From assembly GCF_004010195.1 (NCBI RefSeq), contig NC_057710.1:148177548-148241547 (forward strand): 64,000 nucleotides of DNA, written 5' to 3'. The stretch's first letter is position 1, and every line of letters begins with the position of its first letter. This DNA is from Chiloscyllium plagiosum (lineage: Eukaryota). This document shows, piece by piece, positions 1-64,000 of this stretch. The notes under the pieces are model-generated. The model had not been told where the DNA came from, did no database searches, and worked only from the letters and a program-made list of their open reading frames with translations. The position numbers were made by a program, and so were the translations under genes.

Positions 1-1119
1 ATACATTCAGAGCTGAACAAGCAATTGATGGGCAGAGCATTTGGCTGAGTCATTAAAAGGCGAGAGTTCAAAGAAGAAACAATTATGGATTCAGAAATGC
101 AGTTTCTTGCAGGAAAATATTATTGAAACAAAAACAAATTGACGATTTCCAATGTGATTGTGTTCTCCTTGAGAAGGACAAAAAAGTTCGGAGAACAAAT
201 ACCAAACACAATGGTGCTGACAGTATTTATCTCATACATCTAAATTAAACTCCACCCATCTTTCCTTAGCCCACTGCCGTGTTGATCATGAACCTATTAA
301 ACTCTTAGGTGTCCTTTACTGTTTATTATATCACCAATTTTGGTTTCATCTGCAACCATCATCATCACGCCTCCTAATTTCTCATTCAAATCTGAAATTA
401 AAGGTCTGAATAGGACAATGAATGAATTCTTAATAATGCCAAAAAGAAAATGGTTTGAAAATTAATGAGTGGTCCACACAGCCAATAACCCAAAGCAACA
501 GTTGAAATCTTCACACAACTGGAACATGGAGCAGGATGGAGATCTGGCCTTTAGAAGACAAGATTGAAATAAACATAAATTGTTCTTCTACAGTTCTTTA
601 TTCCCAACTTCTTCCTCATTGTCTTTCCCGATTCACAAATTTCCATTCAACTTTTATGCCCATTCTTGTTCAAATCTAGGACAGTAGATAGGGAAATGTC
701 AGAAGGAAAAACTTACTGCCGATATACTGCAAATATATAAAAATGAATTCAAACACCATTCAAAGAAAATGGGATTAAACAGCTTCAGGCTAAATTGGGT
801 CTTCAATCTTGTTATTCAGTTAAAGAGAAGGAGGATCTCATTACCTGAGCTTTCATTTTTACTGAGAGTTGTATAAAAAAGAAATTTCCTTATCTCGTCA
901 CTTAAAAGGGAAGAGAAAAGTCATCAAATAGATACAATCTAGCCAGCCACTGTCTTCTCAAAGTCACTTGCAAATTTAAGATCCAGTTATTTCTTCTTTA
1001 TAGTCAGATAGAGGATTTCAACTGGAAAGAAATTTATAATAATTGTCCATCCTTCATAAGCAGCCAGCAACGACAATCAATTTTCATTACAGCTTAGAAA
1101 GAAAAGGATTTTATGTATT

Positions 1120-2255
1120 AAAGTCACAAAGGTATATAGCACTGAAACAGGCCCTTCAGGCAAAGTAGTCCATGCTGGCCAGGTTTGTTAAACTGAACTA
1201 GTCCCATTTGCCTGTGTTAGGTCCATAACCTTTCCTATCCATGTACCTGTCTAAATATCTTTTGAATGTTATAATTGTACCTGCGTCTACCATGTCCTCT
1301 GGCAGCTTGTTCTATATGCACACCACCCTCTTGGTGAAAAGGTTGTCCCTCAAGTCCCTTTTAAATCTTTCCCTTCTTTTCTTAAACCTACACCCTCTAG
1401 TTTTGGACTCCCTTACCCTCAGGGAAAGGTCTTGGCTATTCACTTTATAATTTTGTAAACCTCTATAAGGTCATCCCTCAGGCTGCTATGCTTCAGGGAA
1501 AACATCCTAGCCAATCCAGCTTCTCCTTATAACTCAAACCTTCCAGCCTTGGTAATAACCTTGTAAATCTTTTTTCACACAATTCCAGTTTAACAACATC
1601 CTTCCTATAGCAGGACAACCAGAATTGTATGCAATATTCCAAATATGGCCTAACCAGTATATTGTACAGCTATAACATGACATCCCAACTCCTGTACTCG
1701 GTGCTCTGACCAATGAAGACAACATGCCAAATGCCTTCTTCACCACCGTGTCTACCTGTGGCACCATTTTCAAGGAACTCTGTGCCTGCACCCCTTGGTC
1801 TCTCTGCTCGACAATACCCCCAGGGCCCTATCATTAACTGTGTAAGTCCTGCCCTGATTTGTCTTATCAAAATGCAACACCTCTCATTTATCTAAATTGA
1901 ATTCCATCTTGACGTTCCTCAGCCCACTGGCCCATTGTACTCTGAGATAACCTTCTTCACTGTCCACTGTACTACCAACTTTATTTTCATCTGTAAATTT
2001 ATGTACCATGCCTCCTATATTCTCATCCAAATAGATTATATAAATGACAATAACAGTGGGTCCAGCACCAATCGTTACTCACAGGCCTCCAGTCTAAAAA
2101 TAACCTCTACTATCATCCTCTGTCCCCTACCATCATGCTAATTTTGCATCTAATTCGCTAATGTTTCCTGGATCCCATGTGGTCTAACCTTACTAACCAG
2201 TCTAGAATATGGTACCTTATCGAAAGCCTGGTTAAAGTCCATGTAGACGTCATCC
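1120..2255 (-). mobile_element. CR1/HER1-type LINE, 3' fragment
   Basis: Minus-strand remnants (VVKKAFGML, EYRSWDVML) and the same 3' UTR as the other CR1 copies in the window. Confidence 0.9.
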
Positions 2256-3167
2256 TTCTTGGTAATCATAATCTATTACATGTTTTTGATTTTTAAAGGT
2301 GATCCAGGTGTTTTCATTCTTCTATTTCAATTCTTTCTTTTTGAACTGTTTTTAACTAGAGTAAATCACTTATGCCAGCAAGTCCACTTTCAGTGAGGGA
2401 TTCCTTATTCCTGCTTAAGTGAACCTCCAGTTAATGCAAAATATTAAACACAATTGTTATGCAATTAAGACTGAGGTCCAGTGTGGACATAACGTTATTA
2501 TTGAATCAGTGGGCTTATTGAGTCAGTGGGCTGTAGGCCATGACAAGTAGTTTAGCAACAAAGTGGACTTGAAGGTGCAAGCTGACCGGTTAGGCACATG
2601 CAACTGGGTAAGGACTGAGGCAGCCAAGTCAGAGAGGGAGCCAACCAAGCTGGAAAGCTGTTTTGATCAGGATGTGATAGTGGATGTTGGTGAGATAGTG
2701 GCAGATGTTATTGGTGGGGGGGGTGAGCATGTGTTAGTGATTGATGGAGGTTTGTGCTTATCAAAGCATGGGGTGGTGAGGAGCACACTTGCAGGATTAG
2801 TAGAGCATAATTTAAAAGTTTACCTTGTTGGTTGTGACCTGCTCTGGTTTCTTGACAGACCCCCTATGTGGCCACGTGTAGATTTTCATGAGTGGAGATG
2901 GTGCCTTGGGGCAAAGCAAACTTGAGCAGTGGGTGTGTGAAGTAAGTGCTAGTTTATAATTTGCAAACTACCTATCACTGTTTCAGACACCCACAGTGTC
3001 TAATGAATCTTTTGCCCTTTGTCAATATGGTGGACCATGTTGCTCCAGTTCATAATGAGATTGTGTTTTCTGCCCATTTTATTATAGGCTTAGGACTCTG
3101 TTTAGCTCTGAGAAAGGGGCTATTGCTGAGTTAGGTCTTTATTTCAATTCAGTATCAAAACCTTCTT

Positions 3168-3662
3168 AGAATCTTAGAAATTTAACAGAGAGAAGGAAGT
3201 CCATTGTGTCTGCTTTGGCTGATATGTTGCCATCTAGCTTAATCTCATTTTCCAGCTCATGGCCCATATTTTGTAAAATACAGCATTTGAGTCCTTTTCC
3301 ACTAATCGTTTAACTTTTATGATGGTTTCTGCTCTACCATCCTTTCGAGAGTGAGTTCCAGATCCCATCACCCTCTAGATGAGAAGATTGCCAATTGGAT
3401 CCACATTGCATAATCTGCCTCCTACCTGAATTCTACATTCCTTGGTTACAGAGCTCTCTTCAGATAGGAATCAGGTCTTTGTATCCACTCTACCTAACCC
3501 CCTAAAAATTCTATATGCATCATTCAGGTCTTCCCTCAACCTCTTCTGTTCTGAAGACAACAACTCTAGCCTATTCAATTGTTCCTTATGACCAAAATTC
3601 CCCAGTCAAGACAATGTCCTTATATTTTTCCAGTGAATCCTCTTGAGTGCAATCACATCATT
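3168..3662 (-). mobile_element. Old CR1-type LINE 3' fragment
   Basis: Degenerate match to the CR1 3' region (gagttccagat...ccctctagatgagaag; aacctcttctgttc). Confidence 0.7.
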
Positions 3663-4470
3663 GAGTCATCACTTTGCTAAAACATGCTTTTTCTGAAAGG
3701 GTTAAGAGTAGTGAATGTTGTTTTTTCAAGTTTGCAACGTTAAGCAAAGAAGTTTGGACAGGACTTCTTTAATTGAGGAAATTGGGTGCACAGATCAGAA
3801 ATCTAATTAACTAAGCCATCCCAGAGTAAAGGGCTTTGGCTTGCTTTTACAGGGAGGAGACGGGAAAATAATGCTTACTGATTTCACAAGCTCAGACTAG
3901 AGGAGAGGCACCTTCCCCCAGGGCCTGACAAGAACAACTTACCACCCATGCATAAACCCTGCGGCCAATTTAGCCTTTAAAATGTGACCATGGTAAGGAT
4001 CCTACACAATGCAAGTTTGAGCTGACTCCATTTATTAGTGGAATAGGCACAATAACCTAATTCAATACTGATGAATAATCTCACTTGGCAGGTGAGAAAT
4101 TCGCTAAATTGTCACCTTGAAGTAATGGGGATTGTCCTTCTGAGGTTGAACTGAGGTATATTTCACAGGCAAAGTGGAAACTCTACATTTGTTCCATGTG
4201 ACTTGAGAGCATTTGACTTAAAACTGAAATCTGTGTTTGTAATAGGAAATGGCCATCTTAGCACCTCTTAAAGGAACATATGAAATACAAACTGCAAGCA
4301 ATGGAGGTCCAAAGCAAAAGCTGACAATTCACTCTTGCAGAGATTAAACAGATTTAGAAATCTATAAATTACCGCTTCCAACATGAATACATTTAAGACC
4401 ATAAGAGTAGGCTGTTTGGTCTCTTGAGCCTGCTCTGACATTTCTCACGTCCAGTTTCCTGGTAATTAAG

Positions 4471-4752
4471 TTAGATTCTACACAGTGTGGAAACAGGTCC
4501 TTTGGCCCAACAAGTCCACACCGACCCCCCTCTGAAGAGCAACCCACCCAGACCCATTCCCCTACCTACCACTACAGGCAATCTAGCATGGACAATTCAC
4601 CTAACCTGCACATCTCTGGACGCAAACCAGAGCAAACCTGCACAGACACGGGGAGATTGCGCAAACTCTGCGCAGACGGTTGACCGAGGCAGGAATTGAA
4701 CCCGGATCCCTGGTGCTATGAGCCAGCAGTGCTAACCACTGAGCCACCGTGT
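4471..4752 (-). mobile_element. HE1-type V-SINE inserted in a CR1 3' fragment (about 4396-5152)
   Basis: Reverse complement of the tRNA-derived head (ggcacggtggctcagtggttagcactgctg), the V-domain core and the CR1-like tail. The flank encodes MRGDLIETHRILKGLDRV. Confidence 0.9.
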
Positions 4753-5696
4753 CTCCCCTACTGGTCAAGAACCTATCTCTTAAACATACATAAAGACTCT
4801 GCCCCCACAGCTCTCTGTGGCAAGGAATTGCAAGGAGATGCCAACCCCTGAGATTCCACCTCATCTCAGTCATAAATTGGCACCCCTTTATTCTGAGACT
4901 ATGCCCTCTGATCATAGACTCTCCTATGAGGGGAAACATCCTCTCAACATTTACCCTGTCAAGTCCCTTAAGAATCCTATGTGTTTCAATGAGATCACCT
5001 CTCATTTTTTTAAACTCCAGTGAGTAGAGTGTCATGCTGTATAGCTTTTGCTCAGAAGACCATCCCTCCATGCTGGAGTGATCTCTGAGCTAAACTACCT
5101 CCAATGAAATAATACCTTCCCTGAGATAAGCGGACCAAAACTGCTCACAGTAGAGGCTTCACATTTATTTGTCCATTATTTTAATGGCTGCTTTACTGTC
5201 TTTTGTAGATGTCATTTCAAACTGTATAAGCAGTTTTTATTTAAAATATATATTCTTTAAAAAGAAGTATAGATGAACTTCATTCTTAATCCTTGTGATG
5301 ACATTTGGAACTGTTTGTGGTTATTGATCAGGTTATTATGGACTTCTGAGTTATAGCACTTGCTAAAAACCTGGTGCTCCCCTACAATAGGAAATAATCC
5401 GAAACATAAAAGTGCTTCATTTGAAGTGATGTATTTGTTTGCAGGAGCCTACAATCAATTACTATCTGTTGTCAAACAAAATTACCCAGAAACAAGAGAG
5501 TACACAGCATATTAAAGCTAATACAGATACTGAGTGTATGTTGACTTACACAGTAAGTGTGTGTATTGGCATTACCTCATTTTTGTCCAAACACTCAATG
5601 AAGTCATTTTTATGCATGTTAAAGTTCAGATCCGCATTCATTTAGTTTGGGTTGTGAAATGCAATTTAACAAAACACAACAGAACTGCTCTTTACT

Positions 5697-6707
5697 TGTC
5701 TTCCAATTATTTTTTGGTGATTTCTCTGCTGAATGAAAACTCACTTCTCTCAGTGCAGTTACTGAGCAGGCTGTCAATGGGCTATTAAATGTCACATCCT
5801 CAAATGCATGATAATAGTACTAAGTGAAAATTAGAATCCCAACGGTGTGGAAACAGGCCCTTCGACCCAATAAGTCCACACTAGCCCTCTGAAGAGTAAT
5901 CCACCCAAACCCATTCCCCTACATTTACCCTGACTAATGCACCTAATCTACACAACCCTGAACACTATGGGCAATTTAGCATGGCCAATTCACCTAACCT
6001 GCACATCTTTGGATTGTGGGAGGAAACTGGAGCACCCGGAGGAAACCCACATGGACACAAGGAGAATGGGCAAACTTCACACAGACAATTGCCTGAGACT
6101 GGAATTGAACATGGGTCGTTGGTATTGTGAGCCACCAGGCCACCCAGAAAAGATATTGTACAGATGAAATAGCAGAAATGCATCAAACAGTAGATTATAG
6201 AAGTACAGGAAGTTACTTAGTTGCTTCAGTTCAGAAATCCATGCGATATTGTGAACAAGTCTCTGTGCATCTTATTATCAAAGAAGAAGGACAATACTAG
6301 AGGAGGTCCAGAGAAATTCAAAGCCGTAGAGGGAGTCAGTCGTCTCCAATACTCCACAAAGACAGTAGGCTGACTGTGTGTGACAACACTATCTTGACTT
6401 CAGTGGGGAGCAATACATTGAAGAGTGTGTGGACTGAATTCTTCCGACTTCAAAATCTTTAATGGTGGTCGTGTTTACTTCTGATTCAACGACCTAGTTG
6501 TGTGTATGGTGGGACTTTGGTCTGATCTCTGGGCAGTATCCTGGTTCCTAGATCACTGTGCATTTAGGGGTGATTCCAGGTTAGCAAATTAGCAATGCAT
6601 TTGAGGATGTGACATTTAATAGCCCATTGGTAGCCTGCTCAGTAACTGCACTGAGAGAAGTGAGTTTTCATTCAGCAGAGAAATCACCAAAAGATAATTG
6701 GAAGACA
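5697..6707. repeat. 113-bp inverted repeat (5697-5809 / 6595-6707)
   Basis: The arms are reverse complements with 3 mismatches. The 785-bp spacer contains a SINE. Confidence 0.9.
5831..6136 (-). mobile_element. HE1-type V-SINE
   Basis: Core ggcaatttagcatggccaattcacctaacctgcacatctttggattgtgggaggaaac. Confidence 0.9.
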
Positions 6708-8399
6708 TGAGGAGTTGCACCATGACTCAGTGACACCAGCCGAGAGACCATTTTGCAGGAACCAAGTAATATTTCCCAGGAACTGAGAAGTCGGTTAACA
6801 TAACCAAGAAGGTTAACATAACATCGATGAGCATGTCTCAAGTTATTGTGTCATCTTCGGGACCTGGGTCCTGTGCAGGAAGTGATTTAAGAACTTCTCG
6901 AGGGCTGATAAAGTGAGTATAGTACACTGGAATTATTGAGTGGCAAACATCTTCTTACCAGTCCTTTACATTGGAAGGCAGAAAGCAACATTTCTTTCAT
7001 CAACACAGTGAGATGTTTTAGCACGTTCCTTCAGAAGAATTCATACATTGAGACAATACTCATGCACAGAGATTAGATGCTGCCCTTGCTCTCCTCATTC
7101 TGTAGTGAAGTCTATGAAATGTCATTTTATCTTCAAACCACTGGACTGAAAAGTTGTTGGTGTGGGGTGATCAAGGCAACGGAAATTGACTTTGAGCAAC
7201 TAATGTCCTGTGAATGGTAACTTTGGTTGTCAGAAGGCTATAGTTGTATCTCTGTATTGATGGCATTAGCCATGTCTTCAATTGATAACTGTTTCCATCC
7301 AGAAGTCATTCATGCAGGACATCTGGTGACCTTAAAAGCTGAGGCACGTGATATAACCTTGGAATACAAGAGTTGTGGCAGCTGCCTGGAAGCGTGGTGA
7401 CATTTGCAGGATTCTTTTGTGGTGGGTCTTATACCAGATACGTTTTGAAGGAGTAGACCTCCTTTCTGTTGCCTGATAACCTTACTGGTCATATGTAGCC
7501 TTGATGTTCAAATGAGTCTTCTCTGTCACACCCTTCACATGAGGAAATCCTGGTACGGAAACAAAGCTGACAGCTCCTGTGAGCCTGAATGGCAGCATTA
7601 ACCAGGTGCAACATTGTTACTGCCAATAGTAATGTATCCTTTTACTACAGGGTCCTTTCAGACACACTGTAGTATTTTGATGCACAATGATGCCAGTGGT
7701 GTGGGTTCAGCCCTTATACTGACAGTGATAGTTCATGGAGAACTCCCTCCTTAACTTGCCCCACACTTGTGAAATGGTGCCCCTCGAGCTTTATACAAAC
7801 AGTTGACTATCTTTACTAGAGAGAGATGCTTATTGTCCTAAAAATGATCCCTCAGTTAACAATAGATCTTTGCATAGGTCAGTTGGTTCTCTTCCCATTG
7901 TTACATTACTTAAGCCAACAGATGTATCAGTCCAATATGACTTAAATTTAGCACCAGGATGTAGCAGCACTAGGAGAGAGTGAGAGGGTTTTATGTACTC
8001 GCATGATACAAGATACATCAGGAGCACCCAAGTGATTCATCAGTAGGAAGAAGTGCAATTCTTTGAATGTCCAAATGAATATTGCTATACTAAAGGATTG
8101 TACCTATGACCACAGAGGCTTCCAGGAATTGTACACGATAGCCACACCTTAAGAGACTGAGAGGGTTTCCTCCTTGTTCTAAGATGAAAAGTCGAATCCT
8201 CAGATCCTCTGCGATAGAGATTATCTTCTCAAAATATGTTTTGACACTGTTAATTGTTTCCAATTAGTTATTTCTCACTAACTCCTCTAAAATGTTCTCT
8301 TTTCCCTAGTAAAGAGCTTACAAAAATGTTTATTTGACGAACAAGAAACATTAGTTTTTTGATGTGGCTTCTCAACTAATAGCATACAATTACGGAAAG

Positions 8400-9880
8400 C
8401 AAACTAGAGACAAATGGAAGATATAGACTGTAGGGAAATAGATGGTGACATCTTGCAAAATGCCCAGATTACAGAGGAGGAAGTGCTGGATGTCTTGAAA
8501 TGGTTAAAGATGGATAACTCCCCAGGACCTGGTCAGGTGTACCTGAGAACTCTGTAGGAAGTTAGAGAAGTGATTGCTGGGCCGCTTGCTGAGATATTTG
8601 TATCATCGATAGTCACAGGTGAGGTGCCGGAAGACTGGAGGTTGGCAAACGTAGTGCCACTGTTTAAGAAGGGCGGTAAAGACAAGCCAGGGAACTATAG
8701 ACTGGTGAGCCTGACCTCAGTGGTGGGCAAGTTGTTGGAGGGAATCCTGAGGGACCGGATGTACATGTATTTGGAGAAGCGAGGACAGATTCGGGATAGT
8801 CAACATAGTTTTGTACGTAGGAAATCATGTCTCACAAACTTGATTGAGTTTTTTGAAGAAGTAACAAAGAAGATTGATGAGGGCAGAGCAGTAGATGTGA
8901 TCTATATGGACTTCAGTAAGGCGTTCGACAAGGTGACTGATTAGCAAGGTTAGATCTCATGGAATACAGGGAGAACTAGCAAATTGGATACAGAACTGGC
9001 TCAAAGGTAGAAGACAGAGGGTGGTGGTGGAGGATTGTTTTTCAGACTGGAGGCCTGTGACCAGTGGAGTGCCACAAGGATCNNNNNNNNNNNNNNNNNN
9101 NNNNNNNNNNNNNNNNNNNNNNNNNNNNNNNNNNNNNNNNNNNNNNNNNNNNNNNNNNNNNNNNNNNNNNNNNNNNNNNNNNNNNNNNNNNNNNNNNNNN
9201 NNNNNNNNNNNNNNNNNNNNNNNNNNNNNNNNNNNNNNNNNNNNNNNNNNNNNNNNNNNNNNNNNNNNNNNNNNNNNNNNNNNNNNNNNNNNNNNNNNNN
9301 NNNNNNNNNNNNNNNNNNNNNNNNNNNNNNNNNNNNNNNNNNNNNNNNNNNNNNNNNNNNNNNNNNNNNNNNNNNNNNNNNNNNNNNNNNNNNNNNNNNN
9401 NNNNNNNNNNNNNNNNNNNNNNNNNNNNNNNNNNNNNNNNNNNNNNNNNNNNNNNNNNNNNNNNNNNNNNNNNNNNNNNNNNNNNNNNNNNNNNNNNNNN
9501 NNNNNNNNNNNNNNNNNNNNNNNNNNNNNNNNNNNNNNNNNNNNNNNNNNNNNNNNNNNNNNNNNNNNNNNNNNNNTTTTCCCTGGGGTCGGGGAGTCCA
9601 GAACTAGAGGGCATAGGTTTAGGGTGAGAGGGGAAAGATATAAAAGAGACCTAAGGGGCAACTTTTTCACATAGAAGGTGGTACGTGTATGGAATGAGCT
9701 GCCAGAGGTGGAGGCTGGTACAACTGCAACATTTAAGAGGCATTTGGATGGGTATATGAATAGGAAGGGTTTGGAGGGATATGGGTCGGGTGCTGGCAGG
9801 TGGGACTAGATTGGGTTGGGATATCTGGTCAGGTTGGACCGAAGGGTCTGTTTCCATGCTGTACATCTCTATGACTCTGT
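8400..9880 (+). mobile_element. Relatively young CR1/HER1-type LINE, RT region and 3' UTR, interrupted by an N gap
   Basis: PEDWRLANVVPLFKKG..PGNYRLVSLTSVVGKLLE, DFSKAFDKV, SGVPQG. Tail ctctatgactct. Confidence 0.95.
9083..9576. other. Assembly gap (N run)
   Basis: Run of N inside a CR1 RT region. Confidence 1.
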
Positions 9881-10899
9881 GACATGGAAAAATTCTACAA
9901 ATTTACTTGGATATAAATATGAAGTGAAGTCACTATAGTCCCACTGGACTATCGGGTTGCTGTCTCATCAGAGACAGACAGCGTCTGGTGAGTTTAACCC
10001 AAGTGTAACCAGGCCTCAGACAAGATATGAGATTTAAAAGTCAAGACCTTCATGGTTGAGGTTATACTTCTCAATTTCAGTGTCTCCAACAGGAGAGCTG
10101 TGGTCTTCTGGGACTGTGGTGACTTAACTTTATCTTATGTAATTATGACAGATTTTTCTTCAGTGGCTACATTCTCTGAAATTCAGAAGGTTCTAATAGG
10201 AATGTCTCTAAGGGTAAATTATAAAAGTTATTTTCACTTGGCAAAGCAGTGGATCACTAATGTCCGATCTGATCTTGAGTGAGATTCAATTTCCAGTCCT
10301 ATCCCATAAGCAAAACAATTTTCTAAGCTCCTAAGCTTGACTATTTTAATTTTCTTAGATATGGGAACTTTTATTGAATTCTATTTAAAGTTCAATTCAA
10401 ATTCTGCAACTCACATCATATCATGTAGAAATTAACATTTATTCTTCACGTTAGTTCCAGCCAACTTCCATTGCCTGGCTATCCCCAGGATGTGAATTTA
10501 AGAACTATGTCCTTATTTGCAAGTATTTCCACTGCATCATTGCATTCTATGGTTGTGCAGTTTTCTCAAGGTTTACTTCCTCTATCCTTCTAAATCTGTA
10601 TTTGGGTCTGAGTTCTAAAATTCAAAATAAAGCATCAATTATTAAAAAGGAAACAAATGCAATAAATGCAGAAGACATTATTCAGGTACTTGGTTTTGTT
10701 AGTCTGCACAAACTACAGAATAGTTAATCAAATATCCAAATACCTAATAGCTCTCTTGAAATTCCTTATACAGGACCAGGTTAAAAATAACAGCCTGTAT
10801 TTACAAAGTACCTTTAAATACTGTAAATATATTTGTCATGTATCCATGCATTTTTTTTCATTCATGGAAATCAATTTTAAAACAAAAAAACAAAATAAA

Positions 10900-11796
10900 A
10901 AGAGAAGTACAGCACAGGAACAGGTCCTTCGGCCCCCTAAGCCTGTGTGGATCATCATGCCTGAACTAAACTAAAGAACAAACTTCTGCCCTTATTCAGT
11001 CTATATCCCTCTAATCCCTCCCTATCCATGTAACCATTCAGGTGCTTCTTAAGTGTCACCAGTGTGCCTGCTTCCACCATCTCTTTTGGTAGTGCATTCC
11101 AGATTCAGCCTACTCTCTGCATAAAAATCTTCCCTTGCACATCTCCCTTCAATCTTCTCCCTCTCACCCTTGAACCTGTGTTCTCTTGTAACTGAAACCT
11201 CAACCCTGGAAAAGAGCCTCCGACTATCCACCCTATCTATGCTTCTCATAATTGTGTAGATATCCATCAGATCTCCTCTCAGCCGCTATCTTTCCAGTGA
11301 AAACAATCCTAGTCTTTTTAACCTTTCCTCATAGCCAGTGCCCTCAAGACCAGGCAACATCCTGGTGAACCCTCTCTGCACTCTCTCCAAAGCTTCCACG
11401 TCCTTGTGGTATCATGGCAACCAACACTGCACATAATACTCTAAATGTGGCCTAACAAGGGTTTTATACAGCTGAACATGTTTTGCCAACTTTTGTACTC
11501 CATGCCCCAGCTGATGAAGGCAAACATGCCATATGCCTCCTTAATCACCCTGGGCCACCAGTCTTGCTACTTTTAGGGAACTGTGAACCTGCACACCCAG
11601 ATCCAACTATATTTTGAGGTTCCCAAGGGTTCTGCCTTTTACAGTATAATTCACACTTAAATTTGATCTCCTCTCAGCCGCTGTCTTTCCAGTGAAAACA
11701 ATCCTAGTCTTTTTAACCTTGCCTCATAGCCAATGCTCTCAAGACCAGGCAACATCCTGGTGAACCTTTTCTGCGCTCTTTCCAAAGCTTCCACGT
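10900..11796 (-). mobile_element. CR1-type LINE 3' fragment with internal 132-bp duplication
   Basis: Minus ORF IMRSIDRVDSRRLFSRV. 11270-11401 is repeated at 11665-11796. Confidence 0.88.
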
Positions 11797-12040
11797 GGCT
11801 CAGTGGTTAGCATGCTGCCTCACAAGGCCAGGGTCCCAGGTTCGATTCCAGCCTTGGGTGATTGTGTGGAGTTTGCACATTCTCCCTGTGTCTGTGATGG
11901 GTTTCCATCCACAGTCCAAAGATGTGCAGTTTAGGTGAGTTGGCTATGTTAAAAAGGGGAATGGTTCACTCTTCGGGGGGGTCATTGTAGACTTCTTGGG
12001 CCAAAGAGCCTGTTTCCATACTGTAGGGAATCTAATCTAA
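11795..12040 (+). mobile_element. HE1-type V-SINE (internally deleted)
   Basis: gtggctcagtggttagc head and gggaatctaatctaa tail. Confidence 0.88.
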
Positions 12041-13389
12041 CCTCTGGGCTGCTACTGAAAGCCATCTGACCTCTTCATTGTATTCCCACCTATGTGAGAG
12101 TTAAATTTGAGTATGCTAGCTTTTTAATGACGGAACGTGATTTCAGAAAAATAAAATAATTTTTTTAAAAATCTTTAATATCTTAGATATTTCAATTGAG
12201 TTAATTCTTACAGATTTCTTTCACTGTTTTGCACTGAGTTTTGACACCATTTGTTTCTTTGTTACAACAGCAGTTAGACTGCTCCACTGCAGAGGCAGCA
12301 CAACAATCTCTTCATCAGGTGGTCGGATTGTTTGTGGTTGAAATAATCATGATAGCAGTTGCAAATAGCTCTAAACTCCAAGTGTTGTTAAGCAGTGCCT
12401 CATTTGGAGATTGTTGTTGATACATACTATGGATTAAAATTGTGCAAAGTCTCTTATCAGTGAAAGAGGATGTTAATTCCAAAACGTTACATCAACAAAA
12501 TGTTATCTTGTCGCTAAGTTATGGGCGATTAATCTAAGTTCCAGGAGTCAGAAGATTTTGTTTTATCATGTTATGTGCACATGCTTAGATGTTAATGTAC
12601 CATGTTTCCCTCAGTAGAGTCCCAAGGTGCCAGTTAGCTCAACTTGTTCCAAAATAATGCTCCCTTTGCAAATCCTGTTCAGTGTGGGTGTTCCATGACA
12701 TTCCAAACCACACATCCTCAGTGGTGAAGCAGTGCTTTCCAGTTTCCTTAAAAGTTGTTTTTAATGTCCATCAACATGCATGGATTTGAAATTATTATAT
12801 TGAACCACTTCCTGTGTACGTTGTTCAAAGATGAGTAAAGTATTGCATGTAGTTTGAATATACGAATCACTTGGAGATTTAATGTGTGATATTACTATAC
12901 CATAGACTAAAAGACTTTGATTTAAATTGCAGCCCCAGCTGGACTCACACTTGAGCTTCTCTCAGGCGGCAAATTGCTGCTCTAAGACCAAGCAGCAGTT
13001 AGCAAAATAGCCAATGTCAAATAGAACTAAGGCTTTCTTTTCATTCTCTTTCTACCAACTTCCCTCCTACTTCTTTTCTGCAGTCGCTTTGCTGGAGTAT
13101 TGTTTCACGAGATTGAGTGCACTCTGGTATCCTGCCTCTGTAGCAATTCATTGTACGCATACCTTTCTTTACCCCAGAAAATAGTTCCACATTTATCTAT
13201 ATCAGGCTGTATTTGATTCGGATCTGTTCACTCTCAAACTGTTTCTGCTTTCAGGAATTCTTCTGTATCCTTTGAACATTTACCTTTCCTTAATTTGAGG
13301 AGATGTCCTAATGATTTTATGTTTGTTTTATACGTGTCCAAAATAATGATGTATAATGAAAATTAGAAGATCCAGCTGAAGCATATGAA

Positions 13390-13699
13390 GGCACAGTGGC
13401 ACAGTGGTTAGCACTGCTGCCTCACAGCGCCAGGGACCCGGGTTTTATTCCAGCCTCAGGCAACTGTCCCTGTGGAGTTTGCATTCTCCCCATGTCTATG
13501 TGGGTTTCCTCCGGGTGCTCCGGTTTCCTCCCACAGTCCAAAAATGTGCAGATTAGGTGAATTGGCCATGCTAAATTGCCCGTAGTGTTAGGTGAAGGGA
13601 TAAATGTAGAGGAATGGGACTAGGTGTGTTGCTCTTTGGAGGGTCGGTGTGGACTTGTTGGGCCGAAGGGCCTGTTTCCACACTGTAAGTAATCTAATC
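13390..13699 (+). mobile_element. HE1-type V-SINE
   Basis: Near full length: tRNA-like head, V-core, and gggccgaagggcctgtttccacactgta tail. Confidence 0.92.
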
Positions 13700-13859
13700 A
13701 TAATGTTATACACTGCTATCTGGTCAGCCTGCAACCTCTGACACTGTGGTGAAAATAATCCAAGTTTGTCCAACGTCTCCTTACAGCAAATACACTCCAA
13801 TCCAGGCAACAACCTGGTAAATCTCCTTTGCACCCTCTCCAAAGTCTCCATATCCTTCC

Positions 13860-14546
13860 TGAAATAACTCCACCGAGGCTGGTATCCCGTCACCAAATCA
13901 CCCTTTATTTACACACGGAGAGTCCTTGACACTGGTCCAGTTCTCTTAAAGTGAGCAGGATATCTGACACTCCTGTTCTTTTTTCTTTTCCCCTTATTAT
14001 CCCCACACTGCCGCCTAACAGCGGTAATGCTTATATTTTCCCCAGCACCCATGTCGTGTGTGCGTGGGTGTGAGACACAGTGAAAGATAATAAGGTGCTC
14101 AAATCTTTATTCAGTTTCCACCACCAGGAAGATAGGAAACACCCGAGTAGCCAGTGACAAGCAGTGCCCTTCACATTAAAGGGCAATGCTGTATGATCAG
14201 ACAGTGAAGGGGAGGGTAGGGACTAAATCAAAATAGAGTTAAAGGGGGAAATAATGCACTCCACTCCCTGCGGCGCCCACCTCTCCCTGAACAACTCCAG
14301 GGTGTTGGTGGACACCGCGTGCTCCCTCTCCAAGGACACCCGGGCTCTAACGTAACCGCGGAAGAGGGGCAGGCAGTCGGCCCTAACGACCCCCTCCTGC
14401 CTGGACCTGTTTATGGCCAGTTTGGCCAGGACACTCCTGTTCCTATCTGTCAACCAGAGCTCGCTGATTGGACCAGATTAACAGCCCCAATCAGGTAATT
14501 CATATTCAATGACACCCACCTAGCCGACTTTGTTACAATCACTACA
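13860..14546 (-). mobile_element. Short (about 223 bp net) solo LTR, itself interrupted
   Basis: TG...CA termini. 5-bp TSD CTTCC (13855-13859 / 14547-14551). CCAAT boxes in both orientations and AATAAA on the minus strand. Confidence 0.8.
13979..14429 (-). mobile_element. 5'-truncated L1/Tx1-like LINE (ORF2 C-terminus, 3' UTR, A-rich tail)
   Basis: LAKLAINRSRQ...CLPLFRGYVRARVSLE...FRERWAPQGVEC. T-rich end at 13979. 13-bp TSD GACACTCCTGTTC (13966-13978 / 14430-14442). Confidence 0.8.
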
Positions 14547-14869
14547 CTTCCTAAAGTATGGTGACCAGAACTGCACAATACTTGAAATGTGGCCTAACTG
14601 AAGTTTTATTCAGCTGCTAATATTTACGCTCAATGCCCCAAGGCAAGGACCTTTACCACCTTATCTTTGTGTGTTGTCACTTTCAGGGAGCTATGTATAT
14701 CAATGCTCCCAAAGGTCTTGTGTGATGTTGTGGCAGTTTTTTGCTCATATAACAATCAGGATGCTCAAAGTAATTATCTTCCCTTAACAAAGTTTTGTAT
14801 CAACTTGTTATTATAAATTCCTGTCTAAGTTTAATATTATGTAAATTTTCAAACCAGTAGTTACTATAA

Positions 14870-14998
14870 GGAGAAAGTGAGGACTGCAGATGCTGGAGAT
14901 CAGAGTCGAGAGTGTGGTGCTGGGAAAGCACAGCAGGTCAGGCAGCATCTGAGGAGCAGGAGAATCGAAGTTTCGGGTATAAGCCCCTCATCAGGAAT
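14870..14998 (-). mobile_element. PLE-terminus family A monomer with hammerhead core
   Basis: Minus strand reads ccUGAUGAg-gggc-uuau-accc-GAAA-cuuc. Degenerate 14-bp TSD tagttactataagg / tagttattgtaagg. Confidence 0.8.
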
Positions 14999-17769
14999 AT
15001 AGTTATTGTAAGGCAGCAAAGAGAGTGTCAAGCTATGTCACCTGCGGTCATACCATGAGCCTTCAATCAGGGCAAGGAATGTCAAGGTCTCCATTCTGGT
15101 TAACTTTATTGTTATAGAGTCATTTTAGATTGCAGGATGAAATGTTAGCAACATCAGTTGAAAACGATCCTATGAATGTCTATCTTGTTTACTATCACAG
15201 GCTGTACTTCACGCAAGTATGAACCAGATAAAAGTCAAGATTCATTCTTCCTATAATAAAGGCAAAATACTGTGGATGCTAGAAATTAAATTTGATTTTA
15301 AAACAAAGAGCTCGAAAAACTCAAGGGGTCTTGTATTATCTGTGGAGATATAAATGAAGTCAATGTCCCATATTACTCTTCAGTAAAAGAAAATTACTCC
15401 CAAAAATGATGCAGAATGAAGTCAAATGTTAATCTGTTTCTGTCTCCACAATTGCTGCCAGGATATTACTCCAGTACATTGTTTTTATTCCATTCATCCT
15501 GTGCTAGTTTTACGTACCTTTAATTCCAATCAGCCTCTGAATTCACAAGATTTTGTTGTGATGACAAAAATATATCTCCTCTCTAGATGTAGCTGATGAA
15601 TCCTGTCAGAAATCGGGGTACAAGACAGAATTGGCCTGCAAGAGGCATGCAGAAAATTGAAATATTTAAGCCTAGACTATCTGAGAGGGATTTTGCAGTG
15701 CACCTTTTTCAGTGGACTAGATTTTTCACAACCGAGACAGATAACTCAAGTCAGAATAATTCCCAACTCAGCGATTTAACGGCCCCTGTTAGACCCAATT
15801 CTTTGTTCTGAAGTGAAGCAAGTAGAATGGAGTCAGGCTAGTCAACCCCAGAAGCAGATCCTGGGCAACTATATGGGTGGGTTAGTGCCAAGGTGGGCTG
15901 GATGGAAGGTCCATTTTGGTTCCCTGGGATTTCATTCCAGTTGTTTCATAAGGTGTCAGGCCTTTTAGCCCTCATTTCTCAACATCAACCATGGCTCCAA
16001 CCATGGCTCCTCCATACCAGTTGGAAAGAGACTGCTGAACTTAAGTTTCATTCCTGTATGAGGCATGCTTCACTCGCGTTATTAGCCTTGCTGAGGACTG
16101 AACCATTTTGCTGTGAGCCAGGTAACATAACCTAGTTAGTGGTGTGCCACCAACAAGGGAACTGGAAGACTGAGTAGTGGTGGAGTAAGCACAGTGACAT
16201 TGTGAGAGCAGAAGCTATTACCATGGGGCTCAAGTCACTCTCCTAGAACTGTGCCTCACCATTCCTATGGCTCTGTGTGAGTTCAGATACCTGCATCTGG
16301 GTTCTCTCCCCACATTTTTAAAAGTCTGCAGAGTAATTCTAATTCCATGCAAATCCTATTAAATGTTTTTAGATTTGTGAGCATGTGCTTCCTGCTATTT
16401 AATTGCTATACTGAGAGACCAGATCTCACCAACATCTGGCCCTTTGGAACTGGAGGAATAGGAAACAAAGAAATACTGACATATATGTAATGCCACATAA
16501 ATACAGTGGCTACAAGAACAGGTCAGAGGTTAGGAATACTATATGGAGTAACTGTCCTCCTGACTCTTCAGAGCCTGCCCCCAAAATCTGCACATGTGCA
16601 ATCCATCTGCCTCTATGATCATTCTGAAATTTGCATTTGCTTAAAATAATGTGTCAAACTCATTCATCGTCGAAGTCAGAAGGGAATAACAGCACAATAT
16701 TTGAAGAAACCCTCCATACAGGTCTTCTCCAGTATTGCCACATGACAGGGCTACAATTTAAACTCTGCCTCTGACAACTAGCACAGCATGCTCCAATGAA
16801 AAGGACGCTCAGGTAATTTCGGCCTCCTCCGGTTACTTCATTTTATCTCATGTTGCATGATCACCTGCCTGAAGGAAGCAACTGTAAACCCTAGTGACAG
16901 CCTTGTGAGCTGTTTTGAGAATATGACTTTAATGACGGGATATTTCATGTGTATAATCTGGGACATGAGGTTTGCTGTGGGCCTGAGCTCGAGGTGGAGA
17001 TTATCTAAATTGGTGGAGAAGGAAGAAGTGTGTTGTAGCTTTGGGGGTGTGAAGAGAGGGAGAAGTATGAATGTTGTAATTAGGGAAGGCTGCAGGTGTT
17101 GCACATATGAGAAGAGAATAGTTGAAAGACGAGATTCTTGGCATTACAATACTGATGAGGTCATTAAACTGTTTCTAGCATTGCAGCCATAAGCTCCTGG
17201 CATTGACCTCCTCAATGACCTGTTCCCACTGAGAGTAGGAGTGCTGCCTGGGGGTGTATCTGAATGCTGTCCTGTCTGGAACAGGACCTCCATCACATCT
17301 GAGTAACTGGATGTCCTCTCTGAATCTCCTGCAGCTATTTTTTAACTTATAAGTAAGTTAAAAAACCTGTAAGTTTCTCAACAACTGTAGTGCCCAAACC
17401 TTTTAAGTGGTGTCAGATAGACTTGATTTCCTGCCTCCTCAAAAATATGTATCCAGTAAGCAGAGCTGGCACACGATATCGAACAATGAACACTCATTTC
17501 AAGTAATGTTTTCCAATGGCACCTGCAGGAGGCACAGTTATATTTCCAGGCTCATATTTTGTAAATAATTGTCAGTTCTAATTTTGCTTCTTGGAACTAA
17601 TAAGAACAAATTTTTGATATGACATTTAAGACAAAATACAGATTCTTTAAATGCCTAAAATAGGGAACCATGGTGATATAGTTTTCCATTGTGTCTTCCC
17701 AAGGCTTTCACATAATAGCGGTGATCATTTCTCCTTGTGTTAATTGGCATAATCTTTATTAATTATATA

Positions 17770-18295
17770 AAGCGCTGATTAGACTTCATTTAGAGCACTA
17801 TATAATTCTGGGCACCAGATCTCAGGATGAATACATTGACATGGAGGGACTGTAGCTCATATTTACCAGAATGGTACTGAGATTGAAAGGGTTAAACTAA
17901 AAAGTCACATATACTCAACATGTATTCACTTCTGTCAATGATTAAGGGGTCATATAGTTGAGATGTTATTGATTATTAAAGAAATAATAGGTTGGGTGAA
18001 AACTACTTGGGCACCAAAAAATTAAAATCAGTGGATATCAGGAACCAAACGGAAGGTTGTTCGATGACACCTCTGTGAAGTAACTTGAGATTCTTGGCTA
18101 CATGAAAGGGACTGTACAAACTGAAGTTGTCGTAATTGGATCCTTCAAAATGTAAAGTTCCCAAATTTTTGCTCACCACAGTTATGAGAAGTTATGGAGT
18201 AAATGGAGTTGAATTGCAGATCAGCCATGATCAATAGCAGAATGGCAGAATTGATTGATTCATGAGGCTTAATCAATGTCTTCTATTCCTACCTT
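17770..18295 (+). mobile_element. Old CR1-type LINE 3' fragment
   Basis: Degenerate LYKALIRLHLEH-like codons and a cagatcagccatgatc 3' UTR. Confidence 0.65.
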
Positions 18296-19467
18296 CATAA
18301 TTGTTGCAAATCACTGAAAGCTACATATTTAGTTCGTTTTAATATTTAATTGTATTGGAAATGGTAAGTATTTGTTTAAAGTAAGAAGGTCCTGAAACTT
18401 TCTTACATAATGGTACTAAGACTATATTAAAAATACAATTCAGTCTATTCATTATCCTGATAAAATCATTGAATTTGGTTTGGCTGCTGTTCTGATTGCA
18501 AATTTGTAAATTGTGGTTATTATATTTTCTGTTTGAGGTGTAAGTAATTAAACTGTAAGATGTAAAAAGTTGGTCATAACATTTCAGCACAGAACTGTGA
18601 TGTTGGTGGATAAAACAAAATATTGCACTTACAGAATCCCTGAATTTAGAAAAGTCTTTACCATTCTTTGTCCTTTGTCATCAATATTTTCGCATAGAAT
18701 TCTAATTGGAATGTGCTGCATAGCAGCTGTAATCCCTCTTTCATTGGTAGAATAATTAATGTTTGCTGTTCAATGTGTCCCTTCCATATAATATGTTCCT
18801 TGTCATGTAATACTGAAAAGTTTTAAAGGAGAGTTTTCTGTCTCTATGATTTATTCTGTTTTAGTGATGGAGGTCATCTTAGAAAACTGGTAATACTAAC
18901 TATTGGTCTGCAAGTGTATTATAGTTTGAAGGAAATTTTCACAGTATCCCAGTGCTAAAAGGTACCTTAAATCTGCTTTTTTGTGAAAAGCAGCGAGAAA
19001 TCTGAATTTGTTGCAAGTAATACCCAACGCACAGGCAAAGAAGTTCAGTGCTTGTAACAGCAAGTTACCTCTGCTTAGTTTATGCCTCAGGAGAGTTTGT
19101 CTTGGCTACTGCTTCTAGTATAAGTAAATCTCTATTATGTACTGATCAGATTAGCTGTTTATTTTAATATCATGTTTCTGATGTGCTTATCGGAAAGCCT
19201 AAAGCAAGAGTCTTGACTGTCTTGTTGCAAAACCCATGATGAGTGGATGTGTTTTAGCCAAGCTTGAGTTTTTTTTCAGGTTCTTTTTACAATGAACTTG
19301 GGGCTGGAAGCAGAGAATAGAAAATCACGTTGATGCACTTCTTTAGAACAAGCAATGAACAGACATTCCCAAAATTAAATGGAAATTTTATGTATTTTAG
19401 CCTTAAGAAAGATATCAACAGTTTTGGGCAGAGAAGCAGAGGTGGTCCCAGATGCAAGTACAGGCAA

Positions 19468-20320
19468 AACACAAGGAACAGTACAGCACAGGAACCGGCC
19501 CTTCAGCCCATCAAGCCTGCACTGACACATGATGCCTTTCTAAACTAAAAACCTTGCGATCTGTCTCCCTCTATTCTTTGCCTATTCATGTATCTCTTAG
19601 GATGCCTCTGAAAAAGTTGCTATTTTTTTTGCTTCTACAACCTCCTCTGGCATCACATTCCAAAAAAAAAGACTTGCCTCTGACCACTCTTTTAAACTTG
19701 CCCTCTTTTACCTTCAACCTATACCCCTAGTAATTGAAAAATTCCAACAATCCATTCTATCCCTGCCTCTCATACATTTGTAAACCAATATCAGGTCACC
19801 CCTCAGCTTCTGATGTTCTTGTGAAAACAAAACGTGTTTGTCCAATCCTTCCTCGTTGCTAATCAGGCATCATTCTGGTAAAACTTTCCTCCAAGGCCTC
19901 CACATCCTTACGGTAGTGAGGCGACCAAAACGGTATGCAATATTCCAAATGTGGCCTAACTAACATTCACGGCAGTTGTAACATGACTTGCCAGTTTTCA
20001 TACCCTGTGCCCCAACCAATGAAAACAAGCATGCCTTATGCCTTCTTGACCACCTTATCCACTTGTGTTGCCATTTTCAGGGAACTGTGGATCTGTATGC
20101 CTAGATCCCTCTGTATGTTAATGCTTCTCAGGGTTCTGCAATTTACTGTATACTTCCCTTCTCTGTTAGACCTTACAAAATGATCACTTCACACTCGTTC
20201 ACATTAAATTACATCTGCCATTTCTCCATCCAACTCTCCTGCTTATCTATCATCCTTTTGTATCTTCTGGTAATCCTCCTCACTTTCCCGAGCTCCACAA
20301 ACCTTTGTGTCGTCCACAAA
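19468..20320 (-). mobile_element. CR1-type LINE 3' fragment
   Basis: Same family as 10900-11796 (acagcacaggaac..ggcccttcagccc; caaatgtggcctaac). Confidence 0.85.
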
Positions 20321-21479
20321 CGTGTATCAAACAGTAGGGTACCTGTTTAGTTTTTTGCCTTTATTTCTAATTGCTGTTAAATAAATGTGTAGTGGGAACC
20401 TTTTATAGCAACTAAGTTTCAAGTTCTTTAAAACAGAATTTCAGAAATGCATCAAACAACATTTAGATTTATTACCAGTATAATATACAACAAATTCAAT
20501 TTCTTTCATTGTTCCTTTGATTAGAAATACATATGTAGGACTCTTTTGGTGCTGTGATGAAGACAGCTCAACAATAGAGATGAACAAGGAGTATACCCTT
20601 TTAAATTTATCACAGGTGCAAGATTGTTGTGTTTTCAGATGGTCACTGTCTATGTACAGTAACAAAAACAAATTTATTGGAGGTAGATCTTTGAGATCAA
20701 TTGAGATGACTATCAATTGACTTTTTATCGTACACTACAATCCATAATGCATAAACTGAAAGAAAATATCACCCCATTTGTAATGAGATGGATTTTTAAA
20801 GAAATACGCAAGTAACCTTTAATGCAATATGCTAAACACTGAGTCATTTGCATTCCATGCATATCTCCATTGTCCAGTACACAGCTCCAAATGAAAAATG
20901 GCTATTAATTATTATAGACTAAAAGAAGCAGACCACCATAGATGTGACAACTGATGTAACTGCCTCAAGGGTTAAGAAAAGTTCATATAACTAAACAATC
21001 AATTTAATTGCTTTTGGAGTGCAGTGCCAAGGCAAGAGGTTCACAGCTCACCCTGTGGTATTGGATGCTTTAAGAATATTAACAGCAGGAAAAGCTGCTG
21101 CTAGTGTTGGACTCATTTGTCTTCTTTAGTATATAAACAAGTTAATAGCTGAACAAAGAATTCTTCCGAGCATTTAGACTTGTCTTCATGGCGATCTAAA
21201 GATTACGCACACAAATCACTTTACAATGGTGCAGTAAGAGGTTTTTATATGCAATGCATTGCTCATGTCAGTAGTGACAAATGCCTGATTCTAACTTGGA
21301 GAGTTATTTAAATGGAAATATTTTATAATCCTTTTGTGTGTAATAGTCAATGTGAGAAAGAAAAGAGAGAGTTTATAAACAAATTGTCCCCACCAGAAAA
21401 GATCCTCTCCACTGGTTTCCAGATGAAACAAATGGAGAACATATTTAAAATTACAATCTTTCTTTTAATTTAACCACAG

Positions 21480-21631
21480 GGTGGAGATGAAAGAGGATTG
21501 TTAAGCCTTGCATTCCATCCCAAATATAAGAAAAATGGAAAGCTCTATGCATCTTATACCACCAACCAAGAACGATGGGCCATTGGACCACACGACCACA
21601 TTCTTCGAGTAGTCGAATACACTGTTTCCAG
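21480..21631 (+). CDS. HHIP: HHIP internal coding exon (probably exon 5)
   Basis: taaccacag|GGT...TCCAG|gtagtc. Translates GGDERGLLSLAFHPKYKKNGKLYASYTTNQERWAIGPHDHILRVVEYTVS(R), nearly identical to vertebrate HHIP. 152 nt, phase 0 to 2. Not in the ORF track. Confidence 0.97.
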
Positions 21632-22519
21632 GTAGTCCAAAAGCAATATGAGAAATTTTTGCTCCAAATGTCACACCAATATTAATTACTGAACACATGA
21701 AACAAGGCTTCATTTGTTATAAATGACAATGTAAATGCCATGATACCTGTATATAGAAAGATTATGCTATTTATTAGTTCATCAAAACAGTAACATAAGA
21801 ATTTATACTGCTTAACTTCTAAAATTCTTTAAACTGCTAATTACTGTATTTGTTGGTGAAGATAGCCAAATGCAAGAACCAAGTTACTTGGTTATAGTTA
21901 GTTTATTTCACACTGGAGTAAGTTCTAACATTAAATTATGCACCTTAATTCTGCATATCACGATAAAAGGAAGTTCACATTTTCTAATATACGGTTGACT
22001 CAGTGTTCATAACTATTTTAATTTAATTGTGGTTAGTTTTATAAATGTTTGACTATGTTATGAGATGAGAGAAAATGTTGTTCCAATTTATAGAGATGTT
22101 TAAGAACTCCATTTAAATAGTCCAGCTGAACATTAAAACATTGCTGCCATTAGGACAAAATTTTTAATTCAGACCATTACAAAGGACTATCACTATTTGG
22201 GATATTCCAACGTGTATCTGTTAACTTTAATAAATCTTTTGGAATCTGACTCTGTGAGAAGCTGGAATCAATACCAGTTTAGACATGTCATTAACTAAAG
22301 GTGAATCACCTTTAAACCAAACTGGAACATTCAAACTGTGGGATTCAGTAAACCTTCAAGAAGTATCCTTGATATAATAATCAATTATCTCACTATTCAT
22401 TATACAAGAAGGAGTATTAAAATTAAAATGAAAACGCTAAGTTCTGAGTAAAGAATTTTGAATGTGTTTAATTAAGTTGCCTAAATTGATATGTTCTTGT
22501 CCCTTTGAGTAATGAGGAC

Positions 22520-22960
22520 AGTTGTCAGCCTCGACTTGGTAGTCACACTCTTCCAACTGAGTCAGAAGGTTATGAGTTCAAGTACCACTCTGGAGCTTTA
22601 AGCAGATATTCTGGCTGATCCTTCAATTCAGTGGTGAGGGAGTACAGTACCAGCAGAGGTGCTGCCGTTTGGATAAGAGCCAAGGCACTTTGTGCTTTCA
22701 AATGGGCATCCCATGCATTATAGAAGAAAATGAAGGAATGTTTACCCAATATTCTGACAATATCTGTCTTCCCAACAAAATGAGTGGAACAGATTATTTG
22801 AACATTTATTTAGTTGCTGCTTATGGGATCTTGCTGTCACCGTCTTGACTGTCATGTGACTATACCACTGAATACACTTCAAAAATATGTTTTACTAGTT
22901 GTAAAGGATTTTGGTGCATTCTAAGGTCACGAAAGTCTCTACAAAATGCAAGTTCTTCCT
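22520..22960 (+). mobile_element. DeuSINE (SacSINE1/AmnSINE1-related) degenerate copy
   Basis: tRNA-like head (ctgagtcagaaggttatgagttcaagt), Deu-like core (aacagattatttg...ttgctgcttatgggatcttgctgt) and tail (tgtaaagga.tttgg...gaaagtctctacaaaatgcaag). Recognised by eye. Confidence 0.6.
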
Positions 22961-23389
22961 TTAATGTATTTTTCAAAGGAATGTAATTATGTATCGCTAT
23001 AAAAGACAGTGTTTTCTTGCATTCAACAGACAATTCTCAAGAATGCCAATGTAAAGGGAAACAGCATTTATACTGTATGACAAAGCTAATTAATTGACAA
23101 GTGAACTCTGGTTCGGAGAGGAATCGACACGGAATGCACCATTTAATGATGACTAACAGCTACCAAGTTTTATTTAAATTTTAAACCAGGCAGGCTAACT
23201 CAAGATATTGCCCTAAGAAATGAACCTGAGAATGGCAGTCATGTATCTTTTTGAGTTGAAAGAGATGTAGTCTGTGTTCATTCTCTTTGCATGCAAAACA
23301 CAGACCCCTGTGTATTAATGCTTTAAGCTTACAGTAGATACCCACAGATGCGCCACACTATGAACCTGACTGACAAGACTGACTTGTTG

Positions 23390-23557
23390 TTGAAAAGTGT
23401 AGTGCTGGAAAAGCACAGCAGGCCAGGCAGGAATCCTGAAATCCAGGCAGAAATGTCGATTCTCCTGCTCCTCGGATGCTGCCTGGCCTGCTGCGCTTTT
23501 CCAGCACTGCACTTTTCAACTCTGGTCTCCAGCATCTGCAGTCCTCACTTTCTCCTC
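23390..23557. mobile_element. PLE-terminus family A inverted dimer, centre deleted
   Basis: Arms gtgctggaaaagcacagcaggccaggcag / ctgcctggcctgctgcgcttttccagcac. 16-bp TSD CAAGACTGACTTGTTG (23374-23389 / 23558-23573). Confidence 0.85.
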
Positions 23558-23776
23558 CAAGACTGACTTGTTGCCAGCATACCTCTTCATGCATTCAGAA
23601 TTACTTAGCAGGATTATTTGCTATAGCGAATATTTGCTATAACTAATCAGAGTCCACTTTCCTATGAATCAACACTCATACAATTAAAAGCTGATTTTCT
23701 TTCACATTACCATTTCTTGCAAATTGTCCTGATTGAGTGCAAAGTGAAAAAAATCGACAAAATGTCTTTTTTTCAG

Positions 23777-24070
23777 CGAACTAGAGGGCATAGGTTTAGG
23801 GTGAGAGGAGAAAGATATAAAAGACACCTAAGGGGCAACTTTTTCACACAGAGTGTGGTACGTGTATGGAATGAGCTTCCAGAGGAAGTGGTGGAGGCTG
23901 GTACAATTGCACCATTTAAGAGGCATTTGGATGGGGAGATGGATAGGAAGGGTTTGGAGGGATATGGGCCGGGTGCTGGCAGGTGGGACCAGATTGGGTT
24001 GGGATATCTGGTCGGCATGGTCGGGTTTGACCGAAGGGTCTGTTTCCCTGCTGTACATCTCTATGACTCT
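23777..24070 (+). mobile_element. Young CR1/HER1 3' end, about 80 bp upstream of an HHIP exon
   Basis: RTRGHRFRVRGERYK...VWNELPEEVVEAG. Nearly identical to 9600-9880. Confidence 0.93.
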
Positions 24071-24148
24071 AATAATCATGTTCTGTACTACCAAATGACT
24101 AACTGAATGTAATTGCATTAGTAAACATAATTTTAACTTGTTACATAG

Positions 24149-24322
24149 AAAAAATGCAAATCAAGTGGATACAAGAACAGCAAAGGTATTGATTGAAGTA
24201 GCAGAGTTACACAGAAAGCATTTGGGTGGACAGCTCTTGTTTGGACCTGATGGTTTTTTGTACATCTTCCTTGGAGATGGAATGATTACTCTTGATGACA
24301 TGGAAGAGATGGATGGGTTAAG
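24149..24322 (+). CDS. HHIP: HHIP internal coding exon (probably exon 6), includes the Hedgehog-binding L2 loop
   Basis: ttacatag|A...TTAAG|gtaagt. Translates KNANQVDTRTAKVLIEVAELHRKHLGGQLLFGPDGFLYIFLGDGMITLDDMEEMDGL(S). 174 nt, phase 2 to 2. Confidence 0.98.
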
Positions 24323-24600
24323 GTAAGTAGATGATAAAATATCAAACTGTAAAATGCACATAATATTCAATAATCACAAATTAACTGTCAAAACACTTGC
24401 AATGAAGGATTTTATGTTTAATGTCCAAGTTGACATGACAAGTATCATTTGGTAATGCCAAACAGCATAATATAGATTTCTTTGATAATTTTTTCCATTA
24501 TTTCAGTTATTATAGAAAATAAGAATTGGAATACAAGAAGAGAGGGCAGTGGAGAAATTGAAATGGAGGTACTCACAAGAGAAAAATTACCCAGTTCATT

Positions 24601-25322
24601 CTTTTTATTCATTCATGGGATGTTGGCATTACTAGTCTGGCCGATATTTCTTGCCATCCCCAATTGTCCAGAGGGCAGTTAAAAGTCAACCACATTGCTG
24701 TGGGTCTGTTTATGTGTAGGTCATATGTAGGTCAGACCAGGTAAGGATGGCAGATTTCCTTCCATAAAAAACATTAGTGAACCTGATGGGTTTTTCCTGA
24801 CAATTGACAATGGTTCGAGAGTGTGGTGCTGGAAAAGCACAGCAGGTCAGGCAGCATCCGAGGAGCAGGACAATTGACTTTTCGGGCATAAGCCCTTCAT
24901 CAGGAATGACCCTCATTCCTAATGAAGGGCTTATGCCCGAAAAGTTGACTCTCCTGCTCCTCGGATGCTGCCTGACTTGCTGTGCTTGTCCAGCACCACA
25001 CTTTTTGACATTGACATGAAACCTTTGTCAATTATGAGAAAGTGAGGAACTGCAGATGCTGGAGATCAGAGTCAAGAATATGGTGCTTGTAAAGCATAGC
25101 TGGTCAGGTTGCATCCAAGGAGCAGGAGAATCGATGTTTCGGGCATAAGCTCTTCATCAGGAATGGTTTCATAGTCATCATTAGACTCTTATTTCTCGAT
25201 TATTATTGAATTTAAATTCCACCATCTGCCTTGGTGGGATTCGAATGCAGGTTACAAGAACATTAGCTGGGTCTCTGGATTAATAGTCTAGCAATAATAC
25301 TACTATGCTATCATCTACCATC
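24601..25322 (-). mobile_element. Second tRNA-derived SINE family, interrupted by a three-unit family A array (24815-25164)
   Basis: Minus-strand head (tagactattaatccagagaccc...ttcgaatcccacc) and tail catcccatgaatgaataa. Another copy lies at 63655-63960. Confidence 0.7.
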
Positions 25323-25549
25323 TGAAATAGAATTTATCCAAGGTTGTTCAGGGATGTAATAGTGGAAACTGTGAAGCCTCTTCTCAAAATCTTCTAATAA
25401 TCCTTGGATATTGGTGCGAGAGGACTGAAGGATTGCCAAAGTTACATCTAATTTATATTTTTAAAAAATGATTAAAACAGGCAATTACAGGCAGGTCAGT
25501 TTAAATCGATTGGGAAACTAGATATTTGGAAGTGGGTCAGGAACCCATT

Positions 25550-27135
25550 TGTTTCAGCAGTAGAACTGATTTCTGCAGTACCTCACTGGATACTGGCCTC
25601 AAGGTACACAAACAGCCTTTTTACCATCACCTCTGTCTTCAGCCATTTAACCATGTTTGGATCCTACTTGTCAAGTTATCTGAAGTCCCATGTGCTTTAT
25701 CTTTTTTTTAATCAGTCCTCCATGTGAAACCTTGTCAAAAGCTTTTCTGAATTCCATATAAACACATCAATTGTACAACCTTCAGCTATACACCTGTTCA
25801 CCTCTTTGAGACATTCAGATAAATTTGTTAGGCATGGCTGCCCTCTGAAAAAGCCATGCTGATTATTCCTGGGGTGGCATAGTGGCTAGCACTGCTGCCT
25901 CACAGTACCAGGGACCCTGGTTCAATTCCTGCCTTGGGTGACTGTCTGTGTGCAGTTTGCACATTCTCCCTGTGTCTGCGTGGGTTTCCTCCAGGTGCTC
26001 TGGTTTCCTCCCACAATCCAAAGGTGAATTGACTGTGCTAAAGTGCTATGTTAGCAGTAAGTGTAGGGTGGGGGAAATGGGTCTGGGTGGGCCACTCTTC
26101 GGAGGGTCAGTGTGGACTTGTTGGTCTGAAGGGCCTGTTTTCGTACTGTGGGGAATCAAATCTAAACTTTGCCTTTCCAAGTAGGTATTAATTTTCTCTA
26201 ATTGTTTCCCTCCCACTGATGTGAGACCACTGGTCTGTAGTTCCCTGATTTATCTCTACCACCCTTTTTGAAAGATGGAAACACATTAGTTGTCACCGAG
26301 TCATTTGGCTTATCCCCTGAGGCCCTTATAATTTCCTCACTCATCCTCCCCAGCACCCAGGAATATAACTCATCTGGACCTGGAGATTTATCCACTTTTC
26401 ACCCCACTAAAATCTCCAATACTTCCTCATTTCCTATGTCAAACTGCTCAAAAACCTCAGTCCTTCTTCCAGAATTCTGTACCCCAACACGTCCTTCTCC
26501 AAGGTGAAGACGGTTTTGAAAACTTTGTTTAACCCCCTACCAATGTTCTCCGACTCCATACACACATTGTACTCTTGGACCCTAATGGGACACGCTGCTT
26601 CCTTGGTTATCCTCCTTCCCATGATATACCTAGAATATTTTAGGATTCTCCTTAATCTCACCCGCCAGTGTTTTTTTCATGCTCCACTTTGGTCTCCTAA
26701 TTGTTTTCTTAAGTTCTGCACTTACTTCACAAAGGCATCCATTGATTGATTCCCTTTGTACCAGTTAAAAGCCTTTTTTTCCCTTCTTATTCAGTCTTGA
26801 ATATTCCGAGACATCCAGAGTTCTTTGGGCTTGTTGCTCCAACATTTCACCTTAAAGGGAACACAGTGGGCCTGTCCTGTCGCCAGTTCCATTTTTAATG
26901 CACCTTCACTGTTCTGATGAAGAGATACCCTGAAGTAGCTATTCCAAGTCTACTTTGGCCAGATCCATCCTTATTTTAATAAAATCTGACTGCCTAATCT
27001 AAATTCCATTTTTTGCGGACCATCGTTTTCCTTTTTCGTTACAAATTTAAAACGTATCATGTTGTGGTCACTATCACTAAAATGAACCCAGGTCCAGCTT
27101 CATTCACTAGCATGTACCATCCCTTGATGGACTTT
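25550..27135 (-). mobile_element. CR1-type LINE ORF2 fragment with inserted HE1 SINE (25871-26165, +)
   Basis: DKSPGPDELY...FKKGGRDKSGNYRPV on the minus strand. SINE head gtggcatagtggctagcactgctgcctcac. Confidence 0.85.
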
Positions 27136-27139
27136 CTAC

Positions 27140-27503
27140 ATAGAATCATAGAATCCCTAGAGTGTGGAGACAGGCCCTTCAGCCCAACATGTCCATGCAG
27201 ACCAGATATCCTAAATAAGTCTAGTCCTATTTGCCAGCACTTGGCACACATCCCTCTAAACCCTTCCTATTCATATACCCATCCATATGCCTTTTAAAAG
27301 TTGTAATTGTACCAGCCTCCACCACTTCCTCTGGCAGCTCATTCCACATACACACCACTATTTGCATGAAAAAGTTGCCCCTTAGGCCCCTTTTGTACCT
27401 TTCCCATCTCACCCTAAACCTATGCCCTCTAGTTCTGGACTCCTCGACCCCATGGAAAATACCTTGTGTATTTATCCTATCTATGCCCCTCATGATTTTA
27501 TAA
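27140..27503 (-). mobile_element. CR1/HER1 3' end
   Basis: MRGIDRIN...WNELPEEVVEAGTITTFKRH. Confidence 0.9.
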
Positions 27504-27696
27504 ATCGTGCCCTTAACCCATCTGTATTATCTATAATACTGGTTGCATTAAAGTAGAGGCCATCCAGCGTCACCTAACACTCCTGAAATTCCACTTGCTG
27601 AACTCCCTGTACCTTAGTTCCTTTACTAAAGTAGACCATGTCCCTATTGCACTCTCTACTGTGTGGCAGGAGCCTTACAAGTGTAGGTACTGTGTA

Positions 27697-27740
27697 GGAG
27701 AAAGTGAGGACTGTAGATGCTGGAGATCAGAGTCGAGAGT
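27697..27740 (-). mobile_element. 44-bp 3'-terminal fragment of PLE-terminus family A
   Basis: ggagaaagtgaggactgtagatgctggagatcagagtcgagagt with a 9-bp TSD TACTGTGTA (27688-27696 / 27741-27749). Confidence 0.8.
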
Positions 27741-27827
27741 TACTGTGTACTTGTGCCACTTATAACATGTTACAAGTGTTATAGGAGGCAGACAAAAAAG
27801 TGGGGTTGAGACCACAACCAAATCATG

Positions 27828-28365
27828 CACAGAGTCATAGAGTCACAAAGATATACAACATGGAATCAGACCCTTTGGTCTAATTCATCCATGCATATCA
27901 GATATCCTAAATTAATCAAGTCCCATTTGCCAGCACCCGGCCCATATCCTTCTAAACCCTTCCTATTCATATACCCATCCTGTTGCCTTTTAAATGTTGG
28001 GTTGGACCAGCCTCCACCACATCCTCTGGCAGCTCATGCACCACCCTCTGTGTGAAAAAGTTGCTCCTTAGGCCCCTTTTAAATCTTTCCCTCTCACCCT
28101 AAACCTATGCACTTTGAAGTTGGATGAATTTTGGATTCCCTTTCTCTGGGAAAAAGACCTTGACTATGTACCATATGCATGCCTCCCATGATTTTATAAA
28201 CCTCTGTAAGGTCACCTCTCAGCCACCGACACTCCACAGAAAATAGCCCCAGCCTTTTCGGCCTCTCCCTATAGTTCAAATCCTCCAATCCCAGCAACAT
28301 CCTTGTAATTCTTTTCTGAATGCTTTCAAGCTCCACAACATCTTTCCTATAGCAGGGAAACCAGA
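27828..28365 (-). mobile_element. CR1/HER1 3' fragment
   Basis: LESIQKRITRMLLGLEDLNYRER...LRGDLTEVYKIM. Confidence 0.9.
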
Positions 28366-28419
28366 GCTTATTGCATGACAGAGCAGGTACTGTGGGGCTC
28401 AGTGGCCTATCCTAGCTGT

Positions 28420-29090
28420 GCCTATGTCCTTAATGTCAATGTTTGGATCAGGGCTTTAATGAGGTCAGGAGCTATGTGATCCTGGCAAAACCTAAACTTA
28501 ACATTAATTATCAGGTTATCACTGAACAAGTGCAACTAGATTGCACAGTAGGCTGGCTGGGTTGGATTTGTGCTGCTTTTCGTAGACAGAACATACCTGG
28601 GCAATTTTCCACCTTGCTGATAAATGAGTGTTGTGGCTGTAGTCGAACAGCTTGGCTTGGGGCATGAGTTATTCCAGAGCACTGATCTTCAGTATTATTG
28701 TTGGCATGTTGTTTTCAGTATCCAGTGCACTCAGTCATTTCTTGTTATCACGAGGACTGAATTGAATCAGTCAAATAGAGGCTGGCCTCTATGATGCTGG
28801 GGAGCTCTGGAGGAGGCTAAGATGGAACATCTCAGCACTTCTGTCTGAAGATAGTTACATAGGATTCAGCCTTCTCCTCCATTACTGAGACTGGCAATAT
28901 GTGGAGCCTTCTCCTCCATAATGGAATGACTACAGAGCTGTGATCTGACCTGTTGGTTGTAGAATTGCTTAACTGTCTATTGAATACTCTTTATGCTCTT
29001 TGGCATGTAAGTAGACTTGTAGCTTCACCAAGTTGACACCTCTGTTTTAGGTATGGCTGGTGCTGCTTCTAGATAGCCTTCCTGCAATCT
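28420..29090 (-). mobile_element. Second LINE family (Jockey-group, CR1/L2/Crack-like) fragment
   Basis: Collinear with 39645-40340 and 53930-54555 (ggctgggttggatttg...acatacctgggcaattttcc). Confidence 0.7.
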
Positions 29091-29139
29091 TGAGGAGGTT
29101 CAGGACAATATCAATAATTTCTACCAATACTACACTAGA

Positions 29140-29405
29140 GTACTGCATAGCGCTGCATTGCCAGAGCACTTTCAGATGGAGACTTTAAACAAAGCACAGT
29201 CTGACTCATAATATCTCATCTAACATCCTGGACAAACATGACAATTTGATCAGTCATCTACACTTACTATTTGTGGTGCCTTGCTTTCTATAATTTGTTT
29301 GACATATTTGCCTACGCAATAGTGACTTCACTTCAGAAATAATTAATTTGTTGCACTTTGCACTTGAGGATGTGATACAGCAATGTGTAAATCTAAGATC
29401 TTTAT
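29140..29405 (+). mobile_element. DeuSINE-like degenerate partial copy
   Basis: Core and tail resemble 22520-22960 (ctatttgtggtgccttgct...agtgacttcacttcagaaataattaattt). Confidence 0.45.
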
Positions 29406-29570
29406 TTAGCAACTCCCAGTGGCAGTACAAAACCTTCTTGATGAGCCAGATAATTGATGCTATGTTTGCATACATTGGAAAGATTCAATACTATGCCTAA
29501 ATAAATCAGGTTGCACAAGCTGGAGGAGGGTTTGAAATAGAGTACATAGCCAAATATCAGATTATGCGTA

Positions 29571-29782
29571 ATTAGATTAGATTCCCTACAGTGTGGAAAC
29601 AGGCTCTTCGGCCCAACAAGTCCACACCGACCCTCCGAAGAGTAACCCATTTCCCTCTGATTAAAGCACCTAACACTACGGGCAATTTAGCATGGCCAAT
29701 TCACCTGACCTGCACATCTTTGGACCGTGGGAGGAAACCGGAGCACCCGGAGGAAACCCACGCAGACACGGGGAGAATGTGC
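29571..29782 (-). mobile_element. HE1-type V-SINE, head missing
   Basis: (attag)n tail and V-core. Confidence 0.9.
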
Positions 29783-30443
29783 AATATGGCTGTGCATAAT
29801 TTCTACTTGACTGCAAGATTTGACTCATACATTTAATAATATTAACACTTACTATTATGTAATTAACACTCATCAGAGAGTTAATTGCATAATGATATTG
29901 TCCTGAACTTCCTCAAGATTGCAGGAAGGCTTACTAGGAGCAGCACCAGGCATACCTCAAACAGAGGTGTCAACAATTACACTTTTCATTTTCCCCTCGG
30001 GAGAAGTCACAGACAATTTCCAAGCAATCTTTCTCCAGATAACTCTAAGTCATCAGAGAGTAGAAGTAGTTCTGCAATATTCATTTAATATAATTATTTT
30101 TCTCAACCTGAGGGAGTAGCCCAAATCAACTTCCCTGCCAGTTAACCTACCCTGCGTAGAAATACCTCAGTTTGATTAGGCACCTCTACCTAGAAGACAT
30201 ATTAAAGTCATAAATGCTCATGTGTGAAGGATTGTTGGTGCATAACAATCATTTATTTTAAGAAAACAAATTTTCAAGGAAGAACTCTCTCCAACTGGGA
30301 GGTCTCCACGTTTGGCCCAAAATCTGCTGCTTGGCAAAGTGCCAAAAATGACAATATTTGAATATGAGTCTTGCATTACTGTTCATTCTCATTTATTTAC
30401 CGAAGTTTATGCTTTTCTTACATTTGCTGCATAACCTTTCCAG

Positions 30444-30587
30444 TGATTTTACAGGCTCTGTGCTTCGAATTGATGTAGATACTGCCACCTGCAATGCTCC
30501 TTATGCTATACCCAGAAGCAATCCCTACTTTAACAGCACCAATCAACCACCAGAAATATTTGCACATGGACTTCATAATCCAGGGAG
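30444..30587 (+). CDS. HHIP: HHIP internal coding exon (probably exon 7)
   Basis: ctttccag|T...GGGAG|gtaagc. Translates DFTGSVLRIDVDTATCNAPYAIPRSNPYFNSTNQPPEIFAHGLHNPG(R). 144 nt, phase 2 to 2. Confidence 0.97.
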
Positions 30588-32739
30588 GTAAGCGTGCTTA
30601 AAGATACCATAGATAAACTCAAAAGTCATAGTTATTCAAATAGAAGCATCAATTCTTTGCTTTATTGGTTACAAAGTCAAGTGTCAATTGACACAAATTC
30701 CTCAACCCTCATAAAACAAAGGATGGATAAAAAAAGGTTCAATTAAAAGGTAGCATGTTATTTATGATTTTATATATTTATTGACTTCTTGATCCAAACA
30801 TAGGAAGAGTTCTGCTGAGGAAGCGGATATGTGGACGTCAGAATTATAAAATAATAAACATTAGAGACTGAGCTACAAGAAACTGTGAATATATTCTATA
30901 GTCTGATGTATGGTTCTTTAATTTTACTTAGACTGGAGTAAGTTGAAGTAAGCACTCAACGCATTTAGATGTGTCCCTTGAACCATGACAAAAACATCAC
31001 CAAAGGATTGCCATGCCATGAACAACTTATTCTTTTGACAATAGATAGATAATTTGTTTTAAGACTTTTTTTTTGCATTAATCGCATGGATGTGCCTGCA
31101 AAAGTCAAATCCTTAATGTTGGCATCAGTCTGGAACTCACTTTGAATGCTAAGTGGTAACTGGTGTCCAGGTTTTGTCCAATGTGGGCAAATTATCTTCA
31201 AGATTATGAAATCAGCCTTGAAATTTAAAGCAGTCGTATCTGAGTTGCCCAATACTTCACCGTAACTGCCCGAAGGTTTGTCTGCTTTCTGGAAGTAAAC
31301 AAAACCTGTACCTCTGGGATGTCACTGTCTGTATCCACGTAGGCTTTTTAGAAGAATGAATCCAGGAGGAAAGGGGGAAAAAAAAAGAAAATACTGATAC
31401 ATTTTGTTTTTATGTTTGAACTGGTTTAAGAGATCCTAGGTTACTTGATGAATTCGAGATGGACATGCATTCCTGAAATTATTCACTTTGCTAGTCGTGA
31501 ACCTTGCGTAACTTCGGGGGCTGCATTTTCTAAAAGATCAGGATCTGAATCAGGCACGTGTGCAATTAAATGCTTGATTATAGCAATCATTTTAAGGCGA
31601 GGCGTAAGAGAGAAAGAGAGTTGAAGAGGTCTAGGGCATCCACCGCGTAAGACCTCTGTGACTGTCAGCATGATTACTGATAGCAGGGCGAATGCTCTAC
31701 CAACAGATTTGGGTGCTGCTGCAGCGGAAGGAAGAGTACCAAGGGCACCTCAAGATGGAGCTGAGATGCCTACTGAGTATTGAAAATTAACAAAGGTCTA
31801 CTGTTGTGTAGATCATCAGGTTGCAGGAGAGCCCTTTCACTGGAATATTCTGTACTGTCTTCATACACACTGGACCATGAAGAGGAGGCACTGATGGCAT
31901 TCTGGATTGCCTCCAAGTTTCTGTTCGGCTTCATATTCATTGAAGGAGGGGGGGAGGCCAGTGTGATCTCAAGAAATTGCTACTGGCCCCAAGAATTGCC
32001 TCAAATTGGTGCCTGTCTTGATGGGGAATTTTGTCATCTCCCTTGGCAGCCCCTTGAAAACTCGCTGAAAGGCAGGCAAGTGTAATGGGGCCAATCCCGG
32101 TGCACAACTGTCCAAGTTTACCCACTCCTATCTATAAAAATCATCCAGGACAAAATTCATCTCACTCTTGCAAGGGCAGAAGTGAGTAGTGCTATGGAAG
32201 CCGAAATCTTTACGATAGAGAGAATACCAAATCAAAAATTGCATTTCCATTCAAATCACTGCAGAGCTTGTGAACAGTCTGACTCAATCTGAGGCACTGG
32301 ATGGGGAAGGGTAGAACTAGCGTCAAGGGGTGTTGTGTTAGTTGAGGCAGCAATGCATTCAGTCTTTCCAATTTAACTGGAGAATATCGCAGCTTATCCA
32401 GGATTGGATGGCAAATGATCAGTAGGCCAGCACAGCGACAGTGGCAAGGTTAACCCCTAAAGCTGAAGAATGGCTCCTTTGATGAATTGTGGAGACTTGC
32501 CGCAACTCTTTACCAACAAGAAATGCCTTTAAAAGAGGAGGAAAGCAAACCAAACTGAGTTGATGAGAAGAGGATAGTGCTGGCTTAGGGAAAAGCTTCA
32601 GTGCTTGATGAAGTTGACAGAATGGTGAACGTTATGTCCTTTGTGTTGAGATTTAACTTTATTTAAAATTAAGTTCTCCATTGCCTTTCAACTTTCTTAG
32701 ATTCGATATAAAGAAGAAGATGTCTTTTTGAACTAAATA

Positions 32740-34678
32740 CATTCATACATTCTAATACATCCAACACCTCCTCTACTGTGATATGGACTGTCCCCACCAT
32801 ATCACCACTAACTTCCCCAGGTTTGCAAGTCTTCATGTCCTTCTCCACGGTAAACACAGAGAAGAAATATTCATTGAGGACCTCGCCCATCTCCTGCGAT
32901 TCCACACACACATATCCGTTTTGGACCTTGATGGGTCCTATTCTCTCTCTCTAGTTATTCTTTTTCTTTCAATATACTTAAAGAACTTCTTTGGATTCAC
33001 TCTAATATCCTCAGCCAAGGCTATCTCATGCCACCTTCGGATTTCCGTCTGCAGTAAACTCCTGTATACCCTGTATACCTCCAGGGATTCCCTTGATCCC
33101 AGCTGCCTGTACCTTAGCCATCCCACCTTTTTTCTGGTCAAAGCCTCAATATCTCTTATCGTCCAGGGTTCCCTATTTCTGCCAACCTTGCCCCTCACCT
33201 TCAGAGGAACATATATACCTTAAAGTCTAGATATCCCACTTTTAAAGGTCTCTCACTTGCCAGAGGTCCCTTTGCCTGCAGTCAATGCTGCGAGCTCATC
33301 AAAATTCGCCTTGTCCCAATTTAGAACTTGAACCTGTGGACCAGTTTTGTCCCTCTCCATAACTGTTTTAAAATTACTGGGGCCAAAGTGCTCCCCCATT
33401 GTCACCTCAGTCATCTGTCTGCCCTATTTCCCAAGAGTAGGTTAAGTTTTGAGGGCAGGGTGTAGACGTAGTCTCTCTGGATTTCAGTAAGGCTTTTGAT
33501 AAGGTTCCACATGTTAGGCTGCTCTGGGAGGTTAGATTGCATGGATTCCACACGGAGCTGACAAATTGGATGCACATTGGCTTGATGGTAGGAAGAAGAG
33601 GGTAATAGTGGAAGGATGCTTGTTGGACTGGAGGCCTGTGACTAGTGGAGTGTCTCAGGGGTCACTGTTGGACACATTGCTGTTTGTTATCTATGTCAGT
33701 GATCTGGATGAAAAGGTACAAGGCATGATTAGCAAATTGCTGAAAATGTGTTGCTGGAAAAGCGCAGCAGGTCAGGCAGCATCCAAGGAACAGGAGAATC
33801 GACATTTCGGGCATAAGCCCTTCTTCAGGATAGTAAGTAAGTTGCAGATGACACTAACATAGATAGTATCGTGGACAGTGAGGAAGGTTATCAGAAATTG
33901 CAGCAGGACCTTGATCAGCTGGGGAAGTGGGCCAAGAAATGGCAAATGGAGTTTAATATAGATAAGTGTGAGGTCTTACATTTTGGAAAATCAAATCAAG
34001 CTAGGAGCTTCATGGTAAATGATAGGACCTTAAGAAGTGTCATGGAACAGAGGGACCTTGGAGTCCAGGTGCATGGTTCTCTGAAAGTGGAGTCCCAGCT
34101 AGACAGGGCAGTGAAGAAGGCTTTTGGCACATTGGCCTTCATCAGTCAGGGCACTGAGTATAGAAGTTGGGAAGTTATGCTGCTGTTGTACAGGACGTTG
34201 GTGAGGCTGCACTTGGAGTATTGTGTTCAGTTTTGGTCACCTTGTTATCGGAAGGACGTTATTAAACTGGAAAGAGTACAGAAGAAATTTACAGGGATGT
34301 TGCCAGCACTCAAGGGTCAGAATTATAAGGAGTTGTTGGACAAGCTAGGAATTTTTTTCTTTAGAGTGTAGGAGGCTGACGGGGGGAATCTTATAGAAGT
34401 GTATAAGATTATGAGAGGCATGGTTAGGGTGAATGCAGTCAGTTTTTTCGCAGGGTTGGGGAATCAAGAGCTAGAGGGCAACAGTTTAACACCTATGGAA
34501 TGAGCTGAGGTGGGGACATTAACAATATTCAAAAGCATTTGGACAAATACATGGATAGGAAAGATTTCGAAGGATATGGGCCAAGCGCAGGAAATGGGAT
34601 TAACATTGATGGATATTTTGGTTGGCATGGACCAGTTTAGGCCGAAAGGCCTGTCTCTATGCTGTAGGACTCTATGAC
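32740..34678. mobile_element. CR1 LINE with 5' inversion (32740-33450 minus; 33452-34678 plus)
   Basis: The minus part encodes upstream ORF2 (EPWTIRDIEAL, EMGEVLNEYFFSVFT). The plus part encodes RT to the 3' end (DFSKAFDKVPH, LQQDLDQLGKWA). Confidence 0.85.
33738..33830 (-). mobile_element. PLE-terminus family A fragment with hammerhead core, inside the CR1 RT
   Basis: Minus strand reads ccUGAAGAa-gggc-uuau-gccc-GAAA-uguc. Confidence 0.82.
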
Positions 34679-35395
34679 CCTAAATAGGATTGTAATTCAC
34701 CATGAATTGTTTCTGGTAGTCAGCTTGGTGTTATTCCTGTCGTTCTCTGTTCCTAGAATGAGTTCTACCTGGAGAAAGTTTTCATTTTCATCATATTTTC
34801 GAGCTGAAAACAATCTTCAAAGATGTCCATGTAATGTCAGAAAAGGAAATGGGCTAGATAAATGACTTAATTCCTCAAAAAAACAACTGCTGTTTTCTCC
34901 GGTTCAACCATAGAGTGTGTTTTGCATTGCCAGAGTTTTAACAAATTGGGGCATACATATTATTTTCCAATAGTTTCAACATAAAATGGAACTTGCTCTT
35001 CAGAAGTCCTAAGTTGGTTGGCTAGAACAGTTCAGCCCTCAGCAAGGCTGACAAGTGCCATTCTGAAGTTTCATGCCGGTGACCAGAGAACACGCGTATC
35101 CATGACAGACTGGTGTCAGAACTCCAGCAGCTCTGCACCTTGGCACAGTGCAGCCTGAGGGAATTTCCTAATTTGGGGAAACAGGTTGTCATAGAATGTC
35201 TAAAAACTTTTAGGAGAAATGATAATGCTTCTAAAGAGAAGAAAATTGTGACCAGTGCTGCAATGTTGAATTACTAAATTACACCAGGGTTGATTTTATT
35301 TTAAGAATTTGGGATGCCACTACTAAAACAATTTGCAGGGTACATCGATGTTCCTTTCTCCATAAACTTATTTAATAATGTATTGACTTGTTTAG

Positions 35396-35517
35396 GTGTA
35401 CAGTGGATCAACATCTCACAGACTCTAATGGCAATCTGACCATTCTGTGTTCAGAGTCAAATATTTGGAATAAGTCATCAGGAAGGATAATCAAAATAAC
35501 AAGGGGAAAGGATTATG
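35396..35517 (+). CDS. HHIP: HHIP internal coding exon (probably exon 8)
   Basis: ttgtttag|G...TATG|gtaatt. Translates CTVDQHLTDSNGNLTILCSESNIWNKSSGRIIKITRGKDY. 122 nt, phase 2 to 1. Confidence 0.95.
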
Positions 35518-35766
35518 GTAATTATGAAACTCAAAATATGCTTGTTGGTGCATACATTGTTGTTTTGAGTAGCTACACCAATAAGTATGGCATGGTTTAC
35601 AATTACTAAAAAGACTTTATTGGTGTTACTAGAAATACTACTAACTCACAGTTGTATTATCCTTATACAATATCCCACTTAAAAGTAAAGCAAATATTTT
35701 CTTATTCTATTACATAGAGCTGACATTTCCTGTAATAAATTAATGATCAGATTGCTTTTTCTGAAG

Positions 35767-35890
35767 AAACAGAACCTCCAGCAGTTGAATACAAATCTTC
35801 TAGTCACAACCCTCTAGTAGGTGGCTTTATATACAGAGGATGTCAGTCGAGAAGGCTTTTTGGAAACTATATCTTCGGAGATCGAAATGG
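35767..35890 (+). CDS. HHIP: HHIP internal coding exon (probably exon 9)
   Basis: ttgctttttctgaag|AA...AATGG|gtatgt. Translates (E)TEPPAVEYKSSSHNPLVGGFIYRGCQSRRLFGNYIFGDRN(G). 124 nt, phase 1 to 2. Not in the ORF track. Confidence 0.95.
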
Positions 35891-36519
35891 GTATGTTTTC
35901 AAAATTTCCATATAATTAACAAATCAATCATTTTGTGCTTCTTTGCCGATGTGTTATATGCTTACAAAGATGAAAAAAAATCAAAATTTTAGTTAAGTTT
36001 TCTGAAGATTCTCTACCACAAGTTTGTACGTCACAAACAAAATATTGGATTTGAGGATGTGAACACAAATTCACTGGATTTATACGAGCGGATAATATAG
36101 ACCACTTCATTGCATTGCCTTTTCAACACGATCAGTTGGATTTTTACAAAAATAAATTTATCCGAAATTTTATTTAAAAATCCATATATTTTTAAATACT
36201 CACTAATTTGATGTAAGTTACAAAACATAAAAACTGCTTCGAATTGGGAAATATGAATGAATTGTCTGAATTGATAATTAGTCTAGAAATTCCAAGATTA
36301 TTATGTTATTTAATTTTATACTGGATTCAAGAATTCTTAATACCAAACTGCTGATTGCAATATTTATTCCACTCAAAGCCATGAATTGTAAGCTTTGATG
36401 CAGGTATTGTTAAATTGTTTGGTTTCTCTCACTTGTAGGATCAGATTTTATTTTCTTTAGTCAAGCAACAAATTGTAAGCAACACTAATAATGGTAAAAT
36501 TATTGAAATAAGAAATCTA

Positions 36520-39500
36520 ATTTTTTTTTATTCATTATGGAATGTGAGTGTTGTTATCCTGATTACACTGGAGAGAGTGATGGTGAACTGCCTTCATCCT
36601 TGGGGATTTAGGGCACCCATAGTGCTATAGTAAGAAAATTCCAGAATTTTCACCCATTTACAGTGACATGATGCCAAGTCAGGATTGTGTGGCAATTTGG
36701 AATGGACGGTGCACGCTGTAGTGATCCTGTGCATTTGCTGCCCATGATCACCTAGGTGGTAGAGGTTGCAGATTTTGTGAGGTGTTATTGGAGGAGCTGT
36801 GATGAATTATTACAGTGCATCTTGTAGATGAAACACAATGCTGTCATCGTACATCAGTGGTGACAGGAGTGCATGTAGATGGAGTCGAATGGAGTGCCAC
36901 TCAAGTGAACTGGTTTGTCCTGAATGGTGTCAAGCTTCTCGACTGTTATTGGAGCTGAATTTATCCAGGCAAATGGACAGTACTTCACCATACTCCTTGT
37001 AATTATGGACAGGCATTGGAAGATAGGAGGTGAATTACTTGCTGTGAAATTCCTAGCCTGTGAACTGCTCTTCGAGCCTTGTTATTTCTATGGCTGGACT
37101 AGTTCAGTTTCAGGTCATTGGTCAACTCCATGATGTTCATAATGAGGGGACTCAGTGATGCTAATCCAATGGGAGATGTTTAGGTTTATTGTTGTTGGAG
37201 ATAGTTCCCTGGTACTTAGGCGGCTTGATGTTACTGACCACTTATCAGCCCAGGCCTGTATGTTGTCCAGATTTTGTTGCATATTAAGATGGACTATTTC
37301 AGCATCTGGGGTGTCACACTGGTGCTGAATGTGGCATAGTCGTTAGCAAACATCCCCAATTCTGATGTGTGTTGGAGGGAAGGTCTTTGGTGAAATAGCT
37401 GAAACAGATGGGCGTTTACCACCCCCCTGAGGAACTTCTGAAGTGATGTGCTGGAAATGAAATGATTGACCCATCAACAACCATAATCACCTTCCTCTGC
37501 TAGGTTTGTCTCCAACCAATGTGTTTGAATTTTATACCCAATTTTAAGAGGGAAAAGAGTAGGTCAAAGATGATATTTATTTTAAAAGTTAGAAAAAGGC
37601 AACTATATGGACATGAAAACTGAGTCTGGCTTAAGTCAACTGGGATATTACAAGATAGATCAGTAGAGAAGGAGTAGCAGATAATTAAAGGGATGTTTCA
37701 GAATACTCAGAATAAACCCATTCCTATTATAAAGAAAAATTCTCAGAGGAAGACCATGGTTAACTAAATAAGTTAGAGAGTATCAAACTTAAGGAAAAAG
37801 CATATAATTGTACAAAGGTGAGCAGCAGGTCATATGACTGGTCAGAATACAGAAGAAGGCAGGGAATGACTTGAAGATTAAGCAGAACAAATAAATGAGA
37901 GCATGAGAGGAAGCTAGCTAGAAATATAGAAACAGCACAAATTTCTCTAGGTATCTAAAAAGTGAAAGGTAGTAAAGTAAATGCTGGTCCTCTACAGGAT
38001 GAAGAATGTGGAGTTAATAGTAAATAATAAAGACATGGTGGATGTAACGAATAAATATTTTACTTTGGTTTTCATGAAGGAAGATACAGAAACTATCCCA
38101 GTAATAACTGTAAATCTAGACATTGAAGGAAGAGAGGAACTTGGTGAAGTTATAATCATGAGGGAAGCAATACTGAATAAACTGAAGGAGCTGTGGGTTG
38201 ACAAGTCTCTAGATCCTGATGAATTTCATCTTAGAGTCTTAAAATAGGTGGCTGATGAGGTATTGATGTATTAGTGTTAATATTCCAATGTTTATTAGAT
38301 TCTAGAAAGATTTTGGAAAGATAGCAAGTATACCCCTCTATTCAAGAAGGGAGGGAAGTAGAAAACAGGAAACTATGGGCCAGTTAGTCAGTTGTGGAGA
38401 CGGTATTAGAATCAATTATTAAGGAAGTAATAACTGGGTTCTTGGACAAACCCCAAGGTAATCAGGAACAGTCAGCATGATGTTGTGAAAAGAAAATGAC
38501 AAATTTATCGGAATTCTTTGAATAAGTAACATGGTCTGTGGGTAAAGGGGAGCTCGTTGATGCATGGTGCAGTCTTCCAGAAGACATTTGACAAGGATTC
38601 ACAAAAGATTAATGCACAGTGTAAGAGGTCACAGTATAAAAGGTAATATATTAGCCCAATAGAAGATTGGTTGACTGACAGAAACAGTATATATAACTAT
38701 AAAAGATTAGTTTTCAAATTGACAAGATGTGACAAATAGGGCTCTGTGCTGGGTGTTCAACATTTTATAATTTATATCAATGGCTTAGACGAGGGAATGA
38801 AGACATGATGGCTAAAATTGCAGATGATAGGAAAGTGTGTTGTGAAGATGACATAAGAAGGATCCAGACAGATGTAATAGGTTAGCTGAGTGGGCAAAAA
38901 TCTGGCTTGGGGAGTATAATACAAATAAATGCGAAGTTCTTCAAAATAAACAAAAGGTTGAAGTATTGTTTAAACTGAGAATAACTCCGGAATTTCAAAA
39001 TGTCGAGGGATCCAGGTGTTGCATGAGTCACGGAAGGTTAGCATTTGGTAAAGCTCATAATCAGGAAGGATAATGGGATGCTTGTCTTTACTATAAGAGG
39101 GTTTGAACATAAAAGTAGCAATGCAATGCTTCAGTTATCCAGACATTGATAAGACCACATCTCAATGTAGTATGCAGTTTTGTTCTCTTCATTTAAGGGA
39201 GAATGTAAAAGTGTTGGAAATGATTAAGAGGAGTTTGCTCGATTGATACCCTTAATGAGCAGATTGTCTTATGACAAAATATTGGAGAGGATGGACTTAT
39301 TTTCACTACAGTTCAGGAGGGTAGGGGGTGATTTGATTAGAATTTAAAAGATCCTGAATAGTCTTGACAAAGTAGATGTGGAAAGGATATTTCCTTTTGT
39401 GAATGAGTCCAGAATTAGGGTATACTCTTAAAATTAGCAGTTGCCCTTTTGGGAAAGATAAGGAGAAGTCTGTTTCTTCATAGAATTGTGCAACATTGAA

Positions 39501-40890
39501 ACTGTAGATCGTGGAGATGGAATTGTTGAATATTTTTAAGGTGGAGGTAGTTAGATTCTTGTTGAGCAAGAGAATTCAAGGTTAATGGTAGAATGGAATT
39601 TGGAACACAATCTAATTCATGAAGGACTGAATGGTCAACTCTACTCCTAATTTGGGTGTTATTCCTTTGCAAGCGGAAAGGACAATGCTATCAACAGCCC
39701 CTTCTACCACTTTGCCGATGATTAAAAGTAACTTGATAAACAGGAAATTGGCTGGATTGGATTTGTCCTGCTTTTTGTTCACAAGACATGCCTGGGCAAT
39801 TTTCCACATTGTTGGTTAGATGCCAGTGTTGTAGCTGGAGCAGCTTGGATCATGTGGTTCTGGAGTGCATGTTTTCTGTACTAATGTAGAATGTTGTCAG
39901 AGCCCATCACTTTTGCAGTATCAAGTACCTTGAGCCATTCTCACTGTCATATGGAATGAATCAAATTGGTTGAAGACTGGCACCTGTGTTACAACGGACC
40001 TCAGGAAGAGGCCAAGGTGAATCATCCACTCAGCACTACTGGCCAAAGATTTTTTAGAACGCTTCAAGCTTTTGAACTGATGTGCTGGGCCCCCCTTATT
40101 TAAGAAAATGGAGATATTTTGGAACCTCTTCCTAAAGAGAGTTCTTCAATTGACCACCACCATTCACGACCGGATGAGGCAGGACTGCAAATTTAGAACT
40201 GATCTGGTGATTGTGGGATCACTTTTTGCTGTCTGTTCCATGCTGCTTCCATTTTGAGATATGCAAGTAGTCCTGTGTTGTAGTTTCAGGAAGACACCTC
40301 ATTTTTAAATACGCCTGCTCTGTTAATGCTGCTCCAGGCATGCTGTCTTATCCTCTCATTGAATCTCCTGGCTTGTCAGGTATGGTGGATATGTTCCACA
40401 ATGAGGTGACAGTTTGTGGTTGAATATAATTCTGCTGTTGCTGTGGGCCACAACACCTTATAGATGCCTAGATTTCCGGTTCTAGACCTGTTTGAAGTCT
40501 GTCCTATTTTTAGCATAGTGTTAGTGCCACACAGCAGAATGACAAGTATCCTCAGTGTGAAGACAGGACTTTCTTTCCACAAGGATTGTGCAGTGATTCC
40601 GACTGAAATGGTCGTGGACAGATGCATCTACAACAGATAGATAGATGATGTGATCAAATAAATGATCAAGCAGCCAAGTCCATTAAGACTTTGCCAGTTT
40701 TGTCAGTAGTGATGCTTCTGAGCCACACGTTGTGACGGTTATTAAAGTCCAGCATTCGGAGTACGTTCTGCGTGCTTGCCACCCTCAGTGTTTCCTCCAA
40801 GTAGTGTTCAACAGGAAACAGAACAGACACATTAGCTGAGGAGGCGACAGTAGATACTGATCAGCAGGAGGTTTGCTTTTACAAGATCAT
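36520..40890 (-). mobile_element. Second LINE family (36520-37520 and 39645-40890) interrupted by an old CR1 (+, about 37540-39650)
   Basis: 3' end ttattcatt(c)atggaatgtg and IIGKVVEGAVDS on the minus strand. The inner CR1 encodes VDKSLDPDEFHLRVLK. Confidence 0.75.
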
Positions 40891-40907
40891 GTGAGATTTC
40901 ATAAAGT

Positions 40908-41563
40908 TAAAAATCACACAACGCCAGGTTACAGTCCAACAGGTTTAGTTGGAAGCACTAACCTTCAGAGCGACGCTCCTTCATCAGGTGGTTGTGGAGC
41001 ATACAATTGTAAGACACAGAATTTATTGCAAAAGTTTACAGTGTGATGTAATTGAAATTATACATTGAACAATACCTTGATTGTTTGTTGAGTCTGTTAG
41101 AATACCATGATAGTTTCACTTCTTTCATATGTAAATCAAAAAACTTTTTTAAAAAGTTACATTCTCAGGTTAACTGTAACAATTGGTGTCAGCGCAGACA
41201 AGATGTTGAAGGTGTTAGCCCCCTGTGTTCTCTGTCTGTGCCATTATGTTTAGACTGATTCTAATCTAAAAAGTGAGTTAACAGAGTCATATATAGATCC
41301 ATGCATTTTTTGAGCAAAGTACAATGTAACTCTGCAAACGTATATGTATATGTGTGCATGTGGTTTTGTGCGTGTGTCTGTCTGTCTGTCCGGGTGGGGG
41401 GTTGTGAGTGTGAGAGAGAGTGTATATCATGTTATTCTAACAGATGAAAGGCTCAACAAACAATCAGGGCATTTTTCAATGTATAATTTCAGTTACATCA
41501 CACTGTAAACTTTTGCTATAAATTCTGTGTCTTACAATTGTGTCCTTCACAACCACCTGATGA
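40908..41563. mobile_element. PLE-terminus family B with inverted repeat, hammerhead-like core and (TG)/(GA)-rich tract
   Basis: 89-bp inverted arms at 40981-41069 / 41475-41563. Minus strand reads cacCUGAUGAa-ggagc-guc-gcucu-GAAG-guuagug. The right arm ends at cctgatga, where the gap begins. Confidence 0.75.
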
Positions 41564-42063
41564 NNNNNNNNNNNNNNNNNNNNNNNNNNNNNNNNNNNNN
41601 NNNNNNNNNNNNNNNNNNNNNNNNNNNNNNNNNNNNNNNNNNNNNNNNNNNNNNNNNNNNNNNNNNNNNNNNNNNNNNNNNNNNNNNNNNNNNNNNNNNN
41701 NNNNNNNNNNNNNNNNNNNNNNNNNNNNNNNNNNNNNNNNNNNNNNNNNNNNNNNNNNNNNNNNNNNNNNNNNNNNNNNNNNNNNNNNNNNNNNNNNNNN
41801 NNNNNNNNNNNNNNNNNNNNNNNNNNNNNNNNNNNNNNNNNNNNNNNNNNNNNNNNNNNNNNNNNNNNNNNNNNNNNNNNNNNNNNNNNNNNNNNNNNNN
41901 NNNNNNNNNNNNNNNNNNNNNNNNNNNNNNNNNNNNNNNNNNNNNNNNNNNNNNNNNNNNNNNNNNNNNNNNNNNNNNNNNNNNNNNNNNNNNNNNNNNN
42001 NNNNNNNNNNNNNNNNNNNNNNNNNNNNNNNNNNNNNNNNNNNNNNNNNNNNNNNNNNNNNNN
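41564..42063. other. Assembly gap (500 N)
   Basis: Run of N. Confidence 1.
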
Positions 42064-43640
42064 GAATATGACATAAAATCAAGGGAAACAGATATATGTT
42101 GTCGATATGCTGTGGCGAATAACATTCCCTTTGAAAAATTAATAGCTAAGACAGAATGTGAAATCTTGCAGATGCAAAGAAAAGCAAAAGCTCACCATGC
42201 TCTGGAACTTATCAACTCTGCATCTTCCTCAAATCAAGTAAACAGTGCAATATAATGCAACTGTCCAAATGCTGCAGAAACTAATAATGAAAAGATGGCC
42301 TGAAATTATCAACGACACACTTGTTGCGATAAGAGAGTATTGGCATCGAGAAACAAAACGATAGCCCAAGATGGCATCTCGTACAAAAGAAATAGTCATT
42401 ATCCCTGAGGACAGGTAATGAAAAAAGAGATGTCAAAACATGTACATGTAAGTCGTCAGTGAATTGATTCTAAACTGAGGAAGAGAGAAAAAAAAAGTGT
42501 TCATCTGGACAAACGTGAGCAATGAGATTCAAGACCACACCAGCAAATGTCATACTTGTCAAGCTACAGAGCTGCTTATAATACATCACATCTGAAATAG
42601 ACCATGGATCATTGAAATATATCTCTTCACGTTTGCAGCAACTGGTTATCTTGTCACCATCAACTATTCAGATGACTGGGTCTTAGTTCAGCTGACATTA
42701 CTGACTGACTGACTACCAATAAGTCTGTAGAATGCCTGAAGACATACTTGGTCATTAACTGTATTCCACATGTTGTGGTGAGTGACAATGGCCATCCATT
42801 GTGAAGAATTCAGCCACTTCACAAAGGATTGGGAAATTCACTGCCAGGCATCATCTCCACACTATCCCCAGTCAGAAGGAAAGGTTGAGGCAGCTGTGAA
42901 GATCGGGAAAGGCAGCATAAAGAAACAGAGAAAATCCAGCAGAGACTTTTATTGAGTGGAAAAACACTACTGAAGGCATGGAAAAATATCCAGTCCAAAG
43001 ATTAATGCCACACAGCATCTTTCACTAGCCACCAAACTACAAAAGCCAGAAGTTATACTGGGCACGAGTGACAAAGTCAAGATGAAATTTTAGAAAGTCA
43101 AATTTCACTTCAAAGAACTGCCATGTCATTACCAGATGGAGGTGGGGACTGCAGATGCTGGAGATTAGAGTCAAGATTAGAGTGATGCTGGAAAAGCACA
43201 GCAGGTCAGGCAGCTTCCGAGGAGCGGGAAAATCGATGTTTCGGGCAAAAGCCTTTCGTCAGGTGTCGTTCCTGATGAAGGGCTTTTGCCCAAAACTTTA
43301 ATTTTCTTGTTCCTCGGAAGCTGCCTGACCTGTTGTGCTTTTCCAGCACCACTCTAATGTCATTACCAGAGCTGAGCAGCGGAGTGGCAGTCAAAGTATG
43401 AACATACAGTGCTCTCAACAAAATTAACACAGTAGCAACATGGAATCGGTGTGGAACAATTATCAGCTTCATGATGCATGAGAACCTGAACAACCAGATA
43501 CATCATGACAGTGGGGATATCTACGTACAGAGATGCTATACCTTCATTACAGTCAGCAGATCAAAAAGAATTCTCATCACCTGCACAGAGTACAGATTAA
43601 CATCCAGTCATAGAGTTCAGCTGTTCCTGAGCAACAGGAA
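42064..43640 (+). mobile_element. Decayed Ty3/Gypsy LTR-retrotransposon pol (integrase) remnant
   Basis: Frameshifted motifs YLVTINYSDDW (about 42647), VVVSDNGHP (about 42772) and SSPHYPQSEGKVEAAVKI (about 42850) match the Gypsy integrase core. Confidence 0.75.
43137..43356. mobile_element. PLE-terminus family A inverted dimer inserted in the Gypsy remnant
   Basis: Two opposed hammerhead-like cores. 14-bp TSD ATGTCATTACCAGA (43123-43136 / 43357-43370). Confidence 0.88.
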
Positions 43641-43704
43641 AGATTAGTTACTATGACAACAATGTTCAGCATAGGAGCAAAATTCAGGAAGGAAGAAGGA
43701 ATCT

Positions 43705-43915
43705 CAGAATCACAGAAGTATTAGCGAGCAGAAAAAGGCCATTTGGCCCATCATACCTTCACCAGCTTGTTAAATGAACATCATTTACTTTTCCCTTTTT
43801 GCTCATACTCTTGTAAGTTATTTTTAATCAAATAATCATCCAATGCCCTCTTCAATGCCTCAATCTAACCTACCTCCACCACACTTTCAGGCAGTGCATT
43901 CCATATCTACTCAGT
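43705..43915 (-). mobile_element. CR1 3' UTR fragment
   Basis: agaatcacaga...aggccatttggcccatc...ggcagtgcattcca. Confidence 0.65.
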
Positions 43916-44940
43916 GAGAGCAGAAGCAACACCCTAGGAATGAGTAGATACCAGGCGAAGAGACAGAGAAAATGTAGGTGTGTATCTTTGGGACACTTTT
44001 ATGATTTAATGATTATCTGTATATAATGCAAGTGCAGAGATTGATAAAAGTGGAACAAACCTGAATTAACATGCTGTTTTGTTAATGTTTGATCATTTTC
44101 TTTGTGACCATGCATATTGGGTAACTTTTAAATGCAATTTATAAGGCATACATTTTTAATCTTCTTTATGAACAGTGAGTGGAGAAATGCAGTTGTAACT
44201 TTAGTATACTGACTGGCTTATGTGGTCATGAGACCTCTACCTCTGCTGTACCTGCACCTTTTGTGTGTAGCATGCGGCAGCCATTAAATACACATCACTT
44301 GTAACATAATCTGGGACCTATGACCTACACTGGATCTTCATGTATTATTGTGGTACGAACAGATAGAGTAAACATGAATACTGACCATTAGTAAGAGGCA
44401 ATGAGCAGTCTAAGTGGCATCCCTTAAAGCGACAACAATGGATTATCTCAAAACCAAATATCTTTTCTTAAAGATTGCTGTAGGGTTGAATGCTCCTTCC
44501 CATCCTATCTGCCTGTCTCTCATTACAGATAAAATTTTGTTGATACAAGCTTCCATTTACACATGGTGAGAAATGTAAGCACCTAAAGCATGAATTTTAA
44601 AGTTTCTCAATGGGTCAGCAAGAATTTATGATGAGGTACATTTTCTTTTCTCTAGGTGGATGTGAGAACAACTTTAAAAATTTAGATTTGTGAAGCTGTA
44701 CTCAAATTATTAGCATGTTGGAGCTCAGTGTAATTGTAAGTGGATGGAAACTATTTTTGTTGATGTTTTCAATTAAGTTTTAAGACTCTCAGCAATTTTT
44801 TTTTACTCTATATTAATGCGTGCACTTAAACAATTAAAGTAAGCTGCAGCTGGCTATCGACATAGACAACAACACATTGCATATCCTGTATGGAGGTGAA
44901 GTTAGATACCATCATGTCACCGTTACATGTGGAATTAAAC

Positions 44941-45228
44941 AGAATCATAGAATCCCTACAGTCTGGAAGGAGCCAAACGAGTCCACACTGACCCTCCAAA
45001 GAGCATCCCACCCAGATCCAGTCCCCTACCCTATCCTTGTAACCCTATCTTTCCCATGGCTAATCCACCTAACCTACGCATCCCTGGACACTATGGGCAA
45101 TTTAGCATGGCCAATTCACCTAACCCGTACACCTTTGGACTGTGGGAGGAAACTGGAGCACCCAGAGAAAACCCACGCAGACACGGGGAGAATGTGCAAA
45201 TTCCACACAGGCAGTCGGCCAAGGGTGG
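44941..45228 (-). mobile_element. HE1-type V-SINE
   Basis: V-core and tail. Head truncated. Confidence 0.88.
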
Positions 45229-48200
45229 AACAAGTCAATAACATTTATGCCACCATGAGACTTAATATATAGTGCCCGGCCACCAGTACCATCGAAGTAT
45301 TTTCAAAAGGTCTTTTTTCTTTTCCTTACGGTTGACCCAAGTTTTTTTCATTTGGGATGGGAGGGAGCCTGCTCAGCAGTGGAGTCTGTTGGCCTCGAAG
45401 GTTTGGTCAGGTGACCCTGGGGTCATTTAGATCACATTTTGCGAGTCTTCTTACCAGAGGCTGGTGGATCCTTCTTGGCCAGAACTTCTAGGGTGTCAGA
45501 AGGCCCCAGCTATATATGGTGTATCCTGAGGAGTGACTTTTGACAGGCTTGTTGGTTCTTCCTCTAGCTGGGTGTCTCCCACCTCCTCCTGTCTTGTGAG
45601 GAAGGGGCATCTGGACTGTGCACCATATTCTTTGTTCTTGCCGTGTCTTCAGTCATGAGGACCATTGGCTGGGGATCATGGAGTTCAGGTGTGTGCACAT
45701 ATCTGGCAGACTCTGAGGACACTGTGCCCGGCACTTCATTGCTGCTATCAACCTGTCTGTGGAAACACCCAGACAATCACATGTTTGAGACAGCTCAGTC
45801 CGCATAGCTTAGCTACATGCCTGCAAACTCTGGGCTATGAGGGCCATTCCCTCCCACGTTCCTGACTGCTGCTCCTGTTCATCCCTGTACCTTTGGACAA
45901 AGTGCCTGATTATGATAAACACAAGGTCCTAGGACTGAGCATGTGTTTGATGTCCATTGGTCCTCCAAGTGCCAACAACATCAGACATTTCTTCCTTGCC
46001 AACTGTGCAGCTGTTGCACTGAAGTGTTTACCAGCTGAAGATCCCAAACTTTGTAAGCATGATGTTCCCACCAAGGTGATAATATCTCAGCTGGCCCTTA
46101 TTCTGGGCTGTTGCTCCTGGAATGAGAGAAAGGGAGGAATTGAATGAAATGAACGGGAGCGGTGCAGCTGTTTCTGCCGGTACAGGTGTACGAAAGGTGG
46201 ATGGATGCCCCGGGTGAGTGAGTAGGCAGCACAGATGCTATGTGGGAGGTTGGGAGGGAATGAGTGCAAGTGAGGAAAGATGTTGCATGCAGTAGTGAAG
46301 GAGTCTTGCTGGGAGTGGGTGAAGATACGGCGAGAGATCTCACTAGGCCTCGCAGAGGGAAATTTGATGATGCTGACACTTGCCAAATATGTAAGGTTCT
46401 GCCTTTAGTGCCTTTTATTGTGTGGTACTGTGTGCCACAATGAGTTTGGCTTAAAGACAGACTAGTCGTGGAGAAGGCAAAGTTCAGAGCAGTCTTCATG
46501 CAAACTAACGCTATTTCTTAAACATTAATCCTAAATAATGCAAGGCATGGGAATTATAGATATGAGGAGGATGTTGAGGAGAATTTCTTTCTAATCATTC
46601 TGCAGTCTGTGGAGCATTTGATCTGATTTCCTTCCCATACAGTAGAGAAGTGTGCTGATCTGTTTATTTGATTTGATTTGATGTTCAGCTATTTAAAACT
46701 GAATTCTGCTTTCCATGTGTGCCATTTCACTCAAATTGATCACATTATCAAATCGATCTGAAAGCTTAAAGTTTTGGAAGGATTGGTGAATTTTGTTGCA
46801 GGGGTTGATGTTGATGGACTCTTGAAGTTGATTCTTTTCTTGATTTGGAGGAATATTATTAGAGTTTTGACCTTCCCTTCCCCACATTGGTTTTGTTATC
46901 ATGTGGTATTCTTAGCTGTTTAAAATTGCTGTTGAGTCTTTGTAGTTGTAAAGGCTGTTGTAGAATTAGAACTAGATTTATTCTCACGTGTATTTAATTT
47001 ACAAAAGAATAAAAATACAGTGATAAGTACACAATGTCGCCAGCACACAAAGTACTTAGGTATAAACCTTAAGTACAAAAAAGACTTACCTATGTATATC
47101 TGTAATGTAGTGTAAGTATAAATTGGGAAAAGAGGAAATGAAGCTAAAAAGATAGATATTACAGTCCTTCCACGTGGTCTAACTAGACTCCATCAATTCC
47201 CAACCAGTAGCTGTCTTCGGTCCAGACCACTGGATGCTCCTGGTCTGCTTTGGGATGTTGGCCACACCTGCTATGCTCCAGCTCACTGGCAGAAGAGGAA
47301 AAAGACAGAAGAGAACAAAAAACACAAGAGAGAAAAATAAAGGAATGGATGGAACAGACGAGTTCCATCTGGAGTGTCCTACACCACCACCATCTTGGAT
47401 TCAAAAGTTGTATTGCTGTTGTAGTACTAAAACATAAAGCTGTTAAGTTTCTGCAGTTTTCAAATAAAGGCCAGGTTTCTTTACTGTGACAGAGTCTTCA
47501 TAGAGATGAATGAGGATATTCCTTTTTCAAAACGACGAAACAATTTCTGAAAGATCTGTTGGTAGAACTTTTCAAAGTAGATTCACTCAATAAGATTCAA
47601 TGATCTTTGTTGACTGTGTCAAAGATGGCGGTCATTCTTTTTTAACTGTTTCAACGGTCTGGGGTTTTCCTGCAGGAAATTTCTGTTCAGGAATGTTTCT
47701 TTACAGCAGCTGTTCTGTGGCTTCTAGTTGAGAGCTGATCTTAAAGGTGTACTGAATAACACCTTGAGATGTTATTTTTCTCTTCTACGTACAATCATAT
47801 CTGTTTCTTGTCTTTACTACTGCTGTGATTTTCTAAGCTATGTATCCTTTCTTTGCTAGAATCTTTCATTATGTAGTTTAATTCCACACTGAGTTTGGGT
47901 TCAAGACAGAGTAGTTGAGGTTTGGACTTTGAAGTGATATTGTTTATTGTACAATAATACCAAATGCTGTTGCATATGGTAATCATAGATATACCAGACA
48001 TATATTTATACGAGGTATCTGTCTTCCTGATGTGTTTGTGTACTTCTGATTTATGAGCCTTCTAAATGTTCTAACTCCGCCAACACTGTAGTTTTTGTAC
48101 GCAGTAATGTGAAGCTCCATGGTATTGTTGCAAAGTTGCTCCAGGGTCCTGAAACCTTTAAATTACTTTAAAGGCTGACAGTGGCAGTGAGTTTTGAATC

Positions 48201-48319
48201 CAAAGCAGCACGCAGAGAGGCAGAGCATTAACAAAATGATTGCATGTTGCATGCACTGTCAGCCTAGTCTGCTGTGCATCATCAATGTCTGAACAGTTGG
48301 ACAATCCAGCAAATGGCAA

Positions 48320-49330
48320 GAGAAAACAAAGACCGACATTGCTGGAAAAAAATCAGCATGGTCTGGCAGCATCTGTGGGGAGAAATCAGAGTTAACGTTT
48401 CAGGTCCACTGACTCTTCAGAACTTTTTTTTCCTGAGTGCAGGTAAAAAGCAAAAGGGACAGGTCTGGGGTGGGAGGGGAGAGAGAGTCGGAGGTGGCTG
48501 AAGGAGTCTATGGGACGGGTGGAGGTCTCTTGTGCGGAGAAATGGGCACGGAGGTGAAGGCGTTGGAAGAAGGGTTCAAAGTCTTGTCATGCCCGAAATT
48601 CTTTAAGATGGGGATACTGAGGTGTAAAACCTTTGCTGAGTACAGAACGTTCAGTATCAGAGAGCAGGAGGCCTGAAGAGATAGTAAACGGGAGGTGGGA
48701 TTGGGAGAGGGGGTGGAATTAGAGGAAAGGGAAGGTTCCAGAGGGGTGTGAGTATCTCTGAGTTGTTACATCTTGTATTCTTTAATGCCTGAAAAGAAAA
48801 GAAAGAGTCTCTTGTTAGAACGTCGAATGTGCCAGGGCAGCTCTGTGTCAGTGTGAGGTGGTGGTGATGAAGAGAGAATGAAAATGTACATATGGCAACG
48901 CATGGCACTGCGTGTGGATCTCAGGATGCGGCAAGAACAGCTGTCTGGGGAACATCGAACGTCGTGGAGATACCCTGATCCTGGGTGGATTCAAAACACT
49001 CAGGATGAAACTTGAGTTGGAATCCACGTGGGGTGAGTTTAAGCTGTAGGAAGTCACTGGGGAATGTGAAATAACTGTGGGAATGGGTTTTGGATAGATA
49101 CCTTGTCAAACATTAGGAGTGGCAGCAAAATTAACAGTGGTGAACAAGAAAAATGATTGGAACAGAAATCCTGTCAGGGAAAGGAACAGAACTTCTTCAA
49201 AGTGGGCATACCTGGAAGAGATGTGGCAGTGAGCTAAACACAAAACTAAAGAACTGCGGATGCTGGAAATCAGGAACAGAAATTGCTGGAAAACCTCAGC
49301 AGGTCTGGCAGCATCAATGGAGAGAAGTCA
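48320..49330 (-). mobile_element. PLE family D termini (48320-48423, 49237-49330) around a probable Penelope ORF N-terminal remnant (48600-49110)
   Basis: Minus strand reads guuCUGAAGA-guc-agug-gac-cuGAAA-cguu-aac at 48391-48423. Minus peptides FLQLKLTPRGFQLKFHPECFE and CSCRILRSTRSAMR resemble, from memory, the C.....IP.GF N-terminal region of vertebrate PLE ORFs. Confidence 0.55.
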
Positions 49331-49698
49331 GGCGTATGAAAACATTGGGAGAACAAGGATTACAAATGACAGTTAAACAGATTCGGCTGCATTGTAATCA
49401 GGCACAGCATATTTCACTCCCTTCTACAGAACTTCCATTCTGTTTCAACAGCTTTACTGCAGCTGATGGTCCAGCCCACCAGATTACCACCAAGACAATG
49501 AAAACAAACACTCAGTGCCTTAACATAGCAAAATATGAGGGGTACCACAAAATGAGAGAGAACTGGCAGACCAGAGGGGTGAATAAAGAGCAACAGCAAA
49601 GCAGCACCGAGTGAGATTATAGCAAGACCAGCGAGGAGGAAAGCTGAAAATGTGTTGCTGGAAAAGTGCAGCAGGTCAGGCAGCATCCAAGGAACAGG

Positions 49699-49738
49699 AG
49701 AATCGACGTTTCGGGCATGAGCCCTTCTTCAGGAATTC
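49699..49738 (-). ncRNA. Minimal type-I hammerhead ribozyme motif (antisense)
   Basis: Minus strand reads cCUGAAGAa-GGGC-UCAU-GCCC-GAAA-CGUC^gauu. Confidence 0.7.
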
Positions 49739-49772
49739 CTGAAGAAGGGCTGATGCCCGAAACGTCGATTCT
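49733..49772 (+). ncRNA. Minimal type-I hammerhead ribozyme motif (sense to HHIP)
   Basis: CUGAAGA (49739-49745), extra A, stem II GGGC-UGAU-GCCC, GAAA (49759-49762), CGUC. Predicted cleavage after 49766. Confidence 0.7.
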
Positions 49773-50056
49773 CCTGCTCCTTGGATGCTGCCTGACCTGC
49801 TGTGCTTTTCCAGCAACACATTTTCAGCTCTGATCTCCAGCATCTGCAGCCCTCACTTTCTCCAGCGAGGAGGAAAGAAGATCAGCAGCAGAGCAGCACC
49901 AAGAGTCGGAACACTGTAAGACTAGCAGAGAGAATAAGAGAGTGGTGACAACAGCACTGGAAGTACTGCCAGTCAGGTGGGGAGGACAAAAGGATGAATG
50001 TTTCTAGTTTCCAAAATGAAAACCATGTTTGAAAGAGAATCAAACTGTGACATTAT

Positions 50057-50380
50057 GGGCGGCACGGTGGCACAGTGGTTAGCACTGCTGCCTCACAGCG
50101 CCAGAGACCCGGGTTCAATTCCCGCCTCAGGCGACTGACTGTGTGGAGTTTGCACGTTCTCCCCGTGTCTGCGTGGATTTCCTCCGGATGCTCCGGTTTC
50201 CTCCCACAGTCCAAAGGTGTGCAGGTCAGGTGAATTGGCCATGCTAAATTGCCCGTAGTGTTAGGTAAGGGGTAAATATAGGGATATGGGTGGGTTACGC
50301 TTCGGCGGGTCGGTGTGGACTTGTTGGGCCGAAGGGCCTGTTTCCACACTGTAATGTAATCTAATCTAATCTAATCTAAT
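50057..50380 (+). mobile_element. Full-length young HE1-type V-SINE
   Basis: gggcggcacggtggcacagtggttagc (A box) and gggttcaattcc (B box), V-core, CR1-like 3' end and (ctaat)n tail. CpGs are retained. Confidence 0.95.
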
Positions 50381-50744
50381 TACAGGGAGGCATGTCAATG
50401 ATTGGTTAGTGAATACATTTTGCTCATATCTCCTAACTAGTGCATTTATTAAAATCAGTAACTAAGAAATTAAAAATTTTAATCAGGGTAACTATAATAG
50501 TCAGCGAATTTAGAAGAGTATAACGCATAGCGGTCTAGAGGAATTAGTTAATGTCAAAATATTAAACAAAGTGCTCATTTATTGAAGTGGTAATGCAGGA
50601 TTTATTTTCGATCAGGCGTGGGCATCTGAGGCCTGTTGCATGGAATTCCTGCACGCTATCAGGAAACATCAGGCTTCTTCGTATGTCTTGGGTATGAATG
50701 AGGAAGTGTCCCCAGCAGATTCAGCTCAAACACTGGATTTTTGT

Positions 50745-51510
50745 GGCTGGCCACAATTTGAGTATTGTGCTGTAGTTCTGCAATCCTCATTATCAGAGGG
50801 ATGTGATTGCTGTGCAGAGGAAGTTTATGAGGACGTTGCCTGGGCTGGACAGTTTTAGGTATGAGGAGAGATTGGATAGACTGGGGTTGTTTCCCTTGGA
50901 GCAGAGAAGACTGGAAGTGGAGGAGACATGATTGAGATGTATTAAATTATGAGGGCATAGACAGTGCAGACAGGAAGAAACTTTTTCCTTTGGTGGAAGA
51001 TCAGTGACAACCACAGGACATAGATTTAAGGTGAGGGGTGGGAGGTTTAGAGGGGATGCGAGGAACATTTCGAGGAATAGTTATGGTGTGGGTTTCCACT
51101 GGGTGTTCCGGTTTCCTCCCACAATCCAAAGATGTGCAGGTTAGGTGGACTGGCCGTGCTAGATTGCTCATAGTGTTCAGAGATATGTAGGTTAGACGTG
51201 TGAGTCAGGGGTAAATGTAGGGGGAATGGGTCTAGGTGGGATACTCTTCGGAGGGTCAGTGTGGACTTATTGGGCCGAAGGGTCTGTTTTCCCCACTGTA
51301 GGGATTCTAATTTTGCAACTCGCTGCCTTTAAGAATGATAGAGGCAGAAACCGTCATAACATTTAACTTGTGATGCCAAAGCATACAAAGCTATGGACCT
51401 AGTGCTGGAAAATGGGATTTGAATAGTTAGGTTGATGTTTTGACCAGCACAGACTCAGTGGGCTATTGGGCCTTTTCTGTGCTGTGTACATCTTTGAGAA
51501 TATGACTCAT
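50745..51510 (+). mobile_element. CR1 3' fragment with inserted head-less HE1 SINE (51086-51310)
   Basis: ttttaggtatgaggagagattggatagactggggttgttt...; SINE core tttcctcccacaatccaaagatgtgcagg. Confidence 0.85.
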
Positions 51511-51559
51511 ATCATGGTAAACAAATCACCAGGCACTTAGGAGTTGAGGATAACCCTCA

Positions 51560-52685
51560 TGACATTATGAAAAGAATTGACTTATCTCAATTAATTTTTG
51601 GTGAAGTAACAAGGAAGGTTAATGAAGGGAATAATTTGAATGTTGTCTATATGGATTTTAAAGTGTTTGACAAGGTACTACATAACTGTTAACAAAATGG
51701 AAGCTTCTGGAAACAGAGAATCAGTGTCAAATAGAATGGGCAGCACAGTGGCTCAGTAGTTAGCACTGTTGCCTCACAGCGCCAGGGACCCAGGTCTGAT
51801 TCCAGCCTCAGGTGACTGTCTGTGTTGGAGTTTGTATGTTCTCTGCGTGGGTTTCCTCTGGGAGCTCTGGTTTCCTCCCACAGTCCAAAGCTGTGCAGGC
51901 CGGGTGAATTGGCCATGCTAAATTGACCCGTAGCGTTATGTATATTAGTCATGGGTAAATATAGCGTAGAGGAAAAGGTCTGGGTGGGTTACTCTTCAGA
52001 GGGTCAATGTGGACGTGAAGGGCCTGTTTCCATACCAGAGGGAATCTAGTCTAGAAACTTTGAAAAGGCTTAAGAACTGAAAATAGTAAGTTGTGATCAA
52101 TGGTTATTTTTCAGACAGTATCATGGCAGACAATAGTGTTTCTCAAGAGTCTATGTCAGAATCATATTTTGTTGCTGGATATAAATTACTTGTAAATTGA
52201 AATTCATGGTAAAATATCAAAATTTATTGATGATACCAATCTTGGAGGACTGGAAGTGGCAAACAATGAGGATGATACTAATTGACTGCAATAGCTACAG
52301 ACCAGCAGAGGGAACAGGGAGAGGCCAAATGGATTTAAATGCACAGTCCACAGAATATACAGGAACAGAGGGACCTGGAGAAGTATGTACATGGATCTTT
52401 GCAGGACATATTCAGGGAATTGATAGTGAAGCACATAGACACTTATATTTCATTAACAGAAGGATTCAATATAAAAGCAAGGAAGTGATAATGACCTGGA
52501 ACTCACTACGCACAAGGAAGCAGAGTCAGTCAGTGATTTCAAAAGGAAATTTGATAGGCACTTGAAAGAAGTAAACTTTGAGCACTACAAGGTTAGAGCA
52601 GGTGCATGGAATTAACTGGATTGCTCCATGGAGAGCTGGCATGGACTTGATGGGCCAAATCACATTCTTTTACATCATAAATGAA
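51560..52685 (+). mobile_element. Old CR1 RT fragment with inserted HE1 SINE (51738-52052)
   Basis: gtctatatggatttta..gtgtttgacaaggtac (VYMDF..FDKV). SINE head gggcagcacagtggctcagtagttagc. Confidence 0.8.
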
Positions 52686-52894
52686 ATGTGAAAATATTTA
52701 TTATGCTTTCAAATCACTTGCCCTATTCAGAAGCTGCACATTTATTTCCAGCTGTTAGAAATGTTTTGCTATCCTTTATAAACCAGGATAAAACGTGGCC
52801 TTCCCACTGACAGAATCTGCAACATTTGGCTCAGCATATCATGAACAGTGAAGGAACTGCCAGACGATCATTTTTCTCAACATTTTAAATTCAT

Positions 52895-54555
52895 CATCGG
52901 CTGGGGTCTGGCTGGCTGGGCCAGCATGTAATGCCTATACCTAATTGCTCTTGAACCACTATGTGTCGACCCACGATGCCATTAGAAAGGCAATTCCAGG
53001 ATTGTAATCCAGTAACAGTGAAGGAATATCCAAGTCAGGATGGTGAGTGGCTTGCAGGTGATGATATTCCCATGGATTTGCTGCCATTATCCTTCTAGAT
53101 GGAAGGGTTCATCAGTTTGGAAGGTGCTGTCTAAGGATCTTTGACAAATTCCTGCAGTGCATCTTGTATATAGTACACATTGCTGCTAGTTAGTGGAATG
53201 AGTGGATGCTTGTGGAAGTGGTGCCAACAAGTGGGCTGCTTTGTCCTGGATGGTGTCAAGTTACACTCATCCAGGCAAGTGGGGAGTATTCCATCACACT
53301 CCTGACATCTGCCTTGTAGATGATAGACAGATTTTTGGAGTTCAGGGGGTGAGTTACTCACCACAGTATTCCTAGCCTCTTACCTGCTCTTGTGAGTCCA
53401 GTTGAGTTTCTGGTCAATGGTAAGCCCCAGGATGTTAATATTGAGGGATTCTGTTATGGTAACACCATTGAATGTCAAGGGGCAGTTGCTATATTGTTCC
53501 TAACTGAAGATGATCGCTTCCTGACGTTTGTATGGCATGAATGTTACTTGGATATCATTCAGATCTTGTGGCATTTGAAAATGGACTGCTTCAGTATCTA
53601 AGGATTCACAAATTGTGCTGAACTTTGTGCAGTCATCAGCAAACACCATCACTTCTGACTTTATAATGGAAGGAAGGTCATTGATGAAGCAACTAATGAA
53701 GTTGGGCCTAGGACACTCTCCTGAGGAATTCCTGCAGATATGTCCTGGAACTGAAATGACTGACCTCCAACAACCACGACCATCTTCCTAATCATCAAGG
53801 ATGATTCCAATCAGCAAAGAGTTTTTCCCTGATTCCATTTGCTAGGGCTTCGTGATACCACACTCAGCAAATGCAGCCTTGATGCCAAGGGCTATCACTC
53901 TGTTGTTACCACTGGAATTCAACTCTTTTGTCCATGTTGTAATGGGGTCAAAAGCTGGATTACCCTGGCAGAACTCAAACTGGGCATCAGTGGGCAAGTT
54001 ATTCCTTAGAAGGTACTGTTTGATAGCACTGTTGATGACACCTTCCGTCACTTTATTGATTATTGAGAGTTAATTGATGGGCTAGTTTGGATGTGTCCTA
54101 TTTGTGTACCAGACTATTCCACACTATCAGCTAGATGCTAGTGTTGTAGCTGAACTGGAACAGCATGTCTAAAGTTCCAGGACGTTCGGGAGCATAGGTC
54201 TTCCGTACTACTGCTGGAATGTTGTTGGGGTCCATAGTCTTAACAGTATCCAGTGGTTCAAACTATTTCTTGATATCACATAGAGTGAATTGAATTCACC
54301 TGTGATGCTGGCGACCAGTGGAGGAGACCAAAAGAGATTATCCACTCGTTACTTTTGGCTGAAGATCTTTGCAGATGCTTCAGCCTTATCTTTTGCGCTG
54401 ATTTGCTGAGCCTTACTATCATTGAGAATGTGGATATTTTTGAGCAGCTCCCTGAACTGTGTTGTTTAATTGTCCACCAATTAAACAACACAGTTGTGGC
54501 AGGATTTGATCCATTGGTTGTGGGATCGCTTGCTGTTACGCTGCTTGGCATGCAC
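52895..54555 (-). mobile_element. Second LINE family RT and 3' end
   Basis: EGVINSAIKQYLLRNNL..DAQFEFCQG...ALGIKAAF on the minus strand. Confidence 0.8.
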
Positions 54556-55934
54556 ACAAAACAAATGCAACAAAAATCTTATACCATTGAAGCCGCATGA
54601 ACCCAGCTGGGATTGGGTTTCCTAAATGTCCTTTAGGAAGTCAAATCTTCTGTTTTATATATCTAACCCGTGTGTGTCTACAGTTCCATATCATCTTGTG
54701 ATCCTTACCAGAAAATAAATGTTACTTATTGGATAGAATTTATCCAGGCACCAAATGGGGTAGACATTGGTGAGAAAATTGAGGGAATAAAATGGGATCA
54801 GCAGTGAGGAGACCCTGCTTTCAAGCACAAGTCCTAATTTTTAAATAAATGTTGCATGGTAAGATGAAATTCTCACATGGGACCTACTCACATATATTAA
54901 CATCCTCATTATCACATCATCTTGCTTCATTAATATGCAGTTTCCCATTATTTTTCACCTGCGAAATAGAAACTAAATGGCAATTCCAGACAGGAAAGAG
55001 TGGTTACCTGGCATCTTCAGCTCACTGCTTGCTCCTCCATCAGTCACCAACATCTTCGAGCATGGGCAGGAGCGACCACATTCAAACACTAACCCCTGAC
55101 CTCATCAGCAAAACGGGGTGCTAATTACCCTCATGTCTGGGACATAAAATGAACTGTGCAGGGCAGCAGACTTCCAGTGCTTGACGAGCTGCATGGCTGA
55201 ACTTTAAAGATTGCACCAATGACCAGCACTTCTGCCTGTGGGAGAATATGACAAGTGGGGCACCGAAGTGGCATGGTAATGAGGCGAGTTTGGGAAGAGA
55301 ATGCTAAAATACTCACTCGGGCTTACAGATCAAAACACTAGGGCTTACAGATCATGGAGTCACCTTGCTGATTTCTGGTAGATTCAGTCCAGTGTTTCCT
55401 GGAAACCCACAACCACCTCTCAACATAAATTGGAATGATTTTCCATACCAGTGAAGAACTTTGTAAAGCTAAGTTAAAAATACGCAGCCGCATAATTATG
55501 CTAGTTGAAAACATTGATGAATGAAGTTGGTTTTGCAACTTCTTCTCAGCACGATCATCCTGGATAACAGTTGGATCATTCATCATTTAACTACTCTTCA
55601 ACGATGAAGTTATTGAGCAGAGTGAGAATATTGGTGGTAACTGCAAAGGTGATGTCTTCATGTATTTGGATAATGCAAACACATTGGCCTGTCTCCATGG
55701 CTTAGGCTTGGAAGAATTGAAAAAGACAAGGATCTACAGCTATGCTATTGTCTTAATGTGTAATAATAGTTCACTCAACATAAAATTATGGCTAGCTTCC
55801 TTATCACTTGGAGCTGCCTTGACAATTTTTATCTCCTCAATGTTTAGCTCAGAATTGCAGACTTTGCTGTCTCTCAAGAGCGAGTGAGGCTTATACTTTT
55901 TATTTACATGTTGCGTTTTGTAGGTTAAATTACA

Positions 55935-57070
55935 TTTATTTATTTGTTCACTGGATGTGAGCATCACTGCTAGGGCCAGTATTCATTGCTCATAGCTAAT
56001 TATTCTGGAGAAGGGGCTGATGAGTTTAACAGTTGCAGTCTGTGGGGAATAGGTACACACAGAGTGCTGTTAGGAAGGGAATTGGAGTATTTTGATCTAG
56101 CGACAGAGAAGAACAACCAAATTGTTCCAAGTCAAATTGGTCTGCCGCTTGGAGGGGAACTTGCAGATGGTAATGTTCCCAAGAGCATGCTGCTCTTGTC
56201 CTTCTACACAATAGATGTTATGGGTTTAGAATGTGGTATGAGAGCCTTAGTGAGTTACTGCAGTATATCTTGTAGTTGATACATATGTTTGCACTTTTCT
56301 GAATGGCATTGAGCTTCTCGATTGTTGTTGGAGGTGTGCTCAACCAGTCAAATGGGGCATCATCCTTGACCTGTGCCTTGTAGGTGATAGACAGGAACTG
56401 GGAGAGATGAGGCAAGTTACTTGCTCAGAATTTCCAGCCTCTGACCTGCTCTTGTGGTCTTTACATGACTGTTCCAATTCAGCTTCTGGTCAATGTTAAT
56501 CCCCAGGACTTGGATTGTAGTCAATTCAAAAATGGCAAAACCATTACATGTTGGGGGAGATGATTGCATTCTCTCATTGGAAAAGGTTATTGCCTGACAG
56601 TTGTGTGGCGGGAATATTATTTTCCACTTAGCAGCCCAAGCCTGAATATTGTCCAAGTCTTACTGCGCAAGTCCATGGATTGCTATCTTATCTGTGCAAC
56701 ACCATATATAATTTCTCAATCATCAGTGACTGGCCACTCCTGACTTTATGGTGCAGCTGAAGTTGGTTGGGGCTAGGACAATAATCTGAGGAACTCTGAC
56801 ACTGATATCCTGGAGCTGAGATGATTGACCCCCCCACAATCTTCCCTTATATTAGGTATGACTCAAACTAGTGGAGAACTCCCCCACTTCCCCCAGTTCC
56901 CATATACTCCAGCTTCACTAGCACTCCTTGATCCTGCATTTGGTCAAATGCGACCTTGATTTTAAGGGTAGTCATTCTCATCTCACCTCGAGTTCAGTTT
57001 TATTGTTTATGTTTGAAACAATCCTAAAATCAGGTCAGACGCTAAGTGGTCATGGCAGAACCCAAACCAG
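55935..57070 (-). mobile_element. Second LINE family 3' fragment
   Basis: DNIQAWAAKWKIIF...LGINIDQKLNWNSHV and YKAQV. Confidence 0.8.
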
Positions 57071-57556
57071 TGATGTTGCCCCTACTATCAGAGGGGTGAA
57101 TATCCCAAGTTGAGACAATATCCTTTTGTCTTTTGTGCACTTTGGAAGTTGCATTTATTCTTCATTTCAGTCAGGTAAGGTCACTATTTGCTATCCAATT
57201 CTCAGCTTCTCTGAATTACAATCATTATTGGAATATCAACCTCAAGAAGACTCAAGTTGTTTACTAAATCATCCCAGGGCAAGTTCCAGCTCATCCCTCC
57301 ATTTTGATCAATGGAGAAATCCCCCCAAAACTTCATGTAGCTGAAGACCCACCTCTTATCCAAGGCTGACATTGACAGAGATATTCAACACCTCATCCAA
57401 TCTACAAGCACCACCTAAAAATGAGAGTCTTCAATGATTGTGACATCATGTCATTACATACAAGGCAGTCATCCTCGCGACTCTTCTGTATGTCTGCAAA
57501 ACTTAGAGTATGTATAGACACCACTTCAAGGCTCCTGAGAAGTACCATCAACTCTG

Positions 57557-58176
57557 GTTGTAAGTTTGCTCGCTGAGCTGGAAGGTTTGTTCTCAGATGT
57601 TTCGTCACCATGCTAGGTAACATCATCAGTGAGCCTCCATTGAAGCGGTGGTGTTCTGTCCCGCTTTCTGATAATATGTCTTGGTCTGTTGTGGTGGGTG
57701 ACATCACTTCCGGTTCTATTTCTGAGAGGTTGGTAAATGGGGTCCAAATCAATGTGTTTCTTAATGGAGTTCCGGTTTGCATGCCAGACCTCCAGGAATT
57801 CCCATGTGTGCGTTGTTGAGCCTGTCCCAGGATGGATGTATTATCCCAGTCGAACTGGTGTCCATCTTCGTCTGTGTGTATGGATACCAGTGATAGTTGG
57901 TCATGTCTTTTGGTGGCTAGTTGATTCTCATGTATCCTGGTGGCTAGGTTCCTGCCCGTCTGTCCAATGTAAAGTTTGTTGCAGACACACCACAACAGAC
58001 CACAACACAAATAGAAAGCAGGACAGAACACCATCGCTTCAACGGAGGCTCACTGATGATGTTACCTAACATGGTGACAAAACGTCTGAGAACAAACCTT
58101 CCAGCTCAGCGAGCAAACTTACATCCAGAACTTCAACCTGAACTACTAACCTTCACAAAAATCACAAAAACTGTCT
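57557..58176 (-). mobile_element. Penelope-like element (family C): GIY-YIG endonuclease C-terminus with inverted pseudo-LTRs
   Basis: LYIGQTGRNLATRIHEN...HQFDWDNTSIL, then (frameshifted) EFLEVWH...HIDLDPIYQPL. 110-bp inverted arms at 57560-57669 / 58013-58122. Possible TSD ACTCTG. Confidence 0.88.
57592..57633 (-). ncRNA. Minimal type-I hammerhead ribozyme motif in a PLE pseudo-LTR
   Basis: CUCA-CUGAUGA-U-GUUACC-UAGCAU-GGUGAC-GAAA-CAUC^UGAG. Stem I CUCA/UGAG and stem II both pair. Confidence 0.75.
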
Positions 58177-60649
58177 ACTCTGTTTGAGACGGATTCTCCA
58201 CATCAGCTGGGAGGGGGTGACCGTACTAATGTCAGCATCCTTGAAGGAGTCAGTAGCACCAGCATTGGGGCCATAATCACCTGAATCCATTTCCACTGGG
58301 CTGACCACATGCTTAGGAGTTCTGACTGCCAAAGCAAATCTTCTTCACCAAGCTCAAGAAAGGTTTATGACAAGAGGATGACGAAAGAAGAGTTTCAGTG
58401 ACTCCCTGAAGGCTTCCCTCAGGAAATGCAATGTAGTTGTCAACACATTGGAGACCCTCTTTCAGAAAGAACCAATTGGAGAAACCTACTGTATGGCGGG
58501 TCACAATTTCCTGAGAACATCCTTTGGCAAGAGGAAGTATGAAAAAGGAGAAAGGAATGCCAGTGATCTCAACATCCAGGACTTATTCCTCCTGCCCGAA
58601 ACAGCTGCCAGATTTGTGATTGGAGATGCAACTCTAGAATTGGGATCATCAGTTACACGAGGACTAACAGAACCCAAAACCAGTTACATGGAATTTCATA
58701 AGTGGCCAATCGTACTCAGTGATGAGTGAGTGCTGATGACAACAGTAACTGTAAATTCATACAAGGAAATACACAGAGAAAACCCTTTCTGAAACTCACT
58801 GAAGTTGACATTTAGCCAGATTATAGGAAAATTCAGCCCACTGTTTCTCTTTCCACGTATGTTGCCAGACCTGCTGAGTGTCTCCATTATTTTCTGCCTC
58901 TGTTTGAAGAATGTCTATATTGGATAATAAGTTTTAATAGTTTGGCATTCCAAAGCCTCATTGGGAAGTTTAAGGCCAATTGTCCCTTAAGCAAAAGTTG
59001 AGAAGACCCCCTGCCATTGAACGCTGCAATTTTGTCCCTTCCCTACAGGATGTACTTATTGCTTCTCTGAGTGAAACTGCAAATTTAAATCCAATTAATA
59101 CAGATGTTTGTATTGTACAGCAACCTTCAGGGTTATTTACAACTGGATTCATTATTCCCAAATTTGCTGGCTATAAAGATCTTACATCAGATAGAGAAAA
59201 ATACTTTTCAAATTACACAGTTGATTCCAAATCTAGGTAGTGGACACATAGCAACAATAGCTAAATGAACAGTGTACCTACAGCCAAGTGCTTTTAATAT
59301 TTTCTCTTTACTTCTGCTGGAAGTTTTGTCTCTTCTGGTTGAATGGAGGAGGGGAACTATTTAATGGACATTGAGGACAATGCTCTGGATTGTTCACTCA
59401 TTGTGGAACTAATGAAATTATCATTTGAAATCTGTTGAATGAAAATTAGGCAAATCCTACAATAGATAAACCGTTTCTCCATCTGATTACTGCCTAAGTG
59501 CTGCAAGTTAAAATAATCTTGTTGATACAACACATCATCATTCCATTAACCTTGCTGGTAACTTAGTTGGAGAGCGGAGTTGCCACTCGTCTAGAATTTG
59601 GAATGAGTTACCACTCATCTAGATTTACTCTCAATTTGTTGAGTCCATTTGATGGAATAAATGTTTGATTAATGTTCCGTTGTATGTATTTTGGATTATG
59701 TAGTTGGAAATGTTATGCATTTTGCTTTCATAACTCTATTCCTTTTCCCAAGCATGTGCTCTAAGTTGTTCAAAGGATTTGAGAATCCTTTTTTATGCTT
59801 TCAGCCTTGTGCCAGTATAAAAGTGATATTGATCTCATAACTGTATAATGTTGCCAATATAAACCCTTAGGAACTATAAAAGCTGTTCAGAAAGTATTAG
59901 AAAAACTTACCACCCAAGAGCAAGATTTTGGATGGTTTTAACCAACATTGTGTAGGTAAGAACACCTGTGAAATTTAAATTGGCAGAAAGCGTCATCTCC
60001 AGCTGTCCATATAATTGTTTTTGATGCAATTGGCAGGTCGACAAAACAGGTTGTATTGCAATGCACAAGTGAAATTTAAGATGCCATTTAAATGCCTATG
60101 AACCAAATTGCTACATATCTCCTGGTTGAAGCTATATTTTTCAATGTTTTGATTACCATAGCAATGCACATGATGATTTAAATCTTAAAATAGTATATTT
60201 TGCGTATGCATTCATATTTGAATGCTAATTGAAAAGCTGACCTATAAAGTAAAACCAATATAAAGATAAATTAGCATTGTGTTAGCTGACTTAATCAAGA
60301 TTCTCTGGTTCGGATTCTTACTTATGGTTCATGTCTTCGTTCTTCACAAGAGTGTTTGGAATTGGACTGAGATTTAGATTCTTCCAATTATTGTAGATAT
60401 TAGCATATATAATTAGTGTACACTCTAGGTCTGATTAAAATTTTAACACCTAACGAGTGTTATTTTACTTGCGGGGTGTTTTAATGGCCTTCTAAATACC
60501 TGTTTGGGTGGCTAAACTAGTTTGGATATCATATATGTTATAAAGTAATTTTAAAAATCTTGCTTTATTTCAAAAACCTAGGAGGGGGCTGTAGATCTAA
60601 GTATTTTTTGTAGTATATGAGTAATGATCAATCTTTTCCATAATTTCAG

Positions 60650-60792
60650 GCAACTGATGAGCCTTCAGCAAAACCCTATGAACAAAATGTGGCAGGAACG
60701 AACCTTGTGCCTTGGCACGAGTACTGCCTGTGAAAACTCTCTTAGTGGTCATATCTCAGGAACGGTTTTGGGATTTGGAGAAGATGAATTAG
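60650..60792 (+). CDS. HHIP: HHIP internal coding exon (probably exon 10)
   Basis: taatttcag|G...TTAG|gtaatc. Translates QLMSLQQNPMNKMWQERTLCLGTSTACENSLSGHISGTVLGFGEDEL(G). 143 nt, phase 2 to 1. The WQE.LCLG and GFGEDELG motifs match HHIP. Confidence 0.95.
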
Positions 60793-61769
60793 GTAATCAA
60801 CCCAATGTTTGCAATGACTATTGCTACTAAAGCATCTGCTTGTGCTTACTAGAGATATGTTTAATTGGATAAACGGAATTTTTAGGTTACACATCAGAGT
60901 ATTAATTTACTTTTTGAAAGTGCACATTATATAAAAATAATTAATTCCTTTGTAATTCACCATCTCACACCAATTTCCTGTGATGTTCTGCATCATGATC
61001 CAACCTCCATGGTGGTAAAGAAACATCATATGGTTCCGATACCATGGCTCATATGTTTTATGACATGTTATGAACGCAGTCGTTAAGTTGCAGATTTACA
61101 AATTTTTTGGTTCCCGCTACTCAGCATGCTCCATATAATATACACTTGCATCCTCTGTAATATTCCTTTCAGACTTGAAAAATAATGCCTTCATCAAAAG
61201 AAATGACCTTAGAGCACAATTTATTTAAGGCATACGATTAATGAGTGACTGTATCTGTTGCCCTCATCCAAACCTATATCAATTCCTGTTCACCCATTTT
61301 TTTTCCATGCTCACTTACTCATATTGACTCCTAAGAGATCTCAATTTCAAAATTTTCAGTCTTGTATTCTAATTTCTCCATTCTTACCTCTAACCTCACA
61401 TATTACTAAAATCAACTTATGTTGCTAGCTGGCAACTTCTGAATGAATGAATGAGTTATTGTCATGTGTATTTTACAATAAGAATACAGTAAAATATTGT
61501 GGAAAGCTTCCATTGTCACCATTATTTGGTGCCATTTTGAATAGTTTAAGAATAAGGGGAAAAAAGCAAGACATAGCCTTTTTCTGATAACATTCCTGAT
61601 AAGGACCAGAGATGCTTTACAATGTTAAAGGAGCTGGAATCGATATGGATGCAGGTTATTGTCAAAGAGTTGGTAGGGGAGAAAATGGAAAAAGTCATTT
61701 TGGAATCACATGATTCAAGAATAATAGGCTTCAGAATGGAAGTTTGAAATGTATGCTAAAGATATGAAG

Positions 61770-61945
61770 CAAGAACAGGAGGTGTTGGAGAAATGAGGCA
61801 GGTCTGGCAGCATCTGCAGAGAGAAAAACAGAGTTACGTTTCGAGTCCCGTGACCCTTCATCAGAACAGTTCTGTCCACAACTGCTGTAAGAACTGTTGA
61901 GTTTCTCCAGCACTTTCTGTTTTTGTTTCAGTTCTGCAGTTTGCT
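61770..61945. mobile_element. PLE-terminus family D inverted dimer, plus-arm core deleted
   Basis: Minus strand reads guuCUGAUGAa-ggguc-acgg-gacuc-GAAA-cgua. Arms ggtgttggagaaa / tttctccagcac. Confidence 0.7.
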
Positions 61946-62289
61946 GAGCATCCACCATTGGTAATTGATCAGTCAGTGTCGTTCATTGCTATGACATGGC
62001 AGGGAGATCACTTTTGGGAGTCTAATCTACAGATGATCATTTAAAGAGGCATTAAAAACTTAAAAGTGCTCTATTCTCATGAACTGCAGAGTGTAGTTAA
62101 AATAATATATAAAGTACAGAATTTGTTTTGCAAAGATTGTGCCCTGCTTGCTACACTATTTTGGTCACGGCAGCGGGAAATTAGGAATGGTGTAGAAAAT
62201 ACCCACCAAAGTATAGAAAGATACTCCAATGTCACACATTGACAAGTATGTGTCAAATGATTGGATTTGCACCCAGAACCTCTAAGGAC

Positions 62290-63580
62290 AATATATACTT
62301 GTGCATTCAAAAAGGGAGGGAAACAGAAATCAGGTAGCCAAAGGCCAGTTAGTCTTAATATCTGTCATTGGGAAAGTGCTCGAATCCATTATTCAGGAAG
62401 AATTAGAAAGCTTAACACAATCAAACAGAGTCAGCATGGTTTTGTGATAATGAAGTCAGATTTGACAAGTGTGATAATAAGTAGAGTTGATAAAGGGAAA
62501 CCAGTAGATATAGTGTACTTGGATTTGCAGAGGGTATTCACTAAAGCAAAATACAAAAATTATTGCACAAGGTAGAACTCGCATGCTGGGGTAATGTATT
62601 AGAATGCATTGAGAATTGATTAACGCACTGAAGACAGAGAATTGGAATTGATGTGTCTTTTACAGGTTGGAAAACACAGCAGTGGACTGCCGTAAGGATC
62701 AGTCCGATGGCATCAATTATTTACTACCTATATTAGTGACTTGTGAGGAGGGGGAGCTGAGTGTAATGTCATTTAACTTTGCTGATGACACCAAAATAGA
62801 TGAGGGAGTGTGTTATGATGAGGACAAATGAATCTGCAAGGGGCTATAGTTAGGTGGAGTGGCTGGGCCTAAACTTGGCACACGAGGTTAAACATAGGTA
62901 AGCACGAAGTTAAGCACTTTGATAGAAAGAATCAAAAGTAGACTACAATTCAAATTGAGAAAGAGTCCAGAAATACAGTGGAGAGCATTCTGCGTGTTCT
63001 TCTGCAGAAAGCAAATGGAATTTTGGCATTTGAAGCTTAAAAAATACAACTGTTGCTGAGATCACACCTAGGGTTCTTGGGTACAGTTTTGGTCCCTCTG
63101 TTTAAGAAAGGATGTACTCATGTTGGATAGTTTTACAGAGGTTCATTAGCTGGTTCCTGGGATGAAAGAACTTATCTTTTAGAAGAATGAGTGGTGGTCT
63201 TACTGAAATATAGAAGATTCGAAGGGGAGCTGGACAGGGCAGATGTTGAGAAGATGTTTCCATTTGTGGGGAAAATCTTGAGCGCGGGGACACAGTTACA
63301 GAACAAGGGGACTCTCATTTAAAACTGATATGTGAAGGAATTGCTCTCCCAGACGGTACTGAAGATCTGCTATTCTGTACCCTGGAGAGTTGTGGAGGAT
63401 AGATCATTGAAAGCATTTGAAGAGATAGATAGATTTTTGAAAGATAGCGAACTCAGGGCTATGATGGGCTGGCCGGTACGAAGAGGGGAGGCCTGGTCAA
63501 ATCAACCATGATCTTGCTGAAGGGCGTGGCAGCCTGATGGGCTGGACAACACATTTCTGCTCTCTGCTCTAGCTTCTTCT
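62290..63580 (+). mobile_element. Old CR1-type LINE RT to 3' end
   Basis: FKKGGKQKSG..RPVSL, VDIVYLDLQRVF and tttgctgatgacacc (FADDT). Confidence 0.85.
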
Positions 63581-63654
63581 GTCCTAAAGCACTTGTCTAG
63601 GCAAGTGGTGACTTAAAAATGACAGCTGTGGAGTGCCCATGTGCTTCATTGTGT

Positions 63655-63960
63655 GGAATGTGTTGGTGTAATGGTAATGCGATGGGACTATTGATCCAGA
63701 CCGCCAGGATAATAAACTGGGGAGGTGGATTCAAGATAACCAGGGCCGATGGTGAAATTGAAATTCAACAAAAATTAGAATTTTATGCTGCTGTAATGGC
63801 ATCCATGTAACAATTATCGATTCTCGTTCACTGACATTCTTTAGGAAAGGGAATCTGACCTACACGTGTGATTGACTTCTAACTGCGCTCTGGCCAATTA
63901 AGGATGGCCCATAAATTATGTCCTAGCAAGTGATGTCGATACGCCATGAATGAATTTTTG
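63655..63960 (+). mobile_element. Second tRNA-derived SINE family, degenerate
   Basis: tggtgtaatggtaat...ggactattgatccaga head and ccatgaatgaat tail. Matches 24601-25322. Confidence 0.6.
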
Positions 63961-64000
63961 AAAATGCGAAGAAGAATGACTTCAACTAACAAAATGACAC

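Follow-up and report, generated by a model that had tools for sequence, protein, structure and literature searches.

Where Penelope-like elements (PLEs) insert, they are described as leaving a 5'-truncated copy in inverted orientation beside the 5' end, together with an optional tail of 30–40 bp that is often found at one end only (PMC8557442; PMC3846280). The minimal hammerhead ribozymes (min-HHRs) of PLEs are marked by an extra residue separating position 9 from 10.1, a G10.1–C11.1 pair, a loop 3 that reads as a palindrome and a short helix I, and dispersed single minimal hammerheads as well as close opposite-strand pairs have previously been reported (PMC4209133). Penelope transcripts begin inside the upstream terminal repeat (pLTR), from an internal promoter (PMC2377424), and initiator-like motifs are noted in rotifer pLTRs (PMC3846280). 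Experiments in vitro on a PLE from an anole identified the tail as the stretch between two internal start sites of the reverse transcriptase (RT); this PLE extends both target strands, uses uncleaved RNA and requires RNA beyond the start sites, and hammerhead cleavage is not required for its insertion (PMC11167929). For palindromes of this type, self-priming is the proposal given in PMC3846280, and the formation of inverted PLE pairs and the role of the hammerhead are treated there and in PMC8557442 and PMC7761336 as open questions. Non-LTR retrozymes, the other system closely related to the present one, are described as head-to-tail repeats of 150–450 bp with circular RNA (PMC7229834; 10.64898/2026.07.22.740005), and the canonical type-I hammerhead of retrozymes has a 6-bp helix I and a loop–loop contact. 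In sharks, an expansion of PLEs in whale shark introns is reported in two sources (10.1101/443036; PMC8455134); a further source for the comparison is PMC6155905. PMC4209133 mentions no shark in its main text or in two of its supplementary files, and no description of the present shark family as ribozyme-bearing was found in the literature searched, as distinct from the repeat libraries Repbase and Dfam.

In this study, a family of hammerhead-bearing units of about 130 nt was analyzed in a window of the Chiloscyllium plagiosum genome (the whole stretch of 64,000 nucleotides, to which all positions refer). On all of the structural features tested, the unit corresponds to the insertion unit of an endonuclease-bearing PLE. 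It resembles the insertion units of endonuclease-bearing PLEs (Penelope/Poseidon, Neptune and Nematis) in its head-to-head inverted ends, its tail on one arm and its two 3' ends about 35 nt apart, and also in the varied length of its target-site duplications (TSDs) and in the presence of a hammerhead in the terminal repeat, and it may share their partial tandems (PMC3846280; PMC8557442; PMC11167929). In contrast to those elements, nearly all of the shark inserts consist of the last 95–130 nt and begin in a narrow 5' zone just before the hammerhead. The original prediction had linked the family to PLEs, a link supported by the one-arm tail, the head-to-head pairs, the varied TSDs and the min-HHR. 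We are highly confident that the unit is the pLTR end piece of a PLE, and this very abundant dispersed repeat is likely to be a dead terminal-repeat stub of an endonuclease-bearing PLE. The kind is already known: dispersed min-HHRs of truncated PLEs, with inverted ends and tails, occur in many animals.

The insert at 49644 consists of a 96-nt left arm on the - strand joined head to head with a 130-nt right arm on the + strand. It is enclosed by a 16-bp TSD (49628–49643 and 49862–49877, both on the + strand) whose two copies match exactly, with none of 500 random positions scoring as high. The left arm (49644–49737, -) is tailless, with C3 of its core at 49732 and a cut site after 49705 on the - strand. 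The right arm (49734–49863, +) is a complete unit that overlaps the left arm at the palindrome centre and ends in the optional 34-nt tail (49830–49863, +) that lies between the two 3' ends. On the + strand, core pattern and folding place a minimal type-I hammerhead motif at 49735–49770, comprising CUGAAGA (49739–49745), a bulged A, helix II (49747–49758), GAAA (49759–49762), the CG loop and U-C (49765–49766). Both arms retain CUGAAGA, the 4-bp helix II and GAAACGUC, together with GAAA, the CG loop and GUC, and they differ at only 4 of 96 positions, so that the earlier description of a near-perfect palindrome with an intact core on each strand holds as a 96-bp pair with both cores kept. The + strand cut predicted after the GUC at 49766 would likewise, from the sequence, fall after C49766.

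A function for these two cores was nevertheless rejected on the basis of predicted masking. Folding predictions give the full hairpin an advantage in stability of about 60 kcal/mol over every hammerhead-containing fold (z of -22), and a transcript of either strand of the palindrome encounters the antisense arm first; the ribozyme in this copy is thus predicted to be locked in the 96-bp hairpin. Taken together with the neutral-type decay of the core described below, these properties indicate that the two intact cores most likely reflect youth and not function. Matches to Rfam microRNA models at 49676–49795 reflect nothing more than the hairpin.

Alignment of the window copies verified that each of the seven loci named previously carries the unit, in whole or in part. 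In total they have 12 arms, a count reached because the 24815 locus is a composite that extends to 25164 and includes a third unit at 25036–25164. The loose pattern CTGANGA-N4-30-GAAA occurs 23 times in the window compared with 7.1 ± 3.0 times in shuffled sequence, and at least 23 occurrences were obtained in none of 100 shuffles. A head-to-head inverted arrangement is found at four of the seven loci. Apart from 49644, these are the pair at 23390–23557, both arms of which begin inside the unit and lack an intact core and only the right arm of which bears a tail; the pair at 43137–43357, with a tail on the left arm only and a 5-nt spacer; and the composite at 24816–25164, formed by a tailless head-to-head pair (24816–25008), a short inverted target copy and the tailed third unit, which lies on the - strand. 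None of these three inserts is assigned a single strand. The remaining loci, all on the - strand, are a tailed monomer with mutated helix II and ACGU palindrome (14870–14999), a tailless monomer with an intact core that lies within a LINE-like RT remnant (33739–33830) and a copy made up of the tail and about 8 nt only (27697–27741). Beside the 14870 monomer, an old and highly decayed copy of a sister repeat can be made out by eye at 15250–15480.

The TSDs were assessed by comparison with 500 random window positions, which confirmed that six of the seven loci have duplications of 7–16 bp. In addition to that at 49644, the TSDs at 23390 (16 bp, exact; 0 of 500 random positions), 43137 (14 bp, exact; 1 of 500) and 27697 (12 bp, one mismatch; 1 of 500) are clearly above chance, that at 14870 is fair (14 bp, two mismatches; 4 of 500) and that at 24815–25164 is weak (7 bp; 13 of 500). 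The exception is 33738, where the TSD is no better than chance (92 of 500). The 3' ends abut the TSD directly, with no A-tail. The centres of the pairs differ at each of the four loci, consisting of a 2-nt overlap, short fillers or a scar, and private variants are common to both arms within a pair (one at 24815, four at 43137 and two at 23390). In the 24815 composite, the stretch between the second and third units (25004–25035) appears by eye to be an inverted copy, of about 30 nt, of the element's own target site, which suggests template switching onto the cut flank.

The strongest sign of PLE origin is the tail: the unit is identified as a PLE end chiefly because its two 3' ends and one-arm tail match the published PLE tail. 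Six of the 12 arms stop near unit position 86–96 and the other six carry a further tail of about 34 nt. The expectation that complete units share one 3' end was therefore correct for the six arms that reach the tail end, but a second end is used about 35 nt earlier by the other six. The tail is on exactly one arm in three of the four head-to-head pairs, the fourth (24815) being tailless on both; the pair arms that end at the no-tail site are the left arms at 49644 and 23390 and both arms at 24815. Four public sequencing runs, including two of DNA (one of them X1) and the raw polyA single-cell RNA run X21, were placed on the 14870 monomer only. From the DNA runs, 121,126 and 104,312 contigs were placed, and in both of them all of the contig depth above background lies within 14848–15007. 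The commonest loose ends among those listed are at 14869/14870 (2273 + 1315 contigs in X1), 14911/14913 (671 + 415) and 14998 (771). Contig joints connect 14869 with 14901–14905, which places the 3' ends 33–35 nt apart genome-wide; among the joints listed, they go back 33–35 and 81 nt to the tail end. The public reads imply thousands of unit loci in two species, the contig counts not being copy numbers. The 14870 insertion itself is likely to be shared with another organism (organism B), in which two contigs pass from the flanks into the unit for 21 and 29 letters, against the 31 letters required by the rule applied. At the 14869/14870 loose ends, a faint consensus past the tail and a joint filler suggest a parental tail ending in a pyrimidine run and TAG, in the manner of a 3' splice site. 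A pyrimidine tract and AG likewise follow in the sister family at 49254.

The 5' ends are clustered, not evenly spread. Relative to C3, nine of the 12 arms start at -4, -6, -8, -5, -2, -1, -3, -4 and -4, and three start inside the unit; six of the eight separate events fall within an 8-nt zone, the chance of which is about 1e-5 under a uniform model. The near-constant boundary at -2 to -5 that had been proposed was thus right as to clustering, whereas the starts actually spread from -1 to -8 and three of the 12 lie downstream of the 5' edge of the core. The cluster is real but staggered over 8 nt. In the window, 8 nt upstream of the core is the furthest that any of the nine arms reaches. In the reads of each of the four runs, the same four letters open the consensus of the loose letters past 14998, in agreement with the longest window arm (24915R), which indicates that a minority of copies continue upstream into a longer parent; agreement with this upstream consensus is 0.33–0.37 in contigs and 0.52 in raw reads, the values of the DNA runs (0.33–0.34) being equal to those of unrelated flanks. 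Because starts at -4 and longer copies are counted together at 14998, the number of loose ends there is no proof of a mode at -4. Read depth at the 5' side of the core is 24% of the peak, and many copies may begin inside the unit, although clipping and sister families inflate this fall in depth. Copies starting at -4 have no extra G. The start zone contains TCATTCC, which we take to be initiator-like: it fits the initiator consensuses YYANWYY, which occurs at 1.3% of window positions, and TCAKTY, at 0.2%, the range for initiator consensuses overall being 0.2–1.7% of window positions. This match was noticed post hoc.

The reading of the motif as a minimal hammerhead is supported by the presence in both 49644 arms of the PLE min-HHR marks listed above; their short helix I consists of C-G, U-A, a U.U mismatch and A-U (2 bp, a mismatch and 1 bp). 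The motif resembles the minimal hammerheads of metazoan PLEs, and the Drosophila virilis type in particular, in its CUGANGA...GAAA..UH core, the extra nucleotide before helix II, G10.1–C11.1, the 2-nt palindromic loop 3 and the very short helix I; it differs in that helix II has 4 bp, compared with 6–8 bp in the described Drosophila and schistosome motifs (PMC4209133). By analogy, the min-HHR of the unit would be expected to cut only as a dimer. Of the nine core-bearing arms, only four have the core, a perfect helix II, GAAA and UH all intact. The ACGU palindrome, for which folding predicts a 4-bp duplex of -3.1 kcal/mol, is kept with GUC in only two of the nine, the two 49644 arms, and has elsewhere been lost mostly through CpG-type changes. 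Genome-wide, G12 is changed in 16–19% of the contig depth, the same as its CpG partner, and the core decays at CpG like neighbouring DNA, as neutral decay would give. The covariation of helix II that had been listed as a check is absent within the family: no compensatory change was seen among the nine arms or in the 40 of 90 contig rows inspected. Other hammerhead families in the window retain helix II with different sequences. The second check proposed, a comparison with Rfam by Infernal, was also negative, as no match was found across the window at the gathering score and none of the hammerhead models matched the 49644 locus or single arms up to an E value of 10.

From the RNA run X21, 3568 of 12,955,460 records were placed on the unit, on both strands, and 98% of these continue into unrelated sequence. 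No pile-up of RNA starts or ends was seen in X21, a polyA single-cell library of the type in which cut ends and small circles show poorly. Since 98% of the reads run into unrelated sequence, on both strands and with no end pile-up, the unit RNA is read-through of embedded copies.

In the window, no sequence coding for an RT or a GIY-YIG endonuclease was found joined to the unit by Pfam or motif scans, by which weak PLE remnants may be missed. Pfam was run on 18 of the 30 frames of at least 110 aa, the other 12, which overlap N gaps, being left out, and returned two LINE-like RT pieces, neither tied to the unit. These RVT_1 remnants lie at 8558–8941 and 33841–34368, and the 33738 copy sits in one of them; the window has two assembly gaps of about 500 N each (9083–9576 and 41564–42063). 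No partial head-to-tail tandem of the unit, of the kind that forms a pLTR, is present in the window. Collections of viral genomes, prokaryote genomes and metagenomes (two patterns for the last) contained no match to exact patterns from the unit. The open 40-aa frame of the unit matched only an exonised stretch of a Chiloscyllium plagiosum gene model, with 82% identity across 70% of the query, which supports a shark origin. In protein P0003, a C. plagiosum gene model, about 26 residues of the unit frame lie in a predicted PDZ-domain protein, perhaps as a prediction artefact.

Indirect support for the PLE parentage of the unit is provided by another hammerhead family at 57553–58129, a PLE-like 5'-truncated copy that is attached to a GIY-YIG C-terminal remnant and has the same layout as the unit. 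Its core at 57629 (-) has a 6-bp helix II, and its inverted arm of 117–147 nt, with a core at 58053 (+), is the only one with a tail-like extension. The GIY-YIG remnant (57762–57992) reaches only E 0.15 in Pfam and shares 80% identity with an exonised stretch of a Hemiscyllium gene model; it has an Atlas score of 0.94 to eukaryotic clusters (12% GIY-YIG) and no PDB or phage match. Furthermore, a sister family that shares the 3' half of the unit has two ends around a body of about 800 nt at 48330–49345 (-), which resembles a PLE in partial tandem that has lost internal sequence. A terminal piece (49322–49254), a frameshifted ORF-like body, a decayed core at 48420 and a second end can be recognized in it. 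The ORF-like body (48430–49250), for which no protein relative was found in the searches, may resemble a PLE N-terminus. Hammerhead-like cores also occur at 61864 (-), with a further inverted piece at 61883–61912, and at 40987 (-); their helix II sequences are different and still pair. A SINE-like head, presumably HE1, begins near 50058.

A mechanism that would account for these inserts, and to which as a whole we give slightly better than an even chance, combines two RT starts, run-off at the 5' end of the RNA, twin priming and dead stubs. We infer all of its enzymatic steps, what is observed here being the anatomy, the two 3' ends, the 5' zone, the pairs that share variants, the CpG decay and the read-through. 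The GIY-YIG endonuclease of the parent would nick the target, and its RT would start at either of two internal sites, giving an end with or without the tail. The template would be an RNA that has not been cleaved and starts just ahead of the hammerhead, at the initiator-like TCATTCC, and the RT would run off its 5' end after about 95 or 130 nt. Both nicked strands would act as primers, and the two stubs would be joined 5' to 5' via a short overlap or filler, producing palindromes with a one-arm tail and a TSD. Twin priming would explain why arms end at either 3' end, why the pair centres differ and why private variants are shared; the pair that is tailless on both arms is a counterpoint. Stubs that lack the sequence beyond the tail needed by the protein would have no independent spread, and solo stubs should be dead because the anole enzyme requires RNA beyond its start sites. 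More tentatively, it is possible that the PLE mass-produces such 'strong-stop' stubs, twin-primed head to head, from its 5' terminal-repeat copy. The most serious competing explanation, which we consider unlikely, is that the inserts are ordinary 5'-truncated copies of the 3' pLTR, with the RT pausing or folding back past the hammerhead and the palindromes arising by self-priming. The stagger of the starts from -1 to -8, the three arms that begin inside the unit, the copies that extend further upstream and the published view of PLE copies as highly 5'-truncated, with inverted-junction palindromes read as self-priming (PMC8557442; PMC3846280), all agree with it, and private variants common to both arms fit copying of one arm from the other. 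However, a pause at the folded ribozyme should leave ends on its 3' side and not past its 5' side, and it is not obvious why fold-back would halt a second arm at the no-tail site, where 49644L, 23390L and both 24815 arms end. The earlier suggestion of an RT stop at the ribozyme fits only loosely, as reverse transcription has covered the entire ribozyme before the copies end.

Propagation of the 130-nt unit by itself, as a non-autonomous SINE- or retrozyme-like element with an internal promoter or circles and a PLE enzyme acting in trans, had been the main option of the original prediction and appears improbable. Non-LTR retrozymes are similar in being non-coding, in their type-I hammerhead and PLE pLTR origin and in their dispersed monomers; one chondrichthyan genome is reported to contain them, in a source (10.64898/2026.07.22.740005) whose sequences might include relatives, and non-autonomous PLE derivatives exist according to the same source and PMC8557442. 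The very high copy number (more than 100,000 contigs per DNA run) and the absence from the window of arms passing more than 8 nt upstream would also suit an independent unit. However, the shark loci are monomers or head-to-head pairs with one ribozyme per strand beside its own complement; head-to-tail hammerhead repeats are absent at all seven loci and no full-unit repeat was seen among 15 of 139 joints. The loss of G12 at the rate of its CpG partner, the lack of compensatory change in helix II, the X21 reads that enter unrelated sequence on both strands, the minority of copies that continue upstream and the need of the anole PLE for RNA that solo stubs lack (PMC11167929) all argue against it. 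A non-LTR retrozyme was rejected on the absence of head-to-tail units (0 of 7 loci), the short helix I and the lack of an Rfam hammerhead match, and a SINE on the lack of a simple-repeat 3' end and of any tRNA, 7SL or 5S Rfam match on single units up to an E value of 10. The MITE-like reading, in which the palindromes are DNA transposons with an incidental hammerhead motif, is very improbable. Short hairpin elements with inverted ends and TSDs are present, in its favour, but TSD length ranges over 7–16 bp, TSDs also flank monomers and a tail-only copy in which inverted ends are lacking, and each of the four pairs has a different centre; it was rejected on the monomers with TSDs and the TSD lengths. 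Least credible of all is that hammerhead self-cleavage gives the template its 5' end and sets the boundary. The boundary does lie near the ribozyme, but cleavage predicts starts after GUC, 28 nt downstream of C3, where none of the 12 arms begins, and it was rejected for this reason. Because the start zone is about 30 nt upstream of the cut site, that is, upstream of the whole ribozyme, cleavage is not the source of the 5' starts; in addition, the cut site is not among the loose ends listed, there is no RNA end pile-up and the anole PLE inserts without cleavage (PMC11167929).

The residual value of the family is mechanistic, as it offers thousands of copies with two sharp 3' ends and a narrow 5' zone, and counting copies in one assembly could separate run-off, RT pausing, twin priming and self-priming. 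No description of a genomic record of PLE transcription starts, or of the twin-priming route, was found in the literature searched. If the proposed mechanism of run-off and twin priming is true, the shark copies would constitute such a record of both the transcription start of a PLE and its twin-priming integration route, and the RNA of the parent may begin at the start point that the copies have in common, just ahead of the ribozyme. For the host, copies of the unit supply genes with long hairpins and occasional exonised pieces.
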